From contig AP026124.1 of NCBI GenBank assembly GCA_030295235.1, positions 868,001 through 932,000 on the forward strand: a stretch of 64,000 nt of DNA, read 5' to 3'. Origin of the DNA: Fistulifera solaris (Eukaryota). Under the pieces are notes generated by a model, which did not search any database, was not told where the DNA came from, and saw nothing but the letters and a program-made list of their open reading frames with translations. Position 1 is the stretch's first letter. The number at the start of each line of letters is the position of its first letter. Positions 1 through 64,000 of the stretch are shown in pieces. The translations under genes were made by a program, and so were the position numbers.

Positions 1-442
1 TTGACACACAAAACAGCGTGCCGACTTCCAAAGGCGTCCTTTCGTTGCCAATAGGCAGACATCGCAGGGAGTTGTTATCTACGATAAATGCTTCTAATGA
101 ACTCAGAGCCAACGGGCTACCTTTGGGATGAGAAGGGGTGTCTCTTTGTGTAACATGATCCTCAAACTTGTATAGGTAGCTACCCAATAAAACAAGGTAA
201 CGCGCTTCCCAGCTAGGACAGGAAAATCGATTGAGCACTGGAACAGATGCGACGCATCTCTGTATGAAACGCGGCAATAACGAGTAAATCAGAGGGATGT
301 GTAGTTTCCGAACCGGTCCATGTTCCTGAGGCGATGCCTTCAGCAATGCGGAACGACTCAAAGCGAGAGGTGACGATGCACTACCTTTGCTCATTATTTC
401 GGCGGTAGATCCTCGGCGTTGGCGTAATTGCCCTTGTGACAT
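1..442 (-). CDS. PH-domain-like protein, 5' part (runs off the window start)
   Basis: Manually translated open frame from ATG 442 (MSQGQLRQRR...). Contains SWEARYLVLLGSYLYKFED...PKGSPLAL, a PH-domain beta1-beta4 pattern. Not in the ORF track because it has no stop in the window. Confidence 0.6.
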   Translation of the reverse strand, partial: MSQGQLRQRRGSTAEIMSKGSASSPLALSRSALLKASPQEHGPVRKLHIPLIYSLLPRFIQRCVASVPVLNRFSCPSWEARYLVLLGSYLYKFEDHVTQRDTPSHPKGSPLALSSLEAFIVDNNSLRCLPIGNERTPLEVGTLFCVS

Positions 443-973
443 ACTGAGATGAAAGAAACGATCGTATTTACGTTTGCAACAAGTATCTTTTTTCATTTAC
501 CCACCTCTTCCTTTTCTTTCTGACTCCGCGTTCTCACGAGAAACAAAAACTCGTTCCGTATTCCGTATCCCTTATCCCTTTCTTTTTCGCGTAAGTACCG
601 GTTATAATTTTCCGGTATCCGTTTTCCATAGTGAAACACTTGTAAATGTCGTGGAGACTCATTTGCTTCTTTGAAAATTGAAATTCCTATCAGCCTCATT
701 TTCTGTGTCGATGTATGAAGTACAATGTTTGCACAGGGAATCTTGGTGAAGCCCTTTGCAACCGCAAAAGTTGTCCCCCCCCTCCCCCCCCTGAACACGC
801 ACTTCGTTCGGCAAAGCCCATCACTCAAAACCGAAAGACGCCGTTCCACAACGAGGCCAATACCAGGTACAAGTGCAGCCAGTCAGCAGCCCAACAACAG
901 CGAAAGCCACCATCAACTTGACGTTGTCATCGTTGTTTCCCGGAATAATAAAGAAAACAACCCCACTTGCATC

Positions 974-1405
974 ATGATTTCCCGTATCCTACTCCTCCTT
1001 ACTGTTCTTGTGCTTGGAACTGAGGTATGTAGTTAAAGCACGAAAAATAAATTTTGCTCGGCCAGGCAATTTTTCTAGATTGCTTCGTCTCGCCAATAGC
1101 ATCGCTTGTGACTCACGTCTTTTTTATTCGAAATACAGGCATTTGTTATCCCCACTTTGCCTTCGTCTTCCAGCGTATCGCCTTTGATGGCCAGCCGCGT
1201 CAACGCCAAGAAGGAAAAGATCAAGCGCAACCGTGACAACATGCGCAAGTTCAAGTCCGTCGGACGCAAAGGAACCAGCCGCAGAAAGATGCTCAAGAAG
1301 GCACAAGCTTCCAAAGCTCGTCAAACGGAAGCCGAATTCATTGCTCAGTGCTACATCACCGCCCCTCCCCCCGAACTCTGTCGAGGAACCCAAGCAGTAA
1401 AATGA
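974..1405 (+). CDS. Small basic, probably plastid-targeted protein of unknown function
   Basis: Exon 974-1024 (signal peptide MISRILLLLTVLVLGTE), GT-AG intron 1025-1138, then AFVIPTLPSSSS (AF cleavage motif + transit peptide) in frame with the K/R-rich ORF 1157-1405. Confidence 0.7.
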
Positions 1406-1595
1406 TTGTTTTCTTTTTTAAATAATAAAAAGTAAATGGGAATGAATGTGGTGATTCGCCTTCTGTGATTGAGAGTTTGCGGTCCTATTACCTAGACTAG
1501 CTCGTAGTTTTTTTCTATTTATTTAATGCTTATCGTGAATAAGTATTTTCCTCAGTAGTTTCCAAAATATTTCGATTCGCACCAAGCGTCACTCC

Positions 1596-2985
1596 TTATT
1601 CTTCATCCACTCGCTGACTAACAGCACCACTTTCCACGACAACATGTGGACGAGGCTCAACCATTCTTCGGGCAGTCTTTCCCATAGGGTTGGGTCTGTC
1701 TTCCAAAGCAGTCTCATTGGGGAAAAGCTCGCACTGTGCTTTCTGCATCATGATGTGATCCATCAATGTCAAGGCAACCATTGCTTCCACCATCGGAACA
1801 GCACGGGGTAGAACACACGGGTCATGGCGACCTTTGCCTCGCAACTCTACTTCCGTTCCGTCTCGTGTCACAGTTTTCTACAGACAGACAAAAAGGAAAT
1901 GTCGATAGTGAGAACGAATGCTCGATAAATGCACGAAGAAAGTAAAAACGGTGAAAGTATTACGTACCTGTACTTGTCCAATGGTAGAAGTTGGCTTGAA
2001 AGCAACATGCACTACTATACTCTCTCCGTTGCTGATTCCACCCTGAATGCCACCGGATCGATTGGTTTTAGTTCGAGTGGCTCCAGTTTCCGGATCAATG
2101 TAGAATTCATCATTGTGATCCTTCCCACTCAGCAGAGTTCCGGCAAAACCGTCCCCTGACTCCGAAGCCTTTGGCGGCGGGAATAGACATGCAGGCCTTG
2201 GCCAGATCAGCCTCTAATTTATCAAAGACAGGCGCACCTAGTCCGGCAGGGACATTGCGAGCGACGCACGTCACCACACCCCCAATGGAATTTCCCGCCT
2301 TGCGAATTTCATCGATCCGCGCCAACATTTTTTCCGCCGAGACCGGATCGGGACAGCGCACAATATTGGCGTCGACGTCTTCCATTGTGAATGTTTCGTC
2401 GTCTACGCTTTCCGCTTTTATATCCTGCACGGACGAAACGTAGGCTAATACTTCGATACCATTGTACATTTTGAGTAACTTGCGAGCCACCGCACCAGCC
2501 GCCACACGCCCAATAGTTTCTCGAGCACTGGAACGTCCTCCACCCGCTACAGCTCTTACTCCGTACTTGGCATCATACGTAGCATCCGCATGACTGGGAC
2601 GATACGCGACTTTCATATCGTTGTCCAAATAATCCTGACTCCTCTGATCCTTGTTCCGCACCAACATGGCAATAGGAGTACCTAGAGTCAAACCATCCGG
2701 TGACAAACCAGAAATGATTTCCACTGCATCTTCTTCATTCCGCGGAGTGGTAATACGAGACTGACCCGGACGCCGCCGATCCAAATCAATTTGAATTTCT
2801 TCGCGTGTCAGAGGAATACGAGGTGGGCAACCGTCGAGTTGTACTCCAACACCTCCTCCGTGAGATTCACCCCATGTGCTAATGCGAAAGACGCGACCAA
2901 ATGTGTTACCTGTGCCCATGAACAAAGTCAAGGCACTGGTTGTTGGCGTCGCCGCGAGCAATAGAAACGATACAGAGAGTCTCAT
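1596..2985 (-). CDS. aroC: Chorismate synthase, N-terminal signal peptide
   Basis: [22 protein letters not shown] and [18 protein letters not shown] motifs. Intron 1878-1967. One extra G near 2162 breaks KGFESGDGF. Confidence 0.97.
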
Positions 2986-3898
2986 GGTTGAGTAGCAGTC
3001 CAGATGTTCGAGCAATTTTTTCCAATGCAGTCAGTAGTTCTAGTCAGTTATGAGTCAAAGTAGCCTCTGCAATTTTTGAAAGTGTGTAACTTGTGGATTG
3101 TTTGGTAAGCACACTGAGCTGCTCTTTGTCGATGCCGAAGTGCCGAGGTTCAACTTTTGGAGTAGGATGATTCCGTGTGTTCGACGGTCTGACTTTTTTG
3201 ATGGCGAGTGAGCCAAAATAGGAGGGGCAAGGGGCAAGGGGCAAACCGAGTGACGCGTTTCACGGGACTAGTACCGAGTCGCGTAACGCGACAAGAAACA
3301 GACCCCAGACTGTAATACTATTTGTAGATGCGCAGCGGACGACTAGCTTATCGACGTATAAAATAAAGATTGAAAGGCAAACGTAGCTAGACTTTGCTAC
3401 AACTAATAAATAAGCAGTGTGGATCGTGGCTCGAAAAACTTGATTCATGACTAAAAGGCAGTCGTAGAAAAGTTAATACCACTGAGTCTTTAAAATAAAT
3501 ATTGAGGACAACGATCTGCAAGAGATTCCCACGTAAAGAACGAGAAGTGCATTGAAAAATGCATTTGTACCCGATGAATTATCGTGTAACGAAGCAGCTG
3601 TTGATCGGATAAACCGGCCTTGGATTGCTCTGCTTGACTATTTGCAATAAGTTCCTTTCGTTGTTCTAATTTCTGACAGAGATCGGGGTGCTTCAGCAGC
3701 ACATTTATTTTTGTTCGCGCGATGCTCCATCCACAATCGATTTCATGGCAGCAGCACGTTCTGAAATGCTATTTTAAAAAATGATGGATCATTTGCTGTT
3801 GCAAGTTTCTTGTGCAACCCATTGATAATCGTATACTATCAAAAATAAGTAGTCTTTGTGGTACTGTACACACCCTTGATTAACGTACTACGTACGAG

Positions 3899-4908
3899 GT
3901 GAACACGTCAAAATACAAAATGCCCAGCTTTTCCGTATACGTCAAAATACCAAAGGCCCAGATTTTCTGGACAAGTCAAATTCAACACCCCCAGATTTTT
4001 TGGAGAAGTCAAAATTCAACTCCCCCAGATTTTCTGGACAAGTCAAAATTCAACACCTCCAGATTTTCTGGACAGATCAAAATACCATTCCCCCAGATTT
4101 TCTCTCCCAAATTTTTTGGAGACGTCAAAGTACCACTCACCCAGATTTTCTGGAAACGTCACAATACCACTCCCCAGATTATCTGGATACGTCAAAGTAC
4201 CACATTCCCAGATTTTCTGGACAAGTCAAAATTCAACACCCCCAGATTTTCTGGAGAGATAAAAATACCGCACCCCATTTTCTGGATACATAAAAGTCCA
4301 ACAGCCCCAGATTTTCTGGATACGTCAAAATACCACTCACCAGACTATCTGGACACATCAAAATACCCAAACCCCCAGATTTTCTGGACAGGTGAAAATA
4401 CCACTCACCCAGATTTGCTAGACACGCCAAAAAATCAAACCCCCAGATTTTCTGGACAGATCAAATACCACTCCCCCAGATTTTCTGGATACATCATACG
4501 GAGTAATACAACTCTCCCAGATTTTCTGGCCACGTCAAAATACCACTCGCCCAGCTTTTCTGCATACTTCGAAATACCACTCGCCCAGATTTTCTGGACA
4601 CATCAAAAAACCAAACGCCCAGATTTTCTGGACAGATCACAATGCCACTCACCCAGATTTTCTGGACAGATCAAAATACCACTCACCCAGCTTTTCTGGA
4701 GACGTCATAATACCAAATGCCCAGATTTTTTGGACAGATCAAAATACCACTCCCTCAGATTTTCTGGATACATCAAAGTTCAACACGCCCAGATTTTCTG
4801 GACAGATCAAAATACCACTCCCCAGATTTTCTGGATACATCATAATACAACTCTCCCAGATTTTCTGGAAACTTCAAAATACCATTCGCCCAGCTTTTCT
4901 GGAGACGT
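3899..4908 (+). repeat. Tandem array of ~30 copies of a 34-bp unit (CCCAGATTTTCTGGAC + ACRTCAAAATACCACTCN)
   Basis: Directly visible; units counted by eye. Confidence 0.95.
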
Positions 4909-4967
4909 ACGAAGCATACAACGTAGTATGGAGAAATAAGCCTCACGGCGCCAGCAACAAACTTGTC

Positions 4968-5013
4968 GAGTGGTGTTCTTACGTCCCCAGAAAATCTGGG
5001 GGTGTGGTGTCTT
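4968..5013 (-). repeat. Single inverted copy of the 34-bp unit
   Basis: GAGTGGTGTTCTTACGTCCCCAGAAAATCTGGGGGTGTGGT is the reverse complement of the array unit. Confidence 0.85.
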
Positions 5014-5086
5014 CTAAGGATTCCCTTCGGTTTTTGGTGTCTTCACGTCCATCTTTATAGAATGCATCCAACAAGAGACATAAGAC

Positions 5087-6253
5087 ATGATCTCTTGGTC
5101 TATCTTCCTCATCATTGTTATATTAACGGCAGAACGAACAAATGCGCAGTACGGAGATTTAGCTTTGCCAGGACACACGAAACAAAATGACTACTCATTG
5201 CCCCTCCCGCATACTTATTCGACTGAGTTACCGCAAGCGTTCTCTTGGCATGATGTAGATGGTGTTTCGTACTTGACTCACTCTTTGAATCAACATATCC
5301 CACATTATTGTGGAAGCTGTTGGGCGCACTCCGCATTATCTGTTTTAGCGGACCGAATCAAGATTGCTCGTCGCTACGATGTCATACAACGAAAATCAAA
5401 AGAACGCTCCAACGCAGACACCTACAATCACGTCGATCTCAATTTTTCGGTTCAATTCCTCTTGCATTGCGGAGCACACATGGCTGGATCATGTAAAGGG
5501 GGATCCGCTACTGGCGCGTTTCAATTTATACAACACTTTGGTTTCATCCCGGTCGACACTTGTCAAGCTTACATCGCTTGTTCGGATGATTCGGATGAGG
5601 GTTTCTGTCCTTTTGTTAATACAACCTGTGTGGATGTTAATGTATGTATAACCTGTTCGCCCTCGAATAGTTGTCGAGCCGTCAAAACCTTCCCCAATGC
5701 GACTATAGCGGAGTATGGGACGTATCATTTCGATACGGTTGCCATGATGGCCGGTAAGTCTCCGAGTTGACCCCAAAGTACTCCCACGTTGAACTCATCT
5801 ACCTATCGCTCAGAAATCTACCACCGGGGGCCAATCAAAGCGTCTGTGGATGCGACGTTCCTCGTCAATTATCCGGGAGGAGTTATCTGGGATGCCCCCG
5901 AGTTTTCATTCACAACGCCACAATCACGGAGTTGAGATTGTAGGCTGGGGCTATGACGACACCAAAGGTAGGAGCCTCGGCTGCGTAACCCTGTCTAATT
6001 GGTTCACCTCTAATAGTTTTTAGATCGCCAGTATTGGGTGGTGCGAAACTCGTGGGGTCCTTATTGGGGTGAAATGTCGTTTTTTCGTGTCGAACTGGGC
6101 AAAAACTTACTCTTGATTGAAAGCAACATTGCATGGGTCACACCAAAATCATATTCTGTGTGGGTTTGTGACACAGACATGAAGTGCGGGCTTCAGGAGG
6201 AACTATACATCGACCCTTCCTTGCACCTCGCACAGGTTAGTAGTACGGGTTGA
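5087..6253 (+). CDS. Cathepsin X/Z-like papain-family (C1A) cysteine protease
   Basis: Signal peptide; NQHIPHYCGSCWAH (HIP insertion typical of cathepsin X); NHGVEIVGWG; WVVRNSWGPYWGE. Introns about 5754-5813 and 5968-6024. Confidence 0.9.
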
Positions 6254-6915
6254 GCCCGACAACCAACATGAGCAACACCAGTAAATTCACAAGTTGCGCT
6301 TGGATCATCTGTCGACCGCTGTAACAAGAATACAACGATGTACAGTACAAGAAGTAAAGCAACTTCGCTCAACCCGAAAGTGCACACCTTGTCGGTCTGT
6401 GAATTTCATACAAGGCAAAGTGCGTCTTTCGCTTTTAACTTCATAAATATAAATATTAATTTCGATACAAGGATAAATATACTTTTATCTTTAAGAACTG
6501 CTGATCAAAGACAATGCCTTGGATATTGATTCAAATTATGAGTGCGGTTAATAGTTTGCGGGACTTATTTGTTATTGAGTCGTTCGGAAACCTCACTGCC
6601 ACACACCGTAAAATAGTCTCTAGAGAGCTACCGGTACCGATACGGTACTGTACCTGGTACCAGGGTAGTGCACTTTGGATTGAAAAACGAAAGGTGCGTT
6701 ACCTGGGAACGGCGTTAAAATTCTGCCTCGTCGTAGACGCTACGTAGAATCTTGTACTGGGAGGCAGAATTTTAACGTCTTTCCCTGTGTACCGGTCGGT
6801 ACCAGGTACGAAATACCGTAGCGTTTGTACTGGTACTCGAAAAAAAGCACGGCAATGACACCCGATAAAGTCGTCGTCGAAACTTCACTTATCCGATTCT
6901 AGAGATGCCGCTGCT

Positions 6916-7662
6916 ATGTCGGTCGAATCTATAAAACTATGTGACAGCAAAGATGAAGGGGAGTCGCTTGTTAAGGACACGCATTTTTGTTCAGATGATC
7001 AGATCTTACATCCGAGTAATCGCAGTCTAGAAGAAGACAGTCAGTCCCCGTCAAAACGACAGAAATTGATGGACGAGGAAACGTCTAAAACAAACCCCTT
7101 TGCAAAGTTTGCCCATCAAAGCGGGTCCATCAACAATTTGCAAGTACGTCTCCTTTCAACACAGCCAAGAAAAATGTGCAAGAAAAATGACAAGAAATGC
7201 AATGAAATTCCACCTCGGATGGATATGTTAAGCCCAGCGGAAGTGGAAAACGTCAAAAGCAAGTGGTATAGTTTTCTTCAAGAGGGTGATTCTATGGAAG
7301 ATCAGAGGTTTCAGCTGCTTGTTGCAGCCCGCCTTCATGCCCGATGCCAAGACAAAGCGGTTCATCAAGCCATGATTGAGTTACGCAAATTTCTCCTCCC
7401 GATGTCGTTTTCAGCTGAAACTGTAGCCAGTATCGATCCAAACCAGTTACAGGAGTGCATTTCCAACTTACAGTTCTATTCTGTGAAAGCAAAGCAAATC
7501 GTTCAGGCGGCGAATGAGATTGTCGATCAGTATTGTAGCCAGGTTCCAGAATCCGAGTCCAGCTTGATGAAAGTGACGGGTATTGGGCCTGTATTTGCAG
7601 ATTTACTGGCGACAATCAACACACAGGCCGCGCATCAAAAGAGGAGAGGCGATCTTCATTAG
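6916..7662 (+). CDS. HhH-GPD / endonuclease III-like protein
   Basis: FQLLVAARL..., LQFYSVKAKQI, VPESESSLMKVTGIGP (HhH motif). No C-terminal Fe-S cluster motif is visible. Confidence 0.7.
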   Translation: MSVESIKLCDSKDEGESLVKDTHFCSDDQILHPSNRSLEEDSQSPSKRQKLMDEETSKTNPFAKFAHQSGSINNLQVRLLSTQPRKMCKKNDKKCNEIPPRMDMLSPAEVENVKSKWYSFLQEGDSMEDQRFQLLVAARLHARCQDKAVHQAMIELRKFLLPMSFSAETVASIDPNQLQECISNLQFYSVKAKQIVQAANEIVDQYCSQVPESESSLMKVTGIGPVFADLLATINTQAAHQKRRGDLH

Positions 7663-7989
7663 TAACGATGACGTCGTTTGAGCCTGAATGGACACTTTGA
7701 GATTTTTTTTCACGAAAGCAAGTCTTTCAGCAAGTTGCTCGGTACAAGTTTCATCCCCTTGTCTCGGTTTATTGAACAGAGAAAAGGGAAGGATCAGAGA
7801 TCAAAGCGTTTAGCCGATGGCCACCTTGTCCCTTGCCTCCTGTTAAAGATCAAGCACAGAACATCTTAAAGACACTGCATGACACTTGCAACGTTATCAT
7901 TCCTGTTTATTTGTCAAAACTTCCATTAATCTACTTCTAAATCATTTCGTGACACGCGAGCTCATGCAGGTCATCCTTTTTCCAATTAA

Positions 7990-8804
7990 TCATTCCCAAA
8001 TATGAGGTTCTGTATTCTTATTCATCCATTCATGGCTTTTCACAGTCTGGCAATATTCTTCTTGCTGTCGTTCGGCATTATTGAATTGTTCTCGCGCTTG
8101 TTCTAACGACAGCGCCACCCATTCTTTTCGTCGCCGGTTCGTTCGACTCAAAGCCGGAATTCCTCGACGCGCCCAGCATATGGCTTTCGCCATGTTTTGC
8201 TCGCGAAGAGCAAGCATTACCAGCAATTGTGGAACTTCAATGTGCCACGGTTTCAAACAGAGAGCATGCATAGCCAATTCATAGGATTCTTCGGTTCTAC
8301 CTTTGTAAAACAGCAGTGTTGCCAAGCGAATAACCGGTTCGGCCCAACAAGGTTGTTCTTGAATCATGTTACGCAACACTAACTCTTCTTGTAACAAACC
8401 CACAGAACATTCTTTTTCCATTTCCATGATTGTTGTAGCATATCCATCTCCTCGTTCGGCTATCCAAAGATGCATGAGTTCTTCGACCGCATCGTCGGAA
8501 TCGTTTAAGGACTCGAGCAATTGAATTTCAAGTTCGCGACGACGACGAGACACACTGCTCAGCATGACGGGCATATCTTCATCATTTTGGGAAAAGAATA
8601 CTTGTTGCGAGACTGAGTCTTCCAAAAGAGGCTTTCGAAAAGTCGACGTGCCGAGTCAATATCAGGCCAATCGCGTCCGACGGCATGATGGTCTTGGACG
8701 AGTGATGCCGTGAGTCTGGCCCTCTGTGGAAGCAAGACGAAGGCTTGGCTTTTCAAAGCGGCACTAGTCACTGCTATGAAGGATAGGATGGTTCGGAGAC
8801 TCAT
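7990..8804 (-). CDS. TPR-like protein with plastid-type bipartite leader
   Basis: Signal peptide ending SQA-FV; WAEPVIRLATLLFYKGRTEESYELAMHALCLKPWH is TPR-like. One-base indel in a T run near 8625 joins the two ORFs. Confidence 0.65.
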
Positions 8805-9202
8805 GATGTTAAAGCCATAGAAGAGGAAAAACAGCCATGTTTATGCAAAACATCTCACCTGCGTTGACGGTTATTGTCAAGAACGAAAAGCAGCGAACAA
8901 GATACGTTTGTTCTTCGGCGGAAACCGGAAACGGCTTCTGTTCAGGCGATGCACTTCACACGCGGTAAGACATCCCAAAAAACGATAAAACCTGTAGTCT
9001 GTACGCACGACACTCGTGTTTACCGCGTGTGATGACACACAGAGCACTTCTAAGAAACCTTAAGCTGTCATCTGTCATCGCCGTAAAAGCAAAGGTTAGA
9101 AATCGAACCCAAAATAATAATTATACCAAGTGCGAAGAACAACTTTGACACTCTAACAACAACAACGACGACGATCACATTCTAATACTTGATTATTCAA
9201 AC

Positions 9203-10062
9203 ATGGGGTTCTTCTCATCTTTTGACGGTAAGAGCGCTTCGATTTTCCCGCACACCATCTTGATTTTATCGTTTTCAACGATGCTCACAACACCACAACC
9301 ACAACACGCACAGAGGCGATCGACGACGTCGAAGAATATTGGGAGACCAAATGGGAGGCCTTTTGTGACAAGGTTGCCACGAGTGGAACACTCGGGAAGA
9401 AATTTGCGGATCATGTCTTGCGCAAACTTACCGTCACGGCACCCGTGATATTGTCCTTTGTATTAGTATGCACACTTCTCCATTTTATCGGTGGATGGTC
9501 CCAGAGCGTACAACGTATGCTGGCCGTTCACGATACATGGAAGACTAGCCGCCTCCTGCAGTACACGTCTCTTGTGACGCATATTTTTGTTCATTCAAGT
9601 TTTGGTCATTTGAGAGGGAACATGACTCATCTATTACTCGTTGGTCCTTCCGTCGAACACGCCTTTGGATCACAGAATATTTCGATCATTATGATGGTGG
9701 TCGCCATTGTTTCAGCATTCGCTCATATTCTGGTCGGAAACAACTATTCTCATCAATTGGGAGCGTCGGGAGTCGTATTTGCGTGTATTTTGCTCAATTC
9801 TTTGGTCGGTGCGAGTCACGGCAAGATACCCATGGCCTTTGTTTTAGTTGCCATTCTCTATCTTGGGGAAGAATTGGCTTTGTTCTTTAATGTTTGGAAT
9901 CCGGACGGGATTTCTCATCATGCCCATCTCACTGGAGGTATCGTGGGTGCGGTAGCGGGCTTTTACTTTCATCGACAACAACGCACGAAGATTCCAGCAA
10001 AAGCCAAAACACTTGCGGACTTGCGAAAAAGCATCCCAGGTTTAAATAAGAAGAAAAAGTGA
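9203..10062 (+). CDS. Rhomboid-family intramembrane serine protease
   Basis: Intron 9228-9313 gives MGFFSSFD-EAIDDVEEY...; HLRGNM, GASG (catalytic Ser) and HLTG (catalytic His); multiple TM helices. Confidence 0.9.
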
Positions 10063-10139
10063 TGCCAATAGCAACAAATCTCGAAATTTATTACTTCGTA
10101 TACTCAAGAACCTTAATAAATGGACCATAGTCGACTTTT

Positions 10140-10943
10140 TTACTTTGCTTTCGAATGAATCGCCCAAATATCTTCACTCACGACTCCACCAAAGCGCCAT
10201 CGCAATATCAATCGTTTGTACCATGCTTCATTGGAAAATGCATCGTTGACACTTTCAATACACTCTACCGAGGCGACCCAGGGTTGATGCTCAAACAAAT
10301 GTAGCACTTGATCTTTGTTTAATGTAAAAGGAGGCCCCGACTTTACATCGCCCTTGGGACGAACATATCCAGATAGTAAGAGCACTCCACCGGGTTTCAA
10401 TACAGATCCCAACACTTGAACATATTCTTCGCGATCGCTAGGATTAATCGCAACCATGGCGGCCCGATCCCATATCACATCAAATTTTCCCGCCACAGCT
10501 GGACCAAAGTGAAAGAAGTTCCCACACAACAACCATATCTTCTCACCACGAAAGCAATCAAATCCATTCCTCGAACCAACCGCTTCCATTTGCAGATTAG
10601 GATTTTCCTGCATGAATTCCTTCACAGCTTGGAGTACACCCTCCACTCCGATCACTTCTTTAGCTTTAGTTGTCAAGTAAGCCAAATCCACCGTCTTTCC
10701 GCAAAGTGGCACAAGGACTCGCGATTCTTTGTGAATATAATCATCTCCATATTTCTGTAAAACCCAATAGACATCGCGTTGGTGCCATCGAGTCATCCCG
10801 GTATCCCATAGTTTCTTCCATGAATCTAGCGCTCCGACCTCTTCGGATTGCGTCCGTAAAGAACGGTTTTTATTCAAAGCAAAAGCAGCGGCTGCCACAA
10901 CTGTAGGGGTGAGAACCCGTGATTTTCCATAGCATTGCATCAT
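10140..10943 (-). CDS. TPMT: Thiopurine S-methyltransferase family protein
   Basis: WKKLWDTGMTRWH, RVLVPLCGKTVDL, FDVIWDRAAMVAI and SGPPF motifs. Confidence 0.9.
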   Translation of the reverse strand: MMQCYGKSRVLTPTVVAAAAFALNKNRSLRTQSEEVGALDSWKKLWDTGMTRWHQRDVYWVLQKYGDDYIHKESRVLVPLCGKTVDLAYLTTKAKEVIGVEGVLQAVKEFMQENPNLQMEAVGSRNGFDCFRGEKIWLLCGNFFHFGPAVAGKFDVIWDRAAMVAINPSDREEYVQVLGSVLKPGGVLLLSGYVRPKGDVKSGPPFTLNKDQVLHLFEHQPWVASVECIESVNDAFSNEAWYKRLILRWRFGGVVSEDIWAIHSKAK

Positions 10944-11582
10944 ACTTATGGTTGCAACGCGCAAAAGTCCAATCACATAAAACACCACGACCGAACCGGA
11001 TGGTCTTTAGAATTCACGTCGTACTTGCCCACGGGTCAATACAATTTTATTCGTGTTTCCAAATGCACAACCAAGTTCATTAGAGCTCGCATGAGTCTTT
11101 CTATGGTCCGGTCGGTAAGTATGATTCTTTCAGAGAATCCGAGAGAAGGAGCACCACGGCGATTCTCCCCTTATTGGGAAACGGGCGCCCTCTCTACTTC
11201 TCTAGAGAACAGCACTCAACAAAAGTGCCACATTGAAATATTTGTGAGAAAATGGAAAAATAATGAAGTCGAATGTCAAAATTGCATTCTGACGTTGGGA
11301 AATTAGGAATAAATATTAGAGTTATTTGTGATTATTAGGGGAAAGGGAAAAATAGCGAACTCTTCAGGCGCTTGGACATTGAACGTTGTTTCGAGTTTAT
11401 TGATATTGCGTGAGTGACTGTGACGAAAATTATTTCGTCACGGCGGAAGCAGCGCGGCTCCCAAAAAGCATCCCCATCCGCAGCGTGTATCCCTTCAATT
11501 CCATCCATAACGCTGCTTTTTACTTTTGCAACACTCCTCTTCATCACAACAGCATTGTTGCTCACGGCTAGTTTAAACAAAC

Positions 11583-14500
11583 ATGCCGAATCCGTCAAAA
11601 CGCAAGAGTAGTAATTTGAGCTCCCAAAGCACCCGGTCTAAGGATGATATGTCGAATGTCGAATTAGCGCAAAGGCTAGGCTACGCAAAGAGCTGGATAC
11701 TTTGCATCAGGAAATGGAAGTTGCAAGATACGCGACACTCGAGACGGGACATCAAAGAAGAAAAAGTTCCAAAAAGTCAGTCGAAGGCGCGTACACGTCA
11801 GCGGAAAAGTCTGGAGAAAATAGATCACGAGGAGATCTTTGCCTACGATGAACTGGGTGAAGACGTTCCGATCCGTGGAGCAGCTGCTGCTCACACAGAC
11901 GATGTAATCAACGGGAGTCTCATTTTTGGGGTTCCTGGAAAGCCAGCCGAACCACAGGATGGTTCAGATGATGAGAATGATTTTTCTGAGGACCAGCAAA
12001 GCGACGACGATTCACTGTATTCCGACGAGGATGAGAGCGATGAAAGTAGCGCCAGTGAGGAGGAAGCAGACTATTCTGAGACTATGGAAGTTAATGTTGA
12101 TGAAGATTTTGAGGACGAGGACGAGGACTTGGAAGTGTTGGACGAAGCAGAAGATACAGACAACGGCTTAAGAGCCAAGATTAGATCTGTCGCCGATGAC
12201 TTGAACGCAAACGAGGATAATGGCAAGCAATCAGGCAAAAAGCGGAAAAATAAGTTCCAGGGCATGAGCAACAAACGTCGAAGGTACCGCATGAGAAATT
12301 TCAAGTCATTTCGAATGGCCCAAAGACACGGAGAAGCTCTTGCGGCTCATGCACGTGGCAATCCCGCATTAGCGATTCAAAAATTGAAAGCGATCGCTCA
12401 AGATCATCCGTCGGCACCACAAATCTACTCGTCACTGGGAATGATTTATGAAGAGATGCTGCAGGATCAAAAATCGAAATTAGCTGGAGATCGAGATGGT
12501 CTAGGAGTTGTTGATAGCTTGGATCAGGGTGAGGAGGACAATAATTCGTCGCTGATCGCGTTAGCAACAAAAATGTACGGATCTTTTCACGTAGCCGCTT
12601 ATTTATGCACGAAAGACTACGCTTTGTGGGAGAGGGCTGCCAACGCCGCCGTCGAAATATCAGCCTTGCACACAGAAGTGATGGCTGCCTCTGATGCCTC
12701 CAATGCCGTTCGCGAGTATCACCGATCTGCGAAAGTACGTTGGCTTTCTGAAGCGAAGAGTGACTATTATAGAGCCACAAAGCTGAATCCCCCCTGGCAT
12801 TGAAGTGGCATGTAAATTAGCTGCTACTCTTGTTGAACTAGGGCATCTTTCGGAAGCCCTAACTCTGCTCACAGATTTGAAGAATCATGCAGACAAGGCC
12901 CCCACATTCAATGCGAGCCATGGGGCGTGGCTACTGTATGCTGATCTTATGCTACAGATTGGCCACGAATGCTCGAAATGGAATAGTGGGAACCAAAGCA
13001 ATGGTAACCACATGTTTAGAAGGTGGCTTCGCAAAATGTCAAAAACGTTTAATTGGGAAGAGAGGCGCTTACAAGCCCTCGTGAAAGCGTTGGAAGCGGC
13101 CGCAGGATCAAACAACTGTGGCGCACTCTTGAGCTGGATGCAAGAGAGGGCCTCGAGTATGAGCTCGAATATGGGCAATGGTCTTCAAGGACAGTCTGAA
13201 ATTCATGAAATAACAGATGCAGAGATAGAAGCGGAGAAAGAAATTGCGATGAAGCGAAACGACGAAGAACTTGAAGACTTTGACAGAGTGACCGCTGAAA
13301 TGAAAGCGATCACGGATTCAAAAGGTGCACAAGCCCGCGAAAAGAAAGAGAGAATTTGCTCGAAACACAAAGGACAAGACTGGAGAGCATTGAGGAACAG
13401 CAAACTATCGCTCGTGACGAGGGCGGATCGACGCCTCTCGGTACGGGTTACGAGACAGGTGCCACTCTCCCAATGTCATCATCGTGCCGCACAGTGTGTA
13501 TAATCGCTACGGATTTAGTACGCCAGGCGCTTAGCATGGGGATCGCTCCAGTCGGAAAGCTTGCTTGCGAGGCATTTTCCTTTTATTTGAAGGAGCGATC
13601 AGGGATCATCGAGAAACGGATTGCTGAAAGACAAGCCTCGTCGCAAAGTGATTTGGATGGCGACGAAAAATGCCGACATCAGGAATACGACATTGTGGAG
13701 GATCTCAGTGACGGTTATATCAGTGACGTCGCTTTTTCGGATGAAGAAGATCTAAATGACTCGAACAATCCAGCACTATTTCAGTCTCTAAAATATGGAA
13801 GCCTGCCCCCTGAGCTTCGTTTCCTATACGGAATTTGTCTCGCCGCAGAAGGTGGAAAGCGTTATTTGGCAATGAGATGCATTGAAATTGTGAACTCTAT
13901 CGACTTAGAAAATCTTGATTGGTTCAATGAAGACATTAATGATACAGCTGCCGTACAAGATACTTCCTGGCAAGTTCTTTTGAAGTGCACTACTGCTCCT
14001 TTAACCAGAACCGCCGCTTATGCACTACTTGGTGATGTTCTCAAGAAACGATTTCTAGATGTTCCTTTGTATGACCTTTCTCGTCTCCTATCAGAGCACG
14101 CTAGACGCCTTATTGATCTTGGTATCGTCAAAGAAGCTCTTGCTGAGCAGTCCAAAAACTCTCTTCAGTCGCGACGTCGCAGACTCGTTATTGATGTACT
14201 TGTCACAGCTGCTCGCATTCAGCTCGAGCATGTGGAAGAAACGATGACTACAAGCTTGGATTCGGAAAGAGGACAGAGGAAAGAGCTTGTACTTAATCTC
14301 TTGGATTCGCTGACCGCCTACCTCAGAGCGCTCTGGAATATTGACTCAAGAGCTGCTGTATGTACTTCCTGCAGGGAAATTTTAATTGCTCTAGCGGTGG
14401 CATTGCGGTTGTTGTTAGTTTTTGTGAACGACTCCCAAGATATGGATGTGTGCAGTATTACAACGAAAGTCGAAACAGCAATTTCAATTCTTTGCGGTGT

Positions 14501-16088
14501 TCCTAATTTTCAGTCGACTGACAACGAACTTTACCCGACTGAAAATCTAAGAAGTCTCCCATTTGACTCTTCGTTTCAATCCGACTCGTTGAAGAAATTA
14601 TCGCTCCGAGTACACAACTGTGCGGTGGCGACCAACTGTTCCCACTTTTCCGGTTGGGAATCTAGTGAATTTTCGACGGCTCTTCTTAAAAGTGTTGAGA
14701 TTTCATATTTTTCGGGCATCTCGGTCGAGAATGGTCATACTTTTGGAATTCTTAACGATCGTTGGGTCCCAATTCTCGCGGGGCAGTGGGAGACACTTGC
14801 GATGATTCTTCCAAATTTTCGTCGATTTGATTTTGCTGAACAGTTCAAAGCTGCATCCACCCGAGACAGATACGTCGAGGTCCGAAAGAGTATGGAGGAG
14901 GCTACTGAACGCGACAAGCTATGTATATATGGTGAAGAGAGCGGCGTCGAAATTCTACTTTCGTACTCGGAGTTGAGTCTCAGGCTTGCCTCGATTTCTA
15001 GCGCAAGTAACCAAGACCAATCCTCACGAATGCTGTACAAGGCTCTGAGCATCATCTTACCACTCTCTCAGTTTGCACTCCATCAAGAACTTTGGACATC
15101 TACATTGGGTACCGTGGCCGCCTGTCAGACTGGACTTATTGAATGGAGACCTATAACCACCCGAACAGATGGAACAGTTTTGCCGTCGTACTTGCTTCCA
15201 ATCGAGAGTCGTAGTAAAGGGAAATCGATAGAATCAAGTCTTGATCAGTGGTTTGATTGGGAAAATGAACAATCTCCTCTTGCTAATTTGATTCCGATTG
15301 AACCAACGAATCTGCTGTCTTTGTGGAAGGTTTACGCCGAAAAGATTCCATCATTTTCTGAGAAAAGCATAGTTGCAATGCAGGAACTCGACGAAGCACT
15401 CAAGCAAATGCGCCTATGTTTCTCAGAGCAAGCTGTTGAAAATCAATCGCTAACTGTGGCGGCAAAACTTTTAGATGTAGCCACCAGTACCGATTGTGCA
15501 AACCCTTTTCTTTGCATATTCCAAGCAGCTCGGTTTGCTCGACACAGTAGAAAAGGTGGAACAAGTAGCGATGTATTCAAGGTTCCACTGACCCCAGATG
15601 TAGAGTGTACGTCACGAGATGTCGTTGCCATTCTTGGCCGTGCGGGCTGCCTTCAATCCCTCTATTGCTTTCACGAAGCTGCATTCTTGTATAGCTATAT
15701 CGCTGGAGTCTGCTCGGCTCGCCGAAAAAGAGAAATTGTTTCTGTCGAATGGAACGACCTCTGGAAAAGTTTATCGATATTCAATTACAATCAAACAGTG
15801 CACCTTCGCGCTTCGTTCCGAATGGTTGTAAAAGAGCACGGGATAAAAGACGAACCTTTGTTTGTCTGGAAAGGCAGCGTAATTGACGAACTGAATTCGG
15901 CGAGGTCCGATGGGTTGGCGTTTCAGCCCCACGAAGAACGCGTCGCTAGCGCACCGGACGTTCTTCCACCTTTTCAGGACGTCCAGCCTGGCATTGATTT
16001 CAATGTTGACGTAAATAAGTTAGGCGCCTCGGATGATGAATCTAAAGCTGTGACACGAGGACCGATAGCTGAGGTAGTTGCCGTATAG
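11583..16088 (+). CDS. Large TPR protein resembling TFIIIC subunit Tfc4/GTF3C3
   Basis: Acidic N-terminus and basic NLS, then GEALAAHARGN...PQIYSSLGMIYEE and VAAYLCTKDYALW, as in the Tfc4 TPR region. Three ORFs joined by indels near 12790 and 13345. Confidence 0.6.
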
Positions 16089-16145
16089 TTTGAACTGGAA
16101 AATCAAAAGCGATTTAGTCATTAATGAACATGATTGCTGCAAGTT

Positions 16146-17428
16146 CTACTCAATACCAATAAAGGCCCTTTGTTGTTGTAGCATCATCATAGGATCGGGT
16201 ATGTGTTGCTGCATCATCATCGAATGAGTTCCGAAGGTTCCTTCGTATCCTTGAGAAGGAACAAGTGTCATGGTGCTGGTTGGGTACGTTTGATAATAAT
16301 CGCCGCCTCCGATTGGACTACTTTCTAACCCTCCGACCAAATATCCTGTATCCACTCCAGGGTTTTGATGTATCAAAGCAGGAGTCATCGCCAGGATCCC
16401 GGCTGTTGACGCAAGGCAACAGCACGGAAATGTGGATTACCATACACGATGTTAGTACCTCGGACAACAGGAGTGGACATAACTCCTTGTGTTGCTGCCG
16501 ATACCATCATGGGCTGCATATGCAGCTGACCGATTCCTGAATGCACAACGCCGTGACCTTGAGACGAGCTGTACATATCTTCGCCAACAAACTTCTGAAC
16601 CATTTGAGGTGCCGCTAAAACATTAGCAGTCTGAAAACCACCAAGATTACGCAGCAAGCTGCCATCAAGATGCTGTTGCTCTTTAATCATGTGTTGAGCA
16701 GAGTTTGAATCAATGTACTGGCCAGAGCCTCCCATAGTGCCCCCCTGAGTTAGTATTCACAAGCGGAATCGGAGCATCCTCTAAAGAAGGAAGGGGGTTT
16801 GTTTTATTCAGAGCATAGAAATCAGGCTCATCTTTCTTGCGCATGGGGAGCTTCTTGTGGGTTTTTGGTAATCTTCGCATGTACTTTTGCAAGTGAGGCA
16901 TACCGCGAAGAAAAAGCTGCGGACAAAAATTTAGAGGAACAAATCGTGGTGAATGAATTACTTTTGGTTGAAGTCTTACCTCGTGGTAATACGAACCGCG
17001 ATCGGGTCCTCCGCTGATTCTTCGGAAGCTCCATGCATTGACTAATCGGTTGAAGGAGTGATAGTTGCTGTATTCAAAGAAGAGGGCATCACCATGCTTT
17101 CAAACAATGCCGGCTTGAGAATTTTCCAGGATCGCCCGTGGGGCATCCATGAAATAATATCTTGAAATTCCTTCTGAGCCAGAATAACATAGAGTTTTAC
17201 AGGGAACTTTTGCACGCGAATGGAGCTTTCCGGACTTGTCCGAGAGGAAGTCGGAGGAGGATTGTCTGCAACAAGACCAGGATCATCATCTTTGGTCACG
17301 TTGCTATAATCTCGATAGGTATACTTCTCGCACTGTTGACGCTCCGTTCCTTCATTCTCGCAATTATCATCAGACATAAGGGGAGCAATGCTTACGCTTG
17401 ACGCATCTTCCTTATCATTTTCATTCAT
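16146..17428 (-). CDS. HSF-type heat shock transcription factor
   Basis: [55 protein letters not shown]. Intron about 16917-16979; indels near 17085, 16743 and 16390. Confidence 0.9.
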
Positions 17429-18343
17429 CCCGGATTTCGAGGACGTCGTTACGACGGTTGCTATTGATTTTCAGACTTCAGATGCTTTTATAGTCGAACG
17501 AGAGGTGCATCTCGAAGTCTTGAAGATTGCACTAATTCCACCGCTCTCGTCGTCTCTTCTCCGTGTACGTTTTTGGTCTGTCCGCTTTGGTAATCGTGAA
17601 CTTCAAGGAATTTCTCGCTCAACCGCTATGACTTTAAAGTACAATGTGATATGTCATTACAGTTTCGATATTCTCCGCAATAGAACTTCGGCTACACATT
17701 ATATTTCACGACCATCTCATTTCGTGTTAGTGTCATTACCCAGCGAGGTCTTCAGTCTAACTTATCAAATTACCCGTGAGAAAATCACTTAGTACAAAAG
17801 AAACAGCCTCTATTCACTTTGACTTGACATGTAGAGAAAAACCGTGCTCCAAATGAGCAATAATGTGAAACGTTGTATGCCTGTTTTCTCACGGGTCTCA
17901 AATGCATTATGCCTAATGCCAAGATAATTTAATAGTAGGAAGCCTATGTTCACTATTATCAGAAATGTAGATCGAAGATCGAAGCGCTCCTGCCAAAGTC
18001 AAAATCTTCTTTTCTTTTAAGCCTCTCTTCCGTAGGTTTATAGACAGTCTTGAGAATTGGAACTGCGTCCGATATGGTACACAGTGAGTGTTTTCGTTCA
18101 CGGTCCGGGAGTCCGCGAAAACGAGATCTTTCGACGTTCCGACTGTTTTCACGTAGCAAATTTTATAATGTGAGATGGTGGGGCGGTTGCGTGCTGTCTT
18201 GTCATGCTCGCTTTCACTGGCTATTATTTGACGAAAGCACCGGTACCGGTACGCGGTACCTGGTATGTAGTACCGGTACTCCGCAAGACGCAAGACAGCA
18301 AGTTTGTGTGCCAAGGTTACGACAACGCACGTTAAAAATCAAT

Positions 18344-18422
18344 GTGAGAAGTGAGAAGTGAGATGTGAGAAGTGAGAAGTGAGAAGTGAGATGTGAGAAG
18401 TGAGAAGTGAGATGTGAGATGT
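18344..18422 (+). repeat. Heptanucleotide microsatellite (GTGAGAW)x~11
   Basis: Directly visible. Confidence 0.95.
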
Positions 18423-19776
18423 AAGGCTAGAGAGTTAGAACCAAAGCTTACTCAGAGAAGTGTCAGACTGAAATATATGTGAATGAAAAATGGAAAATTC
18501 AGTCGAATGTCAAGATTAGATTCTGACGATTAAAACATTAGGAATCAAATCGTCAGTAAAAAAAATTAGTTCCAGACTCCAGGTCCAACTAACTCCCGCC
18601 CCTGAAATAAAATACAAAAATGATAATCAATGCAACCAAAGACTTATCGATGGAAAGCAATTAATGATGAATCATTATCTCTAGGGAACCGACGAACCCG
18701 ACCACGACGCACCACAAAATAGTGTGGTCCCACTGATGCTGGCAGGAAAGTGAAGAAGACGTAACACATGTTTCATACAGGCATACAGACGCTTCATCCC
18801 GTCGTTGTTGCCATATCGCGTTTTATTCTTTTTGTATGTGCCACACCGAAATCATTGTTTCTTCTGTTTTCGTCAAACACAATGTCTGAGATCTTAGGCC
18901 AAAGAGAGCCACGCCGTAAACAATCATTCCTTACAAGTTTTCCCTTCATTTCTAGATTTCTTCGTTAGTTTGTTAAACTGCTGGAAAGGTAAACGAATGA
19001 TCCTACCCTTTCTATTAGGGACTAGGATATAACTCATGACTCATGACTTGTTACAGATTACAGACCCAAAGTGGCCACGACTGCATCTCAGTCATTCAGC
19101 AGCAAGTTGCAAATACAACAATACAAAGTATGCATTGATGCGTGATGTCAAAAAGTCGTGGGGATCGTTGTCTCACGAAACTACTACAGTACCAGGTGTA
19201 GACCCAAAGTGCTGCATCAACTAAAAAAAAACTATACCACGACTAGTTTCCAAATTAATTTATTGTACCCATGTCCTATCCTTACGACAGAACCGAAACA
19301 CAATCCATCGCTCTAGGCTCTGCCTAGATCTTGCAGATTGCCAGATCACGACTTCATTTCAGTCATGAATCATTAATTTTCTGAGCCAGACTGCTTGCTG
19401 TATTCCGTTCGATCTGCGAAGTTCAATATCAACCACTGTTTTGAACACAATTAAATGCATTTAAAAGCATTTGCATTTCCGCATTGAATCTTTACGTCTT
19501 TACCTGGTACAGTACGTCGAAAAGCCTTGGGGATCGCTGCCGTCCGATGAACTATATACCCAGGTGTGGGCGGAACATGACCGCGACGGCTTTTTAGTCA
19601 CGAGACATGAATCCAGGTTTCATCGCATTGCAAAAATAATAACTATTTTCCTACGCAGCATTCCGCTAAGCCATCTTGCACTTGGTATTACGAAGTTTTT
19701 ACCTATCACAAGTATTTCCGAAGCTGCTTAAGTGCTTTCATTTGTCTATGCTGGTGCAGTAAGCCGGACAAAAAAC

Positions 19777-21754
19777 ATGCCGGGGGCATCTTGGAGGAGG
19801 ATGATACCGGTGCTGTTTCACCGTCGTGCACTTCCTACACCAAACAAATCTCTCAGCAGGTTCTTCTCTGAATCTCCTCCACGTGGATCGTTGAAGCTGT
19901 ACAATTCATTGACAGGAGAACTCGCGTCTCTACCCATAGGAGATTTTGTTGCGTGTTATACCTGCGGTCCTACAGTCTATGCACCAGCTCACCTTGGACA
20001 TGCCAGAAACTACGTATTGATGGACGTTTTCCGACGCGTATGGGAGTCGACGGGAGCTCGACCCGTATTTGTTCTCAACATAACCGATGTTGATGACAAG
20101 ATCATTGCCGCAGCTGCTCATAACAGTGAATCGCCCGCGGAACTAGCGCGCCGCTATGAGGAGACATTTTGGCGAGACCTTGATGCTCTCAATTGCTTAC
20201 GGCCTACGATCGTCACGCGTGTCACGGAGCACATAGAATCAGCTATTATCCCCTACATAGAGCGTTTGGTACACCAGAATATGGCGTATCTTGCTCCTGG
20301 GGAGGGGATATATTTTGACGTCCGAGCCTTTGATGAAATGATGCAGCGTATGAATTCGCGGTACGGTAAACTGGCGCCGTCTGTTCAAGCAAAGGACTTT
20401 ATTCTAGAGAACCAGCGAAACAAAAGAACAACAGGAGAGTCAAAGAAAGATCCACGAGATTTTGCGCTTTGGAAATTTCGAAAGCCGGACGAAAATGTGC
20501 ATTGGGCATCACCATGGGGAGAAGGACGACCGGGATGGCACATTGAATGTTCCGCTATGATTGAAAGTGTATCCAGTGCATTGAACGTTCCATTTTGCGT
20601 ACACGCTGGTGGAATCGACTTGCAATTTCCCCATCATACCAATGAAATAGCCCAAGCAGAAGCGTATCACATGCGTGATCACTGGATTGAACACTGGCTG
20701 CATATTGGGCATCTACATATTGACGGGTTGAAAATGTCGAAGTCATTGAAAAATTTCATAACAATAGAAGACTTGCTTGCGGATTATCCTTCTTCCACAC
20801 TCTCATCTCCTGCTGATGATTTCCGTCTATGGTGTCTGTCAACATCATCCTATCGGAGCCCAGTCACCTATTCCCAAGAGCGAATAGAGCAGGCAAAACA
20901 AAAGAGATTTGAGCTTGTACGCTTTTCTTATCGATGCCGAGGCTTGGCTTCGGCATTCTGTAACAAAAAGGAAGAAGTGGACAGCAGATGACGTGAGTCT
21001 CTTTCAACTCGTTCAAACCAAACACGCCCGAGGAAGGGATTCGCTCCTGAATGATCTTGGTGGAGCGCTGTATGTTGACTGCATGCTAGACATTGCCCAC
21101 GCCGGCTCCCGTTATCTCTCAGAATGCAGTTCTGCCATTTGTTCCCACGAACCGTTGACAAATGTGGTCGTTGTGTTGCGGGAAATGATGTCGTTAGTTG
21201 GATTCAGTGATTCTACCACAAAAGCTGGGCAGCACACGGGCGTGAATGAACCACCGAGGATTGTGGGTGGCGAATCAGCACTTTTAGACGAGCTGGCGCA
21301 GTTTCGAAGTGCTGTTCGTGCCCTAGCTATGAAAAGCATGAAGGATGACTTGAATAATATCAAGCAAAACCTAAGTGCTCTCCTTCAATCTTGTGACGAG
21401 CTTCGAGACCGCACTCTACCATCCATGGGAATAGCACTGATCGACGAGAAAACGGAAGAAGGAGAGTCAAAAGCCGGAAAAACAATACCCAAGATATGGC
21501 AGCTTTGTGCGCCGACGTCGAATCGACCACAAGAACAAGACACACCATTCCAACGCCCACTTTCTTTAGACGAACTGAAAACAATACCATTGCATGATTT
21601 CTTCAAGGTTGGTCAATATGCAGGTCATTTCGCTGACTTTGATGAGACTGGATTCCCCACAAAGAACAAGGATGGGTCCGATGTATCTAGCCGTCTCCGG
21701 AAAAAGTTATTGAAGAAACTAGAAAAACATGCCAACCGGCTCGGAAAGATATAG
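19777..21754 (+). CDS. cysS: Cysteinyl-tRNA synthetase, probably organellar
   Basis: YTCGPTVY, HLGH, GRPGWHIECSAM, FPHHTNE, KMSKS. Basic N-terminal transit-like peptide. One extra T near 20925. Confidence 0.95.
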
Positions 21755-22158
21755 ATAAGGTTCACAGATGAGACTTTTTATCTAATTTCATGCTAGATTC
21801 TTCGTTATTTTATACACCTAGACTCTAGGCGAATGCCCAGTGCAGAATGCCGACGAATACCAACATGACAAGTTGCGTCGTTATCTGACTCACCCGACGT
21901 CACGAGGAGTCGTGAGTCACTGCTTCATCGCTCATCGCTTCATCGATTTCCATTCACGAATGGCAGAGGCACGACGGCCGTGGCGACCATGAACTAATAT
22001 TACTTCAGTATTATTGACCATGAAGGCACAATCATAAGAGCAGCGCAGCAGTACCAGGTAGTCTCGACACATAACGTATTGAGAAGTTTCAATTGTTAAC
22101 AATTCAACAAGCATTCTTTCTTAACGACGAAATCTCTTATCATTTGTGACCAACTAAC

Positions 22159-23284
22159 ATGCATTCCACAAAGATATTGAGAGTCCGGAAGAATCCCTTG
22201 TCAACGACACCGCAGCTTCTTCTCCCTCCTCCCAACTTTTGGGAAAGTGCTGGTGCTGCTCTTCAAGGAGCATGGAGTCACATCGTAGACCAGTCGGCGC
22301 GTGATAAATACGAAGTTCTCGTGGAGAAAAACGTCATCAAGGACACTGTTTTGCAGAATGCCACCACGGGGGCAACGTTGACTTTTGCTTTGTTTCACAA
22401 TCTGCAGAATCCTTTATTTGAAAAATACAAATTTGATGCCGCTGAATTCATGCATGCAGTGGGTCCAGCTCTCGAGAACTTTCATGATACTTTGGGATGT
22501 TTGAAGAACGATCTTCCCGCAAATCTTGAACAAGACAAACTCAAGCTCGAAGAGTCCTTGAAAAAGTCCGACGAGGAACTGTTGGGAATGAAAGAAGATC
22601 TGACTACATCCTTATTGGGGGTGAATCGTTGGCAACAACAAGCCAAAGAAGACGAAAACAGCCCCGCTGGCATTCTTTCCAAGATGACAACAGAGATATG
22701 CCTGGATGCGTTTTATTATACCTGCAAATTGGATGTGTTAGGCCGTGACGCGCTGGAAAAATCAACCGACCTAGGCCATTCCAGCATCCCCAATCATTAT
22801 ATTCCCGGAAGCTGCCGAGTCAACGAAGTTGCCTTACTGAACGCTCGCGCTTCAGAAATAGGCGTTCCCGACGACAAAGAAATCGATGAGGAGTATCCTG
22901 AGTTCCGGGCATCGGAAGACCAATCCTTTCAAAAAAAATCTAGACGTTGCTGCTCAGTTAGATGTTCTCTACGAGGTTTCTCATACTTATCGACTCATCG
23001 CTGATCCGAAAGACGATTCTCAACAAATAGACGAGCCTAGCAAAGAAGACACAGCTTCGGGACACCGAGGAGGAAGCATTCATGAAAGCGTCAAGGATGG
23101 AGACGACAAGCAAACGGTAGAGACCATGGTATACACTAATTTAGCGGTAGCAGTGTTTGAGGGATGGCTTCATAGAACATCCGGCGGCAAGAACAGCTTA
23201 CGGTGGAAAATTGCATTGATTCGGGATGCCTACGAGTTTCCACACCATCAACCTACAGTTATTACAAATCCCCCTTCCTCTTAA
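22159..23284 (+). CDS. Hypothetical protein, possibly Tim44/MAIP1-like
   Basis: Two ORFs joined at an A run near 22935. FDAAEF and the terminal WKIA are only weakly suggestive of a Tim44-like fold. Confidence 0.45.
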
Positions 23285-23348
23285 CTTCGTCTGTAAAATG
23301 TGTAGAATTGCTAAATGCATCCCCTAAAAATAACCTGAGCAAGTATAT

Positions 23349-23984
23349 CTAAAATTTAGGGACGCCATTGATTTGACGGATAAGATCCCTTACGAGGAGC
23401 CCTTCCATACGATGGCCATCGACATCTCCACACCAATCGCCGGTAGTCGCGGATAGAATGTATAGCAATTGTCCAGAAATTGGAGACTGCATCAAAATGA
23501 CTCTTTGCTCCAGATCAACTTGAATGTTGTATTGCCCTCGCACAGGACCCAAGTCCAGCAGTATGAAATCCCCGAAATCTTCTTCGTGTCCTCGCGTCAA
23601 AATGTAATCGTCATTCACCAACTTCAAAGGTTCTAATGCGTTGTATATTTTGTTCATGAGCTTTTCAGATTCTCTAGCAAATATTTCCGGATCTTTTACG
23701 GCAGGTTGACGAATTCCCATCGCGTCCGAATCTTGGGCGCGGTGCTCCGAGATATTCTCTTCCGCATTTCCTACAACGTGTCGTCTTCGTCGTACCGGGA
23801 AGCAGATTGAAGCAGAAGAATGGAATGAATATACCGCTGTCGAATCTATTCGACAAGGAGGCCACGGATTCCAGATTACTTTATATTGTGCGAATTTAGC
23901 CGAGGACGGGCGGCGTAAACAAAGAATGAGTCGAGCACTACTTTTCCGCGCCAAAGGAGCCAGCGATAGTCTACAGACAAACAT
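23349..23984 (-). CDS. Frataxin/CyaY-like mitochondrial protein
   Basis: Arg-rich presequence; LDLGPVRGQYNIQVDLEQRVILMQSPISG and W..DG..LL pattern of the frataxin fold. Confidence 0.7.
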   Translation of the reverse strand: MFVCRLSLAPLARKSSARLILCLRRPSSAKFAQYKVIWNPWPPCRIDSTAVYSFHSSASICFPVRRRRHVVGNAEENISEHRAQDSDAMGIRQPAVKDPEIFARESEKLMNKIYNALEPLKLVNDDYILTRGHEEDFGDFILLDLGPVRGQYNIQVDLEQRVILMQSPISGQLLYILSATTGDWCGDVDGHRMEGLLVRDLIRQINGVPKF

Positions 23985-24605
23985 CGCTAATTGCCTCTTC
24001 TTTTCGTTCTATTAATCTAGGATACTTAATGAGCAACGCTTTTATGAAACAGTTCGCTGTTTGCGGGGTTTTCAATAGCTTTCGAAAGTAATCGAATGAT
24101 GTGTTGCGAGTTGTGAAGAGTTGTGATGCAACGAAAAGGTACCGGTACCGGTACCGGGTACCTGGTACGAACTGTCTCTGTGCGTGTGCATGCGGGTGAC
24201 AACTCATGATTGACGAATCACGACCATTAGAAAAGAGATCCCACACTTTGGACAATAGTGTATGAACCGTAACCTTATCCTCTTCCTTTATCTTGATCAT
24301 CACTTAATGAAATAGGGTACAGAAAAAGTGTTATCGATACCGCTACGAGCTTTTAGTAGATATTTATTTAAATAAATCGTATTTGACGGTTGCTGATGAT
24401 TTAATGGTAAAACCATGTTAGGTTGATTTTGAAATTATTTAGCGTAATTGCATGATTTGAATGTTGGCGTCAAAAAAACAACGGAAGACTTCTTTGTCCA
24501 TTATTTCGTACTTTCTATCCAAGGAGGTCGTCTCAAAACCATAAAAACAAAAAGAGTACTGCTTCATTATCTCAAAGATTAAAAAGAGAGATTTCTACGC
24601 GGCAA

Positions 24606-26133
24606 ATGAGCTCCCAGGAGTGCGGATCGACCCCGACGAGAAGTTCGTCCTCCGGGTCGAACCGTTCGAATGAGGATCTCCTTGCAAGCAAAAAGAGTTT
24701 TCCAGCATTCGACGATGCAATTCGTACAGAGTTGACCATGAACGAAAGCAGCTTTGACGACAAGGAAACGGGAGATAACGATAGTTCCGTTTTCTCGGAT
24801 GCGTCAACAAACATGCTCAACCTCTCCATTGACGCTCGAGCAGCCCTCGACGAGCACTTGAGACACGTGGCCAAGTTCGGTATTGACGACTCTCACTATG
24901 AGAACGACAATAAACAAGATTTTTCCTTCGAGTCTTATCAGAAAGACCCTCGCGATGCGCTTTGGCAAAGACTGGTGGACCCAAATTATTCAAACAATAC
25001 AACAAAGGACGCGACGCACCTTCTATCACACGATTTGATGAGACTTATCAGTAAGGCTTCCTTCGCGCAGTCAGTAGTAGGCCATAGTCAGGATGTTGAA
25101 ACTGTGAATGATCAGAGCAGTGATTACTTCAACAGTAGCCGCGTGTATCTGCTGAAAACTCCGGAACGCAATCGGTCACAACGATCAAACGCTGTAACTT
25201 GTCGGAACGACGAAGACGTCGCGGACGAGTTTTTTATCACATCAGAGTCACCAGTTGAACGTTCCCGAGACTATGCCAACGATCAATGCCTTGATTCAGA
25301 GAATGCAAAGATAGATGCCTCTCCCAGCGTTGGTATGCCACGCAATGACCCCAGTTTTTTGTGTTCGGCAGTCGACTTTTCTCGGATCAGTGATGACGGT
25401 ATCGGCGACCCTGCTGAATGTACTAGTCCTGTCACGCCCTTCACTTCTCGTGTCCGGGAAGGCCAATTCAAATCTGAAAAAAGTGGAAGTCAACAAGCGA
25501 AGGAATGTCGTCAACCCAATCATACTGTTAGTTCTCCGTCGTGGCGGTCATCGAAACAGACCCCTTCTACATCGCAACGGAAAGGAATACCTGCTCTCGA
25601 TCCGACTAATCAATCATTTGGAGTGTTTAAAAGGCGGAGCCCACCAAGCACACCCCAGTTTCTTAGAAGTGAAGATGTGCCGGATTTTGCTGCGAATTTG
25701 ACGCTATCTCCTATTGGATCGCATAGTCGACAAAATACTCCTTCTTTCAAACTGCCGCATTCCCCTGCACAGCCACATCAAAATCATTCTCGATCTCCCA
25801 CTTCGCCGCATGATGACCATATCAGTTCTCTGGCTGCGTACTGTTCTGCATCAAAATGTGCTCCTAGCGATGACCATTCCACACCACACAATTCGCCGCC
25901 GTTGAAACAAAGAAATGGAAATGGTTTGTCGGAGTTAAACTATGGACAAGATAGTCCCGAAAGTGCGTCCTCTGATTTTTTTGCTACGAGATCGACGACG
26001 CTTCCGAACAGTCGTCCCAACTCGCGTATTTTTCACTGACGCGGACGATATACCGGAACACGAGGATAGCTTCACTATTCCACCCAAGGGCGACGCGCTG
26101 CGTTCCGACCCGAAAACAACGCAAAACGTGTAA
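24606..26133 (+). CDS. Ser/Pro-rich low-complexity hypothetical protein
   Basis: 477-aa ORF, with a probable indel near 25980 extending it to 26133. Confidence 0.55.
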
Positions 26134-26244
26134 TCAGAAGCTTAAAATGTTGTAAAAAATAATTATTATGAATCGAGTGGCTAAATATAATACTTCGTAC
26201 CTTCGAAGTCCCCTTTCTCCTTTCATCAATCTCACACCACTAGA

Positions 26245-27015
26245 TCATTTGTTCGAAAATGTTCCCCTTGAAGTCGACTTCACAAAATCCGTCGCCATTG
26301 TTTGGACCTGCATGAGACCATCCTTCAATTTATCCATCGCCCTAAGTTTGGTGCGATAATTGGGGTCCATTTGAATAATATCCTGATAATTGCGACCAGC
26401 ACTACATCCAGCATCAGTAGCTCTCAACAAAACCAACTCCTCCGTGGCTTGGTTTTTGCTATTCGCAATCCAACGTGTCGTGTCTGGATGTATAACGAAC
26501 GCATCTCCTGCTTGGACCTCTGGTGTGTGAGAAACCCCATATTGCGAGAAACACCCTGTCCCAGAGAGCACGTAGTAGAATTCGACACCAAAAGACCGTG
26601 TCGGAGGAATTTCACGTCCCGGATGTAATGTTATGACTGAAACATTCAGTGACGATGTTTGGGCGTTCTCTGGACTAAGAATAAGACGAATAGACCCGTT
26701 CTCGGTTTCCGTCAGGACCTGCCCCGAATTGCAGAGTTCAGCTCCTTCGTACCAGTTCGTTTCACGTTCCTCGTCTCTCCAGATAGAATACCAAGTGTAT
26801 CTTAGTCGTTCGTGGATTCGAAACTGCGTGACAGCTGTGTTGTACAAAAGAGATAATCCTATACCTAACACAGCCCCGGAAAGAAACACACGGTCTGCCC
26901 TATCCAGCATACCCGAACCGGTTTCGGAGAAACCACTATAGGAAGTTTTCTTTTTATCTTTGCTTGTCGCCGCAGAGAGGGCAATGGCTAACGCCGATAA
27001 CACAAGGCTCCACAT
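26245..27015 (-). CDS. Cupin-2 domain protein with N-terminal hydrophobic segments
   Basis: LHPGREIP...EFYYVLSGTG...VQAGDAFVIHP cupin motifs. Confidence 0.75.
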   Translation of the reverse strand: MWSLVLSALAIALSAATSKDKKKTSYSGFSETGSGMLDRADRVFLSGAVLGIGLSLLYNTAVTQFRIHERLRYTWYSIWRDEERETNWYEGAELCNSGQVLTETENGSIRLILSPENAQTSSLNVSVITLHPGREIPPTRSFGVEFYYVLSGTGCFSQYGVSHTPEVQAGDAFVIHPDTTRWIANSKNQATEELVLLRATDAGCSAGRNYQDIIQMDPNYRTKLRAMDKLKDGLMQVQTMATDFVKSTSRGTFSNK

Positions 27016-27747
27016 TCTTATTTTTTCTTGGATGGTTGAGAGTGCCTGGTGTTGATCGTTGTTGCTTCTATTCGTAGAGCATTTGAAAATTGACACAACG
27101 AAGGCACATCAACATGATGGTCGTGTGTGTCAACTGTGAATATCATCATGCGGACGATTTTTGAGTTCTCCAGAATTCCATTACTGGTACCTGGTAGCTC
27201 TTTAATAGCTTCCTTTCTACATCGTAGCGGCAATGGAGCATAACGCCGGTTCATGACTTAAATCCAGTCGTGAAGAAAGGTCGTCTTCACTTAGGTCAAT
27301 AGTAAAATTGACTATAGTTCCAAAGTGTATTCTGGTTTAGTCACGAAACGGATTTGGATGTGGAAACGATGGCGATAAAACAACGAGAATGTGCGACAAT
27401 GACAAAGCGGAGCAATAATTAGCATGAATTCTATACGACGTTGTATCTTCGACTCGTCAGGCTGTTGCAAGATTTGTAGCTCACTAAATGATGCACTGGG
27501 GTTACGACCCAAAACAGAGGTGCCCTTGCAGACGGTTCAGGATCTAGAGAGTTATACGCAAGTATCAACGGTTCAACAAGCTTTAGCTCTATAAAACCGA
27601 GTGGAATTCTGACTCGTAGTACGGGCACGTTCCACAACATAACTCAGTCCGTATATCAGTTAACGGTACATGAGCATGGAAGGACGACGAACGTAGATCT
27701 ACCACCTGATCGGCATCACAGCCCATGTAGATATTACCTGATTGAGG

Positions 27748-30155
27748 CTAACGGATTCTCCGAAGTACCAGCACAAACCGACTTTTTCGTTCCGCATGAC
27801 TACCGCCACCGCTGCGCCATAAGCGATCAAAGTAGCTGGCTCCTCCTTCGGATGTAGGATCATAGGGAATATGCCCTATTTGTTCATTCGGCTGACCTTC
27901 AAGAAGCTCTACCATCTCCGTCCCCGAACTGAAAGTTTCAACTTTGCGAAAACCACCTTTACTCAGTGCAATGCTAGATTCTGACTTGAGGCGCACGCCT
28001 TCCTTTCCTAGCACTAATAGTGCCCGTAGTGCTGTCATCGATAGCAACCGCGCGTACCAACGATTATCGGTAACGATAACAATTCTTCCATTGGTTTTTA
28101 GACATTTTGCCATCGATATCATGGTAGCGGAGTTCAACATGTGAGCTGGTTCAGATCCACCATCTACTATAGCACCAAGTTCGCTCTGGTTCTCACCAAA
28201 CGTTTGAGTCGGTGGTTCGGGATGATTGGCGAAAAATGTGGAGATTGATCTTTCTTGAGGAAGGCGAAAGGCTAGAAAACTTCCAGCATCTGATCCTACA
28301 ACGCAAAAGTCTCTTACTGGAAGACATATTCAAACCCAGCATCCCCTTCGCAAAAATTTGAGCAACACGATCAGCTCGCAATTCAACGGCAATATGATTC
28401 CGATCTTGACGCACGCTGGTTTGCCTTACAATCCAATCACCAAATCCAGCCCCTATCTCAACGTCGATCGGTAGATTCGGGTTGTCAAAGACTTGATTCA
28501 GAACCAACGTGCCTTGAGAACCGACAGCACTAGCCGTATTTTTGCCACTGCCAGAAACGATAGGCTTGGTGTCTGATGAAAGTCTATTCTGAGTAGTTGA
28601 TTGCATTACTTCCGCTAATCCAAAAGAATACCAGAGTGGAGACGAAAAGTCAGATGCAACACTTGCACTGGAAGCTTGGGAAGCTTTAAGCAAATCTGTC
28701 GTTCCTCCTCCACCAAAGTAAAACAATCTCTTCAAGAGTCCACAACGAACTTGCTCCAACAGATCACCCTTGTCTTTCTGTTTTCGAAGTCTAACCAACT
28801 CTTTGGCCTCGTTCTCCATCTCAGTAAGTCTATGATTGCGATACGTATTGTTGGACGATTTTCGTTGAGAAGCGCCTTCGTCCGATACCTTTTCCAAGCA
28901 CGCTTACCCCCGACAGCTTGCTGCTTCTTCAACTGTCGTTTGGAAACAGGAGATTCTAATTCAGTAACATTCATTTCTTCCTCGAGCAAGGAACGTGAAA
29001 GCTTACAAGCGCTAAATACCCGTTGACATGCGGTCCACATACTATCAAAGTCCCCGAGTAATGCATACGCTCTCGCCAGGGCGATATTTACGACAGCAAG
29101 ACTTTCCAACGATGCCTGATCTCCGCCACTAATGCAAGCTTTTCCTTTGATCACAATGTTATACGCACTTTGAAGCTGCTTCATGCGTTCCAGGGCATCT
29201 TCGGTCCGAAGAGCTTGACAAAGAATCACAGCAGAGTATTCATAAGAAGAAACATCAACATGCTCGGCACCGACATTCTTGGAAAAGAGTTCCCATGCTT
29301 CTTCACTCGAAACGACACCTCCACACAATTCGTCATTCTTTCCTGAAACAGAAACTGATACCGAAGCTGTCCACAAACATCCTCTTAATAATGTATTCAG
29401 CGTCCGAACGTTTGGTTTCTCCTTCGCCAACTTGATCATTTTCCTGAACAATTGCATTGCCTGTAGAATCCGACCTGAATGAGCGTATGCTTTCATCAGT
29501 GCGGTGTTTGTTTCCACGTTACAATCGTCCCCTAAAGCATCAATAACCTTTTCTGCTTCTTCTACATTACCGCATCGCGCACAGCAGTCTACGAGAATAC
29601 AAGCATGGTGCCCATCTCGAATGAAATCGTTCTTTTGACTCCGATACAAGTGTAAGGCTTCATCCAGTCGCTTGCGGCGTGAGCAATCCTGCAGCTGTTT
29701 AGTCAGCTCAATTGCTTCAGCGGAAAGAGGTTTCTTGCTGTGTGATCTTTGTCGCTTTGAATTCGAATGTTTCTTATCATGATTGCGGTCGTCCGAATTT
29801 CGCTTTCGAGACTCTGGTCGAGGTTGGCGTTCTTTGACGGAATTCTTCTCCGGTTTTTGCGCCTTTGCTCGGTCATCCCCCCTTTGAGATAGGAAGAGAG
29901 GATGATTTGGATTTCTTAGCCAAGGCTGATTCAAACAATTCACTAAACACCATTCTGCCTTATCTTGTAGCATGTTCCCTGGCAGAAATGGGAAATGGGC
30001 GCTCGGCCGGCGGCTGGCGTAGTGAAAACTGAAAAAGGGAAGTCAAGAGCGAAGCGACCGACGATCAGACGCCGTTCTGTTTTACTCGGAGTACGATTTT
30101 GTTACGATGGACTGAGAAGTATTAGTTCTCGAGACCACGACTGAACGTCAGTCAT
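27748..30155 (-). CDS. PPR-repeat protein fused to a TrmB-like tRNA (m7G46) methyltransferase
   Basis: ATG 30155, intron 30029-30105. PPR motifs (NTALMKAYAHSGRILQAMQLF; PNVRTLNTLLRGC). C-terminal VEIGAGFGDW..IAVELR, NHPEP and IVIVTDNRWY. Indels near 28890 and 28310. Confidence 0.75.
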
Positions 30156-30671
30156 GAAGCAACATTCTCTTCCGATGACCCATAGACTCTACCTAACTTT
30201 CCTTCGCATTTGCACACATATAACTAAAGTTGCTTGTCAACACTATATTTACTTATTTCAATACATTTAAAAATATTTTGGCTCGCTGTATTGTTGATTT
30301 GCTAAAATTCCAATGTAAGCAGAATTGGCACGACTGCATTTTAGGCATGGGCATTGTTCGTCTGATTCAAACTGATGGGTCTAAGTAAGCATCGATCGTT
30401 CCGCAAGATAGGTAAGCTGATGCAGTCTTCTTCAAAAGCAATGAATTGAGATATGAAAAGTTTGATGTTGAATAACAATCTAGGTCAACTAGTACATGAA
30501 ATGATCTTTCTAAAAATAGCTGAGGTGCACCTTTACCCAAAAAGAGTAATTACTCATACAGACATTAAGACGAGTTGATTCATTCAGGAGTAAATCTACT
30601 TGGCGGGCATCATGCTAATAGTAATGCTGTTCAGGGTACCAACAAACAATACCAGGTAACCCCTGAAAGGG

Positions 30672-31753
30672 TCATGCGTTTCTCTCCATTGATTCCGTAA
30701 AATCATCGAAAACCGACGATTGTCGATGGGAGATCTCTCTCGCTTCTGTGATGATTCTTTGGACGAGATCTTCCACCAGAGGAATATCGTGAATCATACC
30801 ATGCGATTGCCCAATAAACTGCACTCCTTCGTCTAACTTCCCGTCTACGGTTGCGGCCATGAGTGCTTCTGTAGCAGCTCCAAACTGCGCAACCATAAAC
30901 ATCTTGTCCCACTGAGCAATGAGACCAGGGAGAACTTTCCACAGCGGCAATTTCATCTTATCAGCAGCCTGGAATGCTCGATATATAGTTGTTCCTATGA
31001 ATGGTTTGGATTTCATAAGTTTTTCGGATCTTGGTGTTTTCAGAACGCGAGCTGGTATGCCGTCAAAATTGCTTCCATAAATTGTATTTGATTCGTTCGA
31101 TTTGACGATGGCTTCCTTGACCGCTTGCGCCAAAGGGCTCTCTTGTGTTGTTGCAAACCGCGACCCCATCGCTACCGCATCCGCCCCTAGCGCCAGCGCT
31201 CCGGCCAAACCTCTTCCATTCGCAAACCCCCCTGCCGCAACAATCGGTATCTCAGGAAAATGCTCTGCTATAGCGGTAATTAATACCAGCGAGGTCACGT
31301 CCCCTCCATGTGCCGCTGCTTCGTGTCCGGTCACCATGATAGCGTCAGCTCCTGCTTCAATAGCGGCTGCGGCATGTTTCTTGTTGGTGACTGTCGACAA
31401 TATCTTTCCTCCATAACTGTGTGCAGTGTCAGCTATCCAATCTGCTTTACCTAGACTGATATTGATGATGGGGACCTGCTCGTCGAGAGCAACTTGGGCA
31501 TTCTCCTTGGCTCCGGGCATGAGCAAAGTAGCACCGATTCCGAAGGGTTTATCTGTCGCTATTCGGATGCGTCGTATGGCTTCTCGTGTTTCGGATGCCG
31601 TCAGAGGTCCCGTCGCCAGAATTCCGACACCTCCCGCACTAGAAACAGCAGCCACCAGCTCCGGTGTCGATATCCAGCTCATGCCCGGTAAGACCAGAGG
31701 ATAGCGGCATCCAAACAGCTGGGTAATTCGTGTACGAACAGCGGGTTGTGACA
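30672..31753 (-). CDS. Nitronate monooxygenase / FabK-like flavoprotein
   Basis: PELVAAVSSAGGVG, GHEAAAHGG, PIVAAGGFANG and MGSRFATTQES motifs. Confidence 0.9.
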
Positions 31754-32229
31754 TTCTGTGACTTAGCAACCTTTTCGGTTAGTGTATTTTGTGTTGAATT
31801 GTGATTTGCTAGTGGATGAGTCAATGAGATATCATTGAAATGAATGACATGTAGCTTGACATCGAAAAACGTGACGGCCAATTTTCGTTTTGTTCTTTGC
31901 GTTCTTCTCCTTCATTCGACAGCCAAAAGATACTATAGCATTCTGCAAACGGTAGGACATCTTCGTTGTACATGATCAATTATAGTATCCGACCTCCAAC
32001 CGTAACGTTCGCTTTCGCTTGGAGTGTGGCGCGACAACCACGAAAGGCGTCCGCCGATGGCTAAAATTATCGAAACAGCTGCACTTTTCGTTTCCTCGTC
32101 TTTCGTGCGGTAGCTTTCCTTCCCTCCAAAAACCTAAACGAAGGTGCTGACGTCGTAAAAGCCATCTGTTTCGCCTCTTCAGACCCACATTTTCTTAAAT
32201 CTCAACCGCTTTACAATTAAAATAGAATC

Positions 32230-34097
32230 ATGTTTGGTGGAGGAGGACGAAAGCGTCGCGATGAGCCGCAATCGCTTTCTCAAGCGATGCAACCCGAAAA
32301 TCCGCCGACCGGCGGTCGCAGCAATGTCACAGGATTCGATCCCGAAGGACTGGAACGCGCCGCGAAAGCCGCCCGCGATCTCGACAACAGTCGAAATGCC
32401 CAAGCGGCGATTGAATTGATCAAAACGCAAGAAACCACCAAACAGCATGAAGCCGCCGCGAAACGCGCCGAAATGGACGCTTATGCACAACAAATGCGCG
32501 CACAGAACATTGAAAAGGAAGCCGATGAAGCACGCAAGACGCTTGATGCACAGACGCAGCATGATAAACACCGTATGGAGTATCAAGATCAGCTGGAGCG
32601 GAAGAGACAGGTGGACATGCTTAATGCGCAGAAATACATGCAAGAGTAAGTCATTGTCGAGTTTGGTCAATTATTCCTCTGTTGGAGAAAATGGTCTCAC
32701 ATTTCGGATTAATTTGCTTCTTATTCAGAGAACAACTGAAGAAACAGGAAGAAATCGCGGCTCGGCAAGAAGAGATGCGTCGCAAGACTGCGGAATACGA
32801 GGCGGAGTTGCGCACAAAGACTGAAATTGCCAAAGCACGAGCCGAAACCGAAGGAAGAATCGCACAAGAGCGTCAAAATCACGATTTAATTTTAGAGAAA
32901 GTCCGATTGGAAGCGAAAGAACACCGAGACACCGTCCTACAGGCTATTACAGATGGTGGAAAAATTTTAGGAGAGGGCCTATCATCGTACCTTGAGGACA
33001 CGGAAAAGTTACGCAATACTGCCTTGACAATCACTGGAATTGCTGTTGGAGTTTATACTGCTCGTACCAGCATTGGGGTTGCCGGACGGTTTGTTGAAGC
33101 TCGTTTGGGTAAGCCTAGTTTGGTTCGTGAGACATCTCGACTATCTGCGGGGCAATTTTTGCGTCAGCCGTTGGCATCGACTCAGCGTCTCTTCGGCATG
33201 GGTCGGAAGGAGACTGATGCTTTGAAGGGAATTGTGCTGGAGAATAATTTGGATACGCAACTTCGAAAGATTGCAGTGTCAACGGCAAACACGAAAAGAA
33301 TCGTGCTCCGTTCCGCCATTTGCTACTCCACGGTACGTTACATATCAGTCGATCCTTGAAATAGTGAATGGTTTTCTCAGTTTTTTGTTGATCAGGTCCT
33401 CCGGGAACTGGAAAGACAATGTTTGCACGCAGCTTAGCTGAGTGTTCTGGTTTAGATTATGCCATCTTGACGGGAGGTGATATTGCTCCTTTGGGTCGTG
33501 ATGCTGTTACCGAGTTGCACAAATTGTTTGATTGGGCGAAAACGAGTCGCAAAGGCCTCCTTGTGTTTGTCGACGAGGCGGATGCATTTTGCAGTCTCGT
33601 GAGACAGCTCGCATATCAGAGGACCAAAGGAATGCTTTGAATGCTTTTTTGTTTCGTACAGGAACAGAGAGCGATCAATTCATGGTAGTTTATGCTAGTA
33701 ACCAGCCTTCTCAGTTTGATGAAGCCGTCATGGACCGAGTGGATGAAATGGTAGAATTTAGACTCCCCGGTGAAGATGAACGTCGCGCAATGATCGCACT
33801 GTATATTGAGAAGTATTTGTTGAACCCACCGGGACGCTTGACAAAGAAGGTGACCACCGAAAACATTGCCGACGCGGAAATCGAAAGAGTTGTCAAGGAA
33901 ACCGAGGGCTTTTCTGGACGAGCAATCTCGAAACTAGCTATTGCATGGCAAGCAGCTGCCTACGGAACAGAGGGCGCAGTACTGGATCGCGACACTTTCT
34001 TCACTACCGTTGAACACCACAAAAGAGTATGCTAACAAAGGAGGAGTGGTTGAAGCACGCCGCAGAACGAGCTCAATTGCTCGCGCAAGATCGTTAA
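32230..34097 (+). CDS. ATAD3: ATAD3 mitochondrial AAA+ ATPase
   Basis: [35 protein letters not shown] (Walker A) and VFVDEAD (Walker B). Introns about 32647-32728 and 33333-33395; several indels. Confidence 0.93.
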
Positions 34098-34116
34098 GAT
34101 AGTTGAATTATAGAAC

Positions 34117-35520
34117 TTACGCTGTCATTTTGTCTTCGATTATAACCCCTTGACCGTAGTCCGCGGCCTCTACTGTCAGTGGGCAAACGGTTGCGTGAGG
34201 CCATTGCGCCCAAACTTCACATATCCGTTGTCTCACTTCATCTTGATTGATATATAAACATGCCAAGGCGTCGTAACCACCTGCTCCTGGAACCAATGCA
34301 GCGACCACACCCGGTACGGCACTTGTGGCATCGGCAAGAGTAGTTTGTTCATCAGGCTCGACAGGAACTCCAGCACCCTCACCCATCTGTTTGAGATGCC
34401 GCCGAGTATCTAAAAGCAGTCGTCTCAGCTCTGCTGTTAATCTTCCTGTCTCCTTTTGAACAGCCGTCCATCCATTTAAACCATCGCTCCATTTCTCGGG
34501 GGAACAGCTCGCTAGTTGGGTGACTTCTTCCTTGGTAAGAGATGGAAGATCCATCAACTGCTGCCACACACGAACAATCTCCTGATTCGCTTCAGCAAGT
34601 TCATCCCAATGGCTTATGCGTCCTTTTTGTTGCTTTCGTTTCCATGCGAGAACCGATCTCGCCATACTAGGACTCTCGGAGCCACCGGAGACATCGGCCA
34701 TGATGACTTGTAAAAAGCCGCGCATGGTCAGTGGTTTGATCACGCCTCCAGGCCACGTAGACTCGACAACATCTTTTAGTAATGATTTTGCGTGTACGAT
34801 AGAGGAAGGTGTTTCGAGCGTCGACAGGAGTTCGTGCAAAATAGTTTCCGGAAATCGTTGATAGACATGAGACCCGTGACAAGCAGCGCTCACATCAAAG
34901 CCACTGCCGACCTTTCCTTGCGCATAGCAATGACTAATTTGTGCCAAGTTATAGAGAATTGCATCCGATTTTTGAAACTTGTGACAGAGTGCTCCAACCA
35001 TACTCGTCACGAGACACGCGCTACTTCCTAAACCGGACTTGCACACTTTTCTCGAAGTCTGGTCGACAGTGGCTGGTAAGAATTTCGGAAGTGATAAAGC
35101 GTTATTTAAAGTGATGGGAAGGTTTCGTTCTTTTAAATGAGTCGCCAGGGAGTAAAAGTCGTTGTCTGCTTGTATTTTTAAGTGTATGGAGTGGACAGAG
35201 GGGTCGTTCTCAAGGAGATAGAGCAATGACACGCGCAAGGTTTTCTCAATCAACTCATTCGACGAAGCGTTCATCGATTCGGCAAAAGTCCCTTCCTTTC
35301 GATTGTAACTATACTTCCAACTTTGACCGAATTGCGGGCTGTCGACTTGAATCTGAACCGTGTTGTCACTGTGTTCCGCACGTGATATCATGGCGGTAGT
35401 AAAAACTCGCTTGTCGACAGCAATCACGAGACCAAAGTTCATCGGTTCTAGTACCAGATAGCCTCCGGCTAGCAGTATTTTGCCTGGGGCTGACACAGTA
35501 ATTGATGAGGAAGTTGTCAT
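34117..35520 (-). CDS. ERG8: Phosphomevalonate kinase (ERG8 type, GHMP family)
   Basis: SAPGKILLAGGYLVL, KSGLGSSA, AQGKVGSGFDV and PGAGGYDA motifs. Confidence 0.93.
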   Translation of the reverse strand: MTTSSSITVSAPGKILLAGGYLVLEPMNFGLVIAVDKRVFTTAMISRAEHSDNTVQIQVDSPQFGQSWKYSYNRKEGTFAESMNASSNELIEKTLRVSLLYLLENDPSVHSIHLKIQADNDFYSLATHLKERNLPITLNNALSLPKFLPATVDQTSRKVCKSGLGSSACLVTSMVGALCHKFQKSDAILYNLAQISHCYAQGKVGSGFDVSAACHGSHVYQRFPETILHELLSTLETPSSIVHAKSLLKDVVESTWPGGVIKPLTMRGFLQVIMADVSGGSESPSMARSVLAWKRKQQKGRISHWDELAEANQEIVRVWQQLMDLPSLTKEEVTQLASCSPEKWSDGLNGWTAVQKETGRLTAELRRLLLDTRRHLKQMGEGAGVPVEPDEQTTLADATSAVPGVVAALVPGAGGYDALACLYINQDEVRQRICEVWAQWPHATVCPLTVEAADYGQGVIIEDKMTA

Positions 35521-36925
35521 GTTTGTTGTTAACGTATCACCTCGACCAGTAATTGATTCAAGAGTTTACTTTTTGAAGTAATGAGACGAGTGTTTTTTTT
35601 ACCAGGTACAAGTACCTGGTACAAGTAATGCGATGTGGATCTATCTCATCGCCGACAAGCAGACGCAGACGCAGACACGCACACTGGCGATACATCGAAG
35701 CAGTGTGCGATTGAAATAACAAGACTGAAACAGTGCGTGAACCGTGGCGCAAACAAATACCGAGTAAAACGCAAGAAAACTTCCAAAAATAATAATCATC
35801 TCACCCATCATCATCGTCGAGGCACACAAAGTGCCTCCAATGGACGACTTGGCATTCGGCATCCATTCTTTCCCCCCCCCTTGTTCAAACTGAATTCCAA
35901 ACGCGTATTGCGCATGTGAAAGACGAGCAGGCCAGGCCCGCTGCTGCATTCATGAAAAATATTCAGACGCGTATACCGTGACATTCATTCGTGGGTCGTG
36001 GGATCCTAACATTTGGAGAAAACCGTTGCTCGACGCAGAAATACTTAGATAGCTCCCTCTAAATGATTTTTAAATTGAGTTTGTGAACACAAACTGATTT
36101 TGATTTTAGGATAGGAGAAGCATCGCCAAACATCTTTCTCTCTTGTTTTCGCTGCGTTCTTCTTCTTCTCACATCTCCTCTCAAAGGCGACTGAGAGAGG
36201 TTTGATCTCCTCCCCGTATTCAGTTGTTGCCAAAGCTGTGGCCTACGATCACAGCTTGGGACTGTATGGTTGAATACAAAGTGGGAGCGCATGAAGGGTT
36301 GTGGTGCGTATGTCCCGAGGAAGGAGGAGTCGTCTCGCGAAACGGCAACCTCGTGTCGTCTCTCGACGATTCGCTTGCCTACTTGCGAGGGCTTTCCTGC
36401 CTTACCGGAAAACACGCAGTTGGAGCATTGTGCTGGGAAAAGTTCTTCACCTGAGTTGTGGGATCCATGAGGCGTGCCGAAGAACTGTGTGCGCCGATGA
36501 TTGGTGAAGCTATGGTAACGGTTGAGCGGGGTTTGGGGTTCACCCGCTGAGCAGCTTATGAAAGCCACATTCGCCTTTCCGCTCCCAACCGGATACATGG
36601 GCGTTTGTGATTGCATGTTGACATCTGCTTAACGTCTTCGGAGCTCTTGCGGTGCTAATGAGTTATCCTAGAAATAGGTTAGCGGTTACGGGCAATAGCA
36701 GGGGTCCCCCATATGTCCCAGCACAATGAAAAATGTATACCACAACTCCTTTCATGCTAACACTAGTTCATTTCAAAACCAAATAAACTAAAAAAATATA
36801 TAAAATACAACGGATGGATGCGCGCGGTGGGTAAGGGTGACGGGAGAAACTCCTCCATCTGATGCTGTCAAATTTGTTTGCTCAAGCGGTTTCGTAGTCG
36901 TGTGGCTTGTTGTTTGCCCTAGTTT

Positions 36926-38950
36926 GGAAAACAGGGGCTCTCCAAGAAGTGACGCGACTCATTCAACAACTGGACGACGTATGGATAGGAGATTGCACGT
37001 CTGTTCGCATGGAAGTAAAGATGGATACATCTTTGAAGCCAAGAATAGTCAAATTGCCAAACTAGATCTGAAAGTCGCACAAACACCAATAATTGCCCAA
37101 TAAAGAAACCGGTGATATTCCAACACAAATAGCATATGATATGGTCCACTACTGAGCAAGACGTATCATTTGACGGTCACGATTGCCATCTGAGCATGTT
37201 GTCGAGTCAAGAGAAGGACAGGCGGCGGACGGTATTAGCCGACTTCCTGCGAAAACCATTCGAGCCATCGATCTCGGTACTATGTTTGGTTGCAAGCTAT
37301 CCGCGGAGACCGAGCTATACAGAACTGACGGCGTTCAAGATGTACCAGCTACAGCCACTGTTTAGGTACTTCATGTTCTATTATACTCATTCAGTTTCCC
37401 AGTAACTTTCTGAAATGCGTTTCCATTTCCTAAAAGTCCCAATTCAATCCCTCTCCAAAACGTCCAAATTCCATTTGTACTTTCGCGTTGAACGAGTTTC
37501 TGCAGCCAAAGCAACGACACAGAGTTCACAACGAAACCCGTCGCGTCGGCCTTTGCTTCCAGCGATGCTCTTCAAGCCAAAACGACGACACAAAAACCAA
37601 AGCCAAGCCCACCGCTTCTACTTTCGCTTCATATGGTGCTTCTTGCAGGCAAAGCAACAACAAAAAAGTTTACGTCGAAACCAGTTTCACTTCCAGTAAT
37701 GGTTCTGCGGCCAAAACGACGACACGAGTTCAAATCGAAACCCGCCGCTTCTGCCTTCGCTTCCGACGATGCTTCTGCAGCCGAGACGACGACACAAAAA
37801 TCCAATCGAAACCCGTCGTTGGATGCGAGACAATACCGCACATCCAGTTGCAATGGCTGCAGTTATAGTAGGGTTTCGTCGTGCCAACAGTCCGCTCAAC
37901 GCGTAAGCCACAAAGCAGCTGCTTTTACACAGCTGAGAGTCCGAAGAATTTGATCTCTTTCATCGCTGCTCTAAAACCTAGTAGAAGGGGGCCAGAAGTT
38001 GTTCATCACCTCCCTGTTCCGATGTCGTTATATCTATGACTATAACGTTGAAGATGCGAGAAAAAATTTCCCCACAACATCATCTCGCTGCCCATACTAA
38101 ATCTTCAAGGGTCCTTATTCCCTCGCTGGTTCGGCTAGATCACCAAAAGCGTCAACCTCCAATTTCGACTGCTCCTGTCTCAACAGAATTTTGTCGGCGT
38201 AGCCATGTTTAGCTAGTTTACATACTCGATCATGCGATCGTAAGGAGATTGTTAGCAGGGTGTGAAGTCCAATTTCATTTTCAATGCACCGAGAGCTTTT
38301 ATTGGATTCCGAGAAAAGGAAGGCGGTGAGAAAGAACTTTTAAAAGTCAAGATGGTGTCGTTCCCACCCTCTCGGCCGGCTATTTATCAAAAATCATCAG
38401 ACCGGCAACGAATTGCAACACTTAGCATGGTAGCTCTACCTCGCATTTACAGCTTTGACAGGCCAGAATATGACATTCGATTGAAAAAGTGACGATGGAT
38501 GTCTATTGTAATGTGCAATAATTGCACTATCGCGAGCCGTCGCGTGACGATTATCGATTTTGAAATGTCATAATACTCAGTAAAAAGATATCGAGCGCCT
38601 TTTGCGGGACCCGACATACCCAGAATGCCATTAGTAGAAGGAGTAACAAAGACCATGTAAGAAATGACACGATTACATAGCAAATCCTTCTAAAGGTCAC
38701 TCCATAACAACAAATGGGCCAAAATTTGATGAGCAAATACCTTGCATTTTGGCCTTTATTAGACAGTAGGTCTAATTTGTGGTTATTGCTTAGTGTAAGC
38801 TTAAGATGTAGGCTTGTCTCGTAGTGTTATCGAAACGGCATTGGGTGTCGCAGTGTGTTTACAAAATTTCGTCAGTAGGGTAGATGGACAGACTGGACCC
38901 TTTTCTAGTGTTCGTGAATAAAAAGCATCAATTCATTTCCCGGGACACGC
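36926..38950 (+). repeat. Left arm of a ~2.0-kb inverted repeat
   Basis: Runs GGAAAACAGGGG...TTTCCCGGGACACGC and is the reverse complement of 41657-43690; the ORF track is mirrored across the two arms. Confidence 0.95.
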
Positions 38951-39183
38951 TTAGCGTTTAGTAAAAAATGATCGTGCAATTGACTTGTGCCTGCCCTCTT
39001 CCCGACAACAATCTCTGACCTTTTGCCATTATTTTATCGTTACAATTCAAAACGTGTTTGGATTGAAATAAAGGTTCAGAATCTTGTTAAGGAGTGTTAC
39101 ACGTTCACAAAGGGCCCTTTCCTTTTTCGCACACCGCAAATCGTGCAGCAATATCAGTGTGTTTTGTGACAAGACAAAGAAGG

Positions 39184-40207
39184 ATGAAACGAATTTTCTT
39201 CACAAACGTATGCCTTTGCTATTTTTTACTCTGTCTTGAGCCATCACTCGCTCGAGATTCCATCTACACTGTCACTGATGCGAGCACACGGCAGCCGTGG
39301 CGGCGCTCTCCTTCGTATCGACGGTCGTTACGAAAGTCGCAGTATGTGAGCAATTACATGGACTATGAAACATTAAAAAAGGACAAACGTTGTCGGATTT
39401 ACTCGGTTAATTTCAAAACGCGCAATATAGGGAAGTTGTCTTGGACCAGTCGATTGGTGTGGGCAAATGTGCTGGTGTTTTTGCTACAAGCTTGCCGACC
39501 TTCCGTCACTTCGTGGGGCATCAACCTTTCCGATCGCATACGCAGCGGAAGAGAACTGTATCGTACCATCACTCCTGTTTTTCTGCACGGAAGTATATTT
39601 CATTTGGGTACAAACATGGTCTCCCCTGCAACGAACAGGAGGAGATGTGGAAAGATTGTTTGGCGGTGGTCGGTACTTGGCGACTTATTTGGCGGCTGGT
39701 ATTGCGGGCAACATCGTTTCCGCCTGGTCGTCTCCCAATCCGTCCTTGGGGGCGAGTGGAGCAGTATTCGGTGTGTTTGGGGCGTATTTCGTCTTTCTTA
39801 ATCGCAATGAATGGCTGTTGGGAGACTTTGGAGCATCCATGACGAATTCGATCACGCAAACCATTGCGGCAAATTTGTTACTCGGCGCTCTCAATCCGGT
39901 TATTGACAACTGGGCGCATTTGGGCGGCGCTCTGGGAGGCGCCGCGATGGCATATTGGTTCGGGCCGCGTTTGTACTTGACCGAGCTACCGGAATCGGGA
40001 AAGCAAATACTTGTCGATCGACCGGTAGTTCGATTGCCGCGTGCGCTAGAACAGCTTCCCGAACGGCTAGGGACATCAGTGAACAGTGTACTAGATAAAT
40101 TACCAGGCCTACCGCATCAATCCGCAAAACCTTGGCGAAGTGGTGATTTTAGAAGGCCAAAGGCCTACATGCCTACTCGATCTCTCAAACCCTTGCCGAT
40201 TGACTAG
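39184..40207 (+). CDS. Rhomboid-family protease with signal peptide
   Basis: YRTITPVFLHGSIFHLGTNM, GASG and DNWAHLGG motifs. One extra C near 39625. Confidence 0.9.
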
Positions 40208-40629
40208 TAATTGTGGTCATGCAACGTGACTGTATCATTTCCCGACCGGCATCATTAATTTTCGACTGATTAATGAATTCTTTACATTAAAGAAGCTACT
40301 AAAAGGAACGAAGAAAAGCGTTTTAAAGGCTATCACGCGTTGGCGATCAACTAGACTATCTGAGCTTATTTATTACTTAACCAAGGACGCCCGTCTCGTT
40401 CGTTTGTGTTCAAAATTAATTGCATTCTGTGTTCGAGTAACGGATATTGCTGATCTTCACTTCTCAGCATTTAGAAACGGTCATCGGGGCATTTTTGTGA
40501 CTACGCAAGCCCAACTAAATAAACGTAGGAGTCATTCTATATCAAATACTCATTGTTCGACGCAGATTGCGGAGGCAAGCATTCAAATGAAAACTATTCC
40601 CTTATTATGACATGGTAAAACTCCATTGA

Positions 40630-41580
40630 TTAGTGTTTGTATTTGATCGATTCTCGATCAAATGCCGTAACGACTCGTTCCAGGCCGGCGCAAAAGTCAT
40701 GATTCGGATATGTTTGTTGCATCTGACCAATAAACTGATCGGCTGGCTTGTTCTGCTGCACCAAGCAACACACCAAATTGATCAAAGTGTCAGGAATGGG
40801 CAGTTCCGGATGATCACGCAGACATTCTTGTAATTTTCCTTCTGCCGCAGCAAAGTCTCCTTGATTCATGAAAGCGCACGCCATGAGATTGAGCAAAAGA
40901 GACGAAGGACCGTACTGTTCCGTGAGCATATTCAAGGAGTGAATCGCATCCTCCGCTCCCGATGCTCCCGTCGCTAGATTGACATAAACGGAACCCAACT
41001 GCGTCAAAATGGCATCTTCATCGGCTTGACGAAGCAACTGCAGTTGTTGCATGGCCAAATCGAGTCGATCCATTTTCAAAAAGATTTGCAAAGCCAACGC
41101 AATGTGTTCCATGGTCGCTCCCAAATGAACCAGACTCAAGGCTTCTTTAGTTTGTCCTGTCGACAAGAGAACTTGCGCGGCCGTCAGCTGTTCAGAAGGT
41201 CCCGCTGTTGCGGCAATGGTGCGAAGCTCATCGAGGGCGTTGGCGTCTTGACTGGCTTCAAAGTTGGCCCGGAGGATCAGTGCGTCGAGTGCTGCAAGAG
41301 TAACGAATACAGACGATTAACAAGGAATATGAGAAACAGAGGATAGAGAAATAATGATTGAAACGCAGCAGTTAAAAAATGACTTACCAGAAGTACCACC
41401 AGAAAGCTTGTCGTATTGACCCAACGCCAAATAAGCCCGATTGAGAATTTCTTCGCGTTCCGCCTTCAACGCCGGGCTCATGGGTCGACGGGCGATAGAT
41501 TTAGCCTCTTCAATGGCTAAATTGTAATGACCCAGCCAATATTGGGCACGTAGGGTGTAAAGATCATCCGGTTCGGTCAT
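40630..41580 (-). CDS. COPE: Coatomer epsilon subunit
   Basis: DDLYTLRAQYWLGHY; intron 41292-41387; LKMDRLDLA..DEDAILTQL; DTLINL. Confidence 0.92.
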
Positions 41581-41656
41581 GGTGGTGTTTTTTGTGTTGT
41601 TGTGCGTTGCAGTCGACAGCGACGAACGTGTACGTAGATTTCCTACTGAACACCAC

Positions 41657-43690
41657 GCGTGTCCCGGGAAATGAATTGACGCTTTTTATTCACGAACACT
41701 AGGAAAGGGTCCAGTCTGTCCATCTACCCTACTGACGGAAATTTTCTAAACACACTGCGACACCCAATGCCGTTTCGATAACACTACGAGACAAGCCTAC
41801 ATTTTAAGCTTACACTAAGAAATATGTACTCCAGTACAAATTACAAAAATGCAAGGTACATTTGCTCATCAAAATATCGCAGGCCCACAAATTTTGGGCC
41901 CATTTGTTGTTATGGAGTGACCTTTAGAAGGATTTGCTATGGATTCGTGTCATTTCTTACATGGTCTTTGTTACTCCTTCTACTAATGGCATTCTGGGTA
42001 TGTCGGGTCCCGCAAAAGGCGCTCGATATCTTTTTACTGAGTATTACTACGTATGACATTTCAAAATCGATAATCGTCACGCGACGGCTCGCGATAGTGC
42101 AATTATTGCACATTACAATAGACATCCATCGTCACTTTTTCAATCGAATGTCATATTCTGGCCTATCGAAACTGTAAATGCGAGGTAGAGCTACCATGCT
42201 AAGTGTTGCAATTTGTTGCCGGTCTGATAATTTTTGATAAATAGCCGGCCGAGAGGGTGGGAACGACACCATCTTGACTTTTAAAAGTTTTTTCTCACTT
42301 TTCTCGGAATCCAATAAAAGCTCTCGGTGCATTGAAAATGAAATTGGACTTCACACCCTGCTAACAATCTCCTTACGATCGCATGATCGAGTATGTAAAC
42401 TAGCTAAACATGGCTACGCCGACAAAATTCTGTTGAGACAGGAGCAGTCGAAATTGGAGGTTGACGCTTTTGGTGATCTAGCCGAACCGGCGACGGAATA
42501 AGGACTCTCGAAGATTTAGTATGGGCAGCGAGATGATGTTGTGGGGAAATTTTTTCTCGCATCTTCAACGTTATAGTCATAGATATAACGACATCGGAAC
42601 AGGGAGGTGATGAACAACTTCTGGCCCCCTTCTACTAGGTTTTAGAGCAGCGATGAAAGAGATCAAATTCTTCGGACTCTCAGCTGTGTAAAAGCAGCTG
42701 CTTTGTGGCTTACGCGTTGAGCGGACTGTTGGCACGACGAAACCCTACTATAACTGCAGCCATTGCAACTGGATGTGCGGTATTGTCTCGCATCCAACGA
42801 CGGGTTTCGATTGGATTTTTGTGTCGTCGTCTCGGCTGCAGAAGCATCGTCGGATGCGAAGGCAGAAGCGGCGGGTTTCGATTTGAACTCGTGTCGTTGT
42901 TTTGGCCGCAGACGCATTACTGGAAGTGAAACTGGTTTCGACGTAAACTCTTTTGTTGTTGCTTTGCCTGCAAGAAGCACCATATGAAGCGAAAGTAGAA
43001 GTGGTGGGCTTGGCTTTGGCTTTTGTGTCGTCGTTTTGGCTTCAAGAGCATCGTTGGAAGCAAAGGCCGACGCGACGGGTTTCGTTGTGAACTCTGTGTC
43101 GTTGCTTTGGCTGCAGAAACTCGTTCAACGCGAAAGTACAAATGGAATTTGGACTTTTTGGAGAGGGATTGAATTGGGACTTTTAGGAAATGGAAACGCA
43201 TTTCAGAAAGTTACTGGGAAACTGAATGAATATAGTTGAACATGAAGTACCTAAACAGTGGCTGTAGCTGGTACATCTTGAACGCCGTCAGTTCTGTATA
43301 GCTCGGTCTCCGCGGATAGCTTGCAACCAAACATAGTACCGAGATCGATAGCTCGAATGGTTTTTGCAGGAAGTCGGCTAATACCGTCCGCCGCCTGTCC
43401 TTCTCTTGACTCGACAACATGCTAAGATGGCAATCGTGACCGTCAAATGATACGTCTTGCTCAGTAGTGGACCATATCATATGCTATTTGTGTTGGAATA
43501 TCACCGGTTTCTTTATTGGGCAATTATTGGTGTTTGTGCGACTTTCAGATCTAGTTTGGCAATTTGACTATTCTTGGCTTCAAAGATGTATCCATCTTTA
43601 CTTCCATGCGAACAGACGTGCAATCTCCTATCCATACGTCGTCCAGTTGTTGAATGAGTCGCGTCACTTCTTGGAGAGCCCCTGTTTTCC
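41657..43690 (-). repeat. Right arm of the ~2.0-kb inverted repeat
   Basis: Reverse complement of 36926-38950, with scattered substitutions and indels. Confidence 0.95.
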
Positions 43691-45395
43691 CCTAAGCTGT
43701 TTACGCTTCAGGTTCTATTCCAATTGGAAGCTATCCTGGCTGAGTGCGCGTCTACCTGTGCGAGAATTGTCAGACGATGCGAGAGAAGAAGCAGAAAAGA
43801 CAAGTTCCATGCGAAAAGTAGAGTCCATTGAAACCGTACCGATGTCCTTCTCCATCGACAGGAACAACTGCTATTTAAGTTGTCCAGATCCAGGAGACCG
43901 GAATGAGGGACATTACCGTCACGTCTGGGTGACAAAACGCGCGCCCCGAGTTGACATTTGATTTCGATGCCAGGGCTTTTCATCCGCTCTTTTTTGTCGG
44001 TGGTAGGACGGTAAAATATGCTTTTGTTTGTTTTATACTTCATTGAAGAAACTGAAGGCTACTTAAGAAGAAATTGAAGTGACCTCCTAGAGCACAACTC
44101 GGATGGAAAGGACATGACGATGATGCGAAGTAAGACGGACTTTTGTCTGTACCTGTTCATGCACTTGGTGGAATAACCGTCATAACAAAGACGTTCGGTG
44201 AAACAGTTATCGGAGGGAGATCGGGTCAGTGGGCCGATAATTCCTTGTTGTGCGAATCGCCGGTATTGTTTTCGAAATTGCACAACAGAGTGCTTCAATC
44301 AGCAGCAACCTGGCAACAAGTGTTCGGGCAGGCATTTTCGCGGAATACATGGCCATCCCATTGTAGTGTCAAACACATTTCCGATACTGTTTGGTTCGTT
44401 CAAGTGGCGTCGCAATACTGTCGATTCAAGGCAGCCTACCGCGCTGTGAAGCAGCAAGGAAGACTACCAACAAGGTGGATCCATAGCGATATTTGGGGCC
44501 GGCGGAGTGGGTCTTTCTTGTGTCATGGTGGCGGCATCGATAAGGAGAAAACAACTTTTGCAATTGATCTGTCGAACGACGCACTCCCCTTGGCAAAGAA
44601 GCTCGGTGTTAGGGTCGAAACCCACAGGCGTGGGCTCTGGACTTGTACGGCCCATCTTCAGCATGTCTTTTTAACGATACGAAGCCGGATATTCTCGTCT
44701 CAGTAAGACTGGTCGCCGGCCTTCTACGTGATGACAGATCGCTTTTTATCCACTCTAGCTTCGGGTCTGCCTCGCGAAACACTAGACAAACCGAAAGCGA
44801 CCCATTGGTAACATCGCTTAGCAAAAGCTTTCGGCGAATCCGTGTCGGCTTCATCTGCCACAGTAAATATATCGTTGCTCAATTTCGTGAACTATCAAGA
44901 GAAAAACTTTGTGAATTGCTGTTTGGTTCGACGACATATCTTTCCAATCGGGCGAATATCTGCAGACACTTAAGCGTCGCATTCACTGTCTTTTCGCGCG
45001 CTAAGGACGAAGCTTATGGAACAATCTCGTCTTGGCATACGCTCGGCGGTTGAAAATGCAACAAAGTTTGAGTCATCCATAAGCTTCTCGCCACTGAGGG
45101 AAGCATCATGGATAAGATGACACACAAGTCATACCGACACGCAACACCCCTTCCTTAGAGGCGCTAGACACCCCTTATTGAGGCATACTTTGTAGCAGAC
45201 GAATTACAATAAACAGCATCAACTTCAATACAGCGTACAACTTAGACCCATCGCAATTGAACCTTCAGTTTTAACCCACAATGATCACGACTCATCATGA
45301 AGTCGTCCATATGAATATAGTCGTTTTATCATCAGGGTCCTCCTTCGGAATATGTGACAGAATGAGGGACCACGACATAGCCGGCATGCGGAACG

Positions 45396-48300
45396 TTAGC
45401 GGGTGCAACAGTCCAGGTTTAACCCATTCGGCGAAGGACAGCAGTCACCAGTTAAGTGCAGGTCTGCGCATCGAGGATGAGACTCGCACGTCACACCAGA
45501 TTGCGATCCATTACTCGAATGCGTTTCATGAACCTTTGAGGCACCAGATGATTCATCTACTTGAGGGAAAGGTTCTGTTTGATTGCTGAAATATACATTT
45601 TTAGTGCCGCTTTTGTCGCCACTGATGGCCACAACGTCGAAATTGGATCTTGTTGCAATCCAATAAAGTACCTGACTCTTGCTCAACGCCGAATCAAGTT
45701 GCGAGCTGATCAAGTCTTGAGCCTCGGTCCAAGCAGTCGAAGCATCGAAAATTGCATGGTTAGAAATCACATATCCCTTCCAAGCCATCTCTGCTCCACT
45801 CGCTTGCGCTTCCAACACATTCCTATACTCATCTCGGACATAGTCTATCGAAAAGAGTTCTCCTGTAACCGCTGTCACTGGAAGAAAGTTGATCATATGC
45901 ACGTAGAGGTCCTTTGTCCCAAACCATGTAGAACAAATAGCGTCCATCATACCCAAATTTCCCACCATGTAGTTCCGGGAAAACTCCTCACTATAAACTT
46001 TTAACGCGGGCGAGCCATTCCTTTTTCCCTGAGACTTTGATGGCGACATCTGCCAATATGTTTTAGCTCCACGTATCTCGGTCGCAAGCAACAAGCGGGT
46101 AAAATCAGTTTCTGGTGATACGTCGGACTCAGGGTTTGCTGCTGCCCCGTGCCTAACAACGGACCACAAGTATGCGCCGTAGTAGCCATTTACAGCTTCA
46201 CTCGAGCTTTCTTGGGACTTTCCGTTGCCAAACGGAAACAATCCCGACGCAAACGAATGGCCGTCAAACCACGACTTGTGTCTTGCAGCAGGAAAAAGAC
46301 TCCATCAACAACCTTTGAATCTAAGTTGGTATTATGGGCAATATCATAGAAGATGGTGTCGACCTCGTTTCCGAATCTCTCAACAAATGTGCTGTTGAGG
46401 CTCCCCAATACCGCGCAAGCATACAAAAGATAACCATAATGGAAATGATGGTCATTGTATCTACGCAATGAAATGGAATTGAGATACAAGTCAGTTTGTC
46501 ATATGGTATGCTGATCGAACTTCTTGTGGACTTACCTTCCGTTTCCAAAATCTGCGTGAGAATCCAGCAAACCGTTGGAAGTCACCAAGCCTCCGAGGTT
46601 GGCATCAAAAACTAAACCATCCGTAACTCGATTTGTGAGGACTCGTTCCAGTATATTCGAGAGAAAATGGGCCGCTTGCTGCAGTATACCCGCCAAGTTT
46701 TCCTCCTGTATGCCATCAACAGCATTGTCGTCATCCTTTTCTTTTAGTAACACATTTGCAATATGAGCAAGCTGAGCAAGTCTAGCACTCTGTTTCCCGA
46801 ACCCATAAATATCTTCAGACACTGTTGGCAAAGATAATTTGATGTCTTCATAAAGACTCCGTACGATTTGCTGTCGAACAAACGGATCGTGCAAAGCTTC
46901 CGTCGTGCTTGATCCACTGTCCCCATCGAAACCTAAACTGGGAAGTACTTCATCGTACATCCACGTAGAGCCAACGACGGGTGACATGGGTCCTTTGATC
47001 GTTTTGTATGAGAGTTCAAATTCGTCATTCGCTAGTTTTACCAACTTCGGCAGACTATCTGCGTGATGAGGTAGTGCCAACATTAGCAACGGAAGGGAAC
47101 TCGTTGAACTACTAGACGCGGAGAAAGTCTCTGTCGAATATTTAAAGCGAATGGTTCCAAGACGCTTCGTTTTCAGAGACGAAGGAGCACTAGTTATCCC
47201 TGAAACGACTTTTGTTATCTTGTCAATACTCCCGATACTCTTTGTGTTCAAGTTGTGAGAAACGTCAGTTGTTGAAGCAGGTCGGAAGGTCCAACTGACT
47301 TGTCCTCCAGTTGGGTAAACTCCTGCGTGATAGACAAGCCTCTGAAGAGCCTTAGAAGACATTACATTCAAGTCCGACAAACTGGGCTGTGACTCGGTGA
47401 CATTCTGTCTTTCAGCGGGTGGTACATAAGCGAACCGTAAAACCCCGCTAAAGCTATGTTGGGCTTCAATAGATACCTTTTGAACTCTATCGAATGTCAA
47501 AGACAGTGATTCTGATGCGAATGCAAACCAATACTTGTTGTCTGTCGTCTGTACGACAAATTGGGTGCCCGTAATGATGTCTATTTTTTCATCCTCGCTC
47601 CTCTCGGAACTACACACGCTTGATAGTAAGTTCCGTCTTCCATTAAAGTCTATGTCTCCGTCTTCGTCGCGCGGACAAAACACATCAGCGATTCCGGGAA
47701 ACGCTCGGATAGCTGGCATTGAGTTTTTGTATTTGATTGTAATGTAGGGACTGCCCTGTACCAAATACGTTTCCCAAAATCCGCCCGACATCGTGCCATA
47801 TTTAAGAGTCACACTCAGTGCATCGAACTGTTCGATGTGCCGGCTCATCGTACCTTCTCGGCAAGCAAATGCCAAATCTGGAATAGCATAGTCATGAATT
47901 GATTTTGCGTCCTCTTGTCGATGACCAGCGGGATAAGACACCTGGAAGACATCATCAGACCATGTGTACGCATATGGATACACTGCCGTCGGATACGAAA
48001 GACCGTGATCGGCGGTTACAGGCAAAACAAGATTTACCCAGAATGCTCCGGTTGGAAATGGAAATGTAAATTCGCGGAAGGGGTCCCTTCCTTTGTAATG
48101 AAATCTCGGATGAAAAAGATTCTTTTGTAAAAAAGCAGAAACAGGGTCGCCCGCGTCAGCTCGATTCACGGAAGGGAAAGGCATCATGTACGCAGCCGGT
48201 GAGCTGTGAGATACCAGGAAAGACCCCGACTTGCTGAAGTGCAACACGGTAACAGAAACGGCAAATAGCAACATGGATACTCCGCCGACCCACAGAGATA

Positions 48301-48643
48301 TGTACGCCGTCGCATTTCGTTTCAATGGCGCAAAGGATATCATTCCGAATAAACAACGTTGACGATGACGATCTCCATTTGCATTTTCGTTCACCAATGG
48401 CTGAATCTCGTCACCTTTCAATAGTAATACGTGCGGTATATCCATGGAGTCGTTGACGGCAAGATCTTCGTCTTGTTCATTGTCGGTTGTTACAATTGAT
48501 TCTCCGACTAAAGAGTCTTGGTCGGCGCCTGTAGGGACTGTGCCGTTGCCGTTTGTTCTATTATCGACATAATCAGTACTGCCGTAAAAATAGAAATACT
48601 GAGGCTTTTCTTTACGCTTGACGCCGAGTTGTTCCTGTGCCAT
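45396..48643 (-). CDS. GH81 endo-1,3-beta-glucanase, membrane-anchored, with Cys-rich C-terminus
   Basis: FPTGAFWVN, LVQGSPYIT, DFGNGR|YNDHHFHYGY, RHKSWFDGHSFASG and QESSSEAVNGYY motifs. Intron 46461-46535; indel near 46290. Confidence 0.92.
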
Positions 48644-49492
48644 GGCTCAATTGAATGAAGAAATGCTCGTGCGAACAGTCTAAGAAAAATGACAAAATAT
48701 GCCTTTTGCCAATCTTATTTTAAACCAGCCTTGCCACGCCTCCATACGCTTGCGATTTCGCCTCTCAATAGTTGCTGCAATACCAAGTAATTGTTGTCTT
48801 TTGCCTTTGCCCTGATTTGCTTTTTCAGGTAACCTTACACCGTCATGAAAACAAACAACGGTGAGCGGAACAAAAAAATTAAGCGTGTCTGAAACTTTCG
48901 TGCTGATGCCTATTTTCGAGTATCTCGTAATGTGTAGCGAGTGACGAATGAGTTTTTTCGCCACTCGTCGCTCGGCATTACCGAAGAAAAAGAGAGCACA
49001 AGTTTGGGTCAGTATTCGGGACTTATCTATTTTAGAATTACAAATAATGGAGGCGCTTCCGTGCTGATGTTCATTGGTATCGTTCTAGGAGTAATTTAGA
49101 TCTACGCCACTTGCTTTAGTCTCGCTCGGAAGAATATTGGTTCATGACTGAAATGCAGTCGTGGCGCTGTTCCACACACAGAATCTATAGTAAATACTGA
49201 ACTCAACGATGTCGACATGAAAGAATCAATGCGTGCATTAGAAAGGAAGCTAGGTGTAGTCGGATCGTGTTTAAAACTTATGAAACTAACAAGCTGGCAC
49301 AAAGAGCGGAGGTTAGGTGGGAGTCTGTCTCGGAAAAACTAGACTCATGACTGAAATTCAATCGTGGTAAAGTTGATACAACACAATAGGCATATTATTG
49401 CAAAAGTGAAAGACAATGAACCCCAAGGCATTCGACGCAAAGACAATAGTATCAATGCGTAAAACACAAACATTAATATATCTTTCGCCGTT

Positions 49493-50865
49493 TTAAATAG
49501 GCACGTAGGGCTTATCAATAATATGCTTGTGTTTACCGAGAGTGCCGTGACTGACCATGGCTCCAAGGGCATCCACAACAATACGAAGAGCCATCAAGGA
49601 TGTAATATCGGCGTGATCATAAGGGGGACTGACCTCAACGACTTCCATACCACACAATCCTTCCTTGGCAATCAGACCCACCAACTTGAGCGCTTCACGA
49701 GGCAACAAACCGCCGGGCTCGGGCCAGCCTGTGCCAGGAACAAACGCCGCTTCAATCGAATCAATGTCGTAACTCATGTACACCGCATCACACCCGTCCC
49801 AGGCCCTCTCCAGCGCCATTTCTGCAATCTTATCAATGCCATATTGCTCAATGTCGTCCATGGTAAAGATATTGGTTTCACGCTCTACCATATTCGCCAC
49901 CGCCGGGCGCGGAACCTGCCACCCGCCAATTCCTATCTGCACCAAGTTCTTGGGATTGACGTTGGGCAAATTAGTGGCGTGGAAGTAGGGAGTCGTGTGC
50001 ATTCTCTCGTCAAGATCTTTTTCTTGAATATCGGCATGTCGATCCACGTGGATGATTCCAATGTTCTTTGACGTGACAGATGCGATACCACGTACGGTGG
50101 GAAAACCGATCGAATGGTCACCTCCCAGGATGATGGGCATAGTCCCCGTGGAAGCGATATGTGCAACAGCATTTGAAATCTGATCAAACGACTTTTCAAT
50201 ATTGGCAGGAATTGTGAAGACGTCACCGATATCGCAAAGTGTCTAAACAAAGTACGGAATGAGAACCAACAGAAGCAAAGGAGCGCAAAACCCATGGTCA
50301 CTTTTGTGTCTATTTACCATTTGTTCGCGGAGATCAATACCCTTTTCGTAATTGTAGGGCGTATACAAGGCCGAAATGCGTCGGATTCCTTGAGGACCAA
50401 AGCGCGTACCCGGACGGTAGGTGCAGCCTCCATCGAACGGAACGCCGACGACGGCACAATCGTACATGCCGACCTGGCGAGCATCTTCGACGTACGGGGC
50501 CTTGAGAAACGTGTTAATACCCGCAAAATGAGGAAGTTCTCCTCTGGAGAAAGTCGGAATTGTCTTATCTTCTAACGAAGAAGCACCCGGAAGACCAAAT
50601 TCCAGTGCATGGGCAATTTCTTCGTCAAACTTGGTCCTCGGAATTTCTGCTTCCTGAACGATTGAAAAGATTGAGATGAAAGGACTTGCACGAAAGAGTC
50701 GAAAGAATCGTTTGAAATACTTACTTTCAAAGCAGCCTTCCATCCCTTGGTAACCTTCGGATTGAAGGGATCGGGGTGATGAGCACGCGCTTGCTGTAGA
50801 GTCAAAGAAGCTCTAGCGATTTCGCGTGCAACAAGCTTGTGAGTGAGGCGATTGGCAATGGACAT
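49493..50865 (-). CDS. gdmH: Ureohydrolase (agmatinase family) with guanidine hydrolase GdmH hallmarks
   Basis: Introns 50654-50724 and 50243-50317. Motifs FSRGELPHFAGINTF, TYRPGTRFGPQGIR, GGDHS, DRHAD, DERMHT, DIDS and GTGWPEPGG. Confidence 0.85.
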
Positions 50866-51521
50866 GTGACGATATCAATGAGTAGATGAATGTTCTATCA
50901 ATCGAATTATCTATTGATGACTATTTCTGCTGTTAACATGCATCAATGAACAAAATACGTTCGTGCGGTGCCGAAGATCTTCCGATAATTGGAGAGCACA
51001 AAGAAAATGTGACACTGTCCCATCAACATCAAGGCAATTTACATGTGGAGTGAAAATACGACACGGATACGTGCAATTTCAGTCCCTGATAAAAGGTTCG
51101 GGTTATGAGCTGCGACTATGAATATCGGACCGGTACGGTACCAGGTACTTTGTATGAATTCAATTTACCGCACCGTGCGACGTGCGACATACGTACTGGT
51201 ACGGCGCAGATTCGAACACGCATCGGAATTTCCGATTTCCTGTTCTTCTTCTTGCATTTTTGCGTTCTCACGAGACCGTCCCACGCCACCGGGCCACGTA
51301 CGTAGTACGTCTTCGTAGGTGTGTACGGGTCGTTGCTTCTTTTCGTTAGCAATTAGCAAACTCCGTAATTCAAAGCGTGAATCTCATCAATAGAATCACT
51401 CAAACAGTCAAGCAAGCCCTTGCTGGACTTCTAGTGGTTTTCACCGAGAGAACACGCGTAATTAAGCAGCCCTCCGCTGTTGTTTACCTCTCAAAGAACG
51501 CCAACTTCATAATACACTTTC

Positions 51522-52240
51522 ATGTCCCCATTTCGTGCGCAAGGCCTTAAAACGGTTCTCACTCATGTAGCGATCGGCATGGGATCTGCGTCGTTGTAAG
51601 TGATAAATGTTTTGAGCGAAAGGATCCATAAAAGAGGCGAGATTCTCACAATGCCTTTCGTTCCCGTCACAGTTGGAGAGGAGCGTGGTATGTTTTAGAC
51701 GATCATTTGTTTCCCGAAAACAAAGAATACTCTGCTCTCGCGTCCTTTGGTCTAGGAACGTTAGGTATGGCTGCTTCACAAGGTTTAGTGGCTCGCATGG
51801 AAAATTTCGCAAAGATGGAGAAGTATCCAGTTCGATTGTCTCTTTTGCGTTTTGGTGCTTTGTATTCGATTGCCGTTTCGTGTGTACTAGTCTGGCGAGG
51901 AACATGGATCGGTTGGGATTGCCTCTATGCTCGCATGCATCCACTGATCGCTGAAAACGAAAGAAAGACGGAAACCATCAATGCCACCGACCCCGGACAC
52001 GCGACCAAGTCCGGGTTTCTCAGTCATGTGGCCGCTTGTACCATCCTCATGGGAACGGGATTTTTCGCCAGTGTTCTCGCACCTCCGGCTGCGGCAAGTG
52101 TCATACGAGATCTCGCCGTCAGTACCGGCGGCAAAGTCTACAACGGACCAGCACAAAGTGTGGCACGGCAATTTCTAGGACGTGTGGTGGCCCCGACCCG
52201 TTCTGTTCATAACAATGCGACGAGACGGAATGTTAAGTGA
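51522..52240 (+). CDS. Fuseless-like small membrane protein
   Basis: Intron 51596-51672. Two copies of the W-R-G-x-W motif (FWRGAWYVLD, VWRGTWIGWD) with hydrophobic helices. Confidence 0.6.
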
Positions 52241-52454
52241 AGACGAGACTACATTCTAGGATGATCGGGAGTGTGGTGTTGCTCTACGATGTGAACCTTC
52301 ATCGTTACGGTTCCGGACGACACGCTGCTTCACGATCACCTTGTTACAATTTTGTGCCCAGCTAGCTTCGATAAGCAATAGAACAATTTTGACGATCGAA
52401 TGCGATTTGAACCGTAGTGAATGAACAAATTCGTTAACCAGTTTTATTAATTGT

Positions 52455-53164
52455 TTAATGCCCACCTTCTACTGAAGGCTCCAGACCGACTAGAGTGATA
52501 CCCACACAAATGAGAAACACGCCGAACCAACCACGGAACGTCAGAACCTCATGCAGTAAACACGCCCCCAGAACACAACCAAAAAAAACACTGCCACCGA
52601 TGATCGTCGGTATACTCTGCATCGCCTGCACTCCCAAACTCGAGACAAAAAAGCTCAGTATTTCGGCCGCTCCGACGGCAGCCCCCGCACAAACGGCCCA
52701 ACGAATACCCGCCGCGTCCCAGTACAGAACATTCTCCTCATCTTCCGAGTTTTGAATGATAATATAAGACAGTAAGAGAGATCCCAGTAGAGCAGCAACG
52801 ATCTGTAACACAACACCACCCAAGATTGGGTGGATGGAAGCGGATCCTTTTTAATGAAAATGTTGTAAAAGGCATACGCGAGTGCACAAAGAAGGGCGGG
52901 GCCGATCCACACCGCGAGAGGTGGCGATGCTACGGACTGCAGTGAATCGGAAGAAACGAGCTCCACCAAAGTGCGAGGATCCATGGATCCTCCTTTTGTG
53001 GTGGCTTTTGAACCGACCAGCAGTCCATCTCTTTCTGCAGCAGCTCGTTGGAGAAGACGACGACCGGGTGAAGCTTGACTTTTCGGAGAGTCAAAACGGA
53101 GACGGCCGTACGCTAGAGACGGAGATGACGGAGCTTGTCTTAAAGAGCTATTGGATGATCCCAT
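52455..53164 (-). CDS. DMT/EamA-superfamily small transporter (one ~5-TM domain)
   Basis: ALLCALAYAFYNIFIKK...VLGACLLHEVLTFRGWFGVFLICVGITLV. One missing A near 52850. Confidence 0.75.
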
Positions 53165-53482
53165 GATGCTGAAACAGTTCCTCAAAAATGGTTGATTGGA
53201 TGGCTGTTGTCTGAGAGTTCCAAAATTTTGTCGGCACTTTCATTTTCACATCAGAAAAAGATCTGTGAAGGTTGCGCGAAGTGTCAACCGAGGGCGAAGG
53301 AGGAATAATCATCGACCCGGTACTCCCTGTGTGCGGAAGAGTAAATTTGAGTACCGGGCTTAGGCAGAGGTGCATGATAAGAAACGTGGTAGCTGTCTGC
53401 GACTATTACTCTCTAGCACAACGTGTAAGCGACCTTTGTTCACGACTGGAATTCAGTCATGAGTCACATTTCGTTTTCGCAG

Positions 53483-53692
53483 TTAGTTGCGAACATCCCA
53501 CACCAACCAAGAAGATGATTCTGTAAGAGGCTAATGAGCGTTCATCCTTAATTTCCTGTTCTTCAAGAATGAGGCGTTGTTCGTGTTTCCTTCACTGTCG
53601 GCTACGCGTGTCTTCACCGTTGCAATAGAATTACGCGGGTGAACGTCTAAGGTAATTGTCATGCCTGTTATTGTTTTGACGAAGATTTGCAT
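53483..53692 (-). pseudogene. Degenerate ubiquitin-like sequence
   Basis: [31 protein letters not shown], then after a frameshift [22 protein letters not shown]. No C-terminal LRGG. Confidence 0.65.
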
Positions 53693-54001
53693 AATCTCTT
53701 GCTTTTTGCTATGCGAAACAACCTCTTTATTGCAAAGCACCGAGTTTTGTGTTTTTTATGTGGCTTTTTTTCTGCAACTGTGTGAAAAAACAAAGAAAAT
53801 CAGCTTATACCCGCGGGTGTGACATCAGTACCACGTTAGTCTGTCCATCATCAGACGGAATTTGGATGATGATGATGATTACTCGTAGTATTATTATTCA
53901 TTCGCACGTTTCACGATGATCCGATGACTTCTTCGGTGAATCATTATTCCTCATTCATTTGCAAAATTTGCAAGAACTATCGCCATTGTCACCAGAAGGA
54001 A

Positions 54002-54577
54002 ATGAAAGTTCCTTTATTTTGGTTGTTGTCGGTGATCTGCTCGCCTTACTGCCGTGCGGGCTCGTGGTTTGGTCAAGATCCAGGATGTACAAAGCCGTGT
54101 GTGCAAGGAGACGAATCCATTATGAGTCCGAAAGAGCATGGCACGTCGTGGACGCCTGTGCAGTCGCCGTTACGATGGGGATGCGATAGTCAAGTAGCCG
54201 ATCAAATTTGTAATTTCAACCGTCATTATGCGGAATATTCGGGTTATTGGCAAGCTACATCGTTCCTGGAAGAAGTTGACGGTGCGGTAAAGGAAGGAAC
54301 TCCTATCGTCTTTTATGACAGCAATACAGGGAAACCACTTTTCCGAGCGCCGGTGAATCGTTCGTGGGGAGAATTTTTGAAAGAATCTCGCAGTCATGGA
54401 TGGCCGAGCTTTCGTGATGACGAAGTCGTTTGGGAGAATGTTCGAGTGTTACCGGGCGGGGAAACTGTATCCGTCGATGGCACACATCTCGGGCACAATT
54501 TACCAGATAGCAAGGGTCGCCGGTACTGTATTAACTTGGTTTCGGTCGCCGGTAATCCGAATACGAGTCGTCCATAA
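54002..54577 (+). CDS. MsrB/SelR-like protein with signal peptide
   Basis: GKPLF, GWPSF, HLGH and RYCIN motifs. Confidence 0.75.
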   Translation: MKVPLFWLLSVICSPYCRAGSWFGQDPGCTKPCVQGDESIMSPKEHGTSWTPVQSPLRWGCDSQVADQICNFNRHYAEYSGYWQATSFLEEVDGAVKEGTPIVFYDSNTGKPLFRAPVNRSWGEFLKESRSHGWPSFRDDEVVWENVRVLPGGETVSVDGTHLGHNLPDSKGRRYCINLVSVAGNPNTSRP

Positions 54578-54826
54578 TCGAAGTCGAGTATTTTTATAGC
54601 ACACGCTGGCGAATTCTTTTGCGCCGTCAAGCGAAGGCTTGACAATTTAGATTAGTACATAAAACAAGTCTGTTTAGGTCGATAGTGTTTGAAGTGCTTC
54701 TAGTCGCCCATGTTCTTCAGTGTCGGCTGAGCAAGTCGACCAGTATTGCACGAGACAAGATATGCAAGAAAGTGGTGGTCATATATAAGCTATGAGATGC
54801 AAGTTAGTTACCTTTTTAGCATTCCT

Positions 54827-57800
54827 CTAGACAGAAGCTAAAGCTCCCAGACTCGCATTCACTTTAGCTGCTTGATCCTCCAACTCAGCAAGTTCAGCAC
54901 GAGCTTTTTCTACAACATCAGCCGGTGCTTTATCTGTGAATCCCTTCGACTGCAGTCGGCCAGCAAGCTTCTCAATTTCTTTCGATAACTTTTCGCTCTG
55001 CTTTTCCAGTCGCTTTCTCTCTTTTACGGGATCGATTAGACCCGAAAGTGGTAGATAAGCCTCAACTCCCTCCTGCACCACGAGTTGAACAGACTCAACA
55101 GAAGCAGCTGTCTTCGCCTCCTCTGAACCAGCTTCATACACGGCCACCTGGTCAGGATCCAACTTGGCCAAAGCAACAAGCGATTTGATCTCTTTTCAAT
55201 TGCTTTCTTGATATCGCCACTAGCGATGACGACTGCGCTGATTCTCTTGCCCGGTTCCACATTGTATTCAGCCCGGGCGTTTCTTATTCTACGTGTCAAG
55301 GCCTGGAAGCATTCGAATTTATTCACGCTACTCTTATCAGTCACGAGCGGCTGCGCGTCATCCATTTGTGGCCAATTTGATAACATGAGAGCATTGGTTG
55401 CTTGTCCCACTGCTTTGGGACGTGGTAAGTGATGCCACAATTGTTCTGTGACGTAAGGCATGTAAGGATGCAGAAGCTTCAGACTAGTGTCAAGGACATA
55501 GACCAAAACACGGCGGGCAATCTTTGCTTCTTCTTCGTTGCCACCGCCTGCGCCTTCGTAAAGTCGGGTTTTTGATATCTCGATATACCAGTCGGCAAAC
55601 TGATCCCACAAAAATTCATAGACTTTACTTCCAGCGGAGCCCAGTTGGTACTTCTCGAGGTCTTCCGTGACCTCAGCCACCAGAGTGTGACATTTTGAAA
55701 TAATGTACCGTTCCGGCAACGCCATTTTCTCGAACTCCTCTTTTAGAATAGGTCCATCAACCCCGAGACTATCGAGTTCGGCTTGATCAGCACCTTTCAG
55801 TGCATTTCCAGTTACGAACTTACAGCAGTTCCACAGCTTATTCGCGAAGTTTCTGTTTGATTCAACCTTCTCCATGTTGAGAGGAATATCCTGTCCCGGT
55901 GTTACGCCAGTCACGAGAGAATACCGGAGACTGTCAGCACCATATTCAGCGACAGTGTCCAAAGGATCAATGACATTGCCCTTAGTCTTCGACATCTTGC
56001 TTCCATCCGCGGCCCGAACAAGACCGTGCAAATAAATGACACGAAAAGGACTCTCGCCCGTTAACTCTAGACCCATCATGACCATTCTGGCAACCCAGAA
56101 AAACAAAATGTCATAACCTGTCTCCAGGCATGTAGCAGGGTAAAACCGCGAAAGATCAGTATCCGGTTTCCCCTCATCCTGTGGCCAACCGACGGTGGCA
56201 AACGGCCAAAGACCCGAACTGAACCAAGTGTCGAGCACATCTTCTTCTTGTCGTAGCACAACATCAGCCGTGTGACCTTGCGCAATTGCCTTTTCTCGAG
56301 CTTCCGCTTCGTTCCGGGCAACAATATACTCAGCGTCACCAGACTCTCCAACATACCATACCGGAATTCGGTGCCCCCACCAAAGTTGACGGGAAACACA
56401 CCAATCATGAATATCTGTGAGCCAGTTCGACCATATTTTATCGAATCGCTGGGGTACAATTTGAATGTCTCCATCCTGAACTGCCTTCAAGGCCTTGGCA
56501 CCCATGCCTTCCGTTTTCACGAACCACTGACTACTGATCAAAGGTTCGATGATTTCACCTCCGCGCTGTGAACGGGGAACACGTTGATTATGCGGGTCAA
56601 CCTTAATTACAAGACCTTCTTTTTCCATATCAGCCCACAGTGACTCTCTGCACTCGAATCGATCCTGTCCTTCGTATTTGCCCGCGTTTGCGTTCATGGA
56701 TCCGTCTCTGTTCATTACGTTAATAATTGGCAGATCAAACTTTTTTCCAAGCGTATAGTCATTAGGGTCATGTCCAGGTGTAATCTTCAATGCTCCTGTA
56801 CCAAACTCCATATCCACGTACTCGTCAGCGATGATAGGTATAGTTCTCCCTCCGCTCATGGGCACTACAACTTTCTTTCCAACCAAATGTTTGTATCTCT
56901 CATCTTCAGGATGAACGCACACAGCGGTATCTCCAACAATGGTCTCTGGACGCGTTGTCGCGACTGGTAAAAATTCTTCAAGGAACGACAGCAAAAATAC
57001 GACTGAGCTCTCTCGAACAATATGTCACAAAGCAAGCGCCATGAATTACATACCTTCACTACCGTCAACCATGTACTTGAAATAGTAGAGCTTGCCTTGT
57101 TCTTCCGAGTATTCCACCTCTAAGTCACTGACAGCTGTTTTCAGCTGGGGCGCCCAGTTGACCATGTACTCGCCACGATACACCAATCCCTTCTCGTGCA
57201 ATCGAACAAACGCTTCAGCAACTGCTTCGCTCAAAGACGGATCCATAGTGAATCGTTCGCGGCTCCAGTCAGCCGACGCTCCTAGTGAGCGCAATTGACG
57301 AGTAATGTGTCCTCCTTGTTCTTCTTTGTATTCCCAGACCCGTTTTAAGAATTCTTCTCTCCCAACTTCTTCTCGCGTCGTTCCTTCGGCTCGGAGCAGT
57401 TTCTCGACTTGCAGTTGCGTCGCAATACCCGCATGATCGGTTCCCGGTAACCACAGAACCGGACGTCCTCGCATGCGATGAAATCGCGCCAACACATCTT
57501 GCAACGCGACGAAAATAGCATGTCCCATGTGCAAACGGCCCGTCACATTGGGCGGGGGCATGGGCAACACGTAAGGTGGTTTGTCTGTTTTGCTCGAATC
57601 TGCTGGTTTAAAACAGCCAGAACTCTCCCACCATTTATAGATTTCCTCTTCAAAAGAAGAAGGGTTGTATTGATCGAGACCCTTCTCTTTGTTCAAGACA
57701 TCGTAGCTCTTCGATGTGGATCCGGTCGTGCTCGCGGTAGAAAAGAGACGCGTTTGACTTCGTTCTTGTAATGCGAGATTTGCAATCGAACGTGACGAAA

Positions 57801-57927
57801 ACTTGGTTCGAGCTGAATTTACAAAAGCCCCGCTACGCATGAAGGCAGCACGAGCTGGGCCACTGATCCAGCACAGGAAACAGGCCACCATTAGAGGACT
57901 ACTTTGTGACGAGACCAAACGTGGCAT
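54827..57927 (-). CDS. valS: Valyl-tRNA synthetase, organellar (plastid-type leader)
   Basis: PPPNVTGRLHMGH, GTDHAGIATQ, SRQLWWGHRIP, KMSKT and a C-terminal coiled coil. Intron 56976-57053; indel near 55195; leader ending ARA-AF. Confidence 0.97.
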
Positions 57928-58620
57928 CCCTCACTCAACGACACCGCTAGAATCGACACGAACAATTAATAGAAACTGTAATCAAGGAAGGACGCGCTTC
58001 CCTTGTCAATTGTGGATGGATCTTCACTTTGATAGAGTACTTGGCAGTGAGCTTTCGAGACAGACCATAAAGATAGAAGAAGACGCTGAACTTCTGACTT
58101 GACAAGAAAATGATGGCCTCGTCTGGATGTCACCCGTCATTTCTCAATCGTCACACGAGCCAAGGACGAGCAATCTCCGCGTAGATTACGCGAACACGTG
58201 GAAGTTGAAACACGAGTTTAGGTTTCTCCCTCCAACCTCGCCGGGTCGTGTCATCCCGGTACCCAATACTGACGCACTAGTTAGAACTAGTCTGTCTTGA
58301 GTACCGTACGATTTCAAAAAGCTACGGACAGGCGACGATGAACACGGCGCAAGAAAATCATCATCGATTTGATTCATGGCAGTCCGAGAATCATCTGCAA
58401 CATCAACTTGACAAGAATTGGATGTTTGTTTGCCCTTACATTCTTTCAACAGACACATCAAAAGAGTCCTAACTCCTCTCTACAATGGAATTATAGCTAC
58501 CATATCTCAGGAAACCATTTTTGCATAGAAAACGAGAGACTTTCAAATTGACGAGTTACCTCGGATACATTTTCAAGGAAATTGTGTGCCTCATATTACA
58601 TAAATTAATCAAGTCTCAGG

Positions 58621-61536
58621 ATGCTGGACATCCCCACGTTTTTAATGAGATGGCTATTCCTCTCGAGCTTGTTAAGAGACGCAGCCGAGGTACAAACGCT
58701 TCCCTACCATCCCTATCAACCGCCGCCACAAATGCCAATGGCCAATCGGCAGATGGCCGAAGAAATATACAGAGACGATTGCGTGAGGGGAATATTATCA
58801 AACCCACCGGGACCTCAACGGATATTGGTGATTGACGCTTTGAGATGTAATTTAGTGCATCTTCTTTGTCAGGAACTGCAGCAAGCTGACCGCATTATCG
58901 ATCGAATAACCATTCGGCAAGCACAATTACGTCATCCTGTACAAGACGACAATGACAACACACTCGACGCAGACACTGAAATTATGAATGTATTTGAACG
59001 AAAACTATCGACTATTAAGAGTACGGATGCACAAGCTACGCATAGCGCCTCGCATCACGATGCAACTGAAGTTGCCCAAGATTCAACTTCCAGCGAGCCG
59101 ACAGAATCAGAGATACTGAGCGCTCGCCGTCTGATACAAGATTGCCGCGATTTCTTACCACAACTAGCTTCCGCTGCATTGAAATCACCAGGAGCCTATG
59201 ACCCTTATGTATCTGATCCTTTACTGAGATTACGACGATTATTGCTTCGGCGGTGTTTGCGAGATCCGAGTTGGGGTATCGAGTTGTGTTGGCAGTTGGA
59301 AGCGGAAGTCGGCAAAGCGTGGAAAACCTTATTTGAACATAGGCAGCAGACGGGAAGGAGACTAATAGTGGTTCTACCCGCCGAAAAAGCAATCGTTTTG
59401 GCAAAAATTGGTTCCGAAAAACGCGACGCTTTCGACCTCTTACAAGAAGCAGAGCAAGCGACTGCCTATGGCTACACGTCTTTTGATGACGAAAATTCTT
59501 TAAGTCATACAACAGATGAGCACCATTCCGTCCGACTCCCATCTAGTATCGGCCTCCGGCGGTGTAGTCATTTTGGCGACACGATGCACTTAATTGATCG
59601 TCTCACGAAGGTTTCATCTGACCTACGCCGCGTCCCGGCTGCTGAAAGAGAGGTACGCAAAATCATCTCCTTCGACTTTACTTGCGATTCTTTTCTGACG
59701 AATCCCATGTAGTCATTTCTTTTCCACAGTCTTAGCGAAATCAATCGGAGAATACGGAGGCGGATGGCGAGTAAAGGGGACATAAGTCTTGATGTGGAGG
59801 ATTTTCAGGAGGCGTACGGGTGGCCGCAGCTCACCGATCTCACCACAGATGACATTCAATACTCAGTACATCTTCCTTTAAGACCCCAAGCTGGTACATG
59901 GCCGTCAGGGGACGAAGTTTCTAATTCCGAGCTAAATTCTGATGCAACGCCTCATGGAGTGGTTCGGGTCCTGAACATTGTAGTTTCGGAGAGTAGGATT
60001 TTAGCATCACGGGAACGTTGTCCTTTCTTGATTCATGTCGAAGTGATCGACACGGGAATTGCAGGACATGATGCGAGACTTTATGCAGCGGGCCCGTCGG
60101 CGCTAGGATCCACAGTCGAAGAGGCTATTGGAGTTACTCACATGCCTCCGAGTGGAAAATCTAGCTCTCCATCTTACACATCAGACCCTCAGATGGGATA
60201 CAAAATCCCTCCCGAGTTACTTCAAGACCAAGCGTTTTCTGGCAGGTTCAACAATGGCGAACAATCCATTAATGAAAAAATTGTCATGGAGGCGAATGTC
60301 GACTCTGCGAAGACATTTCCACGTGGTGGTTGGCAACACGACGATTTCTTTCCAGACAATATGCCTGGCGGGTACTCCGAGACATCTATATACGACGATA
60401 TACGACAGCGGCAATTCGAACAACTTCATCAAGAGTTGCATCATCAGCCTCTGCACGCGCACCACCAGTATCATTTTCCCAGACCGCGACTTTTTGATAG
60501 GTGAGTGAAAATATCTGTGAAAATATTTGAGACGAAAGACGTCATTAGCTTGACGTCAACTAACATTTCTTCTAGACACCCGCACGATACCGGGAAAGCG
60601 CTTTTAGATAAAACCTTTGGGGCTAAGTGGAGCGAAAAGTGCAGAGAAATACGTGCTTCGTCCCCATACGGCCACTTAGAGAAATGGAGGCTAGCGTCAT
60701 TCATCCTCAAGGCCGGAGAAGATATCCGCAAAGAAGAACTTGTCATGCAAGTCATTTCCAAATTACTCCAGTGGTTTCAGGAAGAAATTCCTATAAAAGA
60801 CCGTCCGTACATGCGCCCATACACAATCATGTGCGTTGGTGGAGATGCTGGACTAATTGAATGTCTTTCAGATGCCAAGAGTGTGGATGAAGTCAAGAAA
60901 CGAACCGATGACTTCGTTTCTCTTAGAAGCTTCTTCGAACGTGCATTCCCGCGTTCGTCGCTTTTCCATAGCTTACCGGAAGGCGTTATCTCATTCGAAA
61001 CTGCGCAGGACAATTTTCTCCGCTCATTGGTAGGGTACAGTGTTGTGTGCTACATTCTCCAGATCAAAGACCGTCACAACGCCAACATTTTACTTGATCG
61101 ACAAGGCCATATTATGCACATTGATTTTGGCTTTGTATTAGGAGAGACACCCAAAATGGGTAAAGTTCCCATTTTTAGCGAAAGAGCGCCATTCAAGTTG
61201 AGCACCGAATTCTGGGACGTTCTGGGAGGTTGGAATTTAGCCGAGGGCGGCCTTGGAGTTAGATTTTGCAAGATGTTTGAGTTGGCATTCGCTTGCGCTT
61301 CTCGTCACGCTGATGAAATCGCTGGTCTAGTGGAATCGACCATGCTTTCACTCGATCCAAATCCTAGGAATTCACGCTTAATTGCCAACGGTGTGAGGAA
61401 CAGGCTTCGAATGAGGGGTGCAGCGAATTCTAGGGAACAAAAACTATTCGTCATGGATATTGTGAACGCAGCCTTAACATGTTGGGGAACGAGCACCTAC
61501 GACTGGCTGCAAAAGAACATGAATGGCTATCAATAG
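58621..61536 (+). CDS. Phosphatidylinositol 4-kinase (type III beta-like)
   Basis: SRERCPFLI, SSPYGH..W.L..FILKAGEDIRKE, QIKDRHNANILL and HIDFGF motifs. Introns 59653-59712 and 60501-60575. Start codon uncertain. Confidence 0.92.
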
Positions 61537-61556
61537 ACCGATGAAAATCGAAAAGA

Positions 61557-63488
61557 TCAAGGTGTATCACTAGAGTTAATCAATGCAAGTGCTTCCGAAA
61601 CACTAGCAACGTCAGCCTTTCGAATCTTATGCAATCGCAAAAAAATTCCTTCACCAATAAAACGAGCTTTGTGTGCAAGGAAACAAGCCGCCAACACGGC
61701 TGGTACAAGTTGCAACGACTCGACCTTTTTCTTCTTTTCAACCTTCTCATCCGCCTTCATTGATTTATCTTGATTCTGAGATTCGCCATCACGGGCAACG
61801 TGCAAAATTTGCTGCATGTCGACCTCAAATGTACGCAGATCAACTCCTTTATGATGCAGATAAAAAGGACACGCTGCATATCCGCTTCACCCGGCCGATA
61901 GTGACCGGAATGGGGATACACACGCGTCAATATTCCGTCGTCGTCCGTGAGGAAGATCCCAGCAGCTGCGACTGCTTTCCCTCCGAAGAATGAAGAGTGA
62001 TGAAATCGCTGCTTAGACTGACCCGAAACCGTCGTGATCTTCTGCGCACCGTACATGATTCCGTCTCGAAGCACGAACATCCAACCGTCCGGTCCTGTTC
62101 GTACGGGATCGTTGTCTACGTCTAGAACCAGACCGCGCCCCATGTCGTCAGGTACAAAACGCATAGCATAACCATTAGTAACATCTGGATTGGAAATGTA
62201 AAGTACTGTATCGGAATCGAGCTTTGCGCGAGGGCATTCCTCAAGCTCCGGTAGCGGTTGTCCAGCAGCTTCTCCTTTGCTATCGAGCCAATCGAAAAAC
62301 ATATTCGCTGGACATCCCAAAGATTCCCAGTGCCTGTAGTACAATCTCAAGTTCTTCCCATATCGATGATATTTGTCTGACACCTCCAGCCATGCTTTTC
62401 TGTGAAGCTGGGCATAATTTCCGCGCGACGTGCCGCTTTTGACGATCTCCGGTGGGTTGCTTTGAATGCCTTTGTAGACAAAATCCTGCGCAGCAGATCC
62501 TTCTGGTAATTTGTCGAGAAAGATTCGCTTAATTGTCGCTCTCGTTCCCCCAAAAGGCCATGGAAAACGTGATTTTGTGGGCGGCGAAATCGTATCAACA
62601 CTGATAGAAGTGGCGGGTTCAATTTGTTTGAGCAACGAAGTGCCTTTGTAAGACTTCAACGATACATGAACCTCCGCAGCATCGTCGTCATCGTCGTCGT
62701 CGTCCACTTCTTCTTCAATGATGCGCAAGTCGTCCTGCTCACAAGGTCGTAGCTCTCCAACTGCTTCAGCGAACTGTGCAGCCTCGCGCTTGCGTCGAGA
62801 GGCAGTCTCTTCTTCTGCTACCTTCGAAGAAACAGATTCTTCAATCGAAAACGGTTCTTCTTCTATACTAGCGGGCTCCGACATACCGTCTATGTCACCA
62901 TACAGCGGTCTCTCTGAAATGTTATCATAGTCTTGTTGGACCCATAGCTCTCCCGATAAAGCTTTGCGGACTGCTTCAAGGTCATGGAATATATTGTCGG
63001 ATGGCGAGTTAAACGCATCACCGTTCTCCGAGAGAGCCGAGATACTCCCCCTTATTAAGTCGAAATGACGGAGATTTCTCGATTAAATGCTCGACGACTT
63101 GCTGTTCCTCTGACGACAGAAGCAACGACATTCGGGAAATAGTGCGGTTGTGTGACGGAGATGCGTGTAGCGCCGAAACACCCGTGTTACTCCCATCAAC
63201 ACAGTCTCCGCTAGCGTGAATACTCTCCAAAATATCAGCATCTTGCTCTCGCATTAAAAGTTCTAACGTATCCCTGGAAACGAACTCAGTGCGTGTCCTG
63301 TTGGAGCGACTAGAACGAACGGATCTCGTCTCTGCTGCATCGCCTTCTGCTATCTCGTCCTCTAGACTCTCGTCTTTCTCCTCTTCCCACAACTGAGAGC
63401 AGTCATCGGGTGTAAAATCAACAAGACTTTCAACGGTGTTAAGTTTGGGATGTGCAGCAATGTCAGATGTCATCTCCTTCTGCGACAA
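61557..63488 (-). CDS. IQM-family (plant IQ-motif protein)-like protein
   Basis: WLEVSDKYHRYGKNL..FFDWLD, FHHSSFFGG..AAG and PHSGHYRP motifs. ORFs joined by indels near 63030 and 61865. Confidence 0.75.
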
Positions 63489-64000
63489 TAAAGATGAAGC
63501 ACGATCGTTTCTGAGACTGAGCGATCAACAGCAACACGCGCATTATAACAAGAGCGAGAGAGCTCGAAAAGCATCACTGGTATCAACGAATGGCACTGTC
63601 TTCTCTACTGTAGGCAACAAGGAAGAGAGGACATTGAATTCGCTCACCTAAATTTTTTGTACATAATTCTAGAGAGATAACCAGTACCGGTTCCTGAGTC
63701 ACTGTACGTTGCAATTATTGCGCGCGCCACGCCGCAACCAGAGTTTTTCCTCCACATTACACTCTTCATAACATCGCGAAGATGAATCTTGAGCAAACGA
63801 ATCTTGTTGTTGAATCTCTTCTCTTCCCTTTTCGTCGCAAGGAACACGTAGGCAGCTTCATGAGATGAGTGTGAAGCTATTGGTGACGACAGTGCTATTA
63901 TTACTTCCATACGTGCACACTTTTTCGGTGGAAAAGAGAGTGTCGAAACTGCTTTCTTGGTCGAAATCGGAAAATGAGGCACCTACTATCCTGGGATGGT

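Follow-up and report, generated by a model that had tools for sequence, protein, structure and literature searches.

The gene annotated as 'agmatinase' in the diatom Fistulifera solaris quite probably codes for a GdmH-clade guanidine hydrolase, which an algal ancestor would have gained from a proteobacterial or SAR324-type bacterium and which would be imported into the mitochondrion. It lies in the window, by which we mean the whole stretch of 64,000 nucleotides analysed here. We infer that the enzyme converts guanidine and water to urea and ammonium at a binuclear site, probably occupied by Ni or by Ni and Mn. During import, the presequence would probably be cut after Arg-Ala, and urease in the same organelle would convert the urea to more ammonium for the organellar GS-GOGAT cycle. 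If this is true, all three guanidine nitrogens could be released without ATP, major groups of eukaryotic phytoplankton would have a second probable Ni enzyme in their nitrogen metabolism, and diatom urea-cycle maps and genome-scale models would show the wrong reaction at their 'agmatinase' step. The proposal is directly testable, as P. tricornutum carries the gene and can be edited, and T. pseudonana and F. cylindrus are listed without it (excerpts of PMC6356823 and PMC7990286).

Gene structure and identity of the product

The gene is located on the minus strand and consists of three exons and two introns; the spliced reading frame of 1227 nt encodes 408 amino acids (Table 1). The two-intron structure proposed in the sequence-only reading was confirmed, with GT-AG borders for both introns and with both introns missing from spliced contigs of the homeologue. 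All motifs quoted there were recovered in the translation, namely the presequence, EIAHALEFGLPGASS..FAGINTF, DERMHT, IGGWQVPR, and GTGWPEPGG. The product is identical to database protein P0001, which is named 'agmatinase [Fistulifera solaris]'. A second gene copy, the homeologue, resides on contig C1 and shares about 92% DNA identity. The contigs derive from four runs, which we presume to be RNA and for which there is no record as RNA. Because the spliced contigs carry the letters of the C1 copy (40 of the 40 variant letters listed, out of 75, with no residue changed), they report splicing and expression of the homeologue and not of the window copy. In the assembly, exon 1 of the C1 copy (L001) runs out of frame after the His-His codons. 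The homeologue's database protein P0002 and one spliced contig are in frame at this exon, and the frame shift is probably an assembly error.

Table 1. Coordinates of the GdmH-type gene, of features around it, and of features at other loci (window positions unless a contig or locus is named)
Feature	Position	Strand	Description
Exon 1	50725..50865	-	residues 1-47: predicted presequence 1-28 ending in Arg-Ala, then His-His-Pro, the conserved start of the GdmH N-terminal extension
Intron 1	50654..50724	-	71 nt, GT-AG; spliced out in contigs of 2 of 4 runs
Exon 2	50318..50653	-	residues 48-159: N-terminal extension and Thr125 (= Synechocystis Thr97)
Codon of residue 124	about 50423-50425	-	adjoins specificity residue Thr125
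Intron 2	50243..50317	-	75 nt, GT-AG; spliced out in contigs of 3 of 4 runs
Exon 3	49493..50242	-	residues 160-408 and stop; metal ligands H202, D226, H228, D230, D318, D320; also H241, Trp332 (= Trp305), E362
Short 3' UTR	49471..49492	-	poly-A-type tail at 49471 in one contig, from the homeologue
Direct repeat	49142-49164 and 49345-49367		23 nt, downstream of the gene
Jump in contig depth	49342-49412		many loose ends
GH81 glucanase gene	45396-48646	-	spread over several frames: introns or frameshifts
EamA/DMT-like gene	52455-53165	-	small membrane protein; 1.6 kb upstream, same strand
Open reading frame	53879-54577	+	232 aa, signal-like start
Urease and UreG genes	C9 851519-855269 and C10 857788-861467		about 3 kb apart in both copies
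Locus L122	6361-6638		riboswitch, then just a 43-residue gdmH remnant
Rubrobacter locus L110	4977-7765		gdmH, then sodium:solute symporter and urease genes, under a guanidine-I riboswitch

The neighbouring genes (GH81 glucanase, Fuseless-like, EamA-like, and class I tRNA synthetase) do not form a pathway cluster. The EamA/DMT-like protein received an Atlas score of 0.96 and no Pfam match. Both genome copies show a frame shift in its gene near 52850, from an assembly slip or an unrecognised intron, and we found no evidence linking it to guanidine. The 232-aa reading frame, which is conserved in the C1 copy and has no Pfam match at 0.001, contains motifs that we take to resemble MsrB. Downstream of the gene, the jump in contig depth with its loose ends suggests a dispersed repeat.

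To place the product, we relied on structure-linked searches, family models, and trees. A PDB search returned 7ESR/7OI1 with 535.7 bits and 9FEK with 532.5 bits, followed by the next entry at 171.7; according to the Foldseek titles, these entries are the guanidinium hydrolase of Synechocystis and the guanidinase of Nitrospira, respectively. E. coli agmatinase reached 112 bits, compared to 536 for GdmH. The N-terminal extension was aligned from residue 32 (7ESR) or 44 (9FEK), as opposed to residue 83 at the earliest for the other PDB entries. The legend of Extended Data Fig. 4, within the excerpt of PMC11410670, names six metal ligands and four guanidine-related residues. All ten are present (T125, H202, D226, H228, D230, H241, D318, D320, W332, and E362) when mapped through the PDB alignments, allowing for a two-residue offset of the deposited sequences. 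T125 corresponds to position 97 in Synechocystis and 105 in Nitrospira and is not unique, as guanidinopropionase also has Thr there. W332 corresponds to positions 305 and 313 and is replaced by Thr in the 57%-identical outgroup P0122; H241 and E362 are the equivalents of His222 and Glu344. Of 110 full-length near relatives, 107-110 retain the motifs bearing the diagnostic residues.

The product contains the arginase-fold domain PF00491 and stays below the NCBIfam cut-offs for agmatinase (TIGR01230, 150.5 versus 174.3; NF002564, 208.8 versus 302), arginase (TIGR01229, 127 versus 227.6), and HutG. The sole other PF00491 gene pair of the genome is a true arginase above its cut-off (313.7 bits). 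In the phylogeny, in which named cyanobacterial homologues represented Sll1077, the Fistulifera gene clustered with guanidinases and away from agmatinases and arginases. The Nitrospira enzyme was outside the tree and was compared by PDB search and published residues. Bit scores, diagnostic residues, missed agmatinase cut-offs, and the riboswitch context of the bacterial relatives described below thus agree with the GdmH-type identity suggested from the sequence, which we regard as strongly supported over agmatinase.

The second claim, that a guanidinase hides under an 'agmatinase' label, was also supported, both for the database name and for the published diatom agmatinase. P. tricornutum XP_002184908.1, which falls into the cluster of a top match, is the orthologue, being 87% identical with unchanged motifs. 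It is listed as agmatine ureohydrolase in Table 2 of PMC6356823 (excerpt), where the enzyme is recorded as missing in T. pseudonana and F. cylindrus; agmatine hydrolysis was also removed from a T. pseudonana model (excerpt of PMC7990286). The excerpts of PMC7542463, PMC13248578, and PMC8777261 likewise call the diatom enzyme agmatinase. As XP_002184908.1 and Phatr3_J40880 are each the single P. tricornutum agmatinase, we infer that they represent one gene.

If the annotation were right and the protein a true agmatinase, it would convert agmatine to putrescine in the mitochondrion. This reading is in line with database names and published maps, and the protein is the sole non-arginase ureohydrolase found in the Fistulifera genome. 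Agmatine might be supplied through an ornithine/arginine decarboxylase-like gene, as has been proposed (excerpt of PMC6356823). Synechocystis Sll1077 splits guanidine and not agmatine (excerpt of PMC8390497); for the Nitrospira guanidinase, one panel legend in the excerpt of PMC11410670 reports significant urea from agmatine too, a weak turnover. The scores under the agmatinase cut-offs, the distance to the E. coli enzyme, the presence of Trp332 and Thr125, and the riboswitch context of the relatives argue against this reading. Moreover, Table 2 of PMC6356823 (excerpt) lists arginine decarboxylase as absent, and the model reaction of the Phatr3_J40880 'agmatinase' carried zero flux (excerpt of PMC6779911). 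We therefore consider a true agmatinase very unlikely.

A search of the mostly open-access literature revealed neither an assay nor a discussion of an algal or diatom guanidine hydrolase. Heterokont algae were reportedly named as having probable guanidine hydrolases in the 2022 abstract of Funck and coworkers. The algal enzyme is thus probably already in print as a prediction. It is neither tested nor discussed in the excerpts of PMC12186494, PMC12704784, and PMC12623156, and algal names are absent from 12 of the 15 supplements of PMC11410670.

Bacterial relatives and origin of the algal gene

The nearest bacterial relatives were taken as the best 80 of 556 loci, 26 of which were scanned with Rfam. 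A guanidine-I riboswitch was present in 24 of these 26 loci, and genes for an NMT1-type binding protein and a permease occurred in 71 of the 80. No riboswitch was seen in the locus DNA examined at L023, L084, L115, and L111. Among these, L023 and L115 are the two closest bacterial relatives, both of SAR324 type, with adjoining ABC-importer genes. No RNA family, the guanidine riboswitch included, was detected around the diatom gene. The GdmH of Rubrobacter (Table 1) has His-His-His-Pro within its first eight residues and lacks the Arg-rich leader. By analogy with its operon, SSF carriers are candidates for an algal guanidine importer.

Named near relatives of the Fistulifera protein were found in pennate and centric diatoms, brown algae, Phaeothamnion, the haptophytes Diacronema and Phaeocystis, and Tetraselmis; several further rows were counted as algal by tree position. 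We calculated a quick tree with 103 rows and a careful tree with 39 rows; the careful tree was made with a drop list of 42 identifiers and retained a single distant outgroup. The algal rows formed one group (94/84), which was joined to SAR324-type rows at 100/99, and the cyanobacteria were placed on a long branch of their own. An AU test did not reject algae and cyanobacteria as one clade (p 0.146). His-His-Pro was found in 79 of 80 bacterial loci versus none of 120 cyanobacterial-type proteins (first 60 residues). Identities amounted to 71-76% for the bacterial proteins, which were chosen as best matches, versus 59-68% for cyanobacterial-type proteins. Because of the shared His-His-Pro and the higher identities, a non-cyanobacterial origin of the algal copies is favoured. 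As just 2 of 88 genomes of the SAR324 phylum contain gdmH, SAR324 is to be seen as the sister and not as the proven donor.

N-terminal leader, maturation, and nickel loading

The Fistulifera leader comprises 28 residues with one Glu and with Arg at position -2, a residue that is also found in bacteria. We compared 71 eukaryote-type leaders with 78 bacterial ones, whose starts were picked by a script from ribosome-binding motifs. Arg at -2 before His-His-Pro was present in 68 of 71 and 75 of 78 rows, respectively. At most one acidic residue was found in 69 of the 71 eukaryote-type leaders versus 20 of the 78 bacterial leaders. The median acidic fraction was 0 for algal and 0.098 for bacterial leaders, and the hydrophobic fraction was 0.39 versus 0.26. 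Given the differing composition and the shared Arg-x-His-His-Pro, algae appear to have turned an inherited bacterial leader into a presequence. The AlphaFold model shows a helix at 4-23, with low confidence. Phatr3_J40880 was predicted to be mitochondrial by HECTAR (0.71), MitoFates (0.88), MitoProt (0.87), and TargetP (0.90), and urease was localised to mitochondria (both from the excerpt of PMC6779911).

The sequence-only reading had deduced mitochondrial targeting from a basic presequence. Leader composition and the four predictors on the Phaeodactylum orthologue speak for the location; the basic residues alone are a weak argument, because the leaders of the bacterial relatives are also Arg-rich. 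The segment might accordingly be just an inherited bacterial Arg-rich leader on a protein that stays cytosolic, as the bacterial leaders are basic, of similar length, and end in the same Arg-x-His-His-Pro. In view of the fewer acidic and more hydrophobic residues of the algal leaders, the predictions for the orthologue, and the modelled helix, we regard a cytosolic protein as improbable.

Import into the mitochondrion may have a second role. Bacterial gdmH often adjoins a gene for an MPP-beta-like M16B peptidase and the Arg-x-His-His-Pro junction is inherited, a hint that the enzyme might also be matured by its import into mitochondria. An M16 peptidase with HxxEH motif was encoded at most 5 kb from gdmH in 10 of 83 loci and in several gene orders; these were the two SAR324 loci and eight of the ten beta/gamma loci, with none elsewhere. 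In one order, all 6 genomes with gdmH had M16B adjoining it; in a sample of 300 genomes from a class, this held for 5 of 6 genomes with gdmH, or for 4 of 5 when the search centre was left out. Among solved structures, M16B came closest to 3HDI, and MPP-beta chains ranked among those that followed; in the diatom genome, it matched MPP-beta best. Two alphaproteobacterial genomes encode a 33-34% identical M16 protein away from gdmH. We found no paper linking an M16 peptidase to a guanidine hydrolase.

These data allow the tentative and rather unlikely proposal that this GdmH subclade is made as a pro-enzyme, with the same leader being cut by bacterial M16B and by the algal mitochondrial processing peptidase. 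The Arg-rich leader would be cut two residues after Arg, thereby exposing an N-terminal His-His-Pro that may help to load nickel or to lock the hexamer, in place of HypA/HypB. The bacterial cutter would be the neighbouring MPP-beta-like M16B or, in Alphaproteobacteria, a housekeeping M16B; in algae, the mitochondrial processing peptidase would make the cut during import. The shared pro-peptide cut would then have been a pre-adaptation of the enzyme to its transfer into mitochondria. Under this proposal, haptophytes, diatoms, brown algae, and some green algae would hold a Ni-dependent guanidine route beside urease, hidden under the name agmatinase. Cleavage stays a hypothesis, since M16B also occurs in genomes without gdmH and since there are exceptions: L134 has the M16B peptidase but lacks the Arg at -2, and in L135 the motif reads His-His-Gly.

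A peptidase dedicated to GdmH was considered as well. This reading was weakened by the class sample, in which 10 of 14 M16B-positive genomes had no gdmH. In eight examined genomes without gdmH, the M16B gene was located by urease genes (three), by PNPase (two), or elsewhere (three). At locus L122, the gdmH remnant (Table 1) sits between the M16B peptidase and urease genes and is a recent loss of gdmH.

By analogy with the characterised enzymes, the algal enzyme may depend on nickel. The sequence-only reading had pointed to HypA/HypB (GhaA/GhaB) or UreG-type proteins as nickel chaperones. UreG was indeed found, and HypA/HypB were not: HypA gave no PF01155 match in the genome (search control positive, 8/14), and none of 7 scanned out of 17 PF02492 matches exceeded the HypB cut-off, all being UreG or CobW/ZigA-type. 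HypA/HypB are not defining for the whole GdmH clade, because Nitrospira also lacks them (excerpt of PMC11410670). Of 83 bacterial loci, 69 encode a small His-rich partner next to gdmH, and both SAR324 loci are among them. Two single queries did not recover this partner from the diatom genome, and it had no match among longer proteins and no Atlas match; all of these are weak negatives.

Next to the specificity residue Thr125, 71 of the 110 near relatives carry Cys124, among them all named diatoms in the alignment; 79 of 80 bacterial relatives have Thr at this position. The AlphaFold model is weak in the pocket loops, with pLDDT < 50 at 86-94, 124-130, and 235-242. A GdmH descendant that came in algae to use Mn, to act on another small guanidino substrate (e.g., methylguanidine or guanylurea), or both, and lost its Ni-loading helpers, would be consistent with the diatom-specific Cys124, with the failure to find HypA, HypB, and the His-rich partner, with the diatom gene having no riboswitch around it, and with an orthologue that is not induced by starvation (see below). 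The Nitrospira crystal contains one Ni and one Mn (excerpt of PMC11410670). On the other side, the diagnostic motifs are retained throughout the near relatives, branches are short, and Nitrospira splits guanidine though it is also without Ni chaperones. Such a shift appears quite improbable to us, even somewhat more so than a cytosolic protein, and we keep to a guanidine hydrolase.

Role in nitrogen metabolism and comparison with known systems

Genes for urease, UreG, and a separate arginase are present in the Fistulifera genome (for urease and UreG, see Table 1), and the N-termini of all three proteins look presequence-like by eye. A GimA-like importer was not found in this genome. The search for a urea/guanidine carboxylase gave nothing over the cut-off, just biotin-carboxylase and biotinyl pieces. 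According to the excerpt of PMC6779911, transcript levels of J40880 were 175/175/115 without nitrogen, 101/155/123 with ammonium, and 156/209/106 with nitrate; they ranged from 74 to 226 and were not raised by nitrogen removal. The urease transcript amounted to 101/109/124 versus 13/27/112 (same excerpt). Diatom agmatinase is up at night together with urease (excerpt of PMC5156380), and plants and green algae have a guanidine-producing enzyme (excerpt of PMC11018352).

That external guanidine serves as a nitrogen source, as envisaged in the sequence-only reading, did not gain support, in that the orthologue's level was similar with and without nitrogen, unlike that of urease, and the searches for the bacterial-type importer and for HypA/HypB found neither. 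Scavenging of external guanidine under nitrogen starvation may still be the main job of the enzyme, with chances that we put somewhat below even. Scavenging is the role in cyanobacteria (excerpt of PMC12704784), the bacterial relatives adjoin importer genes, and the gene is widespread in diatoms, brown algae, haptophytes, and Tetraselmis. Against it stand the absence of a GimA-like match and the fact that J40880, in contrast to urease, is not induced by nitrogen starvation. The steady expression makes housekeeping recycling or detoxification more likely. Thus, the evidence points more to steady recycling or detoxification than to starvation-induced scavenging, and growth on guanidine is likely a side capacity.

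SpeB agmatinase and arginase share the arginase fold and the binuclear site (PF00491) with the diatom protein, which differs by Trp for Thr in its GTG motif and by scores below their family cut-offs. Diatom AgM (XP_002184908.1; Phatr3_J40880) is the same protein, for which the literature gives the reaction agmatine to putrescine and urea. Synechocystis GdmH (Sll1077, 7ESR/7OI1) resembles the diatom protein in 65% identity over the structural alignment, the N-terminal extension, the equivalents of Thr97 and Trp305, and the metal ligands. It needs HypA/HypB, neither of which was found in Fistulifera, and counterparts of ghaA/ghaB and gimABC were not found in the diatom genome either. Unlike its cyanobacterial counterpart, the diatom gene is eukaryotic, with two introns, a presequence, and no riboswitch, and its product has His-His-Pro and lies on a separate branch of the tree. 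The guanidinase of Nitrospira inopinata (9FEK; excerpt of PMC11410670) shares all ten residues and the absence of Ni chaperones, but it serves energy metabolism and is riboswitch-controlled, with an APC permease. The nearest relatives, at the identities given above among the best 80 of 556 loci, are the GdmH-type genes of Alpha-, Gamma-, and Betaproteobacteria and SAR324. They differ from the diatom gene by riboswitch-led operons with an ABC importer and the His-rich partner (69/83 loci) and/or the M16B peptidase (10/83), and by leaders that are rich in acidic residues and not presequence-like. They nevertheless share Arg-x-His-His-Pro with the diatom protein, and most of them also have its C-terminal tail.
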